Origin: Candidatus Bathyarchaeia archaeon
GTDB taxonomy: Archaea > Thermoproteota > Bathyarchaeia > Bathyarchaeales > Bathyarchaeaceae
NCBI GenBank assembly: GCA_041653695.1
Contig: JBAZEV010000001.1
Location: 9,737-73,736, forward strand
Direction: 5' to 3'
Length of the DNA stretch: 64,000 bases
Positions within the stretch are counted from its first letter, which is position 1. The number at the start of each line of letters is the position of its first letter. Of this stretch, positions 1 to 64,000 are shown piece after piece. Below the pieces are notes generated by a model, which saw only the letters and a list, made by a program, of their open reading frames with translations, was not told the DNA's origin and did not search any database. A program made the translations under genes and the position numbers.

Positions 1-510
1 TATGATGTAACTTAGCAAATCGGTTGGTTCGTTAACCTTAAACTCCAGCGGAACTCCGTTTTGGTATGTTGTATTCTGTGGGGACAAAATCGTCACGCTT
101 GGATGTGTTGTATCTACGGTGAACTGGGTTTCAACGGAGTAGACTTCCTGTATGGAACCTGAAACAATGACCTTGAAGTTGTGAACTCCATCAACCAGAT
201 TCTCCAAATACGTGCCATATTCTGACGCTGTTGTGGTGTTTCCAACGGTTACCATAGTTTGGTCGTCTATACTGTAGCCTATCCACCTTGGAACTTCGTG
301 CTCGTTTATGTAGCTACTCCAGTTGAAGTACACCATGACCCGTTTAACGGCGTATGTCCTGTTTTCTGGTGATGTCATTGTAACCGCAACTTCTCTATTG
401 AGCTGAGAATCGTCCGTTGATGCACAAACAATCTGCGGTTTCTGGATTAACGTTAACACTAAAAAAACGGCAACAAACATTAACGCAAACTGGGTTCTGT
501 GTGGTTGCAC
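1..510 (-). CDS. Secreted protein, truncated by the window edge (signal peptide plus beta-rich ectodomain)
   Basis: Not in the ORF track because it runs off the window. The reverse-strand frame is open from position 1. Candidate starts GTG 510 or ATG 480 give (MQPHRTQFAL)MFVAVFLVLTLIQKPQIVCAS, a charged n-region plus hydrophobic core. An N-x-S/T-rich beta-type sequence follows (..HNFKVIVSGS..FTVDTTHPSVTILSPQNTTYQ..). Confidence 0.5.
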   Translation of the reverse strand, partial: MQPHRTQFALMFVAVFLVLTLIQKPQIVCASTDDSQLNREVAVTMTSPENRTYAVKRVMVYFNWSSYINEHEVPRWIGYSIDDQTMVTVGNTTTASEYGTYLENLVDGVHNFKVIVSGSIQEVYSVETQFTVDTTHPSVTILSPQNTTYQNGVPLEFKVNEPTDLLSYII

Positions 511-1057
511 AATAAAATACTACACTTTTGTGTAATTTATTTTTTGTGTATATCTGTTTCTTTTACTGTTATGTCAATCAGTTTAGATTATGGCTGTTTT
601 TGAATTAAACAGCGCCCACCCTTTTTTCGGGGAGATTTCCCAGAATATATCGACTTTTGGAATATGTTGCTTAAAGTAGGATTGTATTTATTCAAAAATT
701 GGATAGCTTGTTGTAGTTGGATAATGGTAGGGAAACAAAATATGACATATACAATTGAGATTGAACTTCCTCGTTCTGGTTCTTGGTTCAAATACTTCAC
801 ACGAATTGACACAATAGAAGAAGCCCAAGACATAACCCAAGCAGCCGAAGGACAAGTCCGAGCGAGGATACTACAAAACTAAAAAGCTTAACGCCAAAAC
901 GTTGGACGTTATGCTTCTTTCTTATTTTATTAATAGACTTTTCCAGCAACAATTCTTTGTCAACAAAACTGCAACATTTTTTCTTACACTTCAAACAGGA
1001 GCAAACAGAAAAATATGCGGTGCCCTCAACTAAAATAAACAGACCACACATATTCTG

Positions 1058-2776
1058 GTGGTTGCGGAACGACCATTGATGACTAACCAGTTAACCCAAG
1101 ACCTAAAACAAAAAATCCTAAACCAATGTACAGACATCGCTGCAAACCGCCAAATAACAGCAGCCTGCCTTTACGGTCCATGGGTTTGCGGTTACGCAGA
1201 CAACAAAACCGAAGTAAACGTTTTGCTGGTTCTTGACAGATACCCGTTTCGCGTGAACACCTATTTTGAGACCGTGGACGGTTTTGATGTTTCGGTTTTG
1301 ACTGTTAACCGCGCAGACTTTGAACACGACGTGAACAAGGCGTGGCTTGGCGAGTTTTTTTCAGAAAAACTCACTATGCCGTATGAGCCGCTGCTGGGAG
1401 CGGAGTATTTGTGGTTTAAGGAACTGAAAATCAAAAAACGGAACATCCATGAGATACTGGAAAACCTGATTATGGAGTTTCCCGAATCCTCCCGCGAGTT
1501 GCTCATACGGGATGATTACTTCATGTACGAGGTAATACAGCGCCGCGTCAAACTGTTTCCACCAATAGTATACAGTTACCTGAACATGTTAACAGGGGAC
1601 AAAAAAACAGAAAACATCCCCAAAATCATGGCAGGATACCAAGAGGCACTAAAACTGCTGGTGGAAGACAACACCTTAACCCAAACAGACGGTTACACCA
1701 AAATCACAAAAACTTACATAACAAAAACAAAAAAACGAAGACTACGCATACCCCCATTCATCAAAACAATACAGCGAATGGCACTTACGCCCTTGCTGAG
1801 CGTAGTTTCAGATTCCTCAAACATCTTCTTCCAAGACCAGCGGCTGTTCGCAAAAAACAACCAAAAACGCTCAGTAGAAGGTCTGGTTTTTCTGCTGGAA
1901 AACCCAAGAAAACACGTGTTCTTGCCAACACCACTGGGGCCTGTTTCGTTGGCTGACCGCTCAAACATCGTTGATATTGCCCGAAAACTAATCCCCGACC
2001 ATCAAACATCAAAGGTAAAAATCAGTAGCATTGGCGGAGTATTCAACGACGTTTACCGGTTAACCCTAACAAACGATGACGGCACCGAACAAGACTACGT
2101 GCTAAAACAATTCAAAGACTGGTCAAACCTCAAATGGCTGCCGCTGACGTTGTGGTCGTTTGGAACAACAACATTTTCTGTGCTGGGTCAATCCAGACTC
2201 GAAAAAGAATACGCCATAAACACTTACCTGCACAAAAAAGGGTTTACGGTTCCGGAAATCTTTCACATCAGCTCAAAAAACCGTATAATCATCGAAGAAT
2301 ATATCGAAGGACACCAGCTTGTACCAATAATCAAACGGATACTGTACTCGTCGCACACACAAAAAGACCTGACCACCGTAAATGAGGTCGCAAAAAAAAT
2401 TGCACAAGCCCACAGTTTGGGTGTCTGTTTGGGTGACTGCAAACCAGAAAACTTCATTGTAACAAAAAACCAAATCTTCATCGTGGACCTTGAGCAGGCT
2501 ACACACAACGGAAACCAGACATGGGATATTGCCGAGTTCCTGTATTTCTCGGGACATTACAGCCCACCAATTGGGTCCGCAAACCAAGCAATCTTGGTCG
2601 CAAAAAGTTTCATCGAAGGTTACCTGGACGCTGGAGGCAAAAAAGAGACCGTAAGAAAAGCGGGGTCGCCAAGGTATACCAAAGTCTTTAGCATATTTAC
2701 GCCTCCGCAGGTGCTTTTGGCGATTTCTGGGATATGCCTGAATATGGGAAAAGAACTGGAATCAAACCAAACCTAG
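1058..2776 (+). CDS. Two-part protein: N-terminal nucleotidyltransferase-like region plus C-terminal protein-kinase-like domain (Bud32/RIO/Kdo-kinase type)
   Basis: 572-aa ORF. The C-terminus carries a kinase catalytic loop LGDCKPENFIV, a metal-binding IFIVDLEQA (DFG-equivalent) and a YVLKQFK lysine strand. The N-terminus (AACLYGPWVCGY..EVNVLLVLD) resembles a degenerate minimal NTase. Confidence 0.6.
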   Translation: MVAERPLMTNQLTQDLKQKILNQCTDIAANRQITAACLYGPWVCGYADNKTEVNVLLVLDRYPFRVNTYFETVDGFDVSVLTVNRADFEHDVNKAWLGEFFSEKLTMPYEPLLGAEYLWFKELKIKKRNIHEILENLIMEFPESSRELLIRDDYFMYEVIQRRVKLFPPIVYSYLNMLTGDKKTENIPKIMAGYQEALKLLVEDNTLTQTDGYTKITKTYITKTKKRRLRIPPFIKTIQRMALTPLLSVVSDSSNIFFQDQRLFAKNNQKRSVEGLVFLLENPRKHVFLPTPLGPVSLADRSNIVDIARKLIPDHQTSKVKISSIGGVFNDVYRLTLTNDDGTEQDYVLKQFKDWSNLKWLPLTLWSFGTTTFSVLGQSRLEKEYAINTYLHKKGFTVPEIFHISSKNRIIIEEYIEGHQLVPIIKRILYSSHTQKDLTTVNEVAKKIAQAHSLGVCLGDCKPENFIVTKNQIFIVDLEQATHNGNQTWDIAEFLYFSGHYSPPIGSANQAILVAKSFIEGYLDAGGKKETVRKAGSPRYTKVFSIFTPPQVLLAISGICLNMGKELESNQT

Positions 2777-2788
2777 AAACTGGCAGGT

Positions 2789-4426
2789 TTACGTGGCTTC
2801 TTTAGGTTCCCCGTTAAAGAACTGAACCTCTCCGTCGGATATCCAGCCCTCTTCTTTTAGTTCATCTAAACCTTTCTTGATTCCAACCTTTGATTCTGTA
2901 GTCCGCAAAATGTTAGCCTTTAAGCCTGCCTCGGTTACCTCCTTCTCGAAAACGGGGTTATGCTGAGTCACGTCCACAAGACGGTCAAGAAGCGCAGCAA
3001 TAGCCAATGAACGGGGCTGCAAAAACACCTTCATCTTTCCGGAACCAAAAACGCCTTTCAGTTTCGTTTTAATCCCCATGCTGGAAATGGTTGACGGCGG
3101 ATACACAACGTAACGTTTTCCCGCTTCGGCGTCATAACAAACAAAATACAGCGACAAATACACCAAAGCATACTTAATTCGCCTCTCCGAGTAACCAAGG
3201 TTATCAACCGCGTTTAATGAAGCCTCTTTAGTTTTGATCATTGTATCAATCTGTTTTATTATCGCGGCTGTTTTCTGTTCAAGCGAATCCAGTTCCTGCT
3301 GCTCAACCCTGATTTTTGCTTCTTTGGCTGCTTCAATGTCCCGGATTGTCTGCATGGCTTCTTCGATTTGGTTATCCACTTTTGTTCTGGCTTTGGAAAC
3401 CTCGATTCGTTTGGCATCTTCAACGTTTTCGATGTTTCGGTCAATGTCTTTGATTTCCTTGTTTAAGCCTGGAACCTTCTTTTTAATTTCATCAAGCTTT
3501 TGCGTTAACTGAACCTCGTTACCTTCATCTTTACGTTCACGGGCCGCTTTGATGTCTGCGTCATAACGGTCCATGTCGCTGGACATGCGCTCAAGCGTTT
3601 TCTCTATGCTGACCCTGTTCTGGTGAAGTGTACGAAGTTCCCTGTCATACTTGTTGGAGATTACGGTGACCTCTTCGTCACGTTTCTCATGAATCTTGTT
3701 AATTTTCTCCATGACCTTGGGCCTGACCTTTTTGAGCTTTTGGTCAAAATCTTTTATGGACGCCTTGATTTCTACTTGAATTCCTTTTATCTGGTCTCTT
3801 GCAGCTTTGCTAAGCATTTTCATGATTTTGCTTAGGTTCTTGATTTCTTCCTCGATGCTGTTTCTTGACTCTAAAAGTTCCTCGATTGACGCTTTTACCT
3901 CAGACTCATCTAATGTAGGCGACAAAACAGTCTTAGATATGACAGCTTTTTCGTTTTCATCGCCGTCTTTTAGGTAATCCATTAAATCTTGTGTGAACGT
4001 GGGGTCTGTGATTAAACCGTTTATGGTTGTTTCCTGTTTTCCCGCAAAGTTTTGGAAGAAACTCGCGTTTTGTGCCAGCGCTGCACAGTATGCTTGGCGG
4101 GATTTTGAGCTTGTTTGAAGGTCGTTGTCGAATGCTTTGATGTCTGGGATTACGTCGATGGGAATTGACTGTTTTGTCAAGTTAAGCCCATCAAAAATTA
4201 GTGTTCTGCCTTTCCATGGGGCCAACCATATTGGGTAACAGGCTTCTGTGATGAACCCGATTTTTTCTTCAGGTTTTTTTAAGACTCGTCCTTCACCTTT
4301 TTTTCGGTCTCTTTCTGTGAGGTATAAAACGGCTGCCATTTCCATGTCTTTGGTGAATGGTTTAAACCTGTCTTTGGCTGGAACAGCAAATGGTAAAATT
4401 AGCCTTCTTATATTTTTAGGCAACAT
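2789..4426 (-). CDS. Large coiled-coil protein of unknown function
   Basis: 545-aa ORF. Globular N-terminal (~170 aa) and C-terminal (~150 aa) parts flank ~220 aa of K/E/I/D-rich heptad-like sequence (..EEEIKNLSKIMKMLSKAARDQIKGIQVEIK..). No catalytic motif recognised. Confidence 0.6.
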   Translation of the reverse strand: MLPKNIRRLILPFAVPAKDRFKPFTKDMEMAAVLYLTERDRKKGEGRVLKKPEEKIGFITEACYPIWLAPWKGRTLIFDGLNLTKQSIPIDVIPDIKAFDNDLQTSSKSRQAYCAALAQNASFFQNFAGKQETTINGLITDPTFTQDLMDYLKDGDENEKAVISKTVLSPTLDESEVKASIEELLESRNSIEEEIKNLSKIMKMLSKAARDQIKGIQVEIKASIKDFDQKLKKVRPKVMEKINKIHEKRDEEVTVISNKYDRELRTLHQNRVSIEKTLERMSSDMDRYDADIKAARERKDEGNEVQLTQKLDEIKKKVPGLNKEIKDIDRNIENVEDAKRIEVSKARTKVDNQIEEAMQTIRDIEAAKEAKIRVEQQELDSLEQKTAAIIKQIDTMIKTKEASLNAVDNLGYSERRIKYALVYLSLYFVCYDAEAGKRYVVYPPSTISSMGIKTKLKGVFGSGKMKVFLQPRSLAIAALLDRLVDVTQHNPVFEKEVTEAGLKANILRTTESKVGIKKGLDELKEEGWISDGEVQFFNGEPKEAT

Positions 4427-4715
4427 TTACACCTGTTTTTGTTGGTTTATTACTTAAAATGTATATGTTATCGTAATACTTAACCATCATGATTTATCCC
4501 TCACCTACACTAAGGCAACCAAACCAAAACTAATCTACTCCTAGAATATTATTTAGGTTTTGTTGATTCCGAGTATTCAACACACAAAAACAGAGGTACA
4601 CCAACGTTTAACACTAAAACTTGCAAACTTAAACAAAACCCCGCCTTGACCCCTGAAAACGGGACACGTAGCATTTAAATTGGTTCACGTTATTTGGAGT
4701 ATTCGGTAGATACGC

Positions 4716-5246
4716 TTGAATTTTCTGAAAGACATTCCATTGGGAGAAAATCCCCCAATCATGTTAAATGCTGTAATCGAAGTTGTTAGCGGTTCAAGGG
4801 ACAAATACGAATACAAATCAGAATGGGAAGCCTTTGTTTTGGACCGCATGATTCCCTCCTCCGTAGTTTTTCCCATTGAATACGGCTTTGTCCCTCAAAC
4901 CTGGTACGACGACAACGACCCCCTAGACATCATGGTCATGAGCTATGAACCGCTGTCTGTTGGTTGTATTGTGCGTGTCCGTGTAGTTGGCGCATTAATA
5001 ATCGAGGACGAAAAAGGCAAAGACACCAAAATCTTGTCTGTTCTTGTTGATGATGCACGCTTTGAAGGAATACACGACATATCCGACCTTCACCAACACA
5101 AGATACGGGAAATCCAGGAATTCTTTGAAACCTACAAACGGTTAGAACCGCATAAGTGGGTCAAAATAAAAGGGTGGCTAAACTCAGAAGAAGCCGGAAA
5201 AGTCGTCCAATACGCAGCAGAACAATTTGACCCCAACAAAATCTGA
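4716..5246 (+). CDS. ppa: Inorganic pyrophosphatase, family I (soluble)
   Basis: 176 aa with classic family I signatures: SRDKYEYK, YGFVPQTW, DNDPLDIMV, KILSVLVDD. TTG start per the track. Confidence 0.9.
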   Translation: MNFLKDIPLGENPPIMLNAVIEVVSGSRDKYEYKSEWEAFVLDRMIPSSVVFPIEYGFVPQTWYDDNDPLDIMVMSYEPLSVGCIVRVRVVGALIIEDEKGKDTKILSVLVDDARFEGIHDISDLHQHKIREIQEFFETYKRLEPHKWVKIKGWLNSEEAGKVVQYAAEQFDPNKI

Positions 5247-5314
5247 ACAAGTTTTCTTTGGTTTCACATTTTTTTGAAAACCAAAACCCATTTCTTTAAA
5301 CATTACTTCTACAT

Positions 5315-5998
5315 TTGAGAATACCGATGACTGTTAAAGCTGTGCTTCTGGATTTGGGTTTAACTCTTACGCGGACTGCGTCTTTTCCAGAGATTTATGT
5401 GAGTATTCTTGCACGTTTTGGTGTAACTGTTTCTGTTGACGATGTAGTTAAGGCGCAGAAGGCAACCGAGAAAGAGTTTGACGTTTCAACCTATAGTGAT
5501 GAAGTACGTAAAGAGTTCTGGACCAGATACAACACTGCTTTAATCGGAAAACTGGGTGTCAAAGAGAATCAAACGTTTTTGGCGTCTCAGATAGATGAAC
5601 TCTGGTGGAACTATTCAAGTGTGCGGCTTTTTTCGGATGTGGAGCCTACGTTGTCGGGTTTGCGTGCTAAGGGTTTGAAGTTGGCTTTGGTTTCTAACGG
5701 TTACACGCCTGACATTGAACACGTTTTAGCTGAGTTGGACCTCAAGAAATGGTTTGACGTTATCGTTTGCATTGATTCATGCAACTGTGCAAAACCTGAT
5801 AAACGAATCTTCATGTTTGCCCTGCAACAGCTTGGGGTAACTGCGGATGAAACGGTTTTTGTTGGTGACTCCATCGAATACGATTACGCGGGCGCAAAGG
5901 CTGTTGGGATTAAACCGTTTCTAATTGACCGCGAAGGAAAACTGCCCCGCGGGTATGACCGAATCAGAAGCTTAACCGACCTGTTAACGCTTGTATAA
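5315..5998 (+). CDS. HAD-superfamily hydrolase
   Basis: Motif I region AVLLDLGLTL, motif II LALVSNG, motif III/IV K..(F)VGDSIEYDYAGAKAVGIK. Size and layout are typical of HAD subfamily IA. Confidence 0.8.
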   Translation: MRIPMTVKAVLLDLGLTLTRTASFPEIYVSILARFGVTVSVDDVVKAQKATEKEFDVSTYSDEVRKEFWTRYNTALIGKLGVKENQTFLASQIDELWWNYSSVRLFSDVEPTLSGLRAKGLKLALVSNGYTPDIEHVLAELDLKKWFDVIVCIDSCNCAKPDKRIFMFALQQLGVTADETVFVGDSIEYDYAGAKAVGIKPFLIDREGKLPRGYDRIRSLTDLLTLV

Positions 5999-6005
5999 CT
6001 CGGCG

Positions 6006-6335
6006 CTATTTCGGCAATTCATCAAAAACCTGTTTCATGTTTTCGCGGTAATCCAAAAACGCTTCCCGTCCCTTGGCAGTAAGCTGCAGTGTTGTGTGCG
6101 GTTTTTTTTCGAGGAACTCTTTTTTTACTGCAATGTAGCCCGCGTCTTCCAGTTTGCTTACATGTGAAGAGATGTTTCCCCAAGTTAGCCCTGTTTGGTG
6201 TTGAAGGAACAAAAAATCTGCGCTTTCAACAACAAACAGGTGCGCCAATATTACAAGCCTTGCTGGTTCATGTACCAGCTTGTCTATGTTTGGAAGCTGG
6301 TTTGGTTGGGTGTCGTCCTTTTTTTGGGGCGTCAT
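6006..6335 (-). CDS. Winged-helix transcriptional regulator (ArsR/MarR-like)
   Basis: 109 aa. LVHEPARLVILAHLF..FLFLQHQTGLTWGNISSHVSKLEDAGYIAVKKEF is a typical wHTH pattern. Forms a 4-nt-spaced pair with the downstream membrane gene. Confidence 0.75.
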   Translation of the reverse strand: MTPQKKDDTQPNQLPNIDKLVHEPARLVILAHLFVVESADFLFLQHQTGLTWGNISSHVSKLEDAGYIAVKKEFLEKKPHTTLQLTAKGREAFLDYRENMKQVFDELPK

Positions 6336-6338
6336 CTG

Positions 6339-7010
6339 TTAGTCGTCCATTGTTTGTGTTGTCTTGGGGTATTTGTGCATAAACTGGTACAACAGTGTTG
6401 ACCCACTCGCAATTAGTATGATGCTTAATGCGAGGAGATAATACTGCAACGGGAAGTAAATGAAATATCCGACAAAAAACAGTGCCAACGTTAGTAGTGC
6501 GTAGCCGTACATCCGTTTTGCTCTAAACGCGTAGCCGCCAAACGTGAACAACCCGCATCCTATCAAGCCGATGGATATCATGTAGTTGTCAAATATTATG
6601 TTCATCCATGCGGGTATGCCTTGTTTAATCAGTATGAAACCAACTAAACCCAAAACAACAAAGCCGATAACGAATGCTCCTATGGCTAGTGCGAAGATTC
6701 TGTTTTGTTTCAGTTTGACGTATCCAATTCTGGGCACTGTTACTGTTTTTTTAAATGCCATATATCCAAATACTGCCATTGATGCCCAACCACCTGCTAG
6801 TGTTGGAATATCCAGTATTATCAACATGGCAAATGACATGATGAACGAGCCGATCACGATGTCGATTAAGCCATCCTCATGGTATGTTGTGTATGCTTTT
6901 CGTTCGATTTCTTTCAGGTTTATTCTGTCGTTCATTTGTTTCGCCTGAACTGAGAACATGGTTTGTACTATATAATACTTTGTATTGCAAAGTACTTTGT
7001 ATGAAAACAA
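6339..7010 (-). CDS. Polytopic membrane protein, co-operonic with the wHTH regulator
   Basis: At least five long hydrophobic segments. The true start is probably an internal Met (6959 or 6935), not 7010. Confidence 0.6.
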   Translation of the reverse strand: MFSYKVLCNTKYYIVQTMFSVQAKQMNDRINLKEIERKAYTTYHEDGLIDIVIGSFIMSFAMLIILDIPTLAGGWASMAVFGYMAFKKTVTVPRIGYVKLKQNRIFALAIGAFVIGFVVLGLVGFILIKQGIPAWMNIIFDNYMISIGLIGCGLFTFGGYAFRAKRMYGYALLTLALFFVGYFIYFPLQYYLLALSIILIASGSTLLYQFMHKYPKTTQTMDD

Positions 7011-7061
7011 AAAGAGGGCTAACTCCCAAAAAACGGGAAACCCCCAGAAAAACTGGAACAG

Positions 7062-7535
7062 TTACTCTATTGGCGCATAGATTTCGATTAACAAATCCTG
7101 CGGCGAAACCTCACGCGGGTCATTCAAGTAAATCTCACGCATCGGACCCGTAACAGTTTTGTTGTTCTCCTCCAGCCACTGCATCAACTTCTGGTAAGTT
7201 GCGGTCTCCGCTTCATACGGACCTTTATGCAATATCTTTGCCATTTTGCCCCCAGCTAACTCGTAACATTTGATTTCTTTTGTTTCCTTACCCCGTTGAG
7301 CTACTGGAACTACCACTTCAACATCTGCTGTGCCTTGGCTGTCTGCTTTTTGTGCCTCTTGTGGCGACATTTCGTGGCAGACAAACATTGGCGGTCCAAC
7401 TATTGGGATGTTGTTTTGTGCCGCAAACTGGCATATTTGGGGAATCATGGTGGCGATGCTTTTGTATGGTCCTTGTTTTCTCATGCCCAGAACCAGTTGT
7501 GGTTTAACGGTTACAATCGTTACTTCTTGTTTCAT
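7062..7535 (-). CDS. GyrI-like small-molecule-binding domain protein
   Basis: MKQEVTIVTVKPQLVLGMRKQGPYKSI...PMREIYLNDPREVSPQDLLIEIYAPIE matches the SbmC/GyrI-like (AraC effector-binding) pattern. Start moved to ATG 7535; the track ORF extends to 7622. Confidence 0.75.
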   Translation of the reverse strand: MKQEVTIVTVKPQLVLGMRKQGPYKSIATMIPQICQFAAQNNIPIVGPPMFVCHEMSPQEAQKADSQGTADVEVVVPVAQRGKETKEIKCYELAGGKMAKILHKGPYEAETATYQKLMQWLEENNKTVTGPMREIYLNDPREVSPQDLLIEIYAPIE

Positions 7536-7707
7536 TTTTTCACCAGTTTTTTGTTCTCTTTTTTGGTATTTAGTGTTTGAGCACAATTGTAACAACGGAA
7601 CGTGGAGAGGTAACTGAAACAATTCGCCTGCCGTTTGTGGGAAACATTTAGGTTAAATAGGGTGATTGTGTGAAAACCTACAGATATACACGTGATGTGA
7701 TGATAAT

Positions 7708-8577
7708 TTGGTTGAATTGATTGCTGAAGGCGACGACGTTTTTTTGTATCTGGACAGGAAACGAACTTACCTAATACGGGTTGAAGCCACAAAAAGTTTT
7801 CACACCCACAAGGGGTTCATCCAGTTAGGTGACCTAATCGGTAAAGAGTACGGAACCAAAATCGCCAGCAGCATGGGTATCGGATTCGTTGCAATGAAAC
7901 CAACTTTAGTTGATTACATCTTCAAAACAAATCGTCGTACACAGATTTCTTACCCCAAAGACATCTCGTTAATCATCATGAACAGCGGAATCGGTTCTGG
8001 AAGCCGCGTCGTTGAAGCCGGAACCGGAACAGGTGCACTGACAAGTGCTATTGCTCATTACGTTAAACCAACCGGAAAGGTTTACAGTTACGAGCTCAGG
8101 GAAGAGTTCCAAAAAAACGCCAAAAAGAACCTTGAACGCGCAAAACTGATAGACTACGTGGAACTCAAAGAAGGTGACATAACCCAAGGAATACAAGAAA
8201 CCGACCTAGATGCGATTATCTTGGATTTGGCTGCGCCTTGGCTTGTAATATCGCATGCGTATAACGCGTTGAAGGGAAGCGGGGTGCTGGTTTCGTTTAG
8301 TCCAACAATAGACCAAGTTGTAAAAGTTGTAGAAGCCCTAAACGATTACGGTTTCGTGGGCATCGAAACATCCGAAACATTGATTCGTTACATGCAAGTG
8401 GAACGCGGAAAAACTCGACCTCAAACAGTTATGACTGGTCACACTGGGTATCTGACGTTTGCACGTAAAGCAATTTTTGAACTAAAACCAGAACCCGAAC
8501 AGGAACCTGAACTAGAGCCTGAAACGGAACCTGAACCAGAAGAAACAGAGTTCGAGGAACTGCCCGTAACCGAGTAA
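7708..8577 (+). CDS. trmI: tRNA (adenine-N1)-methyltransferase TrmI/Gcd14 family, with an acidic (PE)n C-terminal tail
   Basis: N-terminal beta-domain (GDDVFLYLDRKRTYLIRV) plus SAM motif I VVEAGTGTGALT and YSYELREEF. The last ~35 aa are KPEPEQEPELEPETEPEPEETEFEE. Confidence 0.85.
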   Translation: MVELIAEGDDVFLYLDRKRTYLIRVEATKSFHTHKGFIQLGDLIGKEYGTKIASSMGIGFVAMKPTLVDYIFKTNRRTQISYPKDISLIIMNSGIGSGSRVVEAGTGTGALTSAIAHYVKPTGKVYSYELREEFQKNAKKNLERAKLIDYVELKEGDITQGIQETDLDAIILDLAAPWLVISHAYNALKGSGVLVSFSPTIDQVVKVVEALNDYGFVGIETSETLIRYMQVERGKTRPQTVMTGHTGYLTFARKAIFELKPEPEQEPELEPETEPEPEETEFEELPVTE

Positions 8578-8581
8578 ACGG

Positions 8582-8956
8582 TTACTGGATTCGCCTTTTC
8601 AGGTAAACAAACACCGCCAACGCAACACCAAGACTGGGCAGGGTCATCCATGCCAGCGGCGAGAAATCTGTTGGCTCTTCAGTGTTGCCTACGGTTAATA
8701 CGCCTGGCGGACTTGGGTATTCTGTTTCATTTGAGGTTGCCTTAGGGTCTTGTAGTGTTCCGTCGTTGCGTGTAATATTATTTTGTGAATTTTCTTGGTC
8801 TGTGGCACTAAGGTTGTAGCTGCCCTCTGGGTTTGTTTGGTAATTACCCACCAGAGTCAAAGGAACCAGTAGGGTAACAGTCCCAAGCAGGATGGCAACC
8901 GTAACGTATGCTAGCATTTTGTTCAAACTTATTCTTCCACCTTTACCCTGAAACAT
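8582..8956 (-). CDS. Small bitopic or secreted protein (N-terminal TM/signal, C-terminal TM plus KRR anchor)
   Basis: MLAYVTVAILLGTVTLLVPL.. at the N-terminus, a polar N/T/S/E-rich middle, and ..MTLPSLGVALAVFVYLKRRIQ at the C-terminus. Lies directly downstream of the HTH-membrane gene. Confidence 0.45.
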   Translation of the reverse strand: MFQGKGGRISLNKMLAYVTVAILLGTVTLLVPLTLVGNYQTNPEGSYNLSATDQENSQNNITRNDGTLQDPKATSNETEYPSPPGVLTVGNTEEPTDFSPLAWMTLPSLGVALAVFVYLKRRIQ

Positions 8957-8992
8957 GAGATGCTTTTAAGTCCACTTTTTAGAACACCCTGT

Positions 8993-9463
8993 TTAGAACG
9001 GTTTTTCTTTCCAGAGCCGAACTGTTTCAACCCACAGGAAAACGCTTCCCACTACCCCAAAAAGTATGGCTGCGAGGTTATGCACAGACAACGTTGGCTG
9101 ATACAAAACCAGATTGTACACAACAATGTAGATTACAAACATCGTGGAAAACCAAACAGCATAAAACAGGTGACGTGGCACAAGAAACCCGCCCATTCTG
9201 CTGAAAAACTTCAAAAGCCCAACTTTGACCTCTTGGTTTATCAGGTATTCACCCATTGAAGTTTTTTCCACCAAACCAAGCGTCAACAGTTTATCCAAAT
9301 GGTGCGCCGCCACGCTGGGGCTGGACAGTCCTAGTGCGCGTTGAATCTCTCTGACGCCTACGCTGGTGTTTGGGTCCCGCATCAAATACCAGTATATCTG
9401 AAGCGTTTTGCCTTTCAGTTGAGACTCGATTTCAGCCATGTCTGAGGTGCTGCTTTTGGACAT
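8993..9463 (-). CDS. Membrane-tethered winged-helix regulator
   Basis: The N-terminus LQIYWYLMRDPNTSVGVREIQRALGLSSPSVAAHHLDKLLTLGLVEK is an ArsR-type HTH. The C-terminal half has two or three hydrophobic helices. Confidence 0.65.
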   Translation of the reverse strand: MSKSSTSDMAEIESQLKGKTLQIYWYLMRDPNTSVGVREIQRALGLSSPSVAAHHLDKLLTLGLVEKTSMGEYLINQEVKVGLLKFFSRMGGFLVPRHLFYAVWFSTMFVIYIVVYNLVLYQPTLSVHNLAAILFGVVGSVFLWVETVRLWKEKPF

Positions 9464-9654
9464 CTAATTCGCCAAAACCAGTATGAACATCCGCATATAA
9501 TATAATTCTCCCGATAATTCTACCTGTTTTTATGAAACTGGCGTTTGGTCGATTAACTGTTAATGATTGTTTTTTCAAAAAAATGCCGTTTTCAACAATG
9601 AACTACTATTAGTCTACAAATATGCTGCAAACAAAAACGAGAAAATAGGGTTTC

Positions 9655-10218
9655 TTAGGTTGTGACTTCTATTGTGGCAAAATTGTCGTGAACTTCGATT
9701 TTTGTTGTTTTGTTGAGTAGTTCCTTAAATAATGTGGCAACTTGGTTTGCTATGAATACGCTCCACTTTCGTCCCAGTTCGTGGCGTAGATGTAGAACCA
9801 TTTTTTTCTCTACTATGTATTGGCTGTAGTCAAACCAGTTGCCATGCTTTCCCATTCTTTCAATGAAATTAATTATACTGTTAAATGTTGGAGCTATCCC
9901 CATTGTTCCGATAAGGTCTTTTGCACCTATTGACCCCGATGTTTTGGCGATTTCTATTATTTTTTCTTCTGGGCAGCAACTGATTATTTCCGCCAATGTT
10001 GGACGTGTTATGAATACTGCATTAAGACGCTCTGTCCATCGGAAGTGTTCATCGTAATTTTGCAGTATCCGGTTTGCTAAGGCATTTACGCTGATTCCTT
10101 GTCTTTCTGCTTCTGCACGTAGTGTGTCTAACCATTCTTCGTCTATTCGGAACGAGAAGCCAACTGTTTTTCTTTTGTGGTTTGCTACGAAAAAAACCTC
10201 CACTAATTTATAATACAA
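9655..10218 (-). CDS. Hypothetical protein with an N-terminal ribbon-helix-helix-like motif
   Basis: KRKTVGFSFRIDEEWLDTLRAEAERQGISVNALANRILQNY fits the CopG/Arc RHH pattern (beta-strand, helix, helix). The remainder is unassigned. Confidence 0.5.
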   Translation of the reverse strand: MYYKLVEVFFVANHKRKTVGFSFRIDEEWLDTLRAEAERQGISVNALANRILQNYDEHFRWTERLNAVFITRPTLAEIISCCPEEKIIEIAKTSGSIGAKDLIGTMGIAPTFNSIINFIERMGKHGNWFDYSQYIVEKKMVLHLRHELGRKWSVFIANQVATLFKELLNKTTKIEVHDNFATIEVTT

Positions 10219-10300
10219 CTAAATACAATTTAATACTTTTGACGTATTTTGTACCACTTGTATACTTGCTTCTTTTATAGCGCGTTACCTTCTGAATCTG

Positions 10301-10729
10301 ATGCCGGTGCCTAACATGTGTGAAGGCTGCCAAATTCAAGTGCTTCTCGTAGATGATGATGTAGACCTACTTGTTACTGCGCAAGAAATTCTGAACATGC
10401 ATGGCACATACTTAATCGATTTTGCTTCTTCGGCTGAAAACGCGATGGAACAACTGAGCACCAAAGAATATGACGTTATAGTATGCGACATTCAAATGCC
10501 GGTCACAAACGGATTCGAGTTCCTAAAAAACCTTAGAGCCAACGGCAACAAAATCCCGTTTATTGTGTTCACCGTAACAGACGACAGACAAACCGCAATC
10601 AAAGCCTTCAGTTATGGCGCAAACGGGTTCGTTGGAAAATATGGGATACCAAAGGATGTTTATTCCACGTTGCAAAAATGCATCGATGATGTTGTGAAAA
10701 AATCCAAAGATAACGATAAAAAAATATGA
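10301..10729 (+). CDS. Stand-alone response regulator receiver (CheY-like)
   Basis: VLLVDDD..YDVIVCDIQMP..GFEFLK..IPFIVFT..K(A) shows the canonical acidic pocket, phospho-acceptor Asp, T and K. There is no output domain and no histidine kinase in the window. Confidence 0.85.
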   Translation: MPVPNMCEGCQIQVLLVDDDVDLLVTAQEILNMHGTYLIDFASSAENAMEQLSTKEYDVIVCDIQMPVTNGFEFLKNLRANGNKIPFIVFTVTDDRQTAIKAFSYGANGFVGKYGIPKDVYSTLQKCIDDVVKKSKDNDKKI

Positions 10730-10749
10730 AAAATTGCTTGTGATGATTT

Positions 10750-11079
10750 ATGGTTAGCGAGATTGTAGATAAAATGCGTAAACAAGCCATCAAATCAGTA
10801 ATGGATATACTGATGTTGTATGAAATCAAGAACGGGCCTATCAGCGGTTACGACGCAATGGTTTTCATTAACAACAAATTCGAAGTTTTCATCAGCTCTG
10901 GAACCATATACTCACACCTGTATGCTTTAGAACGAAACGAACTGGTCAAAGGCGTAACAATTGAAGGCAAACGTATTTACGAGTTAACCGCAAAAGGTGA
11001 AAAAACCCTCAAAAACTTAACTAAATCTAACCTTGACCTTCTAAATTCTTTGAAAAACATGTCAAAAACAGAAGAGTAG
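10750..11079 (+). CDS. PadR-family transcriptional regulator
   Basis: ILMLYEIKNGPISGYDAMVFINNKF..SSGTIYSHLYALERNELVKG..GKRIYELTAKGEK is the PadR wHTH signature. Confidence 0.8.
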   Translation: MVSEIVDKMRKQAIKSVMDILMLYEIKNGPISGYDAMVFINNKFEVFISSGTIYSHLYALERNELVKGVTIEGKRIYELTAKGEKTLKNLTKSNLDLLNSLKNMSKTEE

Positions 11080-11160
11080 CTTTTATTCTACAGCTTACTG
11101 AGTCGACCAAAGATTTAATCTAGCTCTTATAACCAAACTTTCAACTGTGAGGTAAACAAA

Positions 11161-11859
11161 GTGAATCTTACAGAAAATCTAACTAAATCATTCGATTACA
11201 CAAAGCTACTGTTTAACGACCTTGGTCGACTCGTGCTACTTGCAATTCTCGACGTAATTCCGATAGTAAACTTCATCGTTTTAGGCTACATAGGAAACAT
11301 AATGAAACAACCCAAAGACTCTAACCAGTTACCGCCGCTGGAAAACTACGGCGAATTATTCATACAAGGACTCAAAATCATTGTTGCCTGTGTCATACTA
11401 ATGATAGTTCCGCTTGTTTTAGCTGCTTCAGCATTGATCACACTGGTGATTTCGATGATTGGTCTTGGTTACTCATTTACTCCGTTCATTGGATTAGGTT
11501 TATCCATTCCACTGTTGTATCTTGGGGTTGCATTAGCATTTTTCATTGCACTTATTCTGGCGATGTCCATCGTTAGTATGCTTAAAACAGGAGACTTCGG
11601 CAAAGCATTCGCCTTCAGCGAAGCAATGGCGATTATCAACAAAATCGGATGGGGAACATACATCATCTGGTTATTAATACTGTTCATCGGCGCAGGCATA
11701 GTTTCAGCTATAGTCGGAAACATTCCAGTAATCGGTTGGATTCTGGGAATGCTAGTTGCCCCCATAATCGGAGTTTTCATAGCACGCTCAGTATCGTTGA
11801 CCTACCTAGAAGGAACAGAAACCCAAACCCCCGAACCAGCACCTGCAGAACAAGCATAA
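11161..11859 (+). CDS. Polytopic membrane protein (DUF4013-like)
   Basis: The N-terminus ..FDYTKLLFNDLGRLVLLAILDVIPIVNFIVLGY plus multiple TM helices resembles the DUF4013 family, recalled from memory. Lies downstream of PadR. Confidence 0.6.
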   Translation: MNLTENLTKSFDYTKLLFNDLGRLVLLAILDVIPIVNFIVLGYIGNIMKQPKDSNQLPPLENYGELFIQGLKIIVACVILMIVPLVLAASALITLVISMIGLGYSFTPFIGLGLSIPLLYLGVALAFFIALILAMSIVSMLKTGDFGKAFAFSEAMAIINKIGWGTYIIWLLILFIGAGIVSAIVGNIPVIGWILGMLVAPIIGVFIARSVSLTYLEGTETQTPEPAPAEQA

Positions 11860-12127
11860 ACCCAAAACAAACAATCCTCCCCCCACCCCATTTTTCTTTT
11901 TACATTATTTAAACAACATAACTGTTTAGTGGCAACCAGTTGCCATTTCATGTTCACCTACTGTTGCATCTTTAAGCATGCAAAACAAGAAAACATCCCC
12001 GAAAAATATTAAATATAATATTACTGGAAAGTGTTTTTGCAAATCTGGCATCAATTACTTTGGTTAGGGTTGTGAACATGTTGTATGCTTTAATAGTATC
12101 TGAAACGGTTGCTCGGAGACCAAATCG

Positions 12128-12934
12128 TTGACTAAAACAAAACCAACCACAGGCTACTCCGAGAACGGTCTTCCATATTTTTGTCTTGGAACTGCTCAGC
12201 GTGTTCTGGTGGTGTTCAATGGCTTGGATTTTGAAAATAAACCGCCGTCTGGACTGCAACTCAGGTGGACTGCAGCAGATTACAAACAGTTTGCCAAACA
12301 GTACACTGTTTACTCTGTGGGCAGAAAACCTGACCTACCCGTTGGGTATTCAACTCGGGACATGGCAAACGATTACGCAACGATGATACAAAACCAGTTC
12401 AGCGAACCCGTTGACATATTGGGGCTTTCCACTGGCGGCACAATCGCGCAGTATTTTGCCCTTGACCACCCAGAACTTGTACGACGTTTGGTTCTTGCCA
12501 GCACAGGCTATAAGCTTAGTGAAAACGGGAAAAAACTGCAACTGTTTGTTGGTGAAATGGCGCGTCAGCGCAAATGGAGAAAAGCGTTTCCTGCAATACT
12601 TGATGGTTTGTATCCTAAGGGCGGACTCAAAAAACGGTTTTTCAAGTTGATGATGTGGCTTACAGCAACGTTTGGTGCACCTAAAGACCCCTCAGACCTA
12701 GTAGTAACCATCGAAGCAGAGGACAACCATAACTTCCAGAACATGCTGCCAAAAATCAAGGTGCCTACACTGGTAATTGGGGGCGAAGACGACTACTTTT
12801 ACCCAATCACTGAAACCGCTGCGGCTATCCCCAACGCAAAACTGGTTCTTTACACGAACTTTGGACACAGCGCCTGGATGGACAACCGCAAACAGTTCCA
12901 AAAGGATATTCTGGATTTTCTGAACCAAAAGTAA
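12128..12934 (+). CDS. Alpha/beta hydrolase
   Basis: Nucleophile elbow ILGLSTGGTIA, a late GGEDD and FGHSAW (His) complete a Ser-Asp-His triad layout. Confidence 0.8.
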   Translation: MTKTKPTTGYSENGLPYFCLGTAQRVLVVFNGLDFENKPPSGLQLRWTAADYKQFAKQYTVYSVGRKPDLPVGYSTRDMANDYATMIQNQFSEPVDILGLSTGGTIAQYFALDHPELVRRLVLASTGYKLSENGKKLQLFVGEMARQRKWRKAFPAILDGLYPKGGLKKRFFKLMMWLTATFGAPKDPSDLVVTIEAEDNHNFQNMLPKIKVPTLVIGGEDDYFYPITETAAAIPNAKLVLYTNFGHSAWMDNRKQFQKDILDFLNQK

Positions 12935-13015
12935 TAAACAGCGTGTCTAGACCATTTAACCACTGGTGTTGTTTTGTTTGGTCCAAATTGTTTTTAACAC
13001 ATAATATAACAAAAT

Positions 13016-13453
13016 ATGGGTGAAAAAATGGACAAACCTGACACAAAAAATCAAGCACTTGGGGCACTTACAGGAAATGGTAAAGCTTTAGTCGTAACGT
13101 TGCTTTTCCGATTGCTTTTCGGCGGATACGTTATGGGTATGGATCAATACCGCTTTAATGACCTTGAAAGCGCGTTGACTGTACTGGTGATATATGTGTT
13201 GATGGCCGTTTTTGTGTCACTGTTTTTGTTAGGTAAACGATACGGGCTCATCGGCATAATCGGATTGGAAAGCGTTTTTCTTGTATTTAATTCGGTGTTC
13301 CTTTTCTTGGCTTTAGGACAAATTGCAGATGCTGGTATGCATGACCCTCTGGATAACTGGTGGGCTACCTTGTTGAGGTATATGTTCTCGATACTGACAC
13401 TTGTGTTCGCAATTAAAGCCAATAAACAAACCAAACAGGGAATTAATGCATGA
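13016..13453 (+). CDS. Small membrane protein (four hydrophobic helices)
   Basis: Hydrophobic segments throughout. The stop overlaps the start of the next gene (ATGA at 13450-13453). Confidence 0.5.
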
Positions 13454-14379
13454 AAATGAAAGCCGTTGTATACGAAAAATATGGTCCACCCGAGGTTCTT
13501 CAACTCAAAGAAGTAGAAAAACCCGCGCCCAACAATAATGAAGTTCTGATAAAAGTTTATGCAACAACAGCGCATCGGGGAGACTGCAGAATGCGCAGTT
13601 TCATTGTTCCTCGTGGAATGTGGCTTATGGCACGGTTTGCTCTTGGTATTCGAGGACCCCGAAAGAAGATACTGGGGATGGAGTTATCTGGAGAAATTGA
13701 AGCCGTAGGCAAAATCGTAAAACTGTTCAAGAAAGGTGACCAAGTTTTTGCATCAACATTCAGCTCTGGTTTTGGTGGTTACGCCCAGTACAAATGCATG
13801 CCTGAAGACGGCATAGTGGCAATAAAACCTGTAAACCTGACCTATGAGCAAGCCGCCGCCGGAATTGCCACCGGGTGTGTTACAGCATTGCAGTTTCTTA
13901 GAAAAGCAAACGTCCAGAATGGACAAAAAGTTCTCATTTACGGAGCTTCTGGGAGCGTAGGCACTTTTGCGGTTCAGCTTGCCAAATACTTTGGGGCCCA
14001 AGTTACGGGTGTGTGCAGTACCGCTAACCTAGAGTTGGTGAAGTCTCTGGGTGCCGAGACTGTGATTGATTACACCAAAGAGGATTTTACAAAAACCGAT
14101 GGGTGTTATGATTTTATCTTTGATGCTGTTGGGAAGCTCTCGAAATCTGACCGTAAAAAAGCTTTAACATCAAACGGTGTGTCTATGTCTGTCCACGATA
14201 AACTGGAAGGCGAAAAGGTTGAAAATTTAGTATATATTAAAGAGCTTATTGAAGCCGGAAAACTAAAACCCGTAGTAGACACAACCTATCCATTAGAACA
14301 AATTGTCCAAGCCCACAAGTATGTTGATAAAGGGCACAAAAAAGGAAACGTGGTAATAACTGTGAAACACAGTAAATGA
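13450..14379 (+). CDS. NAD(P)H-dependent oxidoreductase, MDR/quinone-reductase (zeta-crystallin) type
   Basis: [23 protein letters not shown]..., Rossmann motif [18 protein letters not shown]-terminal ..GHKKGNVVI. Confidence 0.85.
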
Positions 14380-14380
14380 T

Positions 14381-14866
14381 GTGGATGGTGTTGTTATGTG
14401 TTCTATGTTGGTTTTGTTTTCGTATCATCACAAAAACACTGAAAAAATCGCTGAGGTCTTCGCACGAGTTCTTGATGCACAAATAAAAACTCCAAATCAA
14501 ATCAACCCTGAAACGCTTAATGAGTATCGTCTAATCGGTTTTGGTGCAGGCATAGACAGCGGAAAACACTACAAAGTTCTGCTTGACTTTGCTGAGGGGT
14601 TGCCGCAAGTCAATAACAAGAACGCATTCATTTTTTCAACCGCTGCATTAACAGGAGACGAAAAACGCTCCAAAGACCACTTAGCGCTTAGGGAAATACT
14701 GGAATCCAAAGGTTACAAAATAGTAGATGAATTTCAGTGTAAAGGCTTTAACACAAACAGTTTCCTGAAATTCTTTGGGGGCATAAGCAAGGGCAGACCA
14801 AACGCTGAAGACCTCCAACATGCCGAAGAGTTTGCATTAAACCTGAAGCAGAATCTGATTGTTTAA
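14381..14866 (+). CDS. Flavodoxin-like family protein
   Basis: MLVLFSYHHKNTEKIAEVFA..IGFGAGIDSGKHY..FIFSTA is a flavodoxin_5-like pattern. The start may be 14399 or 14408. Confidence 0.6.
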   Translation: MDGVVMCSMLVLFSYHHKNTEKIAEVFARVLDAQIKTPNQINPETLNEYRLIGFGAGIDSGKHYKVLLDFAEGLPQVNNKNAFIFSTAALTGDEKRSKDHLALREILESKGYKIVDEFQCKGFNTNSFLKFFGGISKGRPNAEDLQHAEEFALNLKQNLIV

Positions 14867-15425
14867 TCTCACCCATAACATGGTGACACACAAGTTGAAC
14901 AAAACAGATTCGTCAGAAAACTGGTATTCAAGAGGTAAAACAGAGGCAGATAAAGGCATCCCGCGCAACGAACGTGCAGTTGGGGTTGTAATCTTTGCTG
15001 TTAATTTTTTTGTGATGCTGTACTTTGTTGCCCATCAAGTGTGGTCAACAGGCTTTTTCACATCTGCCTTTGGCACAGTAGAAATGATTATGCTTTATGG
15101 GTACCTAGTTGCTTGGATGATTACCAGTGCCCTGGATGGAATCTTTGGTCAACGATTGCTTTCGCGTATCTTTGATGCATTTGGCGGGGTTCTGTTCATG
15201 GCAATTAGCTTAGTTTGGTTGTTAGCTGTTTTTCCGTTCGATTTTGCCTATTTCGCAAACGTTCTACCCGTATCAATCAGATTTGTGGTGCAGTTGATAT
15301 CCAACGACATTGCCCGCGTGATTATGGTTATTGGAACCATAGCATTTTTGGTTGCTTCTGTTTATTCTCCGATCGCCTACAAATTCGTAAACATCCAACG
15401 GTTCAAAAGAGAGCAAAAGCAGTAG
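14859..15425 (+). CDS. Membrane protein (four TM helices)
   Basis: Four long hydrophobic helices after a polar N-terminus. A likely start is ATG 14880. Confidence 0.5.
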   Translation: MFNLTHNMVTHKLNKTDSSENWYSRGKTEADKGIPRNERAVGVVIFAVNFFVMLYFVAHQVWSTGFFTSAFGTVEMIMLYGYLVAWMITSALDGIFGQRLLSRIFDAFGGVLFMAISLVWLLAVFPFDFAYFANVLPVSIRFVVQLISNDIARVIMVIGTIAFLVASVYSPIAYKFVNIQRFKREQKQ

Positions 15426-15527
15426 ATTCATCGAATATACAAAAAAAGGAAAACAGCTCTTCCCTGATGAAACAAAAAAGCCCCAATAGGGGTTATTTGT
15501 CCGCAGTTATGGTGCGGTCTAAGACAA

Positions 15528-16058
15528 CTAGTGCGTCGTTTGGGCCAACAAGCCCTCCACGCTTACAACGCCTTGTGCTAAGACTTGGTCGGTGGACATT
15601 GTTTTCCAGACCGTTTTTAGCATATCTGAAAAACTAGCCCCGTTAGGTATCTGTGTAATCAGTCCTTTGCTTTTGGCTATCGCAACCAGTTGCCTTGTGA
15701 TTCGTTGTGCTTCGCCGACTCTTTCCGCATCCTTTTGGATTATATTCGTAACGATGTCTACTGCTTGACTGATTGAGTGGGTGGCGGTTGCTTCTCGTAG
15801 TTTTCGTTTAGTTATGGTTCCTTTAACATTGATTCCCGCGGGTATGTTTCCTTGGTCTGTAGAAATCAGGTTTCCACGTAACGAGGCAATGTTTGCTGAA
15901 ACCGGGAGGTTGTTGTTTTTCAGGGCTGTTTCCAGTTCTGTTAACCACCGTTTTACTGCTGGAACAAAATTTGGGTCATGTTGTTCACTGAGTTCAACGA
16001 TGTTTGGTACGCGCAAAAGAAGGTTCTGGATTTCTTCCAGGTTAGCGATGCGCAGCAT
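15528..16058 (-). CDS. Hypothetical helical protein, third gene of the unknown operon
   Basis: 176-aa ORF starting 7 nt after the upstream stop. Helix-type composition; no TM segment, signal peptide or known motif. Confidence 0.6.
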   Translation of the reverse strand: MLRIANLEEIQNLLLRVPNIVELSEQHDPNFVPAVKRWLTELETALKNNNLPVSANIASLRGNLISTDQGNIPAGINVKGTITKRKLREATATHSISQAVDIVTNIIQKDAERVGEAQRITRQLVAIAKSKGLITQIPNGASFSDMLKTVWKTMSTDQVLAQGVVSVEGLLAQTTH

Positions 16059-16065
16059 GGTTGGT

Positions 16066-16752
16066 CTACTCGATTACTAGGCGGTCTTCTTTTTTGCCGT
16101 CTGTGTCTATGGTTGTCCATTCAAATGCTTCTTCGGTTATCTTCAGGTGGATTTTGGTGATAACCTCGTTTGGTCCTGCTTCACGGATTTCTGAGGTGTT
16201 CACCAGAACCTGAAGCCTTGTTGGCGGTTTACGAAGATTCTGGAACTCTACACGTGCTAGTTCACTGATTTTCTCTTCCAGACTTGCTTGGGTCTTTGCG
16301 TCCAGTTTAGTTGAAGAAACCACTGTTTTAGAGGCTGTGCTGGCTAACTCGTTGGCTACGCGGTTAACGTCAACTGCGATTTCTGCGGGTTGAGCCAACG
16401 TAACAACTTTTTTGTCCAACGCCGTTTTCAGGGATTTAGTTTGTTCTGGGGTTAAACGTATACGTTCCTCGTTAAGCGAAGTAGCCAATACTTTATCGAA
16501 AACTACCCGCGTTTCAGCCAGAGTCGGCGTACCCCGTGGAGCCTTTTCTGTTTGGGGCTCTTCCATGGTTTTAACTGCAACTGGAACATCCAACTCGACT
16601 GTTGGCAACCGAAAATGTGGAATTGGCATGTTGCGTAACAGGGGATGGCTTGAATACAGTTCTGCCACTCTTACTGCTTCGATGTCTGCTTGCATGCGTG
16701 CAATGGTTATCTCCGCAATCAGGTGGCCCAAATAATCACCAAGATTTGGCAA
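16066..16752 (-). CDS. Hypothetical protein, paralogue B of the MPNxG...PIPxFR pair (DUF2589-like?)
   Basis: TTG start preceded by AGGAGG. MPNLGDYLGHLIAEITIARMQADIEAVRVAELY...NMPIPHFRLPTVELDVPVAV aligns by eye with the upstream gene product. Confidence 0.6.
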   Translation of the reverse strand: MPNLGDYLGHLIAEITIARMQADIEAVRVAELYSSHPLLRNMPIPHFRLPTVELDVPVAVKTMEEPQTEKAPRGTPTLAETRVVFDKVLATSLNEERIRLTPEQTKSLKTALDKKVVTLAQPAEIAVDVNRVANELASTASKTVVSSTKLDAKTQASLEEKISELARVEFQNLRKPPTRLQVLVNTSEIREAGPNEVITKIHLKITEEAFEWTTIDTDGKKEDRLVIE

Positions 16753-16809
16753 ATTTTTTTCCTCCTAAACAAAAAAGAAAAAAGGTGGTGGGTTTTAAAC
16801 GGTTGAAGT

Positions 16810-17466
16810 TTATGCGCTTGCGGCTGGTGTTGATGTTATCGCGCCTTCAAGGATGCTTAACATCTTCTCCATTCCAGCGGGCATTTCGTCCTGAACCGCT
16901 TTTACGTGTATAGCTAAGGAGTATGTTCTGTTAACCGTGTTGCCTTGTTGGGTTGTTCGCTGAAAAGAAGTTGAGACCTTCAGTTTGGCTGACCCGAATA
17001 ACCATCCGGCTTTTGCTTCTACTGACGCGTCTACTTTGAGGTTTGTGTCTGTTTTTCGGTATGATACTGAATTGATTTTTGCGTTGAAATCCACTGTGGT
17101 TTCTTCAATTCGAATGAACGGAATCGGCAAAAGCGTAAGTATTGGAACTTGAAGCTGCTGAGTTTCATAAACTGCAGGCACTGCTGCGGTTGCTGGAATT
17201 GGTGGTGTTGCAGATGGGTCTCCGGTTGTTGCGGGTTGATATGGGCTGAGTTCTTTTGGGTACTTGAATGTAACATAGATTGGTTCTTCAGTTGCGGTGT
17301 CGTCTCCGGCGTTTGCTTCAGTTTTTGGTTTTTTAAATCCCACTTCTTTGATGAAGTTCACGGTTGACATTGCGGCTTGTGCTTGTGCGTTAATTACTGC
17401 TACCAGTGGACCGCCTATCATAGATTCAAAATCTATGCTTGATAATTCTTGACCAGGGTTTGGCAT
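16810..17466 (-). CDS. Hypothetical protein, paralogue A of the MPNxG...PIPxFR pair (DUF2589-like?)
   Basis: ATG preceded by GGTGA. MPNPGQELSSIDFESMIGGPLVAVINAQAQAAMSTVNFIKEVGF, then a P/T/A-rich linker, then LLPIPFIRIEETTVDFNAKI and a beta-rich C-terminal half. Confidence 0.65.
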   Translation of the reverse strand: MPNPGQELSSIDFESMIGGPLVAVINAQAQAAMSTVNFIKEVGFKKPKTEANAGDDTATEEPIYVTFKYPKELSPYQPATTGDPSATPPIPATAAVPAVYETQQLQVPILTLLPIPFIRIEETTVDFNAKINSVSYRKTDTNLKVDASVEAKAGWLFGSAKLKVSTSFQRTTQQGNTVNRTYSLAIHVKAVQDEMPAGMEKMLSILEGAITSTPAASA

Positions 17467-17481
17467 TTATTCACCTAATAC

Positions 17482-17520
17482 TTATCGTGAATCTTGATTA
17501 TTAATAAGGATTATCGTGCA
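17482..17520 (-). promoter_or_regulatory. Putative promoter of the unknown operon: TATA-like TTATTAATAA flanked by two CACGATAA boxes
   Basis: In the minus-strand sense: tgCACGATAAtccTTATTAATAAtcaagatTCACGATAAgtattaGGTGAataaATG. A third related box (CACACGATTA) lies at 17622-17632. Confidence 0.4.
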
Positions 17521-17713
17521 TGTGTTGTACATAAATACACATTAAGTAAAATGTTTTAACATCTAATGTTGTATATTTTTAACGAAAAATTATCCATGTA
17601 AAAGTTTCGCTAATCATACCCTAATCGTGTGAATTAAACTCTGAACTGTCTTTCAGTCATCATTTACTGCGGAAAAATGGCAACTGTATAACATGATGTA
17701 TTGTTACTCTTTA

Positions 17714-17736
17714 TTAGTCAAGGTTTATTGACAAAA
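17714..17736 (+). promoter_or_regulatory. Copy of the palindromic TTAGTCAAG-N5-TTGACAAAA operator, followed by an A/T-rich TATA-like stretch
   Basis: TTAGTCAAGGTTTATTGACAAAA is nearly identical to 28104-26. Only a 12-codon ORF (ATG 17780) follows it at the same spacing. Confidence 0.45.
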
Positions 17737-18012
17737 CGCTTTTCAACAATAATAATACAAAAAGCTAACCGTGCAAATAATGGACAAAAAACTTGATTTC
17801 TACAACTCCTTCTGTTGAGTGCATATTATATTGCTGAAGACCGTTTTGAGCATTTGGACCGACTAACTGTTTTTGGGGTGGTTTGGTTCATATGCTTTTA
17901 GATTGGAAAGCTATTAGCATCAGAAGTTAACTTGTTAATGTTGCAGTTGCAAAGGGGTTTTGTTGTCTCTTTTTTATAATTTTTTGACAAAAAAAGGGGT
18001 GATGTGAGTAAT

Positions 18013-19071
18013 TTACTTATTTTTTCTCTTTTTGATGATTGCAGTTACTGCCACTCCGATGATTGCTATGGTTGTCAGCAATAGCACGATTTGTGTGGGT
18101 TGTAATGATTGTGGTGTTGTGTCTTCGTTTTCGGGAATCGTGTCTGTTCCTTCAGAGCCTCCAACTGCAAGTGTGTTGCATTTGAATACTTCGCCGGAAT
18201 CTGCCCAAACTCCAACTGAAAGAGCCCAAACGTTCCCTTTTGATTCGGCTAACGTTAATTGTACATTCCAGTATGGATACAATGCTTCGTCGCCTTTTGT
18301 TGACGTTTTTAGTTCTACAGTTGTTTTTTCTTCATCTACGTTAAATCCGCTGATTTGAACGTATTCTGGGTTATCAATTGAACCAGTAACACTAGTGTAT
18401 GAGTAGTCTTTGATGTACTCCATTGCCGCGTTGATTGCTTGTTCTGCTGAAATGTTTACATCAGTTTTTCCAATGGTGAATAATCCTCGGTTATCTCGCA
18501 TGGCATAAAAATATCCATTTCTGAATGTTATTCCTAACTTGGTATACTCTGCGTCATCTATCGTGTTCGTCCAACTAAATGATGTGTCAAACTGGTTTGT
18601 TGATACTTCCAGTTTGATGTTTCCTTGTGTTATTGTCATGTTTTGCGTTTCATCAATTTGTGTTAATAATTTTATCATTTCTAACAAGCTTTCATTGTTG
18701 TATCTTTGGTATTTTTCAAGAAAATCTTGTGCGGCGTCTGCAAACTTATTGAATGTTCTAGTGCAAATAGGTGTTCCTGTTTGTATGTTTACTATGCAGC
18801 CTGTCAAAACGTTGCCTGTAAATACGCATGTTGGTGCTATTACGCTTTCGTCAGCGGTACAGTTGTATTGTATAGTCGTAATATTTGATTCAACGAAGTG
18901 TTTTGAGATGCTTATTTCATATTTAGAACTGTCAAATGGCAAAACGTTCTCTATGAACGCTAATGTTCTGTTTTGTGCTTCAACTGCTTCTGAGGATACT
19001 AAAGCTAACTGTCCAGTGAGTATGAAACTAGTTATGATGCAAATGGCAAAAATGTTTTTTTTGTTTTTCAT
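18013..19071 (-). CDS. Cell-surface protein (signal peptide, C-terminal TM plus KKRKNK anchor)
   Basis: MKNKKNIFAICIITSFILTGQLALVSS.. is the signal. Many N-x-T/S sequons. The C-terminus is ..PTQIVLLLTTIAIIGVAVTAIIKKRKNK. Confidence 0.65.
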   Translation of the reverse strand: MKNKKNIFAICIITSFILTGQLALVSSEAVEAQNRTLAFIENVLPFDSSKYEISISKHFVESNITTIQYNCTADESVIAPTCVFTGNVLTGCIVNIQTGTPICTRTFNKFADAAQDFLEKYQRYNNESLLEMIKLLTQIDETQNMTITQGNIKLEVSTNQFDTSFSWTNTIDDAEYTKLGITFRNGYFYAMRDNRGLFTIGKTDVNISAEQAINAAMEYIKDYSYTSVTGSIDNPEYVQISGFNVDEEKTTVELKTSTKGDEALYPYWNVQLTLAESKGNVWALSVGVWADSGEVFKCNTLAVGGSEGTDTIPENEDTTPQSLQPTQIVLLLTTIAIIGVAVTAIIKKRKNK

Positions 19072-19084
19072 TTTTTAGCCTCCT

Positions 19085-19942
19085 TTATAGTGTCATGTTT
19101 CCATTACCCAGAACAGCTAGTCGGCAGCATGTAGTTCCATTAATTTCTTCTCCATAGTATAACGGTATATCAGTGAAGACATCTTCATTGAATGCTGCTT
19201 GTGTCGCAAAGTCAAGAGCTGTGTTTACTGGATATCCATAAGATAGGTATTGGACTATCACTGCACAAAAATATCCATAATGATACTGTTCATAACCCGT
19301 CGGGTCTAAGAATTCATGAGAATAGTTTATGTGCCCCAAAAATACGTAGTCGCCGCTGGTCGAATAGTAACCATCAGTACTCATGTCATCACATTTTGTC
19401 CAAGAATATGGAAAATTGGCGGCTTTTCCACATGTTGAGCAGATGTCATCTGAATAATCGTTTGCAGTATCGCAATGCCAAAGAAACACAAAATGGTGGA
19501 CGCCTCCCGTGTTAGGGTATATGATGTTATCCCATAAATAATCAGGTTGATTATTTACTACTGGTTGCACCATAAGGAAGTGATGATCTAATTCATGTGA
19601 TGGTGACCCTTTTGATGCGTGTCCTTTTGAGAAAACTGCTGCACCATTTTGGGAGTTAAGCTCACAAAAATATGTTAATGTGGTGTATCCAGATACGGTT
19701 GCTGAACTGTTATAACAACCGAATGTGTAATAGCCTCTTGTTTCCAGGCAGCTTTCAATGAAATCAGTAACTTGGCACGTCAACGTTATTTCTGTTGCGT
19801 TTTCCCCTTCATACAAGTAATTTGGTGCGTAGACCTCTGCAAAATCCGTCGCTTTAACCGTCTTTATGCTGAAACATTGTGGCAATACGGTGGTAATTAG
19901 GCCCACGATAAAAATCATTGAGATGATTATATTTTTTCTCAA
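19085..19942 (-). CDS. Secreted Cys/His/Tyr-rich protein, possible peptidase-like
   Basis: Signal peptide MRKNIIISMIFIVGLITTVLPQ. At least 14 Cys. Motifs AAVFSKGHAS, SHELDHHF (HExxH) and HHFVFLWHCDTA. Starts 13 nt upstream of the previous gene on the same strand. Confidence 0.6.
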   Translation of the reverse strand: MRKNIIISMIFIVGLITTVLPQCFSIKTVKATDFAEVYAPNYLYEGENATEITLTCQVTDFIESCLETRGYYTFGCYNSSATVSGYTTLTYFCELNSQNGAAVFSKGHASKGSPSHELDHHFLMVQPVVNNQPDYLWDNIIYPNTGGVHHFVFLWHCDTANDYSDDICSTCGKAANFPYSWTKCDDMSTDGYYSTSGDYVFLGHINYSHEFLDPTGYEQYHYGYFCAVIVQYLSYGYPVNTALDFATQAAFNEDVFTDIPLYYGEEINGTTCCRLAVLGNGNMTL

Positions 19943-20142
19943 AATAGCTCCCCCACAACAAATATCTATTTTATTATTTATAATGATTTTGGTTTTATGT
20001 TACTCTATTATTTCATTCTTTGAACATGAATTATTGTATCTGTTTATATTTGCACGTTTTTTGTTTCTAGAATTATTGCCTGTTCGCCTCTTGTTGTTAT
20101 AAAAGAAAACCTATTATGTATGATTGCCGTCCCCTCTGTGAA

Positions 20143-20221
20143 GGGTCCGTGGTCTAGTCTGGATTAGGACACTGGCCTGCGAAGCCGGAGTTCCGGGGTT
20201 CGAATCCCCGCGGACCCGCCA
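20143..20221 (+). tRNA. tRNA-Arg (anticodon GCG) with genomically encoded CCA
   Basis: Cloverleaf folded by hand: acceptor GGGTCCG/CGGACCC, D-stem GTCT/GGAC, anticodon stem CTGGC/GCCGG with loop CTGCGAA, V-loop AGTTC, T-arm CGGGG-TTCGAAT-CCCCG, discriminator G, then CCA. Confidence 0.93.
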
Positions 20222-20242
20222 CCCTTTAGGAAGAATGCACAT

Positions 20243-22189
20243 ATGGTTTCCAGTTCCCCCTTTGCCGAGTTCTATGCAGCATGCGAATCTGTTCTAAAGG
20301 ATGCACTAACACGGTTATACCCAGACTACAGTTTACCATCGATATTGCTTGAGGTACCTCCAAATCTTGACTTTGGCGAGTTGGCGTCTTCGGTATGTTT
20401 TGAGCTTGCCAAACACGCCAAGAAAAGTCCTCGAGTTATTGCGCAGCAAATCGTGGATGATATCGACGTTTTATGTGCCCCCTTGATTGAGGGTGTTTCG
20501 GCTGCTGGGGCTGGGTATGTTAATTTCCGGGTTGACTCTGCAAGGTTTTCTTGTTTGACGTTGGAGTCTGCCCAAGTTTTAGATTCCGAGTATGGTTACG
20601 TCAAAACTGATGCACCAAAAAACATGCTTGTGGAACATACCAGCGTTAATCCTGTGCACCCGATTCACATCGGGCAGGCAAGAAACCCCATGCTGGGCGA
20701 CGCGGTTTCGCGGATTTTGGCTAAACGTGGGCATAAAGTTTCGCGACACTACTACGTTGATGATGTTGGGCGCCAAAGCGCGGTTATCGCGTATGGTTAC
20801 ACCAAACTGGGCAAACCTGCGCCTGAGGGTAAGCCTGACCGTTTCATCGGCGGTATCTACACGGTTACTAGTTGTATCATGGAGGTTAAACGGCTTCAAA
20901 AAGCGGTTGACGCTTCAAGTTGTCTTGGTGAGCAGGAACGCCAAAAACTGGCGAAATCGTTGGATGAGTGGACCAACATTTCCAGTGAGATACAGCAACG
21001 TTTTCCTGAACTTTTCGAACAACTATCAACAGAAATCGGCAAAGACTCCGACCCCGAAGCACAGGTCAGCAAACTGATACAAGGCTACGAGGCAGGTGAA
21101 CCAGAACCCAAACAGTTGCTGCGTGAGGTCTGTAACCTGTGTTTGAGTGGGTTCAGGGAAACTCTTGGCAGTGTTGGCGTTTGCTTGGATTCTTGGGATT
21201 GGGAAAGCGACCTAATCTGGAACGGCGACGTAGGCAACGTTATCAAGCAGCTGAAGGCAACGCCGTATGTTTTCAAGGAAAACGATGTACTGGAGTTTGA
21301 CGCAGAAAAAGTAGCCCACGACCTAGACCTGAAAAAGAAGCTTGGAATCAGCGACGACCACGAACTTACGCCGTTAACGTTGATGCGCGGCGACGGAACA
21401 TCGTTGTATACAACGCGGGATATTGCATATCATCTGTGGAAGTTCACGCAAGCCGACTACGTGGTTAACGTCATCGGTATGGAGCAGACGCTTCCGCAGT
21501 TGCAACTGAAACTGGCGTTAAGCGCGCTTGGGCACGTAGATTACATCACAAGGCTTACCCATTTTGCTTATAGTCTGGTCAGGCTTCCAGGTTACCGTAT
21601 GTCCAGCCGCAGAGGACGATACATCACATTAGACGAAGTATTAGCAGGTGCAGCAGAACGCGCCTACGCCGAGGTTTCGAAGCGTTCTCCGATGCTGTCC
21701 GAGGAAGAGAAACGTGAAATCTCCGTTTTTGTGGGAAAAGGTGCAGTAAAATTTGCGTTGATTGCCGTTGACCCAACAAAACCCGTGGTTTTTACTTGGG
21801 ACCGTGTTCTGGATTTTGAGAAGAACAGTGCACCGTATATCCAGTATTCGCATGCTAGGGCTTGCAGTATTTTGCGTAAAGCAGAGAAAACGCCGCAGAA
21901 CGTTGACTACTCGTTGTTGGTTGATGTTATGGAACGGGATTTGATACTTTGTTTAGCCCGTTTTCCGGACGTTTTTGTTGACGCTGCAGAAAACCTGAAA
22001 CCAAGCGCTGTGGCAGATTACCTGAACCTGTTAGGTGACAAATTTAACAGGTTCTACACCAAGTTGCCTGTTCTTAAAGCTGAGTCCCCCCAGCTTTGTG
22101 ATGCGCGTTTGGCGCTTGTGGTTGCTACGCGGATTGTTTTGCGTAATGGTTTGCGGCTTTTGGGTATCGAGGCACCTGATCGGATGTAG
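20243..22189 (+). CDS. argS: Arginine--tRNA ligase
   Basis: 648 aa. Class I HIGH region HTSVNPVHPIHIGQARN. The ArgRS N-terminal Add-1 and C-terminal DALR anticodon-binding layout is present (..SAPYIQYSHARACSILRKA..). Confidence 0.95.
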   Translation: MVSSSPFAEFYAACESVLKDALTRLYPDYSLPSILLEVPPNLDFGELASSVCFELAKHAKKSPRVIAQQIVDDIDVLCAPLIEGVSAAGAGYVNFRVDSARFSCLTLESAQVLDSEYGYVKTDAPKNMLVEHTSVNPVHPIHIGQARNPMLGDAVSRILAKRGHKVSRHYYVDDVGRQSAVIAYGYTKLGKPAPEGKPDRFIGGIYTVTSCIMEVKRLQKAVDASSCLGEQERQKLAKSLDEWTNISSEIQQRFPELFEQLSTEIGKDSDPEAQVSKLIQGYEAGEPEPKQLLREVCNLCLSGFRETLGSVGVCLDSWDWESDLIWNGDVGNVIKQLKATPYVFKENDVLEFDAEKVAHDLDLKKKLGISDDHELTPLTLMRGDGTSLYTTRDIAYHLWKFTQADYVVNVIGMEQTLPQLQLKLALSALGHVDYITRLTHFAYSLVRLPGYRMSSRRGRYITLDEVLAGAAERAYAEVSKRSPMLSEEEKREISVFVGKGAVKFALIAVDPTKPVVFTWDRVLDFEKNSAPYIQYSHARACSILRKAEKTPQNVDYSLLVDVMERDLILCLARFPDVFVDAAENLKPSAVADYLNLLGDKFNRFYTKLPVLKAESPQLCDARLALVVATRIVLRNGLRLLGIEAPDRM

Positions 22190-22219
22190 TTTCTGGTATT
22201 TGTTGGAGGGCAAACAGGG

Positions 22220-22897
22220 TTGTATATGCGTGGTTTTGATTCTGGGCGTGAACTGCTCAAGTACATTGCCATAATCACGATGACCATAGACCACATCGGT
22301 GCTGTCCTGTTTCCCGATTACGAGTTTTTGCGTTGGATTGGCAGGCTCGCGTTTCCGTTGTTTGCTTACCTGTTGATACTGGGAATGGAGGACACCCACA
22401 ACATCAGAAACTATTTCATGCGGCTCTTCGTTTTTGCCATCGTTTCGCAGGTGCCATTCTTTTTGGCAATCGGCTCAGGTCCATTTGAGCACCTGAACAT
22501 CTTCTTTACGTTGGCGTTTGGTTTGCTGTTTGTTTACTACTTCAAACGAAACTCGGTATTCGCGTTACTGCCGCTGCTTGTTGCGTTCGTTTTGCCAATC
22601 GACTACAGTGTATACGGAATCGCAGCGATGGGTTGCATGTACATCCTAACAAAGAACGTGAAGTTAGGTGCTGTTTTGTTTGTTGGGTTGAACCTGATGT
22701 TTCTGTTGCCCCCAAGCAACCAGATTCTATCTGTTTTGGCGTTGCCCCTGATACTGTTGCACAACAAAGGCACGTTAACGCCCACAATAAACTATAACAA
22801 AGACTTCAAAATGTCTGCGTGGCGAAAATATTTCTTCTACGTGTATTACCCGCTGCATCTGACACTGCTGTATTTGATTCAGGTGTATTTCTTCTAA
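22220..22897 (+). CDS. TraX-family membrane protein
   Basis: LKYIAIITMTIDHIGAVLF..RWIGRLAFPLFAYLL matches the TraX N-terminal signature, followed by multiple TM helices. Confidence 0.7.
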   Translation: MYMRGFDSGRELLKYIAIITMTIDHIGAVLFPDYEFLRWIGRLAFPLFAYLLILGMEDTHNIRNYFMRLFVFAIVSQVPFFLAIGSGPFEHLNIFFTLAFGLLFVYYFKRNSVFALLPLLVAFVLPIDYSVYGIAAMGCMYILTKNVKLGAVLFVGLNLMFLLPPSNQILSVLALPLILLHNKGTLTPTINYNKDFKMSAWRKYFFYVYYPLHLTLLYLIQVYFF

Positions 22898-22915
22898 CCT
22901 GGTTTATTTGCAGTT

Positions 22916-23857
22916 TCACATCCACTTGTTGAGCCACTCTAACATCTTTTCTGGGTGTTCCCCAAAATATTGGTAGCCTTGGAATCTGTGGGTCAGTTTT
23001 TCTAGCCAGTAGAACTCCTTTGTTGTTGGCGTTTTTTCGTAGAATCCCTGTATGTCAGTTAGTTCTGTCCACGGGTCATTTCTTGTTTGAACATACAAAG
23101 TGGGCACCTTAAGGTCTTTAACAAACTTTGCAGGCGACATATCCTGCAGCCGATACCTGCTTTGCATGTTTACAAACAGTTTAATGAATGGAAACAGCAA
23201 CGCAGCCCCAAGAGGACTAAACCCTCGTTTCATGTATGTTCGCGCAAACACTTCCATGGAAATCGGTTGAACCGCAACCAAACATTTAACATGTTTAAAC
23301 CGTTCAGGTTGTTTGCTCATCGCAATAATTGTCGAGTTTGCGCCCATGCAAAAACTCACAAAACCAACAACCTTGTTTTTCAAGGCTGAGTTTCCTTGGA
23401 TGTAATCCATCGCCGCTACTACGTCTTGGTATTCTTCTAAGCCGACTCCTGCCTTGCCGTTGTTTGGGCTGGGGTCGCTTTCGCCGTGGTTACGGAAATC
23501 AAACATCAACACCCCGTACCCCGCGTTGTGTAAGTGTTTGGCTACTTTGAGGAACTCGACTTCTTCGTCGAACAGTTTAGAAAAACTGCTGTACAGTTTA
23601 GTTGACCCATACTTGGTTAAACCTCCAACATGGGTAACCACCACCAGTTTGTCCGAGTCTGCGGGTATCAACCACCCCCTGATGTTTACGCCGTCCGCTG
23701 ATTTGAACTGGATTTTCTCAAAGGGCATTCCATAGTCTTGGGGCGTTTTTGGGACAGGTTGCCTGTCTAAGTGGATTAGCGTTCTTGAAAGAAAATAACA
23801 AATCAACAAAAAACCAAGAACTATTACGGGAATCAACCCAAGAACCCATGTAAACAT
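22916..23857 (-). CDS. Membrane-anchored alpha/beta hydrolase
   Basis: N-terminal TM helix. Alpha/beta-fold pattern HVGG..FDFRNHGESD. The nucleophile elbow is VSFCMGAN, with Cys in the Ser position as in dienelactone hydrolases. Confidence 0.75.
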   Translation of the reverse strand: MFTWVLGLIPVIVLGFLLICYFLSRTLIHLDRQPVPKTPQDYGMPFEKIQFKSADGVNIRGWLIPADSDKLVVVTHVGGLTKYGSTKLYSSFSKLFDEEVEFLKVAKHLHNAGYGVLMFDFRNHGESDPSPNNGKAGVGLEEYQDVVAAMDYIQGNSALKNKVVGFVSFCMGANSTIIAMSKQPERFKHVKCLVAVQPISMEVFARTYMKRGFSPLGAALLFPFIKLFVNMQSRYRLQDMSPAKFVKDLKVPTLYVQTRNDPWTELTDIQGFYEKTPTTKEFYWLEKLTHRFQGYQYFGEHPEKMLEWLNKWM

Positions 23858-23966
23858 GTAACTACACCCGTTTGTGTTCTTTTTAGGTGATATCTGAAGT
23901 TAAAATTAACCCAGTTATTCCTGAAGTTTTTGAAACACTAAACTACCAGAAAACCAAAATGGTACA

Positions 23967-24650
23967 ATGGTTGGTTGCAAGAACTTGCGCTTAATGGTTT
24001 TATCTGATTTGCATGGGCACCGCGAAGCATTCGTTAACGCTGCACAAGAAGCAAAACGGCGTGAAGTTGATGTTGTTGTTCTCTGCGGTGACATCACCAA
24101 CTTTGGTCATGTCCAACAGGCAAAACCGTTGTTTGCTCCGCTGCTCAGTTTAGGTGTGCCCGTTTTGTATGTGTTTGGTAACTGTGACCTTTCCACCTTT
24201 TTGGACCAACCAATCGAAAACGCCCAGAGTCTTCATGGTTCATGCGTACAACTGGGCGGTTACAGTTTCATCGGCGTTGGAGGTGCCCCGTCCAGTTACC
24301 TGAAAACGCCGCTTGAGTTCCCTGAAACATGGTTAAATGATGCGTTGAACCGCGGGTTTGATTCGTGTATGTTGCCCGAACTGTTGGTTGTTGTATCGCA
24401 TACGCCGCCGTACAACGTTAAGGTAGATTTGGCTTACATGAACAAGCACATCGGCAGCACCAGCATACGCCGTTTTGTGGATGAACACAAACCCGTTGCC
24501 GTACTTTGCGGGCATGTGCATGAGGCAGCGGGAACCGATTATATTGATGGAACGTTGGTTGTGAATTCTGGACCCGCCAAAAACGGCAGCTACGCACTGG
24601 TTGAACTGGGCGACCGTGTGTCGGCTGCGGTTGGAAACTTTAAAGCCTGA
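23967..24650 (+). CDS. Metallophosphoesterase (calcineurin-like)
   Basis: Motifs LSDLHGH, LCGDITNFG, GNCD, SHTPP and CGHVHE. Confidence 0.8.
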   Translation: MVGCKNLRLMVLSDLHGHREAFVNAAQEAKRREVDVVVLCGDITNFGHVQQAKPLFAPLLSLGVPVLYVFGNCDLSTFLDQPIENAQSLHGSCVQLGGYSFIGVGGAPSSYLKTPLEFPETWLNDALNRGFDSCMLPELLVVVSHTPPYNVKVDLAYMNKHIGSTSIRRFVDEHKPVAVLCGHVHEAAGTDYIDGTLVVNSGPAKNGSYALVELGDRVSAAVGNFKA

Positions 24651-24669
24651 ATCTGTTACATTTTTGGTT

Positions 24670-25557
24670 GTGGACTTTTTGCTTTCTGAGAAACTAAAGG
24701 AAATCGAGTCCGACCGAACCAGCGGGGCTAGTCAGATTGCCCGAAACGCGTTAGCGGTGCTAGAATATTTTGTGCAGACCACCAAAACAAGCAGCCACGA
24801 AGAGTTTATCGACGGCTTTAACAAGGTTGGTAAACTGCTGTTTTTGGCGCGACCAAACATGGCGGTTGTTCAAAACTTGGTGGCGCAGACGGTCTACGAG
24901 GTAAACCGTTACCCAGATTCACGGTTGGAAGCTGTTCGCAACTTTGCGCTTACCAAACTCGATGAGTTAACCACCCAATCCATAACCGCGGTTCAAGACT
25001 CCGCAAAACATGCCGCCAAACTAATCGGGGACTATGCACGTGTGGCGAGTTGCAGTTACAGTTCCACAATCGTGGAAACAATGAAACAGGCAAAACAGCA
25101 ACGCAAAAGCTTCACGGTTTATGTTGCTGAATCAAAAAGCATCGACAACCGTTACCGTTACGGCGAGGACTTGGCAAATTCCCTTCGGTCCATCGGTGTT
25201 GATGCAGAAGTCTTTTCTGACAACCAAATCGCTGAGTATATACAGAAAACAGGACTCGTATTGGTTGGTGCTGACAGCCTGCTTTTTGATGGGTCTGTTG
25301 TTAACGGGACTCCAACATGTGCTCTTGCGGTTGCGGCTAAGCAGTGTGGTTTGCCGTTTTATTGTGTTTGTGAAACCGCGAAAGCGAACGTGAACAGTTA
25401 CCTTGGTAAAAGTGTAGAAACGAAAACGGGTTTTGATTTTGTTCCCGCAGAGTTGGTTACTGGTGTAGTAACTGAAAACGGAATCTTGGACGTAAAAGGT
25501 GTTGTCAAGGTCATGAAACGGAATTCAAAGTTTTTTGAAGTCTTCGTTTCTGTTTAG
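24670..25557 (+). CDS. eIF-2B alpha/beta/delta-family protein (possible ribose-1,5-bisphosphate isomerase-like)
   Basis: SGASQIARNAL, VYVAESKS, LVGADSLLFDGSVVNGTPTCALAVAAK and PFYCVCETAK fit the IF-2B family. Start moved to in-frame GTG 24670; the track start 24601 overlaps the upstream gene by 50 nt. Confidence 0.7.
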   Translation: MDFLLSEKLKEIESDRTSGASQIARNALAVLEYFVQTTKTSSHEEFIDGFNKVGKLLFLARPNMAVVQNLVAQTVYEVNRYPDSRLEAVRNFALTKLDELTTQSITAVQDSAKHAAKLIGDYARVASCSYSSTIVETMKQAKQQRKSFTVYVAESKSIDNRYRYGEDLANSLRSIGVDAEVFSDNQIAEYIQKTGLVLVGADSLLFDGSVVNGTPTCALAVAAKQCGLPFYCVCETAKANVNSYLGKSVETKTGFDFVPAELVTGVVTENGILDVKGVVKVMKRNSKFFEVFVSV

Positions 25558-25713
25558 CAGATGTAAACGCCTTTGGTGCCTTCTTTTCTGGGGCTATTCT
25601 AGCAAAAACTGTTTCATTAACCTGTTTTGTGTTTGGTGCCGTTTTGTCATAACCGTATAATCAAAAGTTAAATACAACAAGCTCTGAGAACACTGTTCCA
25701 AGAAGTTGGTAAC

Positions 25714-27627
25714 ATGAAACAACACAAGTTTCTGTTAATTTCAATGATTTTATGTTTACTCCCCGCCATGTTTTTCGTATCTGTGACCTCGGCTTCTGCT
25801 GGGTGGACTCAAATCTACCGCGGCGGCGTTTACGACGAGTTGATACCGCTATCAGTGATACAAACCAGCGACGGCGGATACGCAATGGCAGTTTTTGCAG
25901 ACGCAAAACACATCGACAACATTGGGTATGCTGGACATTTCACAAGCCAGTATGAACTGTATTTAATTAAAACTGATTCCTCAGGCAACATGCAGTGGAA
26001 CCAAACCTTCACAAAAAGCAGCGACCCATCCTCTGAACTCTACTCGTTTTGGCCTGGCGATGTTAGCTGGGCACTAATACAAACAACCGACGGATACGTC
26101 CTAGGTGGCACAGACGCAAACCACAACTTGTGTTTAATCAAAACTGACTCTGCTGGACGTTTTCTTTGGATGAAAAAATACCTGCAAAATGAGGCTGGTT
26201 ACAGTTTTTCGTTGATGCATTCCATGATTCAAACCAGTGACGGCGGTTTCCTGTTCGCGGGCTCAACAGAAACCTCTAACGGAGCAGAAGACTTTCTGGT
26301 TGTAAAAGCTGACTCACAAGGCAACGAAAAATGGAGTGAAGTCTACAACAGCGGAACATACCAAGACGGTTCTGGTAACGCTGTTCCCCGCCACGACGAA
26401 GCAACAGGCGTTGTCCAGACCAGCGACGGCGGGTACGCGATTGTTGGGCAAACCACAACGTATGTTTCGTTGTCTGGTACGTATGATACTTTTCTTGTAA
26501 AAGCGGGTTCCTCAGGTGCAATGGAGTGGACGAAAATTATTTCGGGACCAAACGCCGCAGGTGCAGAGTACCGCGTTGTACAAGCATCTGATGGCGGGTT
26601 TGTGTTGGCTACCGCGCAGGTGGTTGATTCTGATGACACTGCGTTTGTATTGGTTAAAACTGATTCTTCAGGTAATGAGCGGTGGCGCAAAATCTTTGGT
26701 GACGATTACTATGATGCACCTTGTGCGTTGATCAAACTAAGTAACGGTTATGCAATCGGTGGAACAATAACCTACGTTGAAGACGATTACCCAATAAGCC
26801 GAGACTTGGGGCTGGTGCGGGTAGACCTTTCTGGAAACCAGCAGTGGGTTAAGCTCTTTAACGCAAAAATTGATCCAGAAACTGATATTCAAAGCGAAGA
26901 ATACGCGTATTCGATGATTCTTACCCGTGACGGTAGCTATGTGGTGGTTGGGTCCACGGTAAACGGTTGGGATGGCAGCCACGGGGACGTTTTTTTTGTT
27001 AAAACCGAAAGCCTAGAGCAACCTCCAGCGGAGTCGTCCCCCATTGTTGTCAGCGACGTGTCAGGTTCTGTTGAGCTGCAAACACCCGAACAGCAAACCG
27101 ATTCTTGGACACAGGTAAACGACGGCGACAACATCACAGAGGGAACAAGAATCAGGACACAGCAAAGCAGCGGCGAAATCACGTTAACTGGAGTAACCAT
27201 AATCGATATTCAACCAAACACGTTAATCGATGTTGAATCTTTAACCGGTGATGGTACCACGTTACTCTTGAACGAGGGCGAATTCACCGCAAGCGTTACT
27301 GGTCTTCCTTCTGGTTCCACGTTACAAATCGACATGTCCCAAGCAGTCGCGGTTATAACCGGAACCATATTTACAGTAACCGAAACCGGAACCCAATCAA
27401 CACTTAGCGTCGCCGAAGGCTCTGTTGTTTTCACATCTAAGGTTAACGGCGAAACCGTAACCGTAACCTCGGGACAAACAGTGGTTGCCACATCTGAAGG
27501 GTTAAACTCACATGGGGACCAAACCAGTACCTCAGATAACTGGGTTTACATCGTTGTTGTTGTAATTGTTGCTGTTGTTGCTTTGGCTGGTGTCGCATTT
27601 TTTGTGTTGAAAAAAAGAAAACCCTAA
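25714..27627 (+). CDS. Surface protein: signal peptide, ~7-blade repeat (xIQTSDGGYxxxG) beta-propeller-like region, FecR-like domain, C-terminal TM anchor
   Basis: Repeats VIQTSDGGYAMAV, LIQTTDGYVLGG, MIQTSDGGFLFAG, VVQTSDGGYAIVG, VVQASDGGFVLAT, LIKLSNGYAIGG, MILTRDGSYVVVG. FecR pattern ..VITGTIFTVTETG..VAEGSVVF.. The end is VVVVIVAVVALAGVAFFVLKKRKP. Confidence 0.7.
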   Translation: MKQHKFLLISMILCLLPAMFFVSVTSASAGWTQIYRGGVYDELIPLSVIQTSDGGYAMAVFADAKHIDNIGYAGHFTSQYELYLIKTDSSGNMQWNQTFTKSSDPSSELYSFWPGDVSWALIQTTDGYVLGGTDANHNLCLIKTDSAGRFLWMKKYLQNEAGYSFSLMHSMIQTSDGGFLFAGSTETSNGAEDFLVVKADSQGNEKWSEVYNSGTYQDGSGNAVPRHDEATGVVQTSDGGYAIVGQTTTYVSLSGTYDTFLVKAGSSGAMEWTKIISGPNAAGAEYRVVQASDGGFVLATAQVVDSDDTAFVLVKTDSSGNERWRKIFGDDYYDAPCALIKLSNGYAIGGTITYVEDDYPISRDLGLVRVDLSGNQQWVKLFNAKIDPETDIQSEEYAYSMILTRDGSYVVVGSTVNGWDGSHGDVFFVKTESLEQPPAESSPIVVSDVSGSVELQTPEQQTDSWTQVNDGDNITEGTRIRTQQSSGEITLTGVTIIDIQPNTLIDVESLTGDGTTLLLNEGEFTASVTGLPSGSTLQIDMSQAVAVITGTIFTVTETGTQSTLSVAEGSVVFTSKVNGETVTVTSGQTVVATSEGLNSHGDQTSTSDNWVYIVVVVIVAVVALAGVAFFVLKKRKP

Positions 27628-27657
27628 CTAGACACAAAAAACCGTTAGCTAACCCCT

Positions 27658-27888
27658 TTACTCTGTGACCTTTTTTGCCCATTCTTCTTGAAGTTTCTGG
27701 GCAAGGTTTCCGTTTTCTAAAATGAATGCTCCGTGGTAACCGCAGTTTCTGCACTCCCACAGCGACCAAAGTTGCGGTAATCCCTGCGCCCAGTTGATGT
27801 CGGTTGACCCGCATTGTGGGCAAAACTTGTGTGAATACACCTTGTTTGTTTGAGCTTTTTTTGCTGTTTCTTTATCTGCCATTGGCAT
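27658..27888 (-). CDS. Small zinc-ribbon protein
   Basis: 76 aa with CPQCGS..(21 aa)..CRNCGY, a four-Cys ribbon. Confidence 0.55.
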   Translation of the reverse strand: MPMADKETAKKAQTNKVYSHKFCPQCGSTDINWAQGLPQLWSLWECRNCGYHGAFILENGNLAQKLQEEWAKKVTE

Positions 27889-28058
27889 GTGCTCCTGCTG
27901 TTACTTTTTCAGGTGTTTCTTCAAAATCCGTTTCTTAGGCAGTTTAGGCTTTTTCGTCCGTTTTGCGTCTGTTGTTGCCAAACTGTTACCCCACATTTTT
28001 TATGTCTATGAAACGTTTAAGGTTACTGCCACAAACACCCAAAAACGGTTTATTTTGG

Positions 28059-28126
28059 TTAGTCAGAGTTTCTTGACTAACACATTTCCCAAACACCCTA
28101 TTCTTAGTCAAGGTTTCTTGACAAAA
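28059..28126 (+). promoter_or_regulatory. Tandem palindromic operator sites upstream of the NosD-like surface gene
   Basis: Site 1 TTAGTCAGAGTTTCTTGACTAA (28059-80) and site 2 TTAGTCAAGGTTTCTTGACAAAA (28104-26), followed by the TATA-like TTTTTTTAA (28131-39) and ATG 28173. Confidence 0.55.
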
Positions 28127-28172
28127 ACCCTTTTTTTAACGTTGTAACTCAAACCCTGTTGCTGGTACACTT

Positions 28173-29696
28173 ATGGAACTCAAAAAGGCAGCATTGTTTA
28201 CTGTGCTTGTTAGTGTTCTTGTGTTTTGCTTATGTTCCCAGTTTGTTAGTTTAGCTTGGGCAAATTTTTTGCCTGTTCCCACACCGCAACCTAATTACAC
28301 CATAAAATCTGACGGAACAATTGAACCATCAACTGCGCCTATCAAGCGGAGTGGAAGTGTCTATACTCTTACAGGTGACGTTTTCAACACAACAATAGCG
28401 ATAGAAAAAGACAACAGCATCCTTGACGGGGGCGGTTTCACCCTTTACGGGACTGGGCAATCGTCTACTGGCGTTTTCATCTATAATCATCGGGGCATAA
28501 CAGTTAGAAACATGAACATCAAGAACCACGGTTACGGCATTCGTATAGGCACTGACGTTTTTCATGATTATCCAGATGGCAGCCACGTTGTTTCTGGGAA
28601 CAACCTGACAGAAAACAAGTACGGAATCTACATTGTTTATTCATGCAATAACGTGTTAACAAACAACAAGCTAAACAACAACAATTACGCTCTGTATGTT
28701 GCGGACAGCCCGCTTAACCAATCCATTTCACATTTTGTTAACGATATTGGGGTATCAAACACCGTTAACGGCAAACCTGTGTGTTATTGGGTTAACCAGC
28801 ACGACCGTTCTGTTCCATCTGACGCGGGGTATGTCTGTTTATTGTACTGCAGCAACATTTTGGCTCAAAACTTGGACCTTACTGGGAAAAGTGAAGAAAT
28901 AATCCTATATGCCACTTATTGGTCGCAGATAACTGGCTGTAACATAACAAACAATGATGGCAACGGCATCTCCTTGTCGAAGTCCTGTAACAACAGCGTG
29001 TCATTAAACACCATAGCAAACAACGGAAAATATGGAATCTACATCGATAATTCCGAAAACAACGACATTTTTGAAAACACAATAACATCCAACTTCAAAG
29101 GAATCGAAGCATACAACAGTGGCTCAAACAACCGCTTCGTTAAGAACACAATAACCCAAAACACCGAATACGGCATCAGCTTCAACTGGAGCCAAAACCA
29201 AAACTATATTTCTGAAAACTACATCGCACAAAACGGCAAAGGCATGATTCTAAAAGAATCCTCCAGCAACACAATCGTGGGAAACACCATAAAAGAAAAC
29301 AATGGTTGGGCACTGCAAATTGAAGGCGGCGCAGACAACATCATTTACCATAACCACTTTGTAAACAACAACGTAACTGATGGTCTGCAGGTGTCTATAC
29401 CTGGTTTATGGGAACCTGGCGTTTGGCAAGCTGGAAACCCCAACGTTTGGGATGACGGCGAAAAAGGCAACTACTGGAGCGACTACTTTACAAGGTACCC
29501 TAACGCCTCAGAAATCGGGGACACATCAATAGGCGATACACCGTTTTACATCAACCCAAACAACATCGACCATTACCCCGTAACTGAATACGATGCAATC
29601 CCAGAGTTTCCAATGTTGAGTATCTTACCCGTTTTGTTATCTTCTGCGTTGTTGGTGCTGTTTTTCAAAAAACGAGTAACACGTTACCATCAATAA
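28173..29696 (+). CDS. NosD-like right-handed beta-helix surface protein with a PEF-CTERM-type sorting signal
   Basis: Signal peptide. Many ~22-aa PbH1-type repeats (..N.I..N...GI.....N.). GNYWSDY..GDTPFYI..D.YP. C-terminus IPEFPMLSILPVLLSSALLVLFFKKR. Confidence 0.8.
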   Translation: MELKKAALFTVLVSVLVFCLCSQFVSLAWANFLPVPTPQPNYTIKSDGTIEPSTAPIKRSGSVYTLTGDVFNTTIAIEKDNSILDGGGFTLYGTGQSSTGVFIYNHRGITVRNMNIKNHGYGIRIGTDVFHDYPDGSHVVSGNNLTENKYGIYIVYSCNNVLTNNKLNNNNYALYVADSPLNQSISHFVNDIGVSNTVNGKPVCYWVNQHDRSVPSDAGYVCLLYCSNILAQNLDLTGKSEEIILYATYWSQITGCNITNNDGNGISLSKSCNNSVSLNTIANNGKYGIYIDNSENNDIFENTITSNFKGIEAYNSGSNNRFVKNTITQNTEYGISFNWSQNQNYISENYIAQNGKGMILKESSSNTIVGNTIKENNGWALQIEGGADNIIYHNHFVNNNVTDGLQVSIPGLWEPGVWQAGNPNVWDDGEKGNYWSDYFTRYPNASEIGDTSIGDTPFYINPNNIDHYPVTEYDAIPEFPMLSILPVLLSSALLVLFFKKRVTRYHQ

Positions 29697-29776
29697 TGTG
29701 GGTCTGCTGTTTATTCGAAAAACAGATATTACGTTACGTTGTATCCTTTTTGTGAGACAAACAAGGAAAGTGGTTT

Positions 29777-30427
29777 ATGTTGGCACAAAAGTTAGGAGAA
29801 ATTCAAAAACCTGCGGTTGACAGTTTTGTTTTGGCAAAAAAACTGTTTTGTTTACCTTTGATACCCCGATTCGAAAGCGAAACCATCCAAAAAGTGCTGC
29901 AACAAAGCATAGACCTGTTTTGGCAACAAGCCGATAAACAAGTCAGCGAACTTGAACGCACAGGAAAGGTTTCTTACATATTCTACGAGTCTGTAACCGC
30001 GGACGGCGACGTTGGACTGGATGTCATTAAACAGATTAACGACCAAAGCTACAACCTTGTCAAAGAAAAACTTGGTCAAGGCGCAAAACTTGTATCAATC
30101 GAAGAGGAAGAAACATTCAACGAGTACCTTGACTGGTCTATCTGTTTGTCGGTTGTCAGGAAAAGCTACAGTGTACTTAACAAGATTCTTGGGTTTCATC
30201 AGGAAATCTCCAAGAAACGTGTCGAGAATATCGCCAAAAAGATACAAGACACCCTGCAAAGCGGCGAAACTGGACTGCTTGTAATGACGGATGAGAACAG
30301 GTTGCAGGTTCAGTCGCTTTTGTCTGATGATATTCAGGTGTTTTTGGTTCGTCCACCCGCATTGAATGATATTGAACACTTTTTCAGGGACTACATGAAG
30401 CAACAAAATGAGGCAGAATGTTCGTAG
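29777..30427 (+). CDS. Hypothetical cytoplasmic protein
   Basis: 216-aa ORF with no TM segment, signal peptide or recognised motif. Confidence 0.5.
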   Translation: MLAQKLGEIQKPAVDSFVLAKKLFCLPLIPRFESETIQKVLQQSIDLFWQQADKQVSELERTGKVSYIFYESVTADGDVGLDVIKQINDQSYNLVKEKLGQGAKLVSIEEEETFNEYLDWSICLSVVRKSYSVLNKILGFHQEISKKRVENIAKKIQDTLQSGETGLLVMTDENRLQVQSLLSDDIQVFLVRPPALNDIEHFFRDYMKQQNEAECS

Positions 30428-30534
30428 GTGCTGGACTGTTATTGGGAAATTGATACCTTTATAAGATATGACATACGTCATATATTATTGGGGGTTATTC
30501 TATAACAAACAAAAAAACAGTCCTAACACACATT

Positions 30535-31350
30535 TTGCTTGTAACCTTAACCCTTTCATTACTCTTCACCACAGTTCAAATCGGCAACACCGCCCAAGCA
30601 ACCACTGACCCAATACCCCTCCAAGGCGTAGAAATACAAGAATACCAAGGAAAAGACCTTTCTTCAATCAACGACTTCTACGAAAACTCAATCAACGGAC
30701 CCCAATACATCGACACCGCAACCTACAACCTTACAGTTTTTGGGCTTGTACAAAACAACCTCACATTGACCTATAACCAGATTCTGGGCAGTTTTCAAGC
30801 ATACAAAAAAGTTGTAACCCTGTACTGCGTAGAAGGATGGGACGTCACAATACTCTGGGAAGGCATATTACTCAAAGACATTCTTGCACAAACACCAATT
30901 TCTCCACAAGCAAACACGCTAATATTTTATGCCCAAGACGGCTACACAACCGCGCTACCGTTAGATTACATCGTGGACAACAACATAATGATAGCCTACA
31001 AAATGAACAACGTAACCCTGCCCGCAGAACGCGGTTACCCCTTCGAGTTAGTCGCCGAAAGCCAAGCAGGCTACAAGTGGATACGGTGGATAACCCAAAT
31101 CGAAGTATCCTCCAACCAAGACTACCTTGGATACTGGGAAAGCCGCGGCTGGACCAACAACGCATACGTGAGCGGTCCAATCACACCAGACCAAAATGGC
31201 GTTTTTCTGTTACGACCCGCACCCCAACCAGGCAGCGGCGCACCTGAAATACCTGAATTTGCATCGTGGACTATTATCCCAATTATTGCAACCTCTACCG
31301 TGGTTTTGTTGCAGTTCAGAAAGAAACTAAACAAAAAAGCTACACGTTAA
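30535..31350 (+). CDS. Molybdopterin-oxidoreductase-fold (sulfite oxidase/MsrP-like) exported protein with a PEF-CTERM-type signal
   Basis: LYCVEGWDVTILWEGILLKDIL, GYTTALPLDY, ERGYPFELVAESQAGYKWIRWITQIEV. C-terminus IPEFASWTIIPIIATSTVVLLQFRKKLNKK. The start is uncertain: TTG 30535, while the in-frame upstream ..ITNKKTVLTHI looks like a missing n-region. Confidence 0.7.
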   Translation: MLVTLTLSLLFTTVQIGNTAQATTDPIPLQGVEIQEYQGKDLSSINDFYENSINGPQYIDTATYNLTVFGLVQNNLTLTYNQILGSFQAYKKVVTLYCVEGWDVTILWEGILLKDILAQTPISPQANTLIFYAQDGYTTALPLDYIVDNNIMIAYKMNNVTLPAERGYPFELVAESQAGYKWIRWITQIEVSSNQDYLGYWESRGWTNNAYVSGPITPDQNGVFLLRPAPQPGSGAPEIPEFASWTIIPIIATSTVVLLQFRKKLNKKATR

Positions 31351-31358
31351 CTGGTTTG

Positions 31359-31871
31359 CTACTGTTTAGTTCTAAACATCTTGTAACGCTGCAGCCGTGG
31401 CCAACCAGTTTTAGCATATTTCATCATGGACGGGTTTTCTTTAAGCCAATCCATCATGTGAAAAAAGCTTCGCGCCATCTGTGTTTCCCTGTTCTCTAGG
31501 GGCTCGTAACCCAGGTTTCGTATCTCATCCAGATACGCGGTTTCGATAAGGTCTTGTGCCTCGCCTTCTACTTTGATTCGTTTTACACGTTCCTCGCCAT
31601 ACTTCTTTTTGGCTACCTCAAACGCATCATCAAAGATATAGCCCCTGCACATGTGAATTTCCTCTTCTGGGGCTGGTTTTAGTTGGTCTAACAGTTTTGT
31701 TACAATTTTTGTGCACTGTTTAAGGTACGCCTTTTGCGAAAAAAATTCGCTCTTGAAGTATTTCACGTCGATGATTTCGTACTTGAACGCGTTACCTGAA
31801 TCGTGGTATGCACCGATGACAACACCATAAAGCAAATCCCCGCTTCCTGCGTCATCCATTATAATCGTCAT
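31359..31871 (-). CDS. Hypothetical conserved protein (N-terminus reminiscent of the RNase HII DEAG motif)
   Basis: 170-aa ORF. IIMDDAGSGDLLYGVVIG resembles GIDEAGRGPxxGPLVV of RNase HII. The rest is not alignable by eye. Confidence 0.5.
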   Translation of the reverse strand: MTIIMDDAGSGDLLYGVVIGAYHDSGNAFKYEIIDVKYFKSEFFSQKAYLKQCTKIVTKLLDQLKPAPEEEIHMCRGYIFDDAFEVAKKKYGEERVKRIKVEGEAQDLIETAYLDEIRNLGYEPLENRETQMARSFFHMMDWLKENPSMMKYAKTGWPRLQRYKMFRTKQ

Positions 31872-31977
31872 TTCGTTGTCCCTTTGTTGTTCAGAGAATC
31901 TATTTTGCTATAATAAAAACAGTCCGCTGTATTGTAACGAATCAAACATAAGTACAAGCAATCCCAGAAACCTGACA

Positions 31978-32478
31978 TTAAACGTTTAACTCGATAAACT
32001 TAACACCCAAACTAACAGTATCCAGCACCGCAACCGTGGATTTACCACTCAGATAACCGCAGACCTCACCTGGATTAATCACAAGCATTCCACCTTTCCG
32101 GTAACTTTTAGCCTCATGACTATGACCACACACCAAAACGTCGTGGCTCTCCAACTCAAGAAGCGACCGCATCAACTCAGTATCGTCCCCATGTAGTAAC
32201 GCAATCCGCAGTCCATCAACAGACTCAAACGCAAACCTGCCCCGAATATCCGAGCCCAGTTCAGCAAACCGTTTTTTCAACCCATTTTTGTCGCCGTCGT
32301 TATTTCCGAACACCCCAATCAGCGGAGCTTTCAATTCTTTGAATCTGGATGCAATAAACGGGGCAACAAAGTCTCCTGCGTGAAAAACAAGTTCCACTTT
32401 TTCTTCATTCAACTTTTTTATTGCCTTATCTATCAACGGAACACAGTCATGCGTATCTGACATAATGCCTACAATCAT
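31978..32478 (-). CDS. MJ0936/YfcE-family metallophosphodiesterase
   Basis: MSDTHD, HAGDFV, GNNDGD, LLHGD and CGHSHE, in a 166-aa protein. Confidence 0.85.
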   Translation of the reverse strand: MIVGIMSDTHDCVPLIDKAIKKLNEEKVELVFHAGDFVAPFIASRFKELKAPLIGVFGNNDGDKNGLKKRFAELGSDIRGRFAFESVDGLRIALLHGDDTELMRSLLELESHDVLVCGHSHEAKSYRKGGMLVINPGEVCGYLSGKSTVAVLDTVSLGVKFIELNV

Positions 32479-32595
32479 ACATGAATCACCAATTCAACAC
32501 GGTTCCTGTACCTTAATTCCAAAACAACAAATGCAATAACCTAAATATGAATTATCCCAAACCAGTTTTGTGGCACTTACCCGTAATCCGTTCTT

Positions 32596-33669
32596 TTGTT
32601 CCGAAAACATTTTACAACCGATGTGCGTAGTATCGTGGCGGTGGAAAATTTGGCATCACTAAGGTCATTGGGACCCTCATTAACCAGAATCACCACTGCC
32701 GGTGCTGTTGGCGCAGCACTGCACATTGGTCAAGGAGACAAAAACCTAGTAGACGCAACCGCTGTTGATTTTTCACGAGCAGTATTAAACCAAACCGAAG
32801 TCGACGGCGAAGTAATCTCCTGTGAAGGACCAAAAGATAATGCTCCAGCATTTTTGTATAAAGAGAAAGTTGGAACCGGCAGCGGACCTAAAGTTGAATT
32901 TGTTATAGACCCAGTTGACGGTACAACTGCAACATCTAAAGGGCGTAAAGACGCAATTTCTGCTCTTGCTTGTGCACCCGCTGGATGTTTACAGGTTTTA
33001 CCTGACGACGGATACTACTTCAAGGTGGCAACTGACTATCATTCTATGGGTCAAATCTCTTTGGATATGTCTGTTGAAGAAATTGTTAGAACCGTTGCTG
33101 ATGCAAAGGATTTGTCGCTTGAAAACTTCACCGTAATTATGCTTGAACGTGACCGCCACATTGACATTTTAAGCCGCCTGCGAAAACTTGGAGTAAGGAT
33201 AGTTTTGCTTCCCGACGGCGATATTGCCGCTGCTGTTGTTGCGTGTATTCCCGATAGTGGAGTTGACCTTCTTATCGGAGCTGGTGCTGGACCTGAAGCA
33301 ACCATAGCCGCAACTGCGGTGAAATGCCTTCGTGGTACAATGCTGGTGAATGTTTGGCGCGACAAAAAAGATGACCCTGAACGGCTGAACCGTTTAACTG
33401 CTGTTGGTGTTGACGTGAACAAGACCTACAACGAAAACGAGTTAGCAAAAGGCAACGAACTGGTTTTTGCTGCTTCTGGTGTGACAAAAGGTGAGCTTTT
33501 GGATGGTGTACGTTTCACTTCAACTGGTGCTGTTGTCAGTTCCATGTGTGTCCGATTACCCAGTGGAACCATAGAAAAATCGGAAACCACGCTCAGGTTC
33601 AGAGACCACCCAATATACAAAACTGTTGACTTGAATGGACACCCGCTTCACAGTCACAACATTTTCTAA
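32596..33669 (+). CDS. glpX: Fructose-1,6-bisphosphatase class II (GlpX-type)
   Basis: GQGDKNLVDATAVD, VIDPVDGTTATSKGRKDAISALA, LLPDGDIAAAV, LIGAGAGPEA. Confidence 0.85.
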   Translation: MFRKHFTTDVRSIVAVENLASLRSLGPSLTRITTAGAVGAALHIGQGDKNLVDATAVDFSRAVLNQTEVDGEVISCEGPKDNAPAFLYKEKVGTGSGPKVEFVIDPVDGTTATSKGRKDAISALACAPAGCLQVLPDDGYYFKVATDYHSMGQISLDMSVEEIVRTVADAKDLSLENFTVIMLERDRHIDILSRLRKLGVRIVLLPDGDIAAAVVACIPDSGVDLLIGAGAGPEATIAATAVKCLRGTMLVNVWRDKKDDPERLNRLTAVGVDVNKTYNENELAKGNELVFAASGVTKGELLDGVRFTSTGAVVSSMCVRLPSGTIEKSETTLRFRDHPIYKTVDLNGHPLHSHNIF

Positions 33670-33681
33670 GCCTAAAAAATC

Positions 33682-33730
33682 CTCATACTATGGCTAACGG
33701 GCGCTGCCGTAGTATGAGACCTTTTTGTAT
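33682..33730 (+). terminator. 13-bp stem hairpin plus T-run after glpX
   Basis: CTCATACTATGGC-(11 nt)-GCCGTAGTATGAG with one G-U pair, followed by ACCTTTTTGTATT. Begins 13 nt after the stop codon. Confidence 0.45.
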
Positions 33731-34160
33731 TCACATATTTTTGATTCAACTCGCTCACTCAGAAACAACCCGATTTTTCCAAAGAATGCGCCTTAGCCAC
33801 CTTTTGTCGTTGTTGTGCGCAACAAAACGTTTGACCACAAAGCAGCCCAAACTATTACTACAATGAACTCGTCAACAGGATACCGGGGTCATCTGGGGGC
33901 TTCTGGAAAACAAACTACTTGCCCTGAGCTTTTAGGTGTTCATTACCAAAAATTGAAGTTTTTTGTCAGATTTTTCCGCGGGTAGCTGATGTTTTCAGTT
34001 TGTGTAACAATAAAAACGGTCAGTTTAACGTATATTTAGGGGTATGTTTATGAATAAGTTGTTATGTGTTTAGGGAATTGGATGTCACATGGTGGAATAA
34101 TGAAAATGACCGCTCTAGTATACGTTGTCAGGCCGCGGACGTAACAGGTAAGGAATTACT

Positions 34161-36134
34161 GTGACAGACCCCTTATTGTTCGTTTTCGGAGTAGGCATGG
34201 TCGCCATTCTAGTAGCATCCTTCATTACACGTTGGATTCTTAAACGCGACTCTGGCACCACACGTATGCAAGAAGTAGGCAGCTACATTGTTCTTGGCAC
34301 AAATGCTTACCTCAAACGACAATTCAAAACCATTGTTCTGGTAGTGCCCTTTCTAACCCTTATCACATTTGTTCTGTTAGGTTGGGCTACCGCTTTAGCG
34401 TTTGTTTTTGGTGTCTTTCTTTCCCTGTTTGCAGGCTACGTGGGCATGAGTGTTGCCGTAAGAGCAAACTTGAGAACCGCAAGTGCAGCTAGATACTCTT
34501 CGTCAAAAACGTTGAGGGTCGGTTTTCTGGGTGGCGCAGTTATGGGATTGGCTGTTCCGGGGATTAGCCTTGTTGCGTTGTTTTTGATTTATGTGACTTT
34601 AAATGATGTTTCGGCGCTTGTTGGTTTTGGTTTTGGAGCCAGTTTGGCTGCGTTGTTTGCGCAGATTGGTGGAGGAATTTTCACTAAATCTGCTGACATT
34701 GGAGCCGATTTGGTTGGAAAAATTGAAATGGAAATCCCCGAAGATGACCCCCGAAACCCCGCAGTTGTTGCCGATTTGGTTGGCGACAACGTTGGTGACT
34801 GCGCTGGACGTGGCTCAGACCTGTTCCAGACTTTCAGCGGCGATATCACTACTGGTATGTTGATGGGTGTCCTGTTTTTGTCACAGTATGGTCCTAATGG
34901 TATCATTTTTCCGTTTATTCTTGAGGCTGTTGGGGTTCTCTCGTCCATTGTGGGAATCGGTTTAGTGCGGCAGTGGAAGCGGATAAGCGCAACTGGTTCG
35001 TTAATGATTGGACTTTTGGCATCCGCGTTTCTGAGCCTTATTGGTTTGTTGTATTTGTCAACCAACTTTCTAAACGATGTCCGCTTGTTCTACGCAGGCA
35101 TTTTTGGCGTAGCCGCGATGCTTGTTTGTATCATAATCACGTTGTATTACACTGGTCTTGGGCGTGGACCAGTACACAGCGTTGCCGAAGCCTCCCAAGC
35201 TGGCGCAGCATTAAACGTTATAAAAGGGTTAGCTACTGGACTTGAAACCCCGTTGCTGCCTATGATTGCTGTTTTAGCTGCTGTGGTGGGCTCGTATGTT
35301 GTTACTGGCAACTCGATTTATGGGCTGGTAATAACCAACATTGCCACAGATTTTGCTTTGGCGTTCATTATGGCTTCTGACGCGTTTGGTCCAATTACTG
35401 ATAACGCCGCGGGTATCGCGGAGATGTCTGGAGTCTCGGGTGAAGCCTCTGAGACCCTGAACAGTTTAGACGCTGTTGGGAACACCATGAAAGCCGCAAC
35501 TAAAGGCTACGCAATGGCGTCAGGCACGGTTACGTCTTTTCTGATTTTTGCAACATATTTTGCTACAGCCAACATTTCGGTGATTTCTATCGGTGACCCC
35601 TATGGTATTGCTGCCCTGTTTCTGGGTGTTGTTTTGCCGTTGCCGCTGGTTTCTTTGACAATACGGGCAACTGCTGATGGTGCATTCAAAATGGTGGATG
35701 AGGTACGTCTGCAGTTTAAAGAGAAGATTGGTCTAAGAGAAGGCACAACTACTCCTGATTACGCACGGTGCATCGACATCGCAACCAGAAACGCTTTGAA
35801 CAAAATGGTTTTTCCAGGAATCATCGCAATTGCCACTCCAATAGTTGTTGGTTTCCTGTTTGGGGCAACAGCGTTGGGTATGCTGCTTATTGGTGCCACC
35901 TCTTCGGCGGCTATGTTGGGGTTCTTCTTCAACAACACAGGTGCCCTGTTGGATAATGCAAAGAAACTTGTTGAAAGCGGGTTGTATGGTGGACCAAAAT
36001 CTGATACTCACAAGGCAACTGTTGTTGGCGACACCGTGGGTGACCCACTCAAAGATGTTGCTGGTCCAGCTGTTCTGATTTTCATGAAACTGTTAGGTTT
36101 AACGGCGTTGCTGATTCTTCCTTTGTTATTGTAA
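34161..36134 (+). CDS. hppA: Membrane-bound proton/sodium-translocating pyrophosphatase
   Basis: 657 aa, polytopic. GGGIFTKSADIGADLVGK, DDPRNPAVVADLVGDNVGDCAGRGSDLF, and the C-terminal GDTVGDPLKDVAGPA. Confidence 0.95.
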   Translation: MTDPLLFVFGVGMVAILVASFITRWILKRDSGTTRMQEVGSYIVLGTNAYLKRQFKTIVLVVPFLTLITFVLLGWATALAFVFGVFLSLFAGYVGMSVAVRANLRTASAARYSSSKTLRVGFLGGAVMGLAVPGISLVALFLIYVTLNDVSALVGFGFGASLAALFAQIGGGIFTKSADIGADLVGKIEMEIPEDDPRNPAVVADLVGDNVGDCAGRGSDLFQTFSGDITTGMLMGVLFLSQYGPNGIIFPFILEAVGVLSSIVGIGLVRQWKRISATGSLMIGLLASAFLSLIGLLYLSTNFLNDVRLFYAGIFGVAAMLVCIIITLYYTGLGRGPVHSVAEASQAGAALNVIKGLATGLETPLLPMIAVLAAVVGSYVVTGNSIYGLVITNIATDFALAFIMASDAFGPITDNAAGIAEMSGVSGEASETLNSLDAVGNTMKAATKGYAMASGTVTSFLIFATYFATANISVISIGDPYGIAALFLGVVLPLPLVSLTIRATADGAFKMVDEVRLQFKEKIGLREGTTTPDYARCIDIATRNALNKMVFPGIIAIATPIVVGFLFGATALGMLLIGATSSAAMLGFFFNNTGALLDNAKKLVESGLYGGPKSDTHKATVVGDTVGDPLKDVAGPAVLIFMKLLGLTALLILPLLL

Positions 36135-36178
36135 GTAACCAAATCTGCGCCTGAAACCAGACCGCTAAATTGTCTGAG

Positions 36179-36625
36179 TTATTTTTCGAATACTTCAGGA
36201 ACTGGGTAGCTGGTGCGTCCGATTGCTTCCATTAAATCGTCTGTGAACGTTTTTTTGCTCATGTGTTTTGCGAAGTCCGCGGTTGTTATTATTCCGACTA
36301 GTTTGTTGTCTTTTATTACTGGTAGCCTGCGGATTCTTTTTCTGACCATTCTTCTGGCTGCTTCTTTAAGCGGAGCATCTGGGTCAATTACTCTTAGTGG
36401 TGTAGACATTATTTCCGCAATTTTTGTGTCTGACGTTTTTTCTTTGGCTATGCATCTTCTTACGAAGTCGCGTTCAGTAACGATTCCCACTGGGATGTTG
36501 TTTTGCATAACAATTAGGCTGCCAACATCCTTTTGTGCCATTAAGGTTGCGGCTTCAGAAACAGTTTTGTTTGATTCAATAGTTACAACCTTTGTGGTCA
36601 TAACTTCCTTAACTTTCGTCATCAA
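36179..36625 (-). CDS. CBS-domain pair protein
   Basis: Two CBS repeats: VKEVMTTKVVTIE..VGSLIVM..GIVTERD and IAEIMSTPLRVID..IRRLPVIK..GIITTAD. Confidence 0.85.
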   Translation of the reverse strand: MMTKVKEVMTTKVVTIESNKTVSEAATLMAQKDVGSLIVMQNNIPVGIVTERDFVRRCIAKEKTSDTKIAEIMSTPLRVIDPDAPLKEAARRMVRKRIRRLPVIKDNKLVGIITTADFAKHMSKKTFTDDLMEAIGRTSYPVPEVFEK

Positions 36626-36804
36626 ATATCACACGGGTACCTGAAACCATAAAAGCCTTATGCACCCCAAATCGTGTTCGCGGCACAGTTCTGCGCAACT
36701 AGAAAATCGTTCATTTCGTTTTGTTGCATGACTACATTTTTCACCATTTTTCGAATAAATCTGACACACAAAACGCATAATAGGAAACAATGTAACAATA
36801 GTAC

Positions 36805-38505
36805 ATGGTGGGGGGGAACAAATACAAGATGAAATTGTTTATTCATGTGTTCTTGTCACTTTTTTTAGTTTTATTGGTATTATCCAGTTTTTGGGGTACT
36901 TTTGATGGATTTGTTTTTGCAGAGTCCCCGCCGCTTGTTGTGGTAATTGGTTCGGATACTGTTTGGACTACTGCGGTCAGTCCATACATTCTTACTGGTC
37001 CTTTGCTTGTAAGTGAAGGCGCTACTTTAACAATCGGAGCAGGTGTTACAGTGGACTTTAATGGTTACCACATGCGTGTGGATGGTGTCCTAATTGCAAA
37101 AGGTAGTAATGCTCAAAAAATCCATTTTACTAACGGAGAAAAAATCGATTTCACATCCACCAGTGTTGGCTGGAATGAACAGACCAATTCAGGCAACCTG
37201 ATTGAATACTCTGTTATCGATTTTCCAGTCAACTGCACTGGTGTAGCAATTAAGGTAACAAACAGCGTCATCAACGGCGAACTTACTGTAGGAGATTTTT
37301 CCAGAATTTCGGATAACACAATTTTGGGTAGAACTTTTCTTTCTACAACTGGCTTGCCTTACGCACTTTACGCGACGAGTTCATGTGTGGTTACAAACAA
37401 CGTCATTAACGGAACACAAGCTACTGGACAAGCTTTCGCAGCAGTCTACACTTATTGTTATGCGGTTACTGTTTGGAACTTGTCTGTAATCTCAGGTAAC
37501 AACATTACTGGAAGTGTAGTTGCCAAAGGGTCTTCTGAAGTTTTGAACAACAATATTGTGGGAGATGTTCAATGTTGGTCTGCAACAGTTTCAGGTAACA
37601 ACATTACTGGCAAAATTAAGGGGGTTTCATGTACAGTTTCAAACAACGCTATTTCTGGTGGACAACCCACATATGATTGGGGTGGACGATCTGATGACCC
37701 ATCGTCTGCGGTTAGTATCAGCGGGTATTCATCTGTAGTTGAGAATAATTTCATATCAAGTCCGCTTGGTGGCTACGGAATACTGATTCAGGAGGGGGAT
37801 ACTGCTGTTTCGGGTAACGTAATCTTTGATTGTATAACTGGAATCAGAGCAGCAGGAGACGCAACAATAGCGGGCAACCTAATTAAAAACAATGGTTTGG
37901 GAATAGCAATAGGAAACATCGCTTTTTCTGGTTTTAACGACCACAACTATGGTTCAGGTGACGTAATAATCCGTGACAACACAATCACAAATAACGGTAA
38001 TGGAATCAGCGGTGGTAACGGCGGTTCAGCAACTATAGAACGCAATTCGATAACAAACTGTACACAAGGTATCTATGTTTTGTTGCCTGTAATTATCCAA
38101 AACAACACTATATCTGGCACTCAGGTGGCAGTTGTGGTGGGTTACTGCTCATCTATTACTTTAATCTACAATAATATCGAAAACTACACCCAAAACAGCA
38201 TCTGGTTGAAAACCTCAAACAACTTAAATGCATCCTATAACTGGTGGGGAACAACCGACACGCAAACGATTAATCAATCAATATTTGACTTCAAAAACGA
38301 CTTTAACTTGGGCACAGTAAACTTCACTTCTTTTCTAGACGAACCAAACCCGGAAGCAGAACTAGTTTCACAGCCCACGATTCCAGAGTTTTCATCATGG
38401 ATCATTTTGCCCTTATTGATGGTATTAGTCTTAATCGCAGTTGTTTCCCGCAAGAAACTGATGCACAACGTTGGTCCTTTTTTGTCTGTTTTCCGTTTTT
38501 CTTGA
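36805..38505 (+). CDS. Right-handed beta-helix surface protein with a PEF-CTERM-type signal
   Basis: Signal peptide (start ATG 36805 or 36829). Long runs of N-N-I/V-I-x-G repeats. The C-terminal region is PTIPEFSSWIILPLLMVLVLIAVVSRKKL plus a 15-aa tail. Confidence 0.8.
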   Translation: MVGGNKYKMKLFIHVFLSLFLVLLVLSSFWGTFDGFVFAESPPLVVVIGSDTVWTTAVSPYILTGPLLVSEGATLTIGAGVTVDFNGYHMRVDGVLIAKGSNAQKIHFTNGEKIDFTSTSVGWNEQTNSGNLIEYSVIDFPVNCTGVAIKVTNSVINGELTVGDFSRISDNTILGRTFLSTTGLPYALYATSSCVVTNNVINGTQATGQAFAAVYTYCYAVTVWNLSVISGNNITGSVVAKGSSEVLNNNIVGDVQCWSATVSGNNITGKIKGVSCTVSNNAISGGQPTYDWGGRSDDPSSAVSISGYSSVVENNFISSPLGGYGILIQEGDTAVSGNVIFDCITGIRAAGDATIAGNLIKNNGLGIAIGNIAFSGFNDHNYGSGDVIIRDNTITNNGNGISGGNGGSATIERNSITNCTQGIYVLLPVIIQNNTISGTQVAVVVGYCSSITLIYNNIENYTQNSIWLKTSNNLNASYNWWGTTDTQTINQSIFDFKNDFNLGTVNFTSFLDEPNPEAELVSQPTIPEFSSWIILPLLMVLVLIAVVSRKKLMHNVGPFLSVFRFS

Positions 38506-38611
38506 CTTTTTGTGGTATGTCTATGTGTTTTTCCGGTTTGGGTTTTTGGGCACTTTTTGAACGATACGTTTAAGTTTTTGGTGTTGGTAGTCTGTTGAGA
38601 GGTAAAACAGA

Positions 38612-38857
38612 ATGGTCTATGGTTATATCCTCGTTACATTGAAGTCAGGCGCTGAAAGAGACGTCTGCGAAAAAGTTGCAAACTTCGAAGAAGTAGTCCA
38701 AGTAGACGAACTCTACGGAGAATACGACGCCATCGCAAAAGTACAAGTAAAAGACCTAGCCGACCTAGACAAATTCCTAACCGACAAACTCCGCAACCTG
38801 TCAGACATATTTTTGACAACAACCATGATTGTTGCAAAAGAATACAAAAGCGAGTAA
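38612..38857 (+). CDS. Stand-alone Lrp/AsnC-type ligand-binding (RAM) domain protein
   Basis: 81 aa. MVYGYILVTLKSGAERDVCEKVANFEEVVQVDELYGEYDAIAKVQV fits the AsnC_trans_reg beta-alpha-beta-beta-alpha-beta pattern. No HTH. Confidence 0.65.
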   Translation: MVYGYILVTLKSGAERDVCEKVANFEEVVQVDELYGEYDAIAKVQVKDLADLDKFLTDKLRNLSDIFLTTTMIVAKEYKSE

Positions 38858-38950
38858 ACACACAAAATATTTAGTGGAAAGCCCCGAAGTTCCACAAATC
38901 TTTTGCAATAATCCCGAGCAGTTGAGCCCTTTTTGGTTTAATTGCTTGTT

Positions 38951-39007
38951 TTAGTCAAGAAAACTTGACTGTGTTCACTTTTTTTAGTCAATAAATGTTA
39001 ACAAAAA
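38951..39007 (+). promoter_or_regulatory. Tandem operator sites of the same family upstream of the disrupted beta-helix gene
   Basis: TTAGTCAAGAAAACTTGACT (38951-70) and TTAGTCAATAAATGTTAACAAAA (38984-39006). Confidence 0.5.
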
Positions 39008-39211
39008 ACCTTTTACATTGCATTAACAAAGTATTATTGGTGCAGTATGTGACATATTTTCGATTTTGTTGTGTCATTTTTTTATTTATTTGCATTTTCT
39101 TTATGCCTGTTTTTATTTCTGATTTTGTTGGTGCTGAAATAGGCTCCGTTTAATCATGTATGCATTAACGATGATGGAACTACTGAACCCTCGGATGCAC
39201 CTATCCGTCAT

Positions 39212-39958
39212 GTGGGCAATGTCTATACTCTGTTAAGCGATTTAGACGCTGTAATTGTTTTGAAAAATGATATCATACTTGATGGAAACGGGCACTCCGT
39301 GACTGGGCGAGGAAGAACAATGGCAATCTATGTTAGCGCAACAAACGTAACAGTAATGAATTTTGTTCTTTTTGGCTGCCAAGTGGGAATCTGGTTGAAT
39401 ATGTCTGCAAATGCAATCGTAGTTAACAACACAATAACAGACATAACAGCCGCTATTCCACAGGTTCAGACAACTGGTGCAATTTACATCTGGGGCGGCG
39501 GCTCCCATGTCATAACAGGAAATCAGATAGAGAATAGCTACGGCGGAATCGGTTTCGGTTTCACTTCAAGTAGTTGTCTGGTAGTTGGAAACAACATAAC
39601 TGGAAACACTTATGGCGTTGGACTTTGGAGCTCGTCAAATAACGTTTTCCACCATAACAACTTCATCAACAACACATTGAACGTGAATGACTGGAGTTCC
39701 ACATCCACAAACATCTGGGACAACGGCAAAGAAGGCAACTACTGGAGCGGCTACAACCAAACAAACAACAACACACATGGAATATGGGACACACCATACA
39801 CTATTGATAACAACAACCAAGACAACTACCCACTTATGTCTCCTGTGCGCGATTATGTCCTCCCAGAGTTTCAGTCATGGCTGATTTTGCCCGTTCTGGC
39901 GGCTGCAACAGCATTAACCATTTTTTATAAAAAGAAACTACCCAAAAAACCAAACTAG
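39212..39958 (+). CDS. NosD-like beta-helix surface protein with a PEF-CTERM-type signal; N-terminus disrupted (signal peptide in another frame)
   Basis: Track ORF starts at GTG. GNYWSGY..WDTPYTIDNNNQDNYPL and the C-terminus LPEFQSWLILPVLAAATALTIFYKKKLPKK. Homology to the 28173 protein continues upstream to 39143 (..INDDGTTEPSDAPIRHVGNVYTL). The signal-peptide-like ORF (about 39040-39153) is in the +1-shifted frame. Confidence 0.65.
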   Translation: MGNVYTLLSDLDAVIVLKNDIILDGNGHSVTGRGRTMAIYVSATNVTVMNFVLFGCQVGIWLNMSANAIVVNNTITDITAAIPQVQTTGAIYIWGGGSHVITGNQIENSYGGIGFGFTSSSCLVVGNNITGNTYGVGLWSSSNNVFHHNNFINNTLNVNDWSSTSTNIWDNGKEGNYWSGYNQTNNNTHGIWDTPYTIDNNNQDNYPLMSPVRDYVLPEFQSWLILPVLAAATALTIFYKKKLPKKPN

Positions 39959-40178
39959 CATTGAAACCTCAAACATATTTGAAGACTAATAGAAGTACAT
40001 TGTTGAAAACAGTATTTTTTCAGAAAAAACAGAAAGAAACAAAATTTGTGTATGTATACAATACCAAATTTTCAAGATGACCCGTTTTTGAAGAAGGTTT
40101 TGTTCTGTAACTGAAAAGGATGTTTACTGCAACGAGAACACATTACCTGCAAAAAGATTTATTCTTTAATGCACAACT

Positions 40179-41354
40179 ATGTTTGTGGGGGACGCTAAGA
40201 TACAGCGCAAAGTGGTTATTTTAACTGCAGTATTGCTTTTAGTTATAGTTGGTGTTGCATTTTTTGTTCTTGTGTCACCAAACCCCGTTGACCCTTCAGA
40301 TGTGAACATCTACAAAGAGCCTTTCTATTTCGGTATTTGCTACTGTGGAGACACCGTTGAAGACGCAAAAGCGCTGATTGACCGCGTGAAAAACTTTACG
40401 AACCTACTTGTTATAGGCTCTGGGTCTTTACAAAATACACCAACAAAACTTCGCGAAATCTGTGATTACGCGGTTTCTTCTGGGTTGAAGTTCATTGTCT
40501 ATTTCAGTGTCAATAATAACTCAGATGTGGTTGATTGGCTTGAGACCGGTACGCACAGGTGGAATGACAACCTATTAGGAATTTATTATGGAGACGAGCC
40601 CGGTGGAAAGCACCTAGATGGTGCCCCGCGAGATTTAATGAAACATATTCTGGAACGATATCCCAATCTTACTATGGACGAGGTCGCGAATGGTTTTATC
40701 GAGAACCATCAAAATGAACTGCGTGTTTTCGAAAACCAATCTGTAACCATTTTCACCTCCGATTACGCGCTTCACTGGTTTGACTACAAAGCAGGTTACG
40801 ATGTAATTTTTGCTGAGTTAGGTTGGAATAATACTATTGCACAAGAAATTGGGCTTGTCAGAGGTGCAGCAAACCTGCAAAACAAAAGCTGGGGAACAAT
40901 AATAACATGGACATACAACAATCCACCATATCTGGCGGATGGAGACATAATTTTCGAACAAATGCGTCAGTCTTACGAGTCTGGAGCGGAATACGTTGTT
41001 ATTTTTAATTATGACCAAGATTTGGGTGACCACTTTGGAACTCTACGAGAAGAACATTTTGTTGCTATGGAACAGTTTTGGTGTGATGTGATACAGAAAT
41101 CAGAAGTCGTTCATGGTGGAGACAGTGCTGAAATTGTTCTTGTTTTGCCTAAAAACTATGGTTGGGGAATGAGAACGCCACATGACGTCATCTGGGGTTA
41201 CTGGGACCCTGATGATGTATCAGACCAAATCTGGAACACGTTGCAGAACTGTCTTGCTGAGTATGGCACAAAACTGGACATAGTCTATGATGATACAATG
41301 TTTCCTGTTGACGGAAAGTATCTGCAAGTCTGTTTCTGGAATCAAACAAATTAA
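40179..41354 (+). CDS. N-terminally anchored exported protein, possible TIM-barrel glycosidase-like fold
   Basis: TM helix VVILTAVLLLVIVGVAFFVLV. Alternating beta/alpha-type sequence with GIYYGDEPGG and FAELGWNN motifs. The assignment is speculative. Confidence 0.5.
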   Translation: MFVGDAKIQRKVVILTAVLLLVIVGVAFFVLVSPNPVDPSDVNIYKEPFYFGICYCGDTVEDAKALIDRVKNFTNLLVIGSGSLQNTPTKLREICDYAVSSGLKFIVYFSVNNNSDVVDWLETGTHRWNDNLLGIYYGDEPGGKHLDGAPRDLMKHILERYPNLTMDEVANGFIENHQNELRVFENQSVTIFTSDYALHWFDYKAGYDVIFAELGWNNTIAQEIGLVRGAANLQNKSWGTIITWTYNNPPYLADGDIIFEQMRQSYESGAEYVVIFNYDQDLGDHFGTLREEHFVAMEQFWCDVIQKSEVVHGGDSAEIVLVLPKNYGWGMRTPHDVIWGYWDPDDVSDQIWNTLQNCLAEYGTKLDIVYDDTMFPVDGKYLQVCFWNQTN

Positions 41355-41395
41355 CGATTTCTTAGGAACGGCAAACGAAATCGGGGAAACACTTT

Positions 41396-41593
41396 CTAAT
41401 TCTGTTTCTGTTTTGTTTTGGATGTTATCAGCATCACGATTCCTGCGGTGAATGTTATTGCCTCGAAAAATTCGTGATGCAGTATGTCCCCTAAATCGAA
41501 TAATCTGCCGCATATTGCCACATGGTGAACAACAATTAACACACCAACCAGAACAAAAATGGCGCCTACTATGGATATCGTGTTTTTGTGCAT
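41396..41593 (-). CDS. Possible small two-TM membrane protein
   Basis: 65-aa ORF with two hydrophobic helices (IVGAIFVLVGVLIVV, ITFTAGIVMLI). Sits in an otherwise empty gap. Confidence 0.3.
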   Translation of the reverse strand: MHKNTISIVGAIFVLVGVLIVVHHVAICGRLFDLGDILHHEFFEAITFTAGIVMLITSKTKQKQN

Positions 41594-41709
41594 TATTCAT
41601 CAATGATACAGCAAACGTTTATCGTTATAAAAATCGTGTTACAAAAACGCCAAACATACACAAACCTTTATTTTTTCCCCAAACTGCAATACCCACAAGG
41701 TGAACCTAC

Positions 41710-42312
41710 TTGAAGGAACCCTTCGCCAAATTTGTTGAAACCCAGCTTGGCTCTAACATTTTGTTGATTACCTGTGGGCTTCCTGGAACATGGAAAACAG
41801 AAACCGCAGCGGAAATCTCAAAAATCAAAAATATACTAATTCTCAGAACCGACATCATACGCCTACAAGTCCTGAAAAACGAGGACATCTTTGACGCCAA
41901 AGTCGCAGGCAACATGAACAAACGCGAAAGCGTCTACGACGAAATGTTCAGGCAAGCCGAAGAACTTGCAAGAAAAGGACATGGCGTAATCTTGGACGCC
42001 ACCTTTGTAACCCAAAGCCTGCGCAGCCGAGCCGCAGAAATCGCAGAAAAAACGGGCGTACCATTTGTTATACAGCAAACTCATTGCTCTGAAGAAGCCT
42101 CACTGGCGCGTATTGGGCGTCGAACCAAAGAAAACTATGAATCAAACGCCTTAACCAAGGACGCGTATATCGCAAACAAAAACAAGTTCGAAATCGTAGA
42201 CATCGACCAACTTAAACAAAAATACCCCAAACTGCAGATAACACACCTAACCGTAGACACAGAATACGACACCCCCAAGGACTGGTACATAATCGGCAAA
42301 GAAACCCGTTAA
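41710..42312 (+). CDS. P-loop kinase (AAA_33/zeta-toxin/PNK-like)
   Basis: Walker A ITCGLPGTWKT, Walker B-like VILDATF, about 200 aa. Confidence 0.7.
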   Translation: MKEPFAKFVETQLGSNILLITCGLPGTWKTETAAEISKIKNILILRTDIIRLQVLKNEDIFDAKVAGNMNKRESVYDEMFRQAEELARKGHGVILDATFVTQSLRSRAAEIAEKTGVPFVIQQTHCSEEASLARIGRRTKENYESNALTKDAYIANKNKFEIVDIDQLKQKYPKLQITHLTVDTEYDTPKDWYIIGKETR

Positions 42313-42326
42313 CGGACACATTTTTT

Positions 42327-43193
42327 ATGATAATTGATTTGCATATACACTCGAAAACCTGCTCAGACGGAAACTATACTGTACCCGAAATCATACAAGA
42401 AGCGAAAACCCGAAACATTCAGCTAATGTCCATAACTGACCATGATGCAATCGGATGCCAAAAACAAGCCAAAAGTTTAGCACAAAAAAACCAGATAAAC
42501 TATATCACAGGCGTAGAACTGAACATAACATTCACGTTGCCACAAAACCAAAAACCCGTATCATTAGACCTTCTCGGGTACCAGTTTGATTTTAACAACA
42601 CGGCACTAAAAAACAAGCTAACCATGCTCGCGAAACACCGCCAACAACGGGCACAAAAAATCTTGGAAAACATCAACACCGAATTCCAAAAAACGGGAAT
42701 CCCAAACCTGACAAAAACTGATTTTGAGAACATCCAAAACAGCGTAGACGGCACATTGGGCAGACCACACATAGCAGATTACTTGATAAAACAAGGCATA
42801 GTAAAAGACCGCCAAGAAGCCTTCGATAAGTACCTCGTAAAATGTGACGTCCCAAAATACCCGCTGTTTCTTGAGGATGCCTCTAGCTTGGTACACAACG
42901 CGGGTGGAATCGTCGTATTAGCTCACCCCAGTGACCCGCATGGAACCTCGATGGCAAAACTTTCAGGTATGCTAAGTGAGCAAACAAAAATAATTGAACA
43001 TTATATGCTGCCTTACTTGGATGGCATCGAATGTTGGCACAGCCGAAACGACCCGCAGACAACAAACCATTACGTAACCTTTGCCAAAAAACATGGGTTA
43101 GTCATGACTGGCGGAAGCGACTGCCACCAAAAACCTGTAATCATGGGAACAGTAAACGTCCCCGATTACGTGGCAAAACAGTTCATCAAATAA
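42327..43193 (+). CDS. PHP-domain phosphoesterase
   Basis: IDLHIHS..SDG, SITDHDA, VLAHP, ECWH and GGSDCH are the PHP metal-binding motifs. Confidence 0.85.
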   Translation: MIIDLHIHSKTCSDGNYTVPEIIQEAKTRNIQLMSITDHDAIGCQKQAKSLAQKNQINYITGVELNITFTLPQNQKPVSLDLLGYQFDFNNTALKNKLTMLAKHRQQRAQKILENINTEFQKTGIPNLTKTDFENIQNSVDGTLGRPHIADYLIKQGIVKDRQEAFDKYLVKCDVPKYPLFLEDASSLVHNAGGIVVLAHPSDPHGTSMAKLSGMLSEQTKIIEHYMLPYLDGIECWHSRNDPQTTNHYVTFAKKHGLVMTGGSDCHQKPVIMGTVNVPDYVAKQFIK

Positions 43194-44199
43194 CCAACTT
43201 TTCTGCGTAATCTTGCGCTAACGCAAAATATGCCTTAGCATCCTTTATCGCCACTGCCTTCTCTTTCGTGTCCACGCCGGGGTCATTTAACTTAAAACTG
43301 ATAACCTTTCCCCGAACATACGCCCTGTAACACTTGTAAAAACCAAGAAGCAAAAACAGTTCCCTGTCGCCGGAATACTGCACATATTTTTCAACAAAAA
43401 CCTTGGACAAATCCTGCCGCTGTTTATACTCCAAATCCATAGCCAAAAACGCGACCTCTGAGGCAACGTCACAGTGCCTGAACCGCTCATTAAATTCGAT
43501 GGCATCAAAAATGTAAATCCGGTCCGCAATGAAGATGTTACCCGAATGGATGTCGCCGTGGCACTCTTTCACCCTGTTTTCTGTTACCCGCTTATTGAAC
43601 AGTGCCTTGTTTGTTTGCATGAAACTGTTAACCTTTTGTTGAATCAAATCGTAACTTTTTTTCGGTAACGTCTTGTCTACAAACTCCAAGGTTTGCTCAA
43701 AGTTCTCCTTCCAGTTGGTCTTCACAACATCAAGAGAACCCAACTCGCCAACCTCTTCGCCTGTTTTTGCGTTTTCATGAAACTCCGCGATAATCTTAGC
43801 CATTCTGTCAACAAGTTTATTGTCTACTTTGCCTTGTTCAAGCAGTCTGGTCATAATTTTTTCTTCAGCAATCCGCTTCATCTTCAACGCATATTCAACG
43901 GTTTCTCCATCACCGTTTATCCTGATAGTATCTGATTTGTTAACTGGAACAACCTCGATGTACATGTCCTCGCATAAACGCTTGTTAAGCTCTAACTCTT
44001 TTTCACAAAACACGCGCCGTTTCTCAAGAGTTGAAAAATCCAAAAACCCAAAATTTACTGCCTTTTTAACCTTGTAAACAAATTTTTCTGTTAAAAAAAC
44101 AAACGAAATATGGGTCTGCTTCAGTTCAATTCTTCCAACTTCAACGTCATACGCTTCAGGCTTCAGTAACGCCATTACAACCTGTTTCTGGTCTACCAA
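43186..44199 (-). CDS. Aminoglycoside-phosphotransferase-like (APH/ChoK fold) kinase
   Basis: Brenner-type loop CHGDIHSGNIF plus IFDAIEF (DxD-like metal site). N-terminal ..VYKVKK ATP-lysine strand. Confidence 0.7.
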   Translation of the reverse strand: MVDQKQVVMALLKPEAYDVEVGRIELKQTHISFVFLTEKFVYKVKKAVNFGFLDFSTLEKRRVFCEKELELNKRLCEDMYIEVVPVNKSDTIRINGDGETVEYALKMKRIAEEKIMTRLLEQGKVDNKLVDRMAKIIAEFHENAKTGEEVGELGSLDVVKTNWKENFEQTLEFVDKTLPKKSYDLIQQKVNSFMQTNKALFNKRVTENRVKECHGDIHSGNIFIADRIYIFDAIEFNERFRHCDVASEVAFLAMDLEYKQRQDLSKVFVEKYVQYSGDRELFLLLGFYKCYRAYVRGKVISFKLNDPGVDTKEKAVAIKDAKAYFALAQDYAEKLVI

Positions 44200-44443
44200 A
44201 CATGCTCCAACCTAAACTGTGAACACACTCTATTTCATACAACTCTGCAATATTTGGTTTATTCACCCAAAACAACACAACATCTCCAACCACACAGGCT
44301 ACAGTACTTTTACATAACATCCCCGCGCCCCCCAATGTTGAACCTTAACCCCCCGACATATGCACCGCAAAGGAACAAATACCCCCTTTTGCTTGGTTTT
44401 CTAATCGTTTAAAGTGCCCAGTTTTTTCAATTCGCCATAAAGG

Positions 44444-44452
44444 CTTAAATAT
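44444..44452 (+). promoter_or_regulatory. TATA-like box of the ribosomal-protein operon
   Basis: CTTAAATAT is centred about 34 nt upstream of the rpl22 ATG (44482). It is preceded by a >200-nt non-coding gap. Confidence 0.35.
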
Positions 44453-44481
44453 CCTTCTTGTTATGGACATGGACGATAGAT

Positions 44482-44952
44482 ATGACAAAATGGGGATACT
44501 CAATAACCGACATCGACCCAGACAAGACTGTAAAAGCTAGCGGACGCGAATTGAGGGTGTCCCACAAGCACGCACGTGAAGTTTGTTATACAATAAATGG
44601 AATGAAACTCGATCGCGCCAAAGACTATCTTAAACAGGTTGTACAAAAACGAAAAGCTGTACCTTTCCGCAGATACAATAAACATGTACCACATCGTCAC
44701 GGTTTAGAAAAAGGCTTTGCTGGACGATTTCCAGTTAAAACTGCCTCACAAATTTTAAGGGTGATTGAAGGCGCAGAAGCAAACGCCGAATATAAAGGAC
44801 TAGACATGGATAACCTAAAAATAGTCCATGCATCCGCCTACCCTGGAATGAAAGTAAAACGTTTCACACCCCGAGCTTTTGGGCGGTCGTCACCACGGTT
44901 CAACACTCTTGTTCACGTTGAAATTGTTTTGGAAGAAATGGAAGGAAATTAA
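44482..44952 (+). CDS. rpl22: 50S ribosomal protein L22 (uL22)
   Basis: MTKWGYSI..VKASGRELRVSHKHAREV..GMKL..A..YL. Position is at the head of the conserved cluster. Start refined from 44458. Confidence 0.9.
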   Translation: MTKWGYSITDIDPDKTVKASGRELRVSHKHAREVCYTINGMKLDRAKDYLKQVVQKRKAVPFRRYNKHVPHRHGLEKGFAGRFPVKTASQILRVIEGAEANAEYKGLDMDNLKIVHASAYPGMKVKRFTPRAFGRSSPRFNTLVHVEIVLEEMEGN

Positions 44953-45851
44953 TGTCTGTCGTTAAACATTTCATAGAAGATTCGATAAAAAAAGCGTCAA
45001 TTGAAGAATTCCTACAAAACGAATTCGAAAGGGCAGGATACGGCGGAGTAAACATCACAAAAACTCCACTGGGAACCCACATAGTAATCTACACAATGCG
45101 CCCTGGCCTAGTCATCGGACGAGGCGGAGAAACCATACGCGCACTCGCAACAACATTAGAAGAAAAGTTCCAGCTTCCAAGCCCACAGATTTCTGTTGCT
45201 GAAATTGAATTTCCCGAATTAAACGCTTACGTTGTAGCATCACGGATTTCATCTGCACTAAAACGTGGTGTACACTACAGACGCGCAGGCTTTTGGGCAC
45301 TTACTCAGGTCATGGAAGCAGGCGCACTTGGCGTCGAAATTATCATCAGCGGCAAGTTACGAACCGACCGCGCAAGATACGAAAAGTTCCGGACAGGTTA
45401 CTTGCCTAAAAGTGGAGAACCTCCAAGACGTTACATGCGAACAGCAGTGTTACACGTTCAAACCAAACCTGGAATGTTGGGCGTAAAAGTCAGTTTGCTC
45501 CCACCAGACTCGGTGTTTCCTGACAAAATAGCTGTACATATAGTGGAAGCGGATTTGTACCGTGAACCACCAAGACAGGTTTTGTTGGAAAAACCAGCAG
45601 TTGAAACCGAAACTGCACCAGAAGAACAACCTGCCGAAGTTGCCGAACCAGTTGTTGAACCTGAAGCAGTTCCAGATGTGGAGCCTGCCGTAGCCGAAGA
45701 AGCACCTGTAGATTCTGTTGAGAAACCCGTTGCAGTTGAGAAACCTGAGACAGAACAAAAAGAAGCCGAAGCTGCTCCTGTAGAAGAAACCCAAGAAGTA
45801 ACTGAAACAGAAACAGCTGCAGTTGAAGAAAACAAAGAGGCTGAAGAGTAA
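44952..45851 (+). CDS. rps3: 30S ribosomal protein S3 (uS3) with a ~95-aa acidic E/P/A/V-rich C-terminal extension
   Basis: KH domain LVIGRGGETIRAL and the S3 C-domain. The start overlaps the rpl22 stop (TAATG). Confidence 0.92.
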   Translation: MSVVKHFIEDSIKKASIEEFLQNEFERAGYGGVNITKTPLGTHIVIYTMRPGLVIGRGGETIRALATTLEEKFQLPSPQISVAEIEFPELNAYVVASRISSALKRGVHYRRAGFWALTQVMEAGALGVEIIISGKLRTDRARYEKFRTGYLPKSGEPPRRYMRTAVLHVQTKPGMLGVKVSLLPPDSVFPDKIAVHIVEADLYREPPRQVLLEKPAVETETAPEEQPAEVAEPVVEPEAVPDVEPAVAEEAPVDSVEKPVAVEKPETEQKEAEAAPVEETQEVTETETAAVEENKEAEE

Positions 45852-45853
45852 AA

Positions 45854-46072
45854 ATGGCAATTTTACGGTTAAAAGAAATTCGTGCATTATCTTCTGAGCA
45901 ACGTGCCCAGAAAGTTACCGAGTTCCGCACAGAACTTGCGCGACTTAAAACTATGGTTGAAGCAGGTGGCGCAATCGACAATCCTACTCGTATTCGTGAA
46001 CTGCGTAAAACAGTTGCCCGTATCCTTACAATCGAAGCCGAAGAAAAACGGGGAGTTGCAACTAAACAATGA
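45854..46072 (+). CDS. rpl29: 50S ribosomal protein L29 (uL29)
   Basis: 72 aa. LRLKEIRALSSEQRAQKVTEFRTELARLK. Confidence 0.9.
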   Translation: MAILRLKEIRALSSEQRAQKVTEFRTELARLKTMVEAGGAIDNPTRIRELRKTVARILTIEAEEKRGVATKQ

Positions 46073-46350
46073 ATGTAACACCTGAAATAGTTCAACATGA
46101 ATTTGTTGGCTTCGAAACCAAAGTGGTTAAAAGCACGAACCCTACTTTAGTGGGAATTGCGGGTAAAGTCGTAGATGAAACCCGTAACACATTCACATTG
46201 TATCGTGATGGTGAAGAAAAAGTCGTCATCAAAGATACCGCCGTTTTTGACTTTACAATGTCAGACGGAACCGTCGTGGAAATCGACGGCAAGGTTATCA
46301 TGGGACGACCTGAAGAACGACTTAAACACAGACCAAGGAGATTATGGTAA
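46069..46350 (+). CDS. rnp1: RNase P protein component 1 (Rpp29/Pop4)
   Basis: EFVGFETKVVKSTNPTLVGIAGKVVDETRNTF.. is the Rpp29 Sm-like signature. Conserved position between L29 and S17. Confidence 0.85.
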   Translation: MNVTPEIVQHEFVGFETKVVKSTNPTLVGIAGKVVDETRNTFTLYRDGEEKVVIKDTAVFDFTMSDGTVVEIDGKVIMGRPEERLKHRPRRLW

Positions 46351-46689
46351 ATGTCATCTCTTACAGCAAAGAAACCAAAGAAAACCTGTGACGATGTAAA
46401 CTGTCCATTTCATGGGACTCTCGCACTGAGAGGTCACACACTGGAAGGTATAGTTGTAAGCACAAAAATGGAAAAAACCATAGTTGTACGCCGCGACTAC
46501 CTTAACTATGTATCAAAATTCAGCAGATACGAACGAAGACGAAACAACTTACCTGCACACAGTCCACCCTGCCTAGACGTCAAAGCAGGTGACAAAGTAA
46601 AGGTTGCCGAGTGCCGTCCACTTAGCAAAACTGTCTCGTTCGTTGTAATCGAAAAACTGGAGGAAGCTTCAAGTGGCAGCAAGAGCTAA
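46351..46689 (+). CDS. rps17: 30S ribosomal protein S17 (uS17)
   Basis: [25 protein letters not shown]..... plus [13 protein letters not shown]. Confidence 0.92.
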
Positions 46690-46702
46690 ATCGCGAGCTT
46701 TC

Positions 46703-47113
46703 ATGGCTAAGGGTATCGTTGGTCTGAAACCAAAGATTTCCCGTGGATTGCCAAACGGTGCCATGGTGTCTGTTGCAGACAACTCTGGTGCACGCGAAGT
46801 CCGGTTAATTCAAGTAATTGGATACCACGGACGTTTATGTAGGGTTCCCAGCGCATCTGTAGGTGACCTCGTTACCGTTTCAGTTAGAAAAGGGACACCC
46901 GACATGAGAAAGAAAATCTTCCACGCAGTCATTGTCCGACAACGAAAACCTTTCCGACGAAGAGACGGAAACTGGGTACAATTCGAGGACAACGCAGCAG
47001 TCATCATGACTCCTGAAGGAGAAATGCGTGGCTCAGAAATTCGTGGTCCCATCGCAAAAGAGGCAGCAGAAAAATGGCCAAGAATTGCCAGCGCTGCCAG
47101 TATCATCGTATAG
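46703..47113 (+). CDS. rpl14: 50S ribosomal protein L14 (uL14)
   Basis: ..[15 protein letters not shown].. and ..FEDNAAVI... Start refined to ATG 46703. Confidence 0.92.
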
Positions 47114-47125
47114 GAGATTTAATAG

Positions 47126-47575
47126 ATGCCGACAACAAAACCAAGTAAACAGAGAAAAATGATGTATACCGCTCCACTTACTGAGCGTTATAGAAGGTTC
47201 TCTGTTCCTCTTTCATCCAAGCTTAAAGAGTCTCATAACACCAGTTCTGTTCCGGTAAGAAAAGGCGACACCGTAATGGTTATGCGCGGAGACCGCAAAG
47301 GCTCTGAAGGAAAAGTAAACCAGATTGACCGGAAGAACTACCGAATATTTGTCGAAGGTGCAACACGAGAAAAAGTTGACGGAACCTCTGTTCCTCTTGC
47401 TGTTCACCCTTCAAAGGTGATGATTACTCGCCTGAATCTTGATGACAAATGGCGCAAAAGGGCTCTGGAACGAAAATCTGTAACCGAGAAAACTGAAGAA
47501 GTTAAAGAAAAGCCCGCAAAAAAAGTGGCAAAGAAAAAAACAACAAAAGTAACCAAACAAACTGGAGGAACATAA
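47126..47575 (+). CDS. rpl24: 50S ribosomal protein L24 (uL24) with a Lys-rich tail
   Basis: KOW motif VRKGDTVMVMRGDRKGSEGKV. C-terminus KEKPAKKVAKKKTTKV. Confidence 0.9.
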   Translation: MPTTKPSKQRKMMYTAPLTERYRRFSVPLSSKLKESHNTSSVPVRKGDTVMVMRGDRKGSEGKVNQIDRKNYRIFVEGATREKVDGTSVPLAVHPSKVMITRLNLDDKWRKRALERKSVTEKTEEVKEKPAKKVAKKKTTKVTKQTGGT

Positions 47576-47576
47576 T

Positions 47577-48323
47577 TTGGGAAGAAAAGGTATTAGTAGA
47601 CACTTGAAGAGGAAACCAGCTCCTAAGTTGTGGCCTATTCATCGAAAAGAGGCTGTTTGGACAGTTAATCCTGAACCTGGGTCTCATTCTATTAAAAGTT
47701 CTATACCGTTGGCTCTTGTTGTACGTGACCTGCTTGGTTTTGCTCAAACTGCAAAAGAAGCCAAGAACATTATTTCCAGCGGCAAGATAATGGTTGACGG
47801 AAAAGTCAGATGTAACGAACGTTTTCTTGTTGGTTTGATGGACATTATTTCATTAGTTGGAACAAACAAATCTTACAGGGTTCTTCCTTCTGGAAAAGGC
47901 CTGTTTTTGAACCCAATTGATTCAAGTGACACATTCAAACTCTACAGGATCGAAAACAAAAGCGTAGTAAAAGGTGGAAAAACTAACCTAGACCTCCACG
48001 ACGGAACAAACTACCAAACACAAGAAGAACTAGGCGCAAAAACCAGTTTCTCAACGCTTGATGTGCTAAAACTAAGTGTTCCTGACCGCGAACTGTTGGG
48101 ACAATCAAAACTTGCTGTGGGCTCTCCCATTATTGTAATCGGCGGAAAAAACATGGGCAAAAACGGCAAAGTTGTTGAAATCGAAAAACAAGCAGACAAA
48201 AAACGCAGAGACCTTCTAGTAACACTTAACGACGCGAAAGGTGAACAATTCCAGACAATCCTTGACTTCGTTTTCGTTGTAGGTGACACTGACCCCTCGA
48301 TAACATTACCGGAGGAAAACTAA
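47577..48323 (+). CDS. rps4e: 30S ribosomal protein S4e (eS4)
   Basis: MGRKGISRHLKRKPAPKLWPIHRKE.., S4 and KOW regions. TTG start. Confidence 0.92.
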   Translation: MGRKGISRHLKRKPAPKLWPIHRKEAVWTVNPEPGSHSIKSSIPLALVVRDLLGFAQTAKEAKNIISSGKIMVDGKVRCNERFLVGLMDIISLVGTNKSYRVLPSGKGLFLNPIDSSDTFKLYRIENKSVVKGGKTNLDLHDGTNYQTQEELGAKTSFSTLDVLKLSVPDRELLGQSKLAVGSPIIVIGGKNMGKNGKVVEIEKQADKKRRDLLVTLNDAKGEQFQTILDFVFVVGDTDPSITLPEEN

Positions 48324-48324
48324 T

Positions 48325-49143
48325 TTGACAGAAGAAAAAGCAACTACTCCCGCAGCAGAGACAAAAGTTGTAACCAAAAAGAAAGCTGCTAAAGCACCTG
48401 CATCTGTTGCCGAAACCAAAGTTGCGGCACCTATAGAAGCAGAAAAACTCAAAGCTGCACCTGCAAAGAAAAAAGTTGTTGCAAAACCGACTGAAACTAA
48501 ACCAGTTGAAGCCGTTGCTGTTCCCGCTACAACAGAGGAAACAGCCGAACCCGCTGTAGCAGTTGAACCACAAATACCTGCAGTTGAAGCGGTAGTTGTG
48601 CCCAAGGTAGTGAAACCTGTTCGCAAAGAATGGGCTGGAAACCCCATGCTTATACCAATTATCGAGAAGGTAACCGTTAACATGGCTGTTGGAAAATCAG
48701 GTGCACCTCTTGAACAAGCAGCAACAATACTTAAGCAGTTAACAAAACAAAAACCGTCTAGACGTGCAGCCAAAAAAACAGTACGCGAATTCGGTATCCG
48801 AAAAGGCGAATCAATTGCGTGTGTAGTAACACTTCGTGATGGACCCGCAAAAGAGTTCCTCAAGAGGGCCTTTGTTGCAATTGAAAGAAAACTTTCAAAA
48901 TACAGCTTTGATAAACAGGGAAACTTCTCGTTTGGAATCAAAGAGCACATCGATATTCCCGGAACCAAATATACTCCCGAGCTTGGAATCCACGGAATGG
49001 ATGTTGCGGTTTCTCTTGGTCGTGCAGGATACCGTGTTAAACGCAGACACCGGGTCAGAACTCAGGTTGGTAGAGACCACGTGTTGACTGCGAAAGAAGC
49101 GATACTATTTATTAAAGACGAGTTTGATGTTGAAATAGCGTAA
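48325..49143 (+). CDS. rpl5: 50S ribosomal protein L5 (uL5) with a ~95-aa A/K/P/E/V-rich N-terminal extension
   Basis: Core [21 protein letters not shown].. onward is canonical. The preceding 95 codons are open, in frame and low-complexity. An alternative internal GTG start near 48606-48612 is possible. Confidence 0.85.
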
Positions 49144-49159
49144 AAATGGTGAATCTAGG

Positions 49160-49321
49160 GTGAAGCAGCAAGCTGAAACACAGAGAAAGTTTGGAAAAGG
49201 TAGTCACCCCTGTAGACGATGCGGCTCTTACGGCTCCGTTATCCGTAGATATGGATTGGACCTGTGCCGTCAATGTTTCAGGGAGGTTGCTCCAGACCTA
49301 GGTTTCAGGAAATATGAGTAA
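49160..49321 (+). CDS. rps14: 30S ribosomal protein S14 type Z (uS14, zinc-binding)
   Basis: Below the ORF-track size cut-off. GTG start. [53 protein letters not shown] has the CxxC..CxxC pattern and the conserved slot between L5 and S8. Confidence 0.85.
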
Positions 49322-49338
49322 CAGGAGATGTATCAGAT

Positions 49339-49731
49339 TTGCCTATGATGGACACGCTCGCAAATGGTTTAACTACAATCATAAATAACGAAATGCGAAG
49401 AAAAAGAGAATGCATAATCAATCAGGCATCCCACCTATTAGGGCGTGTTTTGAGAGTAATGCAGCTTAACGGTTACATCGGAGAATTCGAGTTCATTGAT
49501 GATGGACGTTCCGGTAAATTCCGAGTACAACTTCTTGGCCGAGTTAACAAATGTGGCGCTATAAAGCCTAGAATCCCTGTAAGTTCCAAAGATTTAGAGG
49601 CCATGGAAAAACAATTTCTTCCATCCAGGGACATAGGAGTGCTGGTCTTTTCCACCTCTCAGGGCGTATTGTCTCATAAAGAGGTTAAAGAGAAAAAGAT
49701 CGGTGGGCGCCTTTTGGCCTACGTCTATTAG
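49339..49731 (+). CDS. rps8: 30S ribosomal protein S8 (uS8)
   Basis: [15 protein letters not shown].. and the C-terminus GGRLLAYVY. Confidence 0.92.
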
Positions 49732-49743
49732 GAGAAACAAGAA

Positions 49744-50292
49744 ATGCGCGCAATCGAAACTGTGACAACTGTTGAAATCCCTGATAATGTACAGGGTATG
49801 CTTGAAGGTAGAGTCGTCACGCTGAAAGGTGAAAAAGGACAATTAGTCAGAGACTTTTCTCATGCACCAATACTGATGAGCTTAGAAGGTAAAACAATAA
49901 CCGTTAAAGCAAACTGGCCCCGCAAAAGGGAAATTGCTCTTGTAGGAACCGTGTGTTCGCACATTAGAAACATGATAAAAGGTGTAACTACTGGTTTTAC
50001 ATACAAACTGAAGATTGTTTTCTCACACTTTCCGTTAACTGTTGAACTCAAAGGTAACACCTTGACAATCAAAAACTTCACTGGCGAACGAAGCCCTCGT
50101 ACAATCAAAATCCTTAGTGACGTTAAAGTAACAATCAAAGGCGAAGACATCATCGTGCAAGGAATTGACCTTGAACATGTAAGTCAAACCGCTGCGACTA
50201 TTCAAAACGCAACAAAAATCAAACGTAAAGACCCCCGAGTATTCCTTGACGGTATTTACGTTTTTGAAGAACATGAGGGATTCGTAGAATGA
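49744..50292 (+). CDS. rpl6: 50S ribosomal protein L6 (uL6)
   Basis: Two L6 repeats, ..GFTYKLKIVFSHFPL.. Conserved position. Confidence 0.92.
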   Translation: MRAIETVTTVEIPDNVQGMLEGRVVTLKGEKGQLVRDFSHAPILMSLEGKTITVKANWPRKREIALVGTVCSHIRNMIKGVTTGFTYKLKIVFSHFPLTVELKGNTLTIKNFTGERSPRTIKILSDVKVTIKGEDIIVQGIDLEHVSQTAATIQNATKIKRKDPRVFLDGIYVFEEHEGFVE

Positions 50293-50765
50293 GCGAAGAA
50301 AAACACGATAGTATAGAAGAAATTCAACGACACAAGAACGTTTACGTTAAACACAAGAAACCCAAGTTCCGAAGACAAGAAACTTGGAGATACAAACGCA
50401 TTACTGACAGCTGGAGACGACCACACGGCGTAGACAGTAAAATGCGCAAAAAAGTAAAAGGATGGCCGCTATCTCCTACTACTGGTTATTGCAGTCCCAA
50501 GAAAACACGAGGCTTGCATCCATCAGGATTCGTAGAAGCTCGGGTTTTTTCAGTGGACGATCTAAACGGAGTAGACCCTGAACTACAAGCTATTCGAATA
50601 GCTCGTACAGTTGGAGGTCGAAAACGGGCTGAAATCATGACCCTTGCAGAAGAAAAAGGAATTCATGTACTAAACCCACGAGCCATACGTGAGCCTGAAG
50701 GTTTAAAGGACAGCGCAGAATCAGAAGAGAAAGAAAGCCTGTCTGATGGAGCGAAGAAAAATTGA
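50289..50765 (+). CDS. rpl32e: 50S ribosomal protein L32e (eL32)
   Basis: KPKFRRQETWRYKRI..SWRRPHG.DSKMR.. Confidence 0.9.
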   Translation: MSEEKHDSIEEIQRHKNVYVKHKKPKFRRQETWRYKRITDSWRRPHGVDSKMRKKVKGWPLSPTTGYCSPKKTRGLHPSGFVEARVFSVDDLNGVDPELQAIRIARTVGGRKRAEIMTLAEEKGIHVLNPRAIREPEGLKDSAESEEKESLSDGAKKN

Positions 50766-51214
50766 GTCTTAAAAGTCAGCGTCGTATAGCTTCTAAAGTC
50801 CTCAAAGTCGGGGAAACCCGAATTTGGATGGACCCCGAACGAATTGATTACGTTGAAGCAGCGATTACACGAGAAGAAATCCGCAAGCTGGTACGCGAAG
50901 GCGTAGTTAAAGTGATTCCAGAAAAAGGCATCAGCCGGTCTCGAGCCCGAGTTTTCCAACAAAAACGAAAGAAAGGCTTGAGAAAAGGTTCTGGAAGTAA
51001 AAGTGGTCCCGCTCGGTCTAAGATTTCTAAGAAACAAGTTTGGATTAACAAAATCCGACCAATTCGAAGGCAACTAAGTGAACTAAGAGAAACCCGAGCT
51101 ATCACTGTGGGTGCTTACCGTAAACTGTATGACATGTCCGAAAGTGGCGTTTTCGGTTCAAAAGCTGATGTAGAACGCTATATACGAACCCATAACATGT
51201 GGAGGAAACGTTAA
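50762..51214 (+). CDS. rpl19e: 50S ribosomal protein L19e (eL19)
   Basis: LKSQRRIASKVLKVGETRIWMDPE.. Confidence 0.9.
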   Translation: MSLKSQRRIASKVLKVGETRIWMDPERIDYVEAAITREEIRKLVREGVVKVIPEKGISRSRARVFQQKRKKGLRKGSGSKSGPARSKISKKQVWINKIRPIRRQLSELRETRAITVGAYRKLYDMSESGVFGSKADVERYIRTHNMWRKR

Positions 51215-51834
51215 TGGCTACTGGTCCACGATATCGAGTTCCTTTCCGTAGACGAAAAGAAGGAAGAACAAATTACCGGTCACGAAGAGCTCTCGTTTTG
51301 TCACGAGCGCCCCGAGTCGTTGTTCGGTTATCTTTGAAAAACACGATCATACAGGTAACTGAAGCAGAATCCATAGGAGACAAAGTAATCATTTCAGCGC
51401 ACTCCCGTGAGTTGATGAAAACTTACGGTTGGCTGAGCAACGGAGGAAACATTCCCGCTGCATACCTTACTGGTCTTCTGTGTGGCTACAAAGCACATGC
51501 CGCTGGTGTGGAAACAGCATTCTTGGATGTTGGGTTACACATTCCATCCAAAGGTACACGCGTGTTTGCTGCATTGAAAGGATTCATTGATGCTGGAGTT
51601 GAAGTTCCTCATGGTGAAGGAATATTCCCAAACAAGGATACACTAACTGGAAAACAGATTGCAAACTACGCAAAGAAAATGTTTGAAGAAGACATTGAAG
51701 CCTACAAAAAGAAGTTTTCCATTTACATCTCAAAGGGACTACGCCCAGAAACGTTGACAGAACACTTTACTGCGGTGAAAGCCAAAATAGTGTCTTCATT
51801 TAAAGAAAATGTGAAAGAGAAGGAAGAAGCATGA
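51214..51834 (+). CDS. rpl18: 50S ribosomal protein L18 (uL18)
   Basis: MATGPRYRVPFRRRKEGRTNY..RLVVR.S.K.. Start refined to the ATG overlapping the L19e stop, with GGAGG upstream. Confidence 0.92.
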   Translation: MATGPRYRVPFRRRKEGRTNYRSRRALVLSRAPRVVVRLSLKNTIIQVTEAESIGDKVIISAHSRELMKTYGWLSNGGNIPAAYLTGLLCGYKAHAAGVETAFLDVGLHIPSKGTRVFAALKGFIDAGVEVPHGEGIFPNKDTLTGKQIANYAKKMFEEDIEAYKKKFSIYISKGLRPETLTEHFTAVKAKIVSSFKENVKEKEEA

Positions 51835-52475
51835 GACAGTCCAGCAACAATAACAACGAAAAATTTGAAGCATGGGTGCCCCGTACAAGGCTGGGCAAAA
51901 TGGTTCTAGAAGGTAAAGTTGCTTCTATCGAAGAACTTTTCATGGAAGGACTCAAAATTCGAGAACCCGAAATAGTGAATACACTGCTTCCTGACCTACA
52001 GGAAGAAGTAATTAACATCGGGTTAGTTCAAAAACAGACAGACGCTGGTGAGAAATCCCAGTTCCGAGCAATTGTAGTAGTCGGAAACCGTGACGGTTAC
52101 GTAGGTTTAGGTTCAGGCAAAGCAAGCCAAGTGCGTTCTGCTATCGAAAAAGCAGCCGTAAACGCGCGCCTAAATATTACACCTGTACGCCGAGGATGCG
52201 GTTCTTGGGAATGCGGATGTGGAAAACACCACTCGTTACCATTCCAAGTTAGCGGATCATGCGGTGGCGTTGAAGTCGTTGTAATTCCAGGTCCACGTGG
52301 CTTAGGTCTTGTTGCCAGCGAAGGCGCAAAAATTATCTTGGGCTTAGCTGGAGTTAAAGACTGCTGGATGAAAAGCTTCGGCTCAACCCGAACTGTTCCA
52401 TCATATGCATATGCTGTCTTTGATGCTATTAAGAAAACTTACCTGCTTGTTACACCACAGGATTGGGTGCGTTAA
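51831..52475 (+). CDS. rps5: 30S ribosomal protein S5 (uS5)
   Basis: ..FRAIVVVGNRDGYVGLGSGKA..V..AI.KA. Confidence 0.92.
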   Translation: MRQSSNNNNEKFEAWVPRTRLGKMVLEGKVASIEELFMEGLKIREPEIVNTLLPDLQEEVINIGLVQKQTDAGEKSQFRAIVVVGNRDGYVGLGSGKASQVRSAIEKAAVNARLNITPVRRGCGSWECGCGKHHSLPFQVSGSCGGVEVVVIPGPRGLGLVASEGAKIILGLAGVKDCWMKSFGSTRTVPSYAYAVFDAIKKTYLLVTPQDWVR

Positions 52476-52477
52476 AT

Positions 52478-52957
52478 ATGCAAAAACCACTAAAATGTAT
52501 GGTCGTCGTTCGCATTCGCGGTTTAAGTGACTTCTCACAGGAAGTCAAAGATACCCTGATGATGTTACGGTTAACCAGAAGCTGTCACGCAACATTACTT
52601 GACAACCGCCCAGCCTACAATGGTATGCTACGAAAAAGCAAGGATTGCATAACTTGGGGTGAAGTCTCCAAAGAAACAATTGCACTGTTGTTGAAGAAGC
52701 GCGGAAGACTTGTTGGCGACAAAAAGTTGACTGATGAATACGCCCAAGAACTAGGCTACGAAACCTTAGATGTGCTAGCTGAAGCAATATACAACGTAGA
52801 CGTAGAATTCAATAGTCTGCCTGACTTGAAACCTTTGTTCCGTCTTCGTCCTCCAACGAAAGGATTCAAAGGAAAAGTTAAACGAAGTTTCGTTTCTGGT
52901 GGAGAGTTAGGCTACCGCGGCGAAGCAATCAACGATTTGCTGCAACGAATGATGTAG
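52478..52957 (+). CDS. rpl30: 50S ribosomal protein L30 (uL30)
   Basis: ..VVVRIRG......V..TL.MLRL.. Start refined to ATG 52478. Confidence 0.9.
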   Translation: MQKPLKCMVVVRIRGLSDFSQEVKDTLMMLRLTRSCHATLLDNRPAYNGMLRKSKDCITWGEVSKETIALLLKKRGRLVGDKKLTDEYAQELGYETLDVLAEAIYNVDVEFNSLPDLKPLFRLRPPTKGFKGKVKRSFVSGGELGYRGEAINDLLQRMM

Positions 52958-53024
52958 CTGCGCTGTATTTGGCAATGTTTATAGTTACCAATGCTGCACA
53001 ATCACAATTGAGGAAGGAGTTCCC

Positions 53025-53546
53025 ATGAGCGATCCATGGTGGAGACGAAGAAAAAAGAAAGGTCCTTGGTTTGACGCCATCTACGATGAGTTAGAGCGTC
53101 TTGGAGATCTCATCGACGAAGCTATGCAAAACGCCTTTGATGACTCCTCTGATAATACATCAGTAAAACGTAACCGCGTTAAGGGGTTCTCCATCAAGAT
53201 TGGTCCTGATGGAAAGCCTAAGATTCAAGAGATCAGCAAACGGCAATGGGACGAAGACATCGAAGTCGGTGACGACGTGGAACCGTTGGTAGACCTGATT
53301 GAAGAAGATGCTGCATTGTTGGTCCTTGCAGTGCTTCCGGGTGTTAAGAAGGAATCAATCGATTTGCGGGTTACTGAAACCTGCTTAACCGTTTCCGTTG
53401 ACGCAGAAGACTTTGAGTGGTACGACGAGCTAAAACTTCCAGCCCGAGTGAACCCAAAGTCTGCACGTGCATCATACAAGAATGGTGTATTGGAAGTAAA
53501 ATTGAACAAAATTGGAAAAGTAGTTAAAGACAATAAAATATTGTGA
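53025..53546 (+). CDS. Hsp20/alpha-crystallin-domain small heat-shock protein
   Basis: ACD pattern PLVDLIEEDAALLVLAVLPGVKKESIDLRVTETCLTVS......Y.ELKLPARVNPKSARASYKNGVLEVKLNK. Confidence 0.8.
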   Translation: MSDPWWRRRKKKGPWFDAIYDELERLGDLIDEAMQNAFDDSSDNTSVKRNRVKGFSIKIGPDGKPKIQEISKRQWDEDIEVGDDVEPLVDLIEEDAALLVLAVLPGVKKESIDLRVTETCLTVSVDAEDFEWYDELKLPARVNPKSARASYKNGVLEVKLNKIGKVVKDNKIL

Positions 53547-53564
53547 AAAAGTGAGGTTTGACAT

Positions 53565-54011
53565 TTGCCAACTAAAGACAGAAAAGTAAGAAGATATCGT
53601 GGTTCACGAACACATGGATACGGTCAGGTAGGTCAGCACAGGTGCCGCGGTGGTCGTGGTGGAACTGGTAAAGCTGGTTTAGATAAACACAAATGGTCTC
53701 TGGTGTTGCGATACAACCCAACATATTGGTTAAAGCGAGGTTTTGTTTCCGCACGTACCCTTAACAAAAAAGTTAACGTCATAAACGTGGGAAAACTTGA
53801 AAGCCTAGTTGAAAAACTTGAAGCTGAGAAGAAACTGGAACGAAAAGACAACAAAATCTTTTTGGACCTAGACCTTCTTGGTTACAACAAACTTTTGGGA
53901 ACTGGTGAAATCACCAAACCAATGGTTATTAAAGTTGGGTCATATTCTGAGTCTGCCTCCCAAAAATTGGAAGAGGCAGGGGGACAAATCCTCAAAGAAT
54001 CAGAAGAGTAA
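53565..54011 (+). CDS. rpl15: 50S ribosomal protein L15 (uL15)
   Basis: RRYRGSRTHGYG..GQHR..G.RGG.G.AG..KH. Confidence 0.92.
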   Translation: MPTKDRKVRRYRGSRTHGYGQVGQHRCRGGRGGTGKAGLDKHKWSLVLRYNPTYWLKRGFVSARTLNKKVNVINVGKLESLVEKLEAEKKLERKDNKIFLDLDLLGYNKLLGTGEITKPMVIKVGSYSESASQKLEEAGGQILKESEE

Positions 54012-54145
54012 CCCCTTACCCTTTTTTGTTATCTCTTTGATTGTGTGTTGAGCCGTCAAAGTGTTTATATTTGTGTTCAACATACGCAACATATCCAATC
54101 AGCTTATAGGCTATTAACCTAAAGAATGAACAAGGCGGAGAAATC

Positions 54146-55567
54146 ATGGCTGGCAGATTCCTTTCATTATTCGGACCTCTTTCAAGGTTCATGCCCGAAA
54201 TAAATTCACCAACCCGAAAAGTAAGTTTCAACGAAAAACTGTTCTGGACCGCCATCGCGATGGTCGTCTTTCTTGTTATGAGCGAAGTTGCGCTCTTTAA
54301 CATCGAGTCTGGAGGCACAAATCTTGAAAGTCTGCGTATAATTTTTGCCTCGTCTCAGGGAACTTTAACTGCACTTGGTATCGGTCCCATCGTAACTGGT
54401 GGCCTGATTTTGCAGTTGCTCATTGGTTCAAATATTATAAATGCTGACTTAAACAACCCTGACGATAGGGCACTTTTCACTGCCGCTACTAAAGTGTTTT
54501 CAATTCTGTTAACTGGTGTTCAAGCAGGTGCTTACCTGTTGGGTAACGTTTATGGGCCTTTAACTTTGGAAACATCTATTATTGTGTTTGCGCAGCTTTT
54601 GTGTGCTGGCATAATAATCATGTTACTTGATGAAATGTTACAGAAAGGCTGGGGAATCGGAAGCGGTATCAGCCTCTTTATCTTGGCTGGAGTCGCACAA
54701 GGTATTCTGTGGGACAGCTTCTCTCCGAACGCTCCAATGGCCGATGGAAAATTCTATGGGGCATTCCTTGCTTTGGGTCAATCAATTGCTGGTGGAGAAT
54801 CTTTTTTGGCCACTTTTCTGAGAACAGACGCCGACGGCGCTTTATCCAGTTACCCGTCTATGTTGGGTTTCTTGACAACTGTGGTTGTATTTATCCTCGT
54901 AATCTACATGGAAGGTGTCCGAGTTGAACTTCCAATTTCACACGCTAACTACCGTGGATTCCGCGGAAAGTACCCAATCAAACTGCTTTACGTTTCTAAC
55001 TTACCTGTAATATTTGCCTCTGCTCTGTTCGCTAACGTATTCGTCTTTGCACAGTTATTGCATAGCCACTTCGGCTCAGACAACATAATCATTAACTTCT
55101 TAGGCACATTTGGAGGCGAAAAAGGAACAGACCTTGTTGGTGGTCTTGCATATTACTTAACTGCTCCTAATGGTCTCGCCATGGTTTCGGCTGACCCCAT
55201 TAGAGCCTTGATTTTCGTAGGCGTTATGGTTGGATTTTCCATAATCTTCTCACTAACATGGCTTGAAGTCGGTGGCTTAGGCCCTGGTACAGTTGCAAAA
55301 CAGCTTGTTGATTCTGGTATGCAAATACCTGGATTCCGCAGGTCAGGAAAATCCATAGAAATGATTCTGAACCGTTACATTCCAGTTGTAACAATCCTTG
55401 GAGGCGCAATAATTGGTTTGATTGCGTCTGTTGCAGGATTCTTCGGAGTGTTCGGTACAGGTATGGGTGTTCTGCTAGCTGTGGGTATATTGTATCAATA
55501 CTACCAGTTGCTTGTGCAAGAACAAGTTTCGGAAATGTATCCCGCGTTTGGTCGTATGTTGGGATGA
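54146..55567 (+). CDS. secY: Preprotein translocase subunit SecY
   Basis: 473 aa, 10 TM helices. ..LGIGPIVTGGLILQLL.. and ..KYPIKLLYVSNLPVIFA.. Conserved position after L15. Confidence 0.95.
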   Translation: MAGRFLSLFGPLSRFMPEINSPTRKVSFNEKLFWTAIAMVVFLVMSEVALFNIESGGTNLESLRIIFASSQGTLTALGIGPIVTGGLILQLLIGSNIINADLNNPDDRALFTAATKVFSILLTGVQAGAYLLGNVYGPLTLETSIIVFAQLLCAGIIIMLLDEMLQKGWGIGSGISLFILAGVAQGILWDSFSPNAPMADGKFYGAFLALGQSIAGGESFLATFLRTDADGALSSYPSMLGFLTTVVVFILVIYMEGVRVELPISHANYRGFRGKYPIKLLYVSNLPVIFASALFANVFVFAQLLHSHFGSDNIIINFLGTFGGEKGTDLVGGLAYYLTAPNGLAMVSADPIRALIFVGVMVGFSIIFSLTWLEVGGLGPGTVAKQLVDSGMQIPGFRRSGKSIEMILNRYIPVVTILGGAIIGLIASVAGFFGVFGTGMGVLLAVGILYQYYQLLVQEQVSEMYPAFGRMLG

Positions 55568-55628
55568 TAACCTTGAATGCAGTAACCGTTATTACAGAAA
55601 AACTTCCATACTGTTGGAGGACTAAGCG

Positions 55629-56150
55629 ATGAGTACTTTAGCTCAACCTCCAGTTATTACAGTAATTATTCTTGGCATTTCTGTAGTAATGTCCTTTGCA
55701 TCCTCGATGATTAACCGCACATTTATGCCTAAAGAACACCGTGACAAAGTTCGAGATCTGCAACGGAAAATCTCTGCATTGACTAAAGAAAAAAACGAGA
55801 ACATGAAAACCGCCAAAGCAACTGACGACAAAAAACTGCTCAGAAAAGCACAAAAACAAGAAAAACAGCTGCTTGCGCTTCAATCGCAATCTCTTTCGTT
55901 GTCCTCTAAACAGTTCAGAGTTATGCCAATCACTATGGTGTTGTTCCTTGTTGTTTGGCTGTTGTTAACTGGGAACGTCTTAGGAATGAGACTGTTTGAT
56001 AGTCCACTTATTGGACCAGACCCCGTAGCGTATCTTCCATGGTTTGGCGGCGTTATGCCTCTGAGCCTGTTCTATTGGTATCTTATCTGTTCATTTAGTT
56101 GTGGAACAATATTCTCACGCCTCTTCGGGTTAACTGGCGGAACCGACTAG
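55629..56150 (+). CDS. DUF106/EMC3-TMCO1-like membrane protein (archaeal Oxa1-superfamily insertase candidate)
   Basis: TM1, then a long K/E/Q coiled-coil hairpin, then two TM helices. Conserved archaeal position between secY and cmk. Confidence 0.75.
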   Translation: MSTLAQPPVITVIILGISVVMSFASSMINRTFMPKEHRDKVRDLQRKISALTKEKNENMKTAKATDDKKLLRKAQKQEKQLLALQSQSLSLSSKQFRVMPITMVLFLVVWLLLTGNVLGMRLFDSPLIGPDPVAYLPWFGGVMPLSLFYWYLICSFSCGTIFSRLFGLTGGTD

Positions 56151-56189
56151 GATGCTCATGTCTTGACGTAAAATGGCGGCTGTCTAATA

Positions 56190-56789
56190 GTGAAATCGTG
56201 TGATACCTCTTCTAACAAAAAAATTGTAATCTGCATCAGCGGAATGACCGGTTCTGGGAAAAGTACTGTAGCAAAAAAGATTGCAGAAAAATATGGCTTA
56301 GATTACTATTCTGGCGGAAACGCAATGCGGGTTCTAGCCCAAGAAGAAGGCTACAACTCCGAAGTAACTGGTTGGTGGGAATCTGCCGAGGGCCTAAAGT
56401 TTCTGCAACAGCGGATGAACAATCCTGCTTTTGACAAAAAAATCGATGACATGTTACTGGAATACGGAAAAAAGGGCAATGTTGTTCTTGACAGTTGGAC
56501 CATGCCTTGGCTGCTGGATGAAGGATTCAAGGTTTGGTTAGAGGCTTCGCCTAAAGTACGAGCCCAACGAGTAGTAACCCGTGACGGTTTAAGCACTGAA
56601 GATGCAATGGCTGCTCTGGTGGAAAAAGACGCCCAAACCCGCAAAATATACAAAAACCTTTACGGATTCGATTTAGGTCTGGACCTTTCTCCGTTTAATC
56701 TCATTCTCACCACAGACGACCTTGAACCCGAAGAAGTCTACTATGCTGTAGCTCTGGTAACCGACCGCCTAGTGTTTGGAAAAAAATAA
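56190..56789 (+). CDS. cmk: Cytidylate kinase, archaeal type
   Basis: P-loop ISGMTGSGKSTVAKKIAEKYGL.Y.S.G, VVLDS, and the position after DUF106. No adk gene lies between secY and this gene. Confidence 0.8.
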   Translation: MKSCDTSSNKKIVICISGMTGSGKSTVAKKIAEKYGLDYYSGGNAMRVLAQEEGYNSEVTGWWESAEGLKFLQQRMNNPAFDKKIDDMLLEYGKKGNVVLDSWTMPWLLDEGFKVWLEASPKVRAQRVVTRDGLSTEDAMAALVEKDAQTRKIYKNLYGFDLGLDLSPFNLILTTDDLEPEEVYYAVALVTDRLVFGKK

Positions 56790-56806
56790 AACAATCACCT
56801 TTTTGT

Positions 56807-57568
56807 TTACAGAATTTTCTCTAAAACATTCTCAAAATTGGTTCTGGACCGTTCCTGTTTGTATGTCCGTAACACGTTTATGAACTCGTTTTCGTTGACC
56901 TGACCCAATATGCTGTTCACTTTTGGGGCGATTTGGCTTCCCAGGAAAAGGTATTGGCATACGGAGGTCACGTTTGAGACTCTTCGTTTGATGCTGGATG
57001 TTTCAAAATCTATCAAAACAGGTGTGTCCTGGGCGGTAACCAGTATATGTTTTGGTGCTTTGCTTATTTCGCCATGGTCTAATCCTGCTTGGTCCAGTTT
57101 GTAGCATTGTTCCAGAACCTGTTTTATTACATGCCTTAAACGCGGTTTTGCGTTTGCATCTTCTAATGTTTGTATCCACTCTGGAAACTTTGTTCCTTGG
57201 ATCAGCTCCATTAACAGAAAATTTTGAGTAACATTAACCAGTTTTGGTCCAACACCATTTTGGTTTGCTGTTTTAAGCATCTCTGATTCATGAAACAACG
57301 ATTCCCTGCCTGAGTCTGATCTGCGTATCTTCAAAGCAGCTTTTCCGTTGCTTAAATGTGCCACCACAACGATGCCAACCCACCCTTTCCCCAGAACGGG
57401 TACACCAAAAATGGTTCTGTCGCCTGTGAATTCTATGGCTTGGACTCCAAGTGTTTCTAACTCTTTGAGTCTATTTTCCAGCTCCTCTTGTGGGCATCTG
57501 GGGTAACATAAAACTTGACCATGCCCGCTTTCAAAAAGCCCTGAAACAGACACCACTTCTGCCAACAA
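56807..57568 (-). CDS. Ser/Thr protein kinase-like protein (RIO/Bud32-like, COG2112-type)
   Basis: ALKIRR (Lys strand), LLMELIQG hinge, catalytic LDHGEISKAPKHILV, metal site VLIDFETS. Confidence 0.7.
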   Translation of the reverse strand: MLAEVVSVSGLFESGHGQVLCYPRCPQEELENRLKELETLGVQAIEFTGDRTIFGVPVLGKGWVGIVVVAHLSNGKAALKIRRSDSGRESLFHESEMLKTANQNGVGPKLVNVTQNFLLMELIQGTKFPEWIQTLEDANAKPRLRHVIKQVLEQCYKLDQAGLDHGEISKAPKHILVTAQDTPVLIDFETSSIKRRVSNVTSVCQYLFLGSQIAPKVNSILGQVNENEFINVLRTYKQERSRTNFENVLEKIL

Positions 57569-57650
57569 CTAAACCTCTTATCGTTGATACATGTTTATGG
57601 AACAGTTATTAAATATGGCAATTTCCCATTCACAGTTCAGGGCAAAAAGT

Positions 57651-58450
57651 ATGTCTGTCGTTTCGTTGCTTTCAGATTTCGGACTCAAAGACCACTACTT
57701 GGCAGAAATGAAAGCCGTAATCCTGTCCATCGCCCCCAACACACGTATCGTGGATGTAACCCATGAAATAACTAAAAATATAACATCCGCATGGGCGCAT
57801 ACGTCTTAGCTTCGGCTGCGCAGTACTTTCCCAAAGACACCGTTCATGTTGCCGTGGTTGACCCCAGTGTAGGAACAAAACGGCGCTCCATAATCGTGAA
57901 AACTAAACACGCCATATATGTTGGACCCGACAACGGTTTGCTCATTTTAGCAGCCAACAAACAAGAAATACAGAATGTTTACCAAATAACAGACCCAAAA
58001 TATTTGTTGCCCAAAGTATCTAATACGTTTCATGGACGTGACATCTTTGCTCCCGTTGCGGCGCATCTTGCAGCGGGTGTGGACCCCAGTTTGTTTGGGC
58101 CACAAATAACGGATTACGTTTTTCCCACTTACGTGGAACCGCAAACTAAACATGGCGAACTATTCGGTGAGGTTCTGTACATCGACGATTTTGGTAACAT
58201 AATAAGTAACATTTCAGTCGATTTGCTCAAGAAAACCGGTTTTTGTGAAGGCAATTCCTTGTTAATTAAAGTTGGCGAAAAACGTTTGAGTTTACCGTAT
58301 TATTCTACGTATGGTGCGGTTCCAGTTGGGGCTTCTTTGGCGTTGGTTGGCAGCGGAGACCTTCTTGAGGTTGCAGTAAATCAGGGAAATGCAGCCAAAC
58401 TTTTTGGGGCAAATGTTGGGGACGTTTTTTGTGTCTCAGAAACGGGTTAA
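57651..58450 (+). pseudogene. SAM hydroxide adenosyltransferase (DUF62, chlorinase/fluorinase-like), interrupted by a 1-nt frameshift in an A5 run
   Basis: The N-terminal part MSVVSLLSDFGLKDHYLAEMKAVILSIAPNTRIVDVTHEI is in frame 0. The continuation (K)YNIRMGAYVLASAAQYFPKDTVHVAVVDPSVGTKRR.. is in frame 2. The junction is at AAAAA 57774-57778. Confidence 0.65.
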
Positions 58451-58459
58451 ATGTTTATG

Positions 58460-59074
58460 TTAGTTGTCTTCAAGCCAGAACATTTGTTTGCGCGATTTTG
58501 CTAGGGCATACCCGATTACCAGTCCTGCTACAAGTCCGCCGAAGTGTGCTACTATGTTTACGTCTGAGCCCGTTGTTAACATTAGTAACAAAAACCCGTA
58601 CATCAACGCTCCAACGATAGATTGTCCATACGCTTTGCGCATGTATATTATGCCCGCGCCGTACATCCCAAAGATTGCACCTGATGCCCCCGCGGAAACC
58701 GTGTATACAGGCATAAAGAACAACGTCAATATGTTGCCTAACAGTCCAGAAAGCAGGTAAACCATGAAGTATTCCTCGGTTTTGAAGAGTTCTTCTGCCC
58801 TTAACCCGAAGATAACCAAAAACAGCATGTTCAATGTGATGTGCATTATGTCCACGTGAACAAACATGGATGTTAAAAGCTGCCAGTAATTTCCATCAAA
58901 CACCAGTAAATTGTATTGCCCGTACCGTGCAAGAGCCTCATAACCTGTTTCAAAAAAACTTCCGCCAACAATCGAGGTGAAAACGTAAACCAGCACATTC
59001 GTTAACACCAGAAACGTTGTCGGCGTAAGCTTGAACAAGTTTCGCATGTTGAGGGCTCCTAAAAAAGCAAACAA
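58460..59074 (-). CDS. Rhomboid-family intramembrane serine protease
   Basis: GASGAIFG (catalytic Ser), AHFGGLVAG (catalytic His), HxxxN-like region, six TM helices. Confidence 0.85.
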   Translation of the reverse strand: MFAFLGALNMRNLFKLTPTTFLVLTNVLVYVFTSIVGGSFFETGYEALARYGQYNLLVFDGNYWQLLTSMFVHVDIMHITLNMLFLVIFGLRAEELFKTEEYFMVYLLSGLLGNILTLFFMPVYTVSAGASGAIFGMYGAGIIYMRKAYGQSIVGALMYGFLLLMLTTGSDVNIVAHFGGLVAGLVIGYALAKSRKQMFWLEDN

Positions 59075-59132
59075 TCTGGCACTATATATGCATACCTTGA
59101 TGGTGCTTGGTTGTTAACCGTAAGGTAAATGT

Positions 59133-59960
59133 TTGTGGGTTTGTATACTTGTGTGCATGGATGTTGATTTTTTTCTTTCATTTGTTCTGTTTCTAATCGG
59201 CGTTGCCACTGTTTTTCTTTACTCCAAACTCGGAAAGAAAGCTGAAACCGTTCTTGGCGGACAGGAACTCAAACTAAAACTCGGACACATAGTGTTGTTA
59301 GTTGCCGCGATGGGTATCATGGTCTATGTTTTGGTTTTCATTCCAGACCAGTCGCTTGTTGCCCTGTTTTCGTTTGCGTATGTTATGGTGCTGTTCTTGT
59401 TCACGTACATGTTTGCACCAAAACTGTATCTGGCTGCTGTGCCACCTGTGTTGTTCCTGTTTTTGTTCTTTTACTGCTGGAACATCTACTTCTTTGACAT
59501 ATTCGCTGTCATCTTTGGGGTCGGAATCACGGTTTACATGGGAACCTTGTTCACGTGGAAAACAACGTTAGCGTTTGTTTCTTTGCTCACTGTAGTAGAC
59601 ATAATACAGGTATTAGTTACAGGTTTCACCGTGGTTTCTGCACAAAAAGCCCTAGACTTAGGACTGCCCGTGGGCGTAATTTTACCGACCATACCTTGTA
59701 CTGATGCTTATACATTTCTTGGGTTAGGTGACATCTTCTTCTTGGGGCTTTTAGCAGTCCAGAGCACCCAAAAATATGGCAAACGTTTCGGTTACACCTG
59801 TGTCGCGGTAATGGCATTGGTCTTTTTTGTGTTCCAAACAGCCATGCTGAACTCGGAATTTGAAAATTTTCCGGCAACAGTATTCATTATCAGCGGCTGG
59901 GTGGTTTCACTGGTAGCCAGATACCTCTATGGCATGTTCAGTTCAAAAAAACTGGTTTAG
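59133..59960 (+). CDS. Presenilin/signal-peptide-peptidase-like intramembrane aspartyl protease (A22/DUF1119 type)
   Basis: Polytopic. TM with ..LLTVVDIIQV.. (first Asp), FLGLGDIFF (GxGD), and a late FPATVF (PAL-like). The start is probably ATG 59157. Confidence 0.65.
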   Translation: MWVCILVCMDVDFFLSFVLFLIGVATVFLYSKLGKKAETVLGGQELKLKLGHIVLLVAAMGIMVYVLVFIPDQSLVALFSFAYVMVLFLFTYMFAPKLYLAAVPPVLFLFLFFYCWNIYFFDIFAVIFGVGITVYMGTLFTWKTTLAFVSLLTVVDIIQVLVTGFTVVSAQKALDLGLPVGVILPTIPCTDAYTFLGLGDIFFLGLLAVQSTQKYGKRFGYTCVAVMALVFFVFQTAMLNSEFENFPATVFIISGWVVSLVARYLYGMFSSKKLV

Positions 59961-60499
59961 CATAGTTTGTCGGTTTTGTTAAGTTCCCGAACACGGACAT
60001 CGCCGTTTATCTCTTTGATGAATTTGGCAACCGGTGATGGAACTAGTTTTTCCCAGTCTCTGCCTGTTTGGATACGTTCCCTGACTTCCGTGGAGGTGTA
60101 CAATTCACGTTTTATCAACGGCATGTGTTCAACTTTGAATCCTGCCTCAGTGAACAACCTGCCCGTTAGTGGCTCGTTAGTGTAGACCACATCAAAACGG
60201 GGACAGTAGCTAACTATCTGGGCAACCCAAAGCGAGTGGTGGTGAACATCCGGAACAGGTATAATCCAAGTTTTTGACAACGGTATCTGGGATTCTTGAA
60301 GCGCGTTTCTAATCATGGTGACGCGTTCACCAGCAGTAAACGGGTTGTCACGTTTATGGCTGTACTGCGAACTGCCCACAACGATGACCAGTTCGTCAAC
60401 TTTGTTAACGATTTCTTTAATCAACTCTAAATGTCCGTTGTGAACAGGCTGAAACCTTCCAACAAACACCCCGCGCATCATAGTATTTGTTCCATCCAC
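59957..60499 (-). CDS. nadM: Nicotinamide-nucleotide adenylyltransferase, archaeal type
   Basis: RGVFVGRFQPVHNGHLELIKEI (HxGH). C-terminal ..TSTEVRERI. Confidence 0.88.
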   Translation of the reverse strand: MDGTNTMMRGVFVGRFQPVHNGHLELIKEIVNKVDELVIVVGSSQYSHKRDNPFTAGERVTMIRNALQESQIPLSKTWIIPVPDVHHHSLWVAQIVSYCPRFDVVYTNEPLTGRLFTEAGFKVEHMPLIKRELYTSTEVRERIQTGRDWEKLVPSPVAKFIKEINGDVRVRELNKTDKLC

Positions 60500-60557
60500 C
60501 TGAACATACCTTTCTTGGTGTATATGAGCTTTAACTTAACCAGTTTTTCAGTAATGT

Positions 60558-60950
60558 ATGACGATAAGTCTATTAACATCTCAGCAATCACCGTTGAAAT
60601 CGGTGACGTCGTTGTCTGATAGTGGAAGTCTTGGACTTGGAGTTTTCATCGGATTCGTAATCATGATAATACTAGGCTGGATACCTGTTGTTGGCTCATT
60701 CATCGCAGGCTTCGTCGCGGGATTAATCACAAGAGGCGGAGTCTTACGCGGTGCAAAAGCAGGGTTTCTATCCGGAATAATGGGTGCACTCATAATCGCT
60801 GTAATGTTAATAGTATTTGGAACAGCATTTCTGGGACCAATCGGATTCTTTGTCGGATTTGGCATAAGCCTCATCATAGTAATGCTCAGCATAGTTGGAG
60901 CAATCGTAGCCCTAATAAGCGGAGCAATAGGCGGAGCAATCAAAGAATAA
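60558..60950 (+). CDS. Gly-rich small membrane protein (DUF5518-like)
   Basis: GWIPVVGSFIAGFVAGLITRGG and further G/A/I-rich helices. The start is probably internal. Confidence 0.5.
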   Translation: MTISLLTSQQSPLKSVTSLSDSGSLGLGVFIGFVIMIILGWIPVVGSFIAGFVAGLITRGGVLRGAKAGFLSGIMGALIIAVMLIVFGTAFLGPIGFFVGFGISLIIVMLSIVGAIVALISGAIGGAIKE

Positions 60951-60964
60951 ACCGCCAAAACCGT

Positions 60965-61546
60965 TTATTTTTTAACCCACTTTACTGGAAACAAAACCAA
61001 CTTTTTGTCATCAACCGTTACCGTGGTTGACTCTTCGTAGCCTTTGTCTTCTTGTTTCAAAATCTCAAACTTGACATTGGCACCAAAACCGTAACCCCCA
61101 ACCGTTAAATCAGAACGCACAACCCTATGACAGGGAATCAACAACGGAACCATGTTTGATGCCTCAACGTTTCCAACCGACCTTGCACTTCCACCCGCAA
61201 CATCCGCTAATGCACCATACGTTGTAACATATCCAACAGGAATTAACCTTGTATATTCTAGTACCCTTTGGGCGTAACCAGAAAGCTGACCGATATTAAC
61301 CTTAAAACAGCACAGTTTTGTGTCGTTACCCCTGAAAATGTCATCTAGGGAACTCAAAACATCTGCCAGTAGTTTGTCTGGTTCTTCTAAAACCTGAAAC
61401 ATTGCATCCTTTGGTAGCCTTTCCAACAATCTGCTCAAATCTGGTTCTTTGTCAAAAAACATCGTGGCAACAACTTGGTTATCATGCACTGCCGCGCCAA
61501 ACCAGACATTTCCCCTTTTTTGTGTGCATATCCGAATCGTGTGCAT
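60965..61546 (-). CDS. ogt: Methylated-DNA--protein-cysteine methyltransferase
   Basis: Active site LIPCHRVV, preceded by the YGALA..AG.....VG HTH region. Confidence 0.88.
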   Translation of the reverse strand: MHTIRICTQKRGNVWFGAAVHDNQVVATMFFDKEPDLSRLLERLPKDAMFQVLEEPDKLLADVLSSLDDIFRGNDTKLCCFKVNIGQLSGYAQRVLEYTRLIPVGYVTTYGALADVAGGSARSVGNVEASNMVPLLIPCHRVVRSDLTVGGYGFGANVKFEILKQEDKGYEESTTVTVDDKKLVLFPVKWVKK

Positions 61547-61560
61547 CGCCTCGTTGTTGT

Positions 61561-62451
61561 TTAGAACTTTTTTAGCATGCCTCTTTTTCGGATGTACTTA
61601 TCTGTTAAATGGAAAACAAATACGCCAAACAGTATCCACACTGCTCCCAACACTAACAGGTGCAAGAACACGTTGCCTACAACCTCGGGAACATAGTTTG
61701 TAATCAGAAATGTGCGCATTCCAATCAAGGCAGGTGATGTTGGGAATACTGCGCTTACCTGCTGTGCCAATGTGGGAAGAACTGTTAACGGGTAAGCAAC
61801 TGGCGAAAGGATGGTCATGATGCTGTAGATGCTGTCTGATACTATCCAGCCTTCTTTCAGTATCAAGCTTAAAGCCGAGATTAATATCCCAAAACCGTAA
61901 AGTGCTATCATCATGAGCCCAAAAATTGCTAAAGCTGGTAGAATTCCTTGAACGTTTAACGCTAACCCAAATGTTGAATAAATAAAAATAAACTGCATAA
62001 CAGTGCCGATACCCTGATGAACCGTACTGTGCAACGCCATGCCCATGACCTGTCCTAAACGGCTGGCAGGTGTAACATAAATTGCCTCCAAGGTACCAAA
62101 CCATTGTTCACGGCGCATACTAAATCCCATAGCCCAAACCGCGGTGCCGATAAAGCCCATCATGATATAGCCTGTGAAGATGAACGCAACTGCATCTCCT
62201 GTTCCGACAAGCTGTGCTAGGTTTTCGCTGTATCTGCCGCCAATCAAAACCAATCCATACAACAGATACGGTAACATGAAAACAATTGGCGAAACAAGTT
62301 GACGAACAAAACTAACAGGATACGCAAAATCTAGCTTCCACGCCTTAATATTCGATTCCCAAACTGCCCGTAACTCAGCCTTGAAGTTACTCCAGTTAAT
62401 TCCCGCTGGGCAGCTGACTTGCCGCAACCTGTGTTTGTCTTGTTTTTCCAA
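61561..62451 (-). CDS. ABC-2 type exporter permease
   Basis: Six TM helices with ABC-2 family topology. Operonic with the next two genes. Confidence 0.75.
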   Translation of the reverse strand: MEKQDKHRLRQVSCPAGINWSNFKAELRAVWESNIKAWKLDFAYPVSFVRQLVSPIVFMLPYLLYGLVLIGGRYSENLAQLVGTGDAVAFIFTGYIMMGFIGTAVWAMGFSMRREQWFGTLEAIYVTPASRLGQVMGMALHSTVHQGIGTVMQFIFIYSTFGLALNVQGILPALAIFGLMMIALYGFGILISALSLILKEGWIVSDSIYSIMTILSPVAYPLTVLPTLAQQVSAVFPTSPALIGMRTFLITNYVPEVVGNVFLHLLVLGAVWILFGVFVFHLTDKYIRKRGMLKKF

Positions 62452-62466
62452 CCGCTGTTTTTCTCC

Positions 62467-63321
62467 TTAATATTGGCTGATTGTTCCCGATTTTTTGCTT
62501 TTGTTTTCCATCCAGTTAAACATGTAAAATCCTGCAATTATCAAAACGGCGTCGATTACCACAAGCGCAAAAACTTCAAAATACATCGCAGAAAGCGGTG
62601 TACCAAGCAGCATGATTGCTCGTATGATTATCAGCGCGTATGTTAATGGGATGAGTTTGCCAAAGACCTGCGCCCACGATGGCAGGCTTTCTATAGGGTA
62701 TCGTACTGGGGAAAACACGTAGAACACGTAGCCTATGGTTTCTGAGACGTCGTGAGATTGTTTATACAAAAGTGACAAAGCCGCCAAAACCAGTGAAAGC
62801 CCATACAACCCAAGAATCAGCAGGATTGTTATGAAAAAGACCGGAAGCAACATGCCCAAAGTTATGTTCATCCCAAACAAGATTACCGAAATAGTCAGTT
62901 GGCTTACCGCAAAGATTGTGCTGGACAGGCTTTCGCTTAACGCTTTTCCGATTAACACAAACGCCTTGTTTGTGGGTGAAACAAGCAGGTAATCCATTGT
63001 TCCCTGTAGTGCTTCACGTCGTATGCTTTCACCCATGCCATACAATAGAGTGTTAACGTAACTGTTCAAAACCGACCCAATCACAATAAATGGAATAAAT
63101 TCTGTCGAACCCGTAATTTGACCAAAACTGGCGCTCTCCAGACCGCCAACAAACGCTTCCCCCTGCAAAACGAAGGGAATAAACCAGAAAATGGGAAACA
63201 CCGCCCAAAAAACGATGATTATCCTGTACGCAAACAAAAACTTCAGGTTCTTAATTATCTCATTCCAGACAACAACCAAATTACTGTGCATGTTCGACTG
63301 ATAATAGATGCTTTCTGTCAT
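62467..63321 (-). CDS. ABC-2 type exporter permease
   Basis: Six TM helices. The start codon abuts the ATPase stop (63321/63322). Confidence 0.75.
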   Translation of the reverse strand: MTESIYYQSNMHSNLVVVWNEIIKNLKFLFAYRIIIVFWAVFPIFWFIPFVLQGEAFVGGLESASFGQITGSTEFIPFIVIGSVLNSYVNTLLYGMGESIRREALQGTMDYLLVSPTNKAFVLIGKALSESLSSTIFAVSQLTISVILFGMNITLGMLLPVFFITILLILGLYGLSLVLAALSLLYKQSHDVSETIGYVFYVFSPVRYPIESLPSWAQVFGKLIPLTYALIIIRAIMLLGTPLSAMYFEVFALVVIDAVLIIAGFYMFNWMENKSKKSGTISQY

Positions 63322-64000
63322 CTACTGCGGTTTACCCTCCGAAAGCTTTGTGTCCGTCAACTTGATAAAAACGTCCTCAAGCGTAGGCACACCAACATTC
63401 AAACAACCAATACGCACATTTTTTTGTCTGAGCGCATCAATGACTGTTCCAATGCTGTCCTCTGCGGTTTTTCCGATTATCTTAATCCTTGACGGGGCGC
63501 CTTCATCCTCGTTGCCAACGATTAGTTTGACAACCTCTGCATCAGGTAACAGCGAACGCAGATTCGCTTCAATATCTGCGGGTGGACTGTAAACCATGAC
63601 CTCTACTAGCTCTTTTTCTTTCACCATTGCCTTGAGCTTGTTTGGCGTATCAACGGCAACGATTCTGCCATCGTTAATGAATGCAACCCTGTCACAGAGC
63701 CTGTCTGCCTCATCCATGTAGTGGGTGGTCAAAAGAACCGTTTTACCCTGTTTTTCCGAAAGTTCTTTTATTTGGGCACGAAGCTGTCTGGCAAAACCGG
63801 GGTCTAAACCCAATGTTGGTTCATCCAGCAACAAAATCGGCGGGTCATGTAGCAAGGCTCGGGCTATTGCTATTTTTTGTCGCATGCCTGTGCTGTAGTC
63901 TTCAAGCCTTTCATCGGCGCGGTCAGAAAGCTGAAATATTTCCAGAAGCTCGTCAATTCTCTTTTTTGCGTAACTTTTACGCATCTTATACAACGAAGCA
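63322..64000 (-). CDS. ABC transporter ATP-binding protein (N-terminus beyond the window)
   Basis: Signature YSTGMRQKIAIARAL, Walker B ILLLDEPTLGLD, H-loop TTHYM. Walker A is not seen, so the gene continues past 64000. Confidence 0.85.
   Translation of the reverse strand, partial: ASLYKMRKSYAKKRIDELLEIFQLSDRADERLEDYSTGMRQKIAIARALLHDPPILLLDEPTLGLDPGFARQLRAQIKELSEKQGKTVLLTTHYMDEADRLCDRVAFINDGRIVAVDTPNKLKAMVKEKELVEVMVYSPPADIEANLRSLLPDAEVVKLIVGNEDEGAPSRIKIIGKTAEDSIGTVIDALRQKNVRIGCLNVGVPTLEDVFIKLTDTKLSEGKPQ

Follow-up and report, generated by a model that had tools for sequence, protein, structure and literature searches.

The window analyzed here, i.e., the whole stretch of 64,000 nucleotides, which belongs to a Bathyarchaeia MAG, harbors five copies of a 22-base palindrome, TTAGTCAAG-N4-CTTGAC(A/T)AA, starting at positions 17714, 28059, 28104, 38951, and 38984. 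All five are intergenic; two of them lie in tandem before a gene coding for a NosD-like beta-helix protein and two in tandem before a paralog of that gene. The features considered below are the following:

17714..17735 (no strand): orphan putative operator site E, TTAGTCAAGGTTTATTGACAAA; score with the position weight matrix (PWM), 29.3 bits.
27658..27888 (minus strand): divergent zinc-ribbon gene, 76 aa, with sub-threshold Pfam zinc-ribbon matches only.
28059..28080 (no strand): putative distal operator site A of the 28173 promoter, TTAGTCAGAGTTTCTTGACTAA; PWM score, 26.3 bits.
28104..28125 (no strand): putative promoter-proximal operator site B, TTAGTCAAGGTTTCTTGACAAA; PWM score, 33.1 bits, the highest of the window.
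28122..28140 (plus strand): BRE/TATA-like element, ACAAAAACCCTTTTTTTAAC, of putative function, overlapping the outer 3-4 nt of site B.
28173..29696 (plus strand): putative regulated gene for a NosD/right-handed beta-helix protein of 507 aa, with a signal peptide and a PEF-CTERM anchor.
38612..38857 (plus strand): stand-alone RAM (Lrp/AsnC ligand-binding) gene; Pfam AsnC_trans_reg 8.1e-17, no HTH.
38951..38972 (no strand): putative distal operator site C, TTAGTCAAGAAAACTTGACTGT, 33 nt upstream of site D; PWM score, 23.9 bits.
38984..39005 (no strand): putative promoter-proximal operator site D, TTAGTCAATAAATGTTAACAAA; PWM score, 20.9 bits, the weakest of the five.
39040..39958 (plus strand): putative regulated gene, a NosD-like PEF-CTERM paralog with an apparent +1 frameshift near 39143-39150.

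The product of the 28173..29696 gene is identical to an NCBI protein of 'Candidatus Bathyarchaeia archaeon', matches the Pfam families NosD (3.5e-31) and Beta_helix (1.2e-28), and has the C-terminus ...IPEFPMLSILPVLLSSALLVLFFKKR. The DNA of 39040..39958 is homologous to this gene; its signal-peptide ORF stops at the TAA at 39153, and the body ORF (39212-39958; Pfam NosD 7.2e-16) has the C-terminus LPEFQSWLILPVL...KKK. The tripartite PEF-CTERM C-terminus (P-E-F motif, hydrophobic helix, and basic cluster), called by a regular-expression scan and not with the TIGRFAM model, is found in the products of 28173-29696, 39212-39958, 36805-38505, and 30535-31350; two of these four genes (36805 and 30535) have no operator site. 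The 28173 gene is followed by the neighbors 29777-30427 and 30535-31350, which may or may not be transcribed together with it, and the 30535 gene has a TATA-like element of its own.

Site E is followed by a BRE/TATA-like flank, ACAAAACGCTTTTCAAC, which extends to about 17750 and faces the plus strand. No ORF longer than 31 aa was found downstream of it on the plus strand before 18013, and Rfam did not retrieve any family at this site, the sole match in the window being a tRNA (20143-20218). The site is located past the 3' end of an exported-protein gene (18013-19071, minus strand) and lies 248 nt upstream of a cytoplasmic-looking DUF2589 gene (16810-17466, minus strand). Thus, the statement of the initial annotation that the copies always lie next to exported-protein genes holds for the pairs 28059/28104 and 38951/38984, but only loosely for 17714, which has no exported-protein gene downstream.

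The five palindromic copies that had been annotated all occur where they had been placed, and pattern search and PWM agree on them. Searching for TTAGTCA-N8-TGACWAA with at most two mismatches matched exactly these five loci and nothing else in the window, the Markov-1 shuffles giving 1.15 matches on average and 4 at most; site A, 45 nt upstream of site B, has no mismatches on either strand. With a symmetrized PWM, the five sites scored 20.9-33.1 bits, the runner-up among the ~64,000 positions scored 8.4 bits, and the shuffles contained 0.027 matches of at least 17 bits per 64 kb. Since five of the 14 sites of the PWM training set come from the window, the test on the window is partly circular, whereas that on the other loci is not. 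The tandem sites were also confirmed to be 45 nt (28059/28104) and 33 nt (38951/38984) apart, and the proximal sites to start 69 and 56 nt before the start codon, provided that the second gene starts at GTG 39040. By contrast, the sixth, weaker half-site that had been proposed before the third beta-helix gene (36751..36776, plus strand) was rejected as an operator half-site: the best PWM score anywhere in 36700-36804 is -1.0, which leaves the membership of that gene unsupported.

The consensus of the 22-bp element is tTaGTCAAG-(R W W Y)-CTTGAC(a/t)aa, with the invariant core GT-AA-N6-TT-AC. In 58 unique sites, G4, T5, A7, A8, T15, T16, and A18 are invariant, and the central positions 11-12 are occupied by A or T only. 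The element has dyad symmetry (GTCAAG-N4-CTTGAC), the invariant positions being mirrored and the centers of the half-sites lying 10 bp apart, a distance from which we infer that a homodimeric winged-helix transcription factor would fit.

A palindrome with 9-bp arms able to pair might also act as a hairpin, formed by RNA or by a single strand, and serve, e.g., for termination, for processing, or as a CRISPR-like repeat. However, the arm deviations in the 58 unique sites comprise 71 one-sided changes that break complementarity versus 17 Watson-Crick double changes; the changes are overwhelmingly non-compensatory, which argues against an RNA hairpin, and this possibility was rejected. Moreover, the sites lie upstream of the TATA element, and hence outside the controlled transcript; they have no T-run context as a terminator would, and a CRISPR-like array is at odds with degenerate repeats, 'spacers' of 12-23 nt, and no more than three copies. 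As for an origin recognition box, an orc1/cdc6 gene does lie 0.5 kb from the array of locus L002, but the 64 kb of the window hold three separate loci, and neither the ~30 window ORFs scanned (15.5-46 kb) nor the called genes of loci L003, L004, L206, and L208 included a cdc6. On these grounds an origin of replication (ORB) was rejected as well, and we assign a negligible probability to the hairpin and origin explanations.

The alignment of the upstream regions of the window revealed that conservation is confined to a stretch of ~31 nt, comprising the site and its flank, and 58 non-redundant promoters have a high information content at positions 0-30 only. This bears on the idea that the copies are leftovers of duplication, either promoters copied together with paralogous NosD genes, in agreement with the fact that the genes behind two of the three window loci are paralogs, or a non-regulatory dispersed repeat or MITE. 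That the similarity of the copies stops outside ~31 nt, the upstream flanks being unrelated beyond this point, argues against both a MITE and a duplicated promoter, and implies that the copies are not embedded in a longer repeat having termini or flank duplications. Furthermore, the motif is found before genes that are not homologous to each other (Kelch, Ig-like, small membrane protein, and transcription factor), its positions are fixed relative to BRE/TATA, and, unlike the remaining intergenic DNA, the element is conserved at 41-50% protein identity. A duplication or MITE origin is thus extremely improbable; random distribution and a MITE, the refuting outcomes that had been named beforehand, were not seen.

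Concerning the position of the sites, the promoter-proximal ones run straight into AAAA-NN-CTTTT (BRE/TATA), and in the other loci they lie 30-62 nt before the start codon; with few exceptions, homologous promoters have this flank after their proximal site. In the window, AAAACCTTTTACATT directly follows site D, and the 28122..28140 element resembles other promoter-like AAAnnnTTTA(W) elements. A proximal copy fused to BRE/TATA at every promoter is what would be expected of a specialized, extended core promoter, read by an alternative TFB/TBP paralog for surface-protein genes. Nevertheless, the distal copies stand 34-45 nt further upstream without any TATA, divergent promoters (L002, L022, and L045) carry the element in either orientation, and it is a two-fold symmetric palindrome, whereas the general transcription factors read asymmetric elements; a core-promoter function is, therefore, very unlikely.

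The arrays consist of two or three sites each in the other Bathyarchaeia loci and of two in the window, and the spacing of 25 dereplicated adjacent pairs is 33-35 nt in six, 43-46 nt in 18, and 67 nt in one. Spacings of ~34, ~45, and 67 nt differ by one or three turns of ~11 bp, so that dimers bound to them would keep one fixed rotational relation, and this suggests cooperative binding on phased arrays. The BRE starts right after the core of the proximal site, a geometry compatible with the recruitment of TFB as well as with occlusion; the 'activator-type position' of the initial annotation is, thus, a reasonable description, and we lean towards activation rather than repression.

To what extent the element is shared was seen from loci chosen in different ways. 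Six loci were picked by the similarity of their proteins to the NosD protein alone, and five of them (L002, L003, L004, L206, and L208; protein identity, 41-50%) have arrays before the NosD gene or operon, the remaining intergenic DNA not being conserved; the sixth (L207) has no motif array. A scan of a genome collection with the tandem pattern retrieved, among the matches listed, at least 11 Bathyarchaeia loci with the same layout; most of these matches were TGTCAAG-N4-CTTGACA pairs of an unrelated bacterial element (Xanthomonadales and Actinomycetota). In addition, 402 kb of sequence fetched through the gene of the candidate transcription factor discussed below, and not through the motif, contain 47 sites of at least 17 bits, compared to ~0.17 expected at the shuffle rate. 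The 22-mer of site B recurs identically as the proximal site of L054 and L206.

Nearly all the genes downstream of the sites code for proteins with signal peptides and C-terminal anchors or PEF-CTERM, the latter also being present in many downstream genes of the other loci. The target classes are NosD-type beta-helix proteins, Kelch and PQQ-like propellers, Ig-like proteins, and a small membrane protein of 63 aa; Pfam recognized NosD, Kelch, and Ig-like domains among them. The tandem arrangement next to BRE/TATA is kept upstream of NosD-like, Kelch, Ig-like, and other signal-peptide/PEF-CTERM genes in many other Bathyarchaeia. According to these data, the promoters of surface or exported proteins do share a palindrome, as had been proposed, but the regulon is not local, being found across the sampled Bathyarchaeia. 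The lack of a site in the L207 locus and at the window genes 36805 and 30535 indicates that it covers only a subset of such genes.

The RAM-domain and zinc-ribbon genes adjoining two of the loci had been hinted at as possible sources of the transcription factor; they did not prove to be conserved partners of the arrays. The zinc-ribbon gene (27658-27888) was discarded for lack of recurrence near any other array, tblastn retrieving no homolog of it beside the sites in any other searched locus. The RAM-only gene (38612-38857) was rejected as the transcription factor, having no DNA-binding domain and recurring convincingly in L030 alone: in ~95 Bathyarchaeia loci, a RAM homolog near a motif array was found with 52% identity in L030 only, that of L159 being weak (28%, E 6e-8).

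The same gene bears on another explanation, i.e., that the sites are Lrp/AsnC (FFRP) boxes, the promoter being wrapped as by Ss-LrpB and modulated by the adjoining stand-alone RAM protein. The RAM-only gene lies directly upstream of the 38951 array, its counterpart lies ~1 kb from the L030 array, and multiple, regularly spaced, A/T-centered boxes are typical of Ss-LrpB (PMC1802622). On the other hand, the RAM protein is devoid of an HTH, the adjacency is convincing only in L030 among the other searched loci, and no full-length Lrp is present in the window, where tblastn of the RAM domain gave the self-match only. Moreover, the archaeal FFRP sites of PMC2715240 are 13 bp long, abcde-[AAT/ATT]-edcba, and FFRP palindromes of 13-15 bp have the general form abcde-[W3 to W5]-edcba; the 6+4+6 core with its R-W-W-Y center differs both from these and from the 15-bp boxes of Ss-LrpB. 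Such an explanation is, hence, improbable.

The transcription factor had been considered not identifiable. A candidate is now available, suggested by the sites borne by its own promoters and by its adjacency to arrays: a family of putatively membrane-anchored winged-helix proteins of the ArsR/DUF7347 type, no copy of which was retrieved by tblastn of the 64-kb window. These proteins are ~360 aa long, with an N-terminal ArsR/SmtB-type winged helix-turn-helix (wHTH) and, behind it, a putative beta-sandwich ectodomain enclosed by two putative transmembrane (TM) helices; the AlphaFold model predicts the wHTH at residues 1-87, the beta domain at 128-324, and long hydrophobic helices at 100-125 and 328-357. 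The ArsR-type winged helix-turn-helix fold was recognized by Pfam (HTH_20 1.9e-9, HTH_5 1.3e-8, and DUF7347 8.7e-10, with no HAMP), by a match to PDB 1y0u (E 5.9e-4), and by Foldseek (HlyU, SmtB, and CzrA, at TM 0.7-0.79). The recognition-helix segment IDSGH-SYH-E-LG is invariant in 30 homologs sharing 35-76% identity.

In Ca. Bathyarchaeum tardum (L079), a site with BRE/TATA lies 39 nt before the gene for a 360-aa ArsR/DUF7347 protein, and in L022 a homolog of the candidate is divergent from the array. Among the metagenomic loci encoding homologs, 23 of the 73 evaluable ones have a site of at least 17 bits 65-115 nt upstream (11 distinct site sequences, L079 adding a twelfth), and nine further loci out of the 73 have strong arrays directly 3' of the candidate gene. 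At lower thresholds, most of the sampled homologs, and some distant paralogs too, possess a variant site in proximal position (-67 to -76), next to BRE/TATA, and the closer orthologs an additional distal variant site at about -95 to -104. The half-site in the candidate's own promoters is mostly a variant one, with A or G replacing C at position 6, while hybrid sites made of a GTCAAG and a GTAAAG half-site occur both in transcription-factor promoters and in target promoters.

Such a prevalence of the variant half-site means that a different, possibly paralogous, factor could bind the GTCAAG class. In principle, a different soluble transcription factor might bind the operator, the ArsR/DUF7347 protein being a mere target, or binding the GTAAAG-type variant only; ArsR-type wHTH genes abound in archaea, no gene of the candidate family is present in the window, and the candidate, probably a membrane protein with an ectodomain like other members of the regulon, could itself be one more member and not the regulator. 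What speaks against this is that the hybrid sites combine both half-site types, that candidate genes adjoin strong GTCAAG arrays in several distinct lineages, that the recognition helix is invariant across the family, and that no other DNA-binding gene is recurrent near the arrays. We regard a different factor as unlikely, though as more plausible than an Lrp-type one. The ArsR/DUF7347 family is the best candidate for the regulator of the operator, a role to which we give slightly better than even odds.

On the whole, the most probable reading (at roughly 0.7) is that the 22-bp element is the operator of a transcription factor acting at surface-protein promoters, the ArsR/DUF7347 protein being the likeliest regulator. 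A homodimeric winged-helix factor would bind each 22-bp palindrome, and the dimers on an array would hold a constant rotational relation and bind cooperatively. Since the proximal site ends exactly where BRE/TATA (AAAA-NN-CTTTTw) starts, the factor bound there would contact TFB/TBP, and it might in this way control initiation at leaderless or short-leader genes coding for secreted, membrane-anchored, or PEF-CTERM surface proteins. In the window, the presumed members of the regulon would be 28173-29696 and the frameshifted paralog 39040-39958, with 17714 as a third locus without a recognizable gene. The regulator, presumably encoded outside the window, would be a membrane-tethered one-component sensor, and it may autoregulate through the weaker variant sites (GTAAAr/yTTCAC). 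Extending this to the whole group is a more tentative proposal, drawn from sequence comparison: the Bathyarchaeia might possess a family of membrane-tethered ArsR-type sensors with an invariant recognition helix and divergent beta-sandwich ectodomains, which would act through same-face arrays (34, 45, or 67 nt, ~11.2 bp per turn) on a shared, BRE-fused operator and might link outside conditions directly to the transcription of the sensor genes themselves and of the PEF-CTERM/archaeosortase-dependent surface proteome.

In sediments, Bathyarchaeia count among the most abundant archaea and, to our knowledge, almost nothing is known about their gene regulation. Our literature search did not find any paper mentioning the DUF7347 transcription-factor domain, and combining Bathyarchaeia with surface-protein terms retrieved nothing on the regulation of such proteins. 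If this wider proposal is true, it would be the first cis-regulatory code and transcription factor-operator pair defined for this abundant uncultured phylum and, after ArnR, the second, independently evolved case of membrane-bound transcription control of archaeal surface structures. The target class consists of secreted, PEF-CTERM-anchored beta-helix and propeller proteins, which probably build or decorate the cell surface; operator, target class, and candidate regulator together make the system directly accessible to testing. No culture of the organism is needed to synthesize the 22-mer and the 95-aa N-terminal domain and to study them in vitro; with the PWM, regulons can be annotated in hundreds of MAGs, and the phased arrays provide a model for a membrane-bound factor that engages DNA beside TFB/TBP.

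Different known systems share part of this layout. The ArsR/SmtB repressors (SmtB, CzrA, and HlyU) have the same winged-helix fold as the candidate, according to the Foldseek and Pfam HTH_5/HTH_20 matches, and act as homodimers on imperfect inverted repeats. However, their classical members are soluble metal/redox sensors of ~100 aa, while the candidate has 360 aa, two predicted TM helices, and a putative extracytoplasmic domain, which suggests a sensing mode unlike that of the ArsR/SmtB metal sites; the SmtB/CzrA operators are of the 12-2-12 type, and the operator described here is unrelated to them in sequence. The bacterial regulators ToxR and CadC are tethered to the membrane, as predicted for the candidate, with a cytoplasmic N-terminal wHTH, an external sensor domain, and repeated sites upstream of the target promoters; they differ from the candidate in their OmpR-type DNA-binding domain, single TM helix, direct repeats, and bacterial transcription machinery.

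Among archaeal systems, Ss-LrpB of Sulfolobus solfataricus binds cooperatively to three regularly spaced 15-bp boxes, wrapping ~100 bp (PMC1802622). The likeness resides in the presence of several regularly spaced palindromic boxes with an A/T-rich center upstream of the promoter; the Ss-LrpB box (TTGCAAAATTTGCAA) is, however, 15 bp long and bound by a factor of the Lrp family, and no full-length Lrp is linked to the sites described here.

In the ArnR/ArnR1 system, ArnR is a membrane-bound one-component regulator with an N-terminal HTH, acting at the flaB (archaellin) promoter of Sulfolobus acidocaldarius, where the ArnR boxes, two inverted repeats both required for binding, lie just upstream of BRE/TATA (-43 to -84) (PMC6396743). 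The ArnR box is TCGAC-N5-GTCGA (15 bp), compared to GTCAAG-N4-CTTGAC within a 22-mer here; the phylum is different, and the targets here are PEF-CTERM/secreted proteins and not type-IV pili. Moreover, ArnR has HAMP-like and sensor domains and two C-terminal TM helices, whereas the candidate has the predicted order wHTH-TM-beta-sandwich ectodomain-TM and no HAMP by Pfam. Judging from architecture and Pfam matches, the candidate is, therefore, not a member of the ArnR family, and it would at most work like ArnR, with which it shares an N-terminal HTH and would share membrane anchoring, paired inverted repeats before BRE/TATA, and targets at the cell surface.

The initial annotation had proposed five copies of a 22-nt palindrome (core GTCAAG-N4-CTTGAC) in the window, which derives from a Bathyarchaeia MAG; all five were recovered at their positions, and the reported tandem spacings (45 and 33 nt) and start-codon distances (69 and 56 nt, counted from the site start) are correct. 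The features concerned are the following:

17714: site E, past the 3' terminus of 18013-19071(-), a gene for an exported protein
20143-20218: tRNA gene, 25 nt upstream of the gene for arginyl-tRNA synthetase (20243-22189)
28059 and 28104: sites A and B, before gene 28173
28173-29696: right-handed beta-helix protein of 507 aa with signal peptide and PEF-CTERM tail, the same in sequence as a NosD-domain protein filed at NCBI under "Candidatus Bathyarchaeia archaeon"
30535-31350 and 36805-38505: PEF-CTERM proteins without the operator, one a molybdopterin-oxidoreductase-domain protein, the other a 566-aa beta-helix protein
38612-38857: stand-alone RAM-domain gene
38951 and 38984: sites C and D, before gene 39040
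39040-39958: NosD-like PEF-CTERM paralogue of 28173-29696, in two parts (signal peptide, GTG 39040 to TAA 39153; body, called as ORF 39212-39958)

Searching for TTAGTCA-N8-TGACWAA with up to two mismatches matched exactly these five sites, three of them perfectly; Markov-1 shuffles gave 1.15 loci on average and never more than 4. On a symmetrised PWM trained on 14 sites (these five and nine from other genomes), they scored 20.9-33.1 bits, the next best position in the window scored 8.4, and shuffled windows held 0.027 positions at or above 17 bits. A sixth, weak half-site proposed at 36751 scored -1.0 and is no site.

All five sites are intergenic, as had been claimed; the accompanying claim that each adjoins an exported-protein gene fails at site E in so far as no such gene lies downstream of it. 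The BRE/TATA-like flank of this site, ACAAAACGCTTTTCAAC, points to the + strand, where no ORF longer than 31 aa was found, and a transcript starting there would enter the 3' end of 18013-19071(-) antisense. Rfam retrieved nothing at 17714-18012, and site E may be a small RNA promoter, an antisense promoter or a relic. The genes around the sites are ordinary housekeeping ones (ArgRS, H+-PPase, FBPase, ribosomal proteins). Of the window's four PEF-CTERM genes two lack the operator, which therefore marks only a subset of archaeosortase substrates. In the 39040-39958 paralogue, the body lies in the next frame relative to the signal peptide and is open after TAG 39140; this implies an apparent +1 frameshift near 39143-39150, and the gene is either a pseudogene or misassembled.

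The regulon had been called local, but its reach extends well past the window, across the Bathyarchaeia sampled. Six NosD-homologue loci were picked by protein identity alone, and the motif directly precedes the NosD gene or its operon in five of them:

L002, Ca. Bathyarchaeum sp. CP070820.1: three sites at 45-nt intervals
L003, GCA_026014495.1: two sites
L004, Logan ERR15087788: two arrays
L206, Ca. B. tardum: two sites at an interval of 44 nt
L207, JGI 3300048689: no sites
L208, GCA_049366835.1: two sites, 34 nt apart

A tandem-pattern scan of 185,579 species genomes added at least 11 Bathyarchaeia loci that share this layout. All 58 unique sites have G4, T5, A7, A8, T15, T16 and A18, and their centre is A/T-rich. 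The spacing of neighbouring sites is 33-35 nt (6 pairs), 43-46 nt (18) or 67 nt (1), the step from class to class being about 11 bp or double that. The motif stands upstream of the TATA: the gene-proximal site is followed immediately by AAAA-NN-CTTTT(A/T/C), which resembles AAAnnnTTTA promoter elements elsewhere in the window, and the start codon falls 30-62 nt beyond this junction. In 58 non-redundant promoters information content is confined to positions 0-30, the flank portion of this profile being partly a product of the selection filter used; in the window, the alignment of upstream regions likewise does not reach beyond the motif plus some 10 nt of flank. The genes behind the motifs are mutually non-homologous (NosD beta-helices, Kelch propellers, Ig-like proteins, a 204-302-aa family and a 63-aa membrane protein), and almost all encode signal peptides and C-terminal anchors or PEF-CTERM.

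A conserved layout before non-homologous genes is the pattern expected of a transcription-factor operator, and neither a MITE, nor a duplicated promoter, nor chance would yield the motif pattern observed across loci. Deviations in one arm are seldom made good in the other, with 71 complementarity-breaking single changes versus 17 Watson-Crick double changes, the latter mostly A/T swaps at position 3/20; Rfam retrieved only one tRNA over the window. Recognition of DNA by a protein is the economical reading. The symmetry, phasing, BRE/TATA fusion, gene class and conservation of this motif are shown by the comparison. We consider the finding real: judged from sequence, it is a conserved cis-regulatory element across the Bathyarchaeia sampled, and the initial reading as a palindromic operator of surface-protein promoters was right at its core.

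Some further elements were observed at these loci. In L002 (6993-8840) an orc1/cdc6 gene, 0.5 kb away from the three-site array, overlaps an 88-aa ArsR-type HTH_5 gene, and an 82-aa gene stands between the orc1/cdc6 gene and the array. A second BRE/TATA-like flank, on the outermost site, is directed at the orc1/cdc6 side, and the array may therefore serve promoters that diverge from it. A 63-64-aa membrane protein gene (MNKYALTLPL...) is the first gene of several motif-controlled operons, and a conserved hairpin, TGTTGG-N5-CCAAC, ends exactly at its ATG and may act in translation initiation or RNA-level control:

L002 9124-9147
L003 about 7336-7360
L004 8716-8739
L105, minus strand, about 5150

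Pairs and triplets of TGTCAAG-N4-CTTGACA, which has the archaeal core, occur in unrelated bacterial hosts (L005-L124; Xanthomonadales/Lysobacterales, Actinomycetota, Acidobacteriota, Firmicutes), spaced about 50 nt, or about 25 nt in triplets. They adjoin small membrane-protein genes and, in L027, also an XRE-type HTH gene; they probably represent a separate bacterial operator family. Examples are:

L008 5679-5738
L027 2545-2606
L044 2919-2980
L080 2889-2948

As for the regulator, two genes adjoining the window sites had been suggested. The zinc-ribbon gene has no homologue near the arrays of the other loci searched, and the RAM-only protein lacks a DNA-binding domain and, outside the window, is convincingly close to an array in L030 alone (4477-4716, minus strand; 52% identical). 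The RAM gene lies within about 1 kb of an array in two genomes, in differing arrangements; it recurs, but in too few cases to call a link. No HTH domain was found among about 30 ORFs scanned at 15.5-46 kb, and the gene of the candidate discussed below is absent from the window.

This candidate emerged from a Ca. B. tardum locus (L079), where a 25.5-bit site with BRE/TATA lies 39 nt before the gene for a 360-aa protein with Pfam domains HTH_20, HTH_5 (ArsR) and DUF7347; a frameshifted homologue is divergent from an array in L022. The family has at least 367 members; in 30 of them (35-76% identity) I46-D47-S48-G49-H50, S52-Y53-H54, E56 and L58-G59, around the recognition helix, are invariant. 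The AlphaFold model (pLDDT 78.5) comprises a wHTH (1-87), a long helix (100-125), a beta-sandwich (128-324) and a helix (328-357); its N-terminal domain aligns structurally with HlyU, SmtB and CzrA (TM 0.7-0.79), and the sequence matches PDB 1y0u.

Eighty metagenomic loci were fetched with the family alignment, 73 of them evaluable. In 23 of these a site of at least 17 bits lies 65-115 nt upstream of the TF start, with 11 distinct site sequences (that of L079 being the twelfth); in nine others strong tandem arrays lie immediately 3' of the TF gene and fall within the promoter of a PEF-CTERM gene (Kelch, NosD or another type). Re-examining 15 homologue loci at lower thresholds revealed a proximal variant in most, some distant paralogues included (e.g., TTGGTAAAAGTTTCTTCAC fused to AAAAAnCTTTTTCAA, at -67 to -76), and closer orthologues have a distal variant 25-35 nt further upstream; the distant paralogues L158, L161 and L164 score below 8 bits, with a similar element by eye. 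In the TF-promoter variant half-site position 6 is A or G, not C. Hybrid sites that combine one half of each type are present in TF promoters as well as target promoters, which argues for a single recognition system of graded affinity. Our preferred cognate factor is an ArsR-type one-component regulator, membrane-tethered and autoregulated, with a probability of roughly 0.55. The protein could be a mere target of the operator, being itself a predicted membrane protein, and genes of the ArsR type are common in archaea.

PEF-CTERM genes behind the TF gene share the N-terminus VVPMVGD(R/K)RATLILLLILC and the DNA ...TAGTGGTGCC around a GTG start, whereas their mature domains are unlike one another (Kelch, NosD, other); the common part resembles a signal-peptide cassette or translation-start context that the genes share. 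They stand at:

L136 5179
L138 5176
L151 5712
L155 3160
L157 5128

A dimer would bind each 22-mer, with neighbouring dimers presumably in contact. The spacings of 34, 45 and 67 nt would correspond to 3, 4 and 6 turns at about 11.2 bp or, with 10.5 bp per turn, to a rotational offset that stays constant. A protein tethered to the membrane would naturally be constrained to same-face alignment. The proximal dimer would adjoin TFB on the BRE, and occlusion of the BRE is possible. Activation is the usual effect of sites immediately 5' of the BRE in characterised archaeal systems, as for Ptr2 and TFB-RF1. The ArnR boxes of flaB (-43 to -84), a pair of which both are needed, also exemplify an activating position (PMC6396743). 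Many TATA boxes here are T-runs without the A-rich part, and on the basis of this and the precedents we favour activation as somewhat the more probable mode.

In the literature searched, DUF7347 appears in no paper, and terms for Bathyarchaeia and surface proteins retrieved nothing on their regulation. The multi-box arrays resemble Ss-LrpB, which has three regularly spaced 15-bp boxes with A/T-rich centres and about 100 bp of wrapped DNA (PMC1802622); however, their 6+4+6 geometry is unlike that of FFRP sites (PMC2715240), and no full-length Lrp linked to the sites was found. The candidate's DNA-binding domain has the ArsR/SmtB fold, whereas its size, predicted TM helices and ectodomain are atypical of that family. 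Functionally nearest is ArnR/ArnR1 of Sulfolobus, a membrane-bound HTH regulator of surface-structure genes with two inverted-repeat boxes upstream of the BRE; the candidate is not a member of the ArnR family, lacking a HAMP-type architecture, and the ArnR box (TCGAC-N5-GTCGA) differs from our motif. The motif probably represents a new TF-operator regulon of a generally known kind, with a plausible and unusual regulator, a membrane-anchored protein of the ArsR type.
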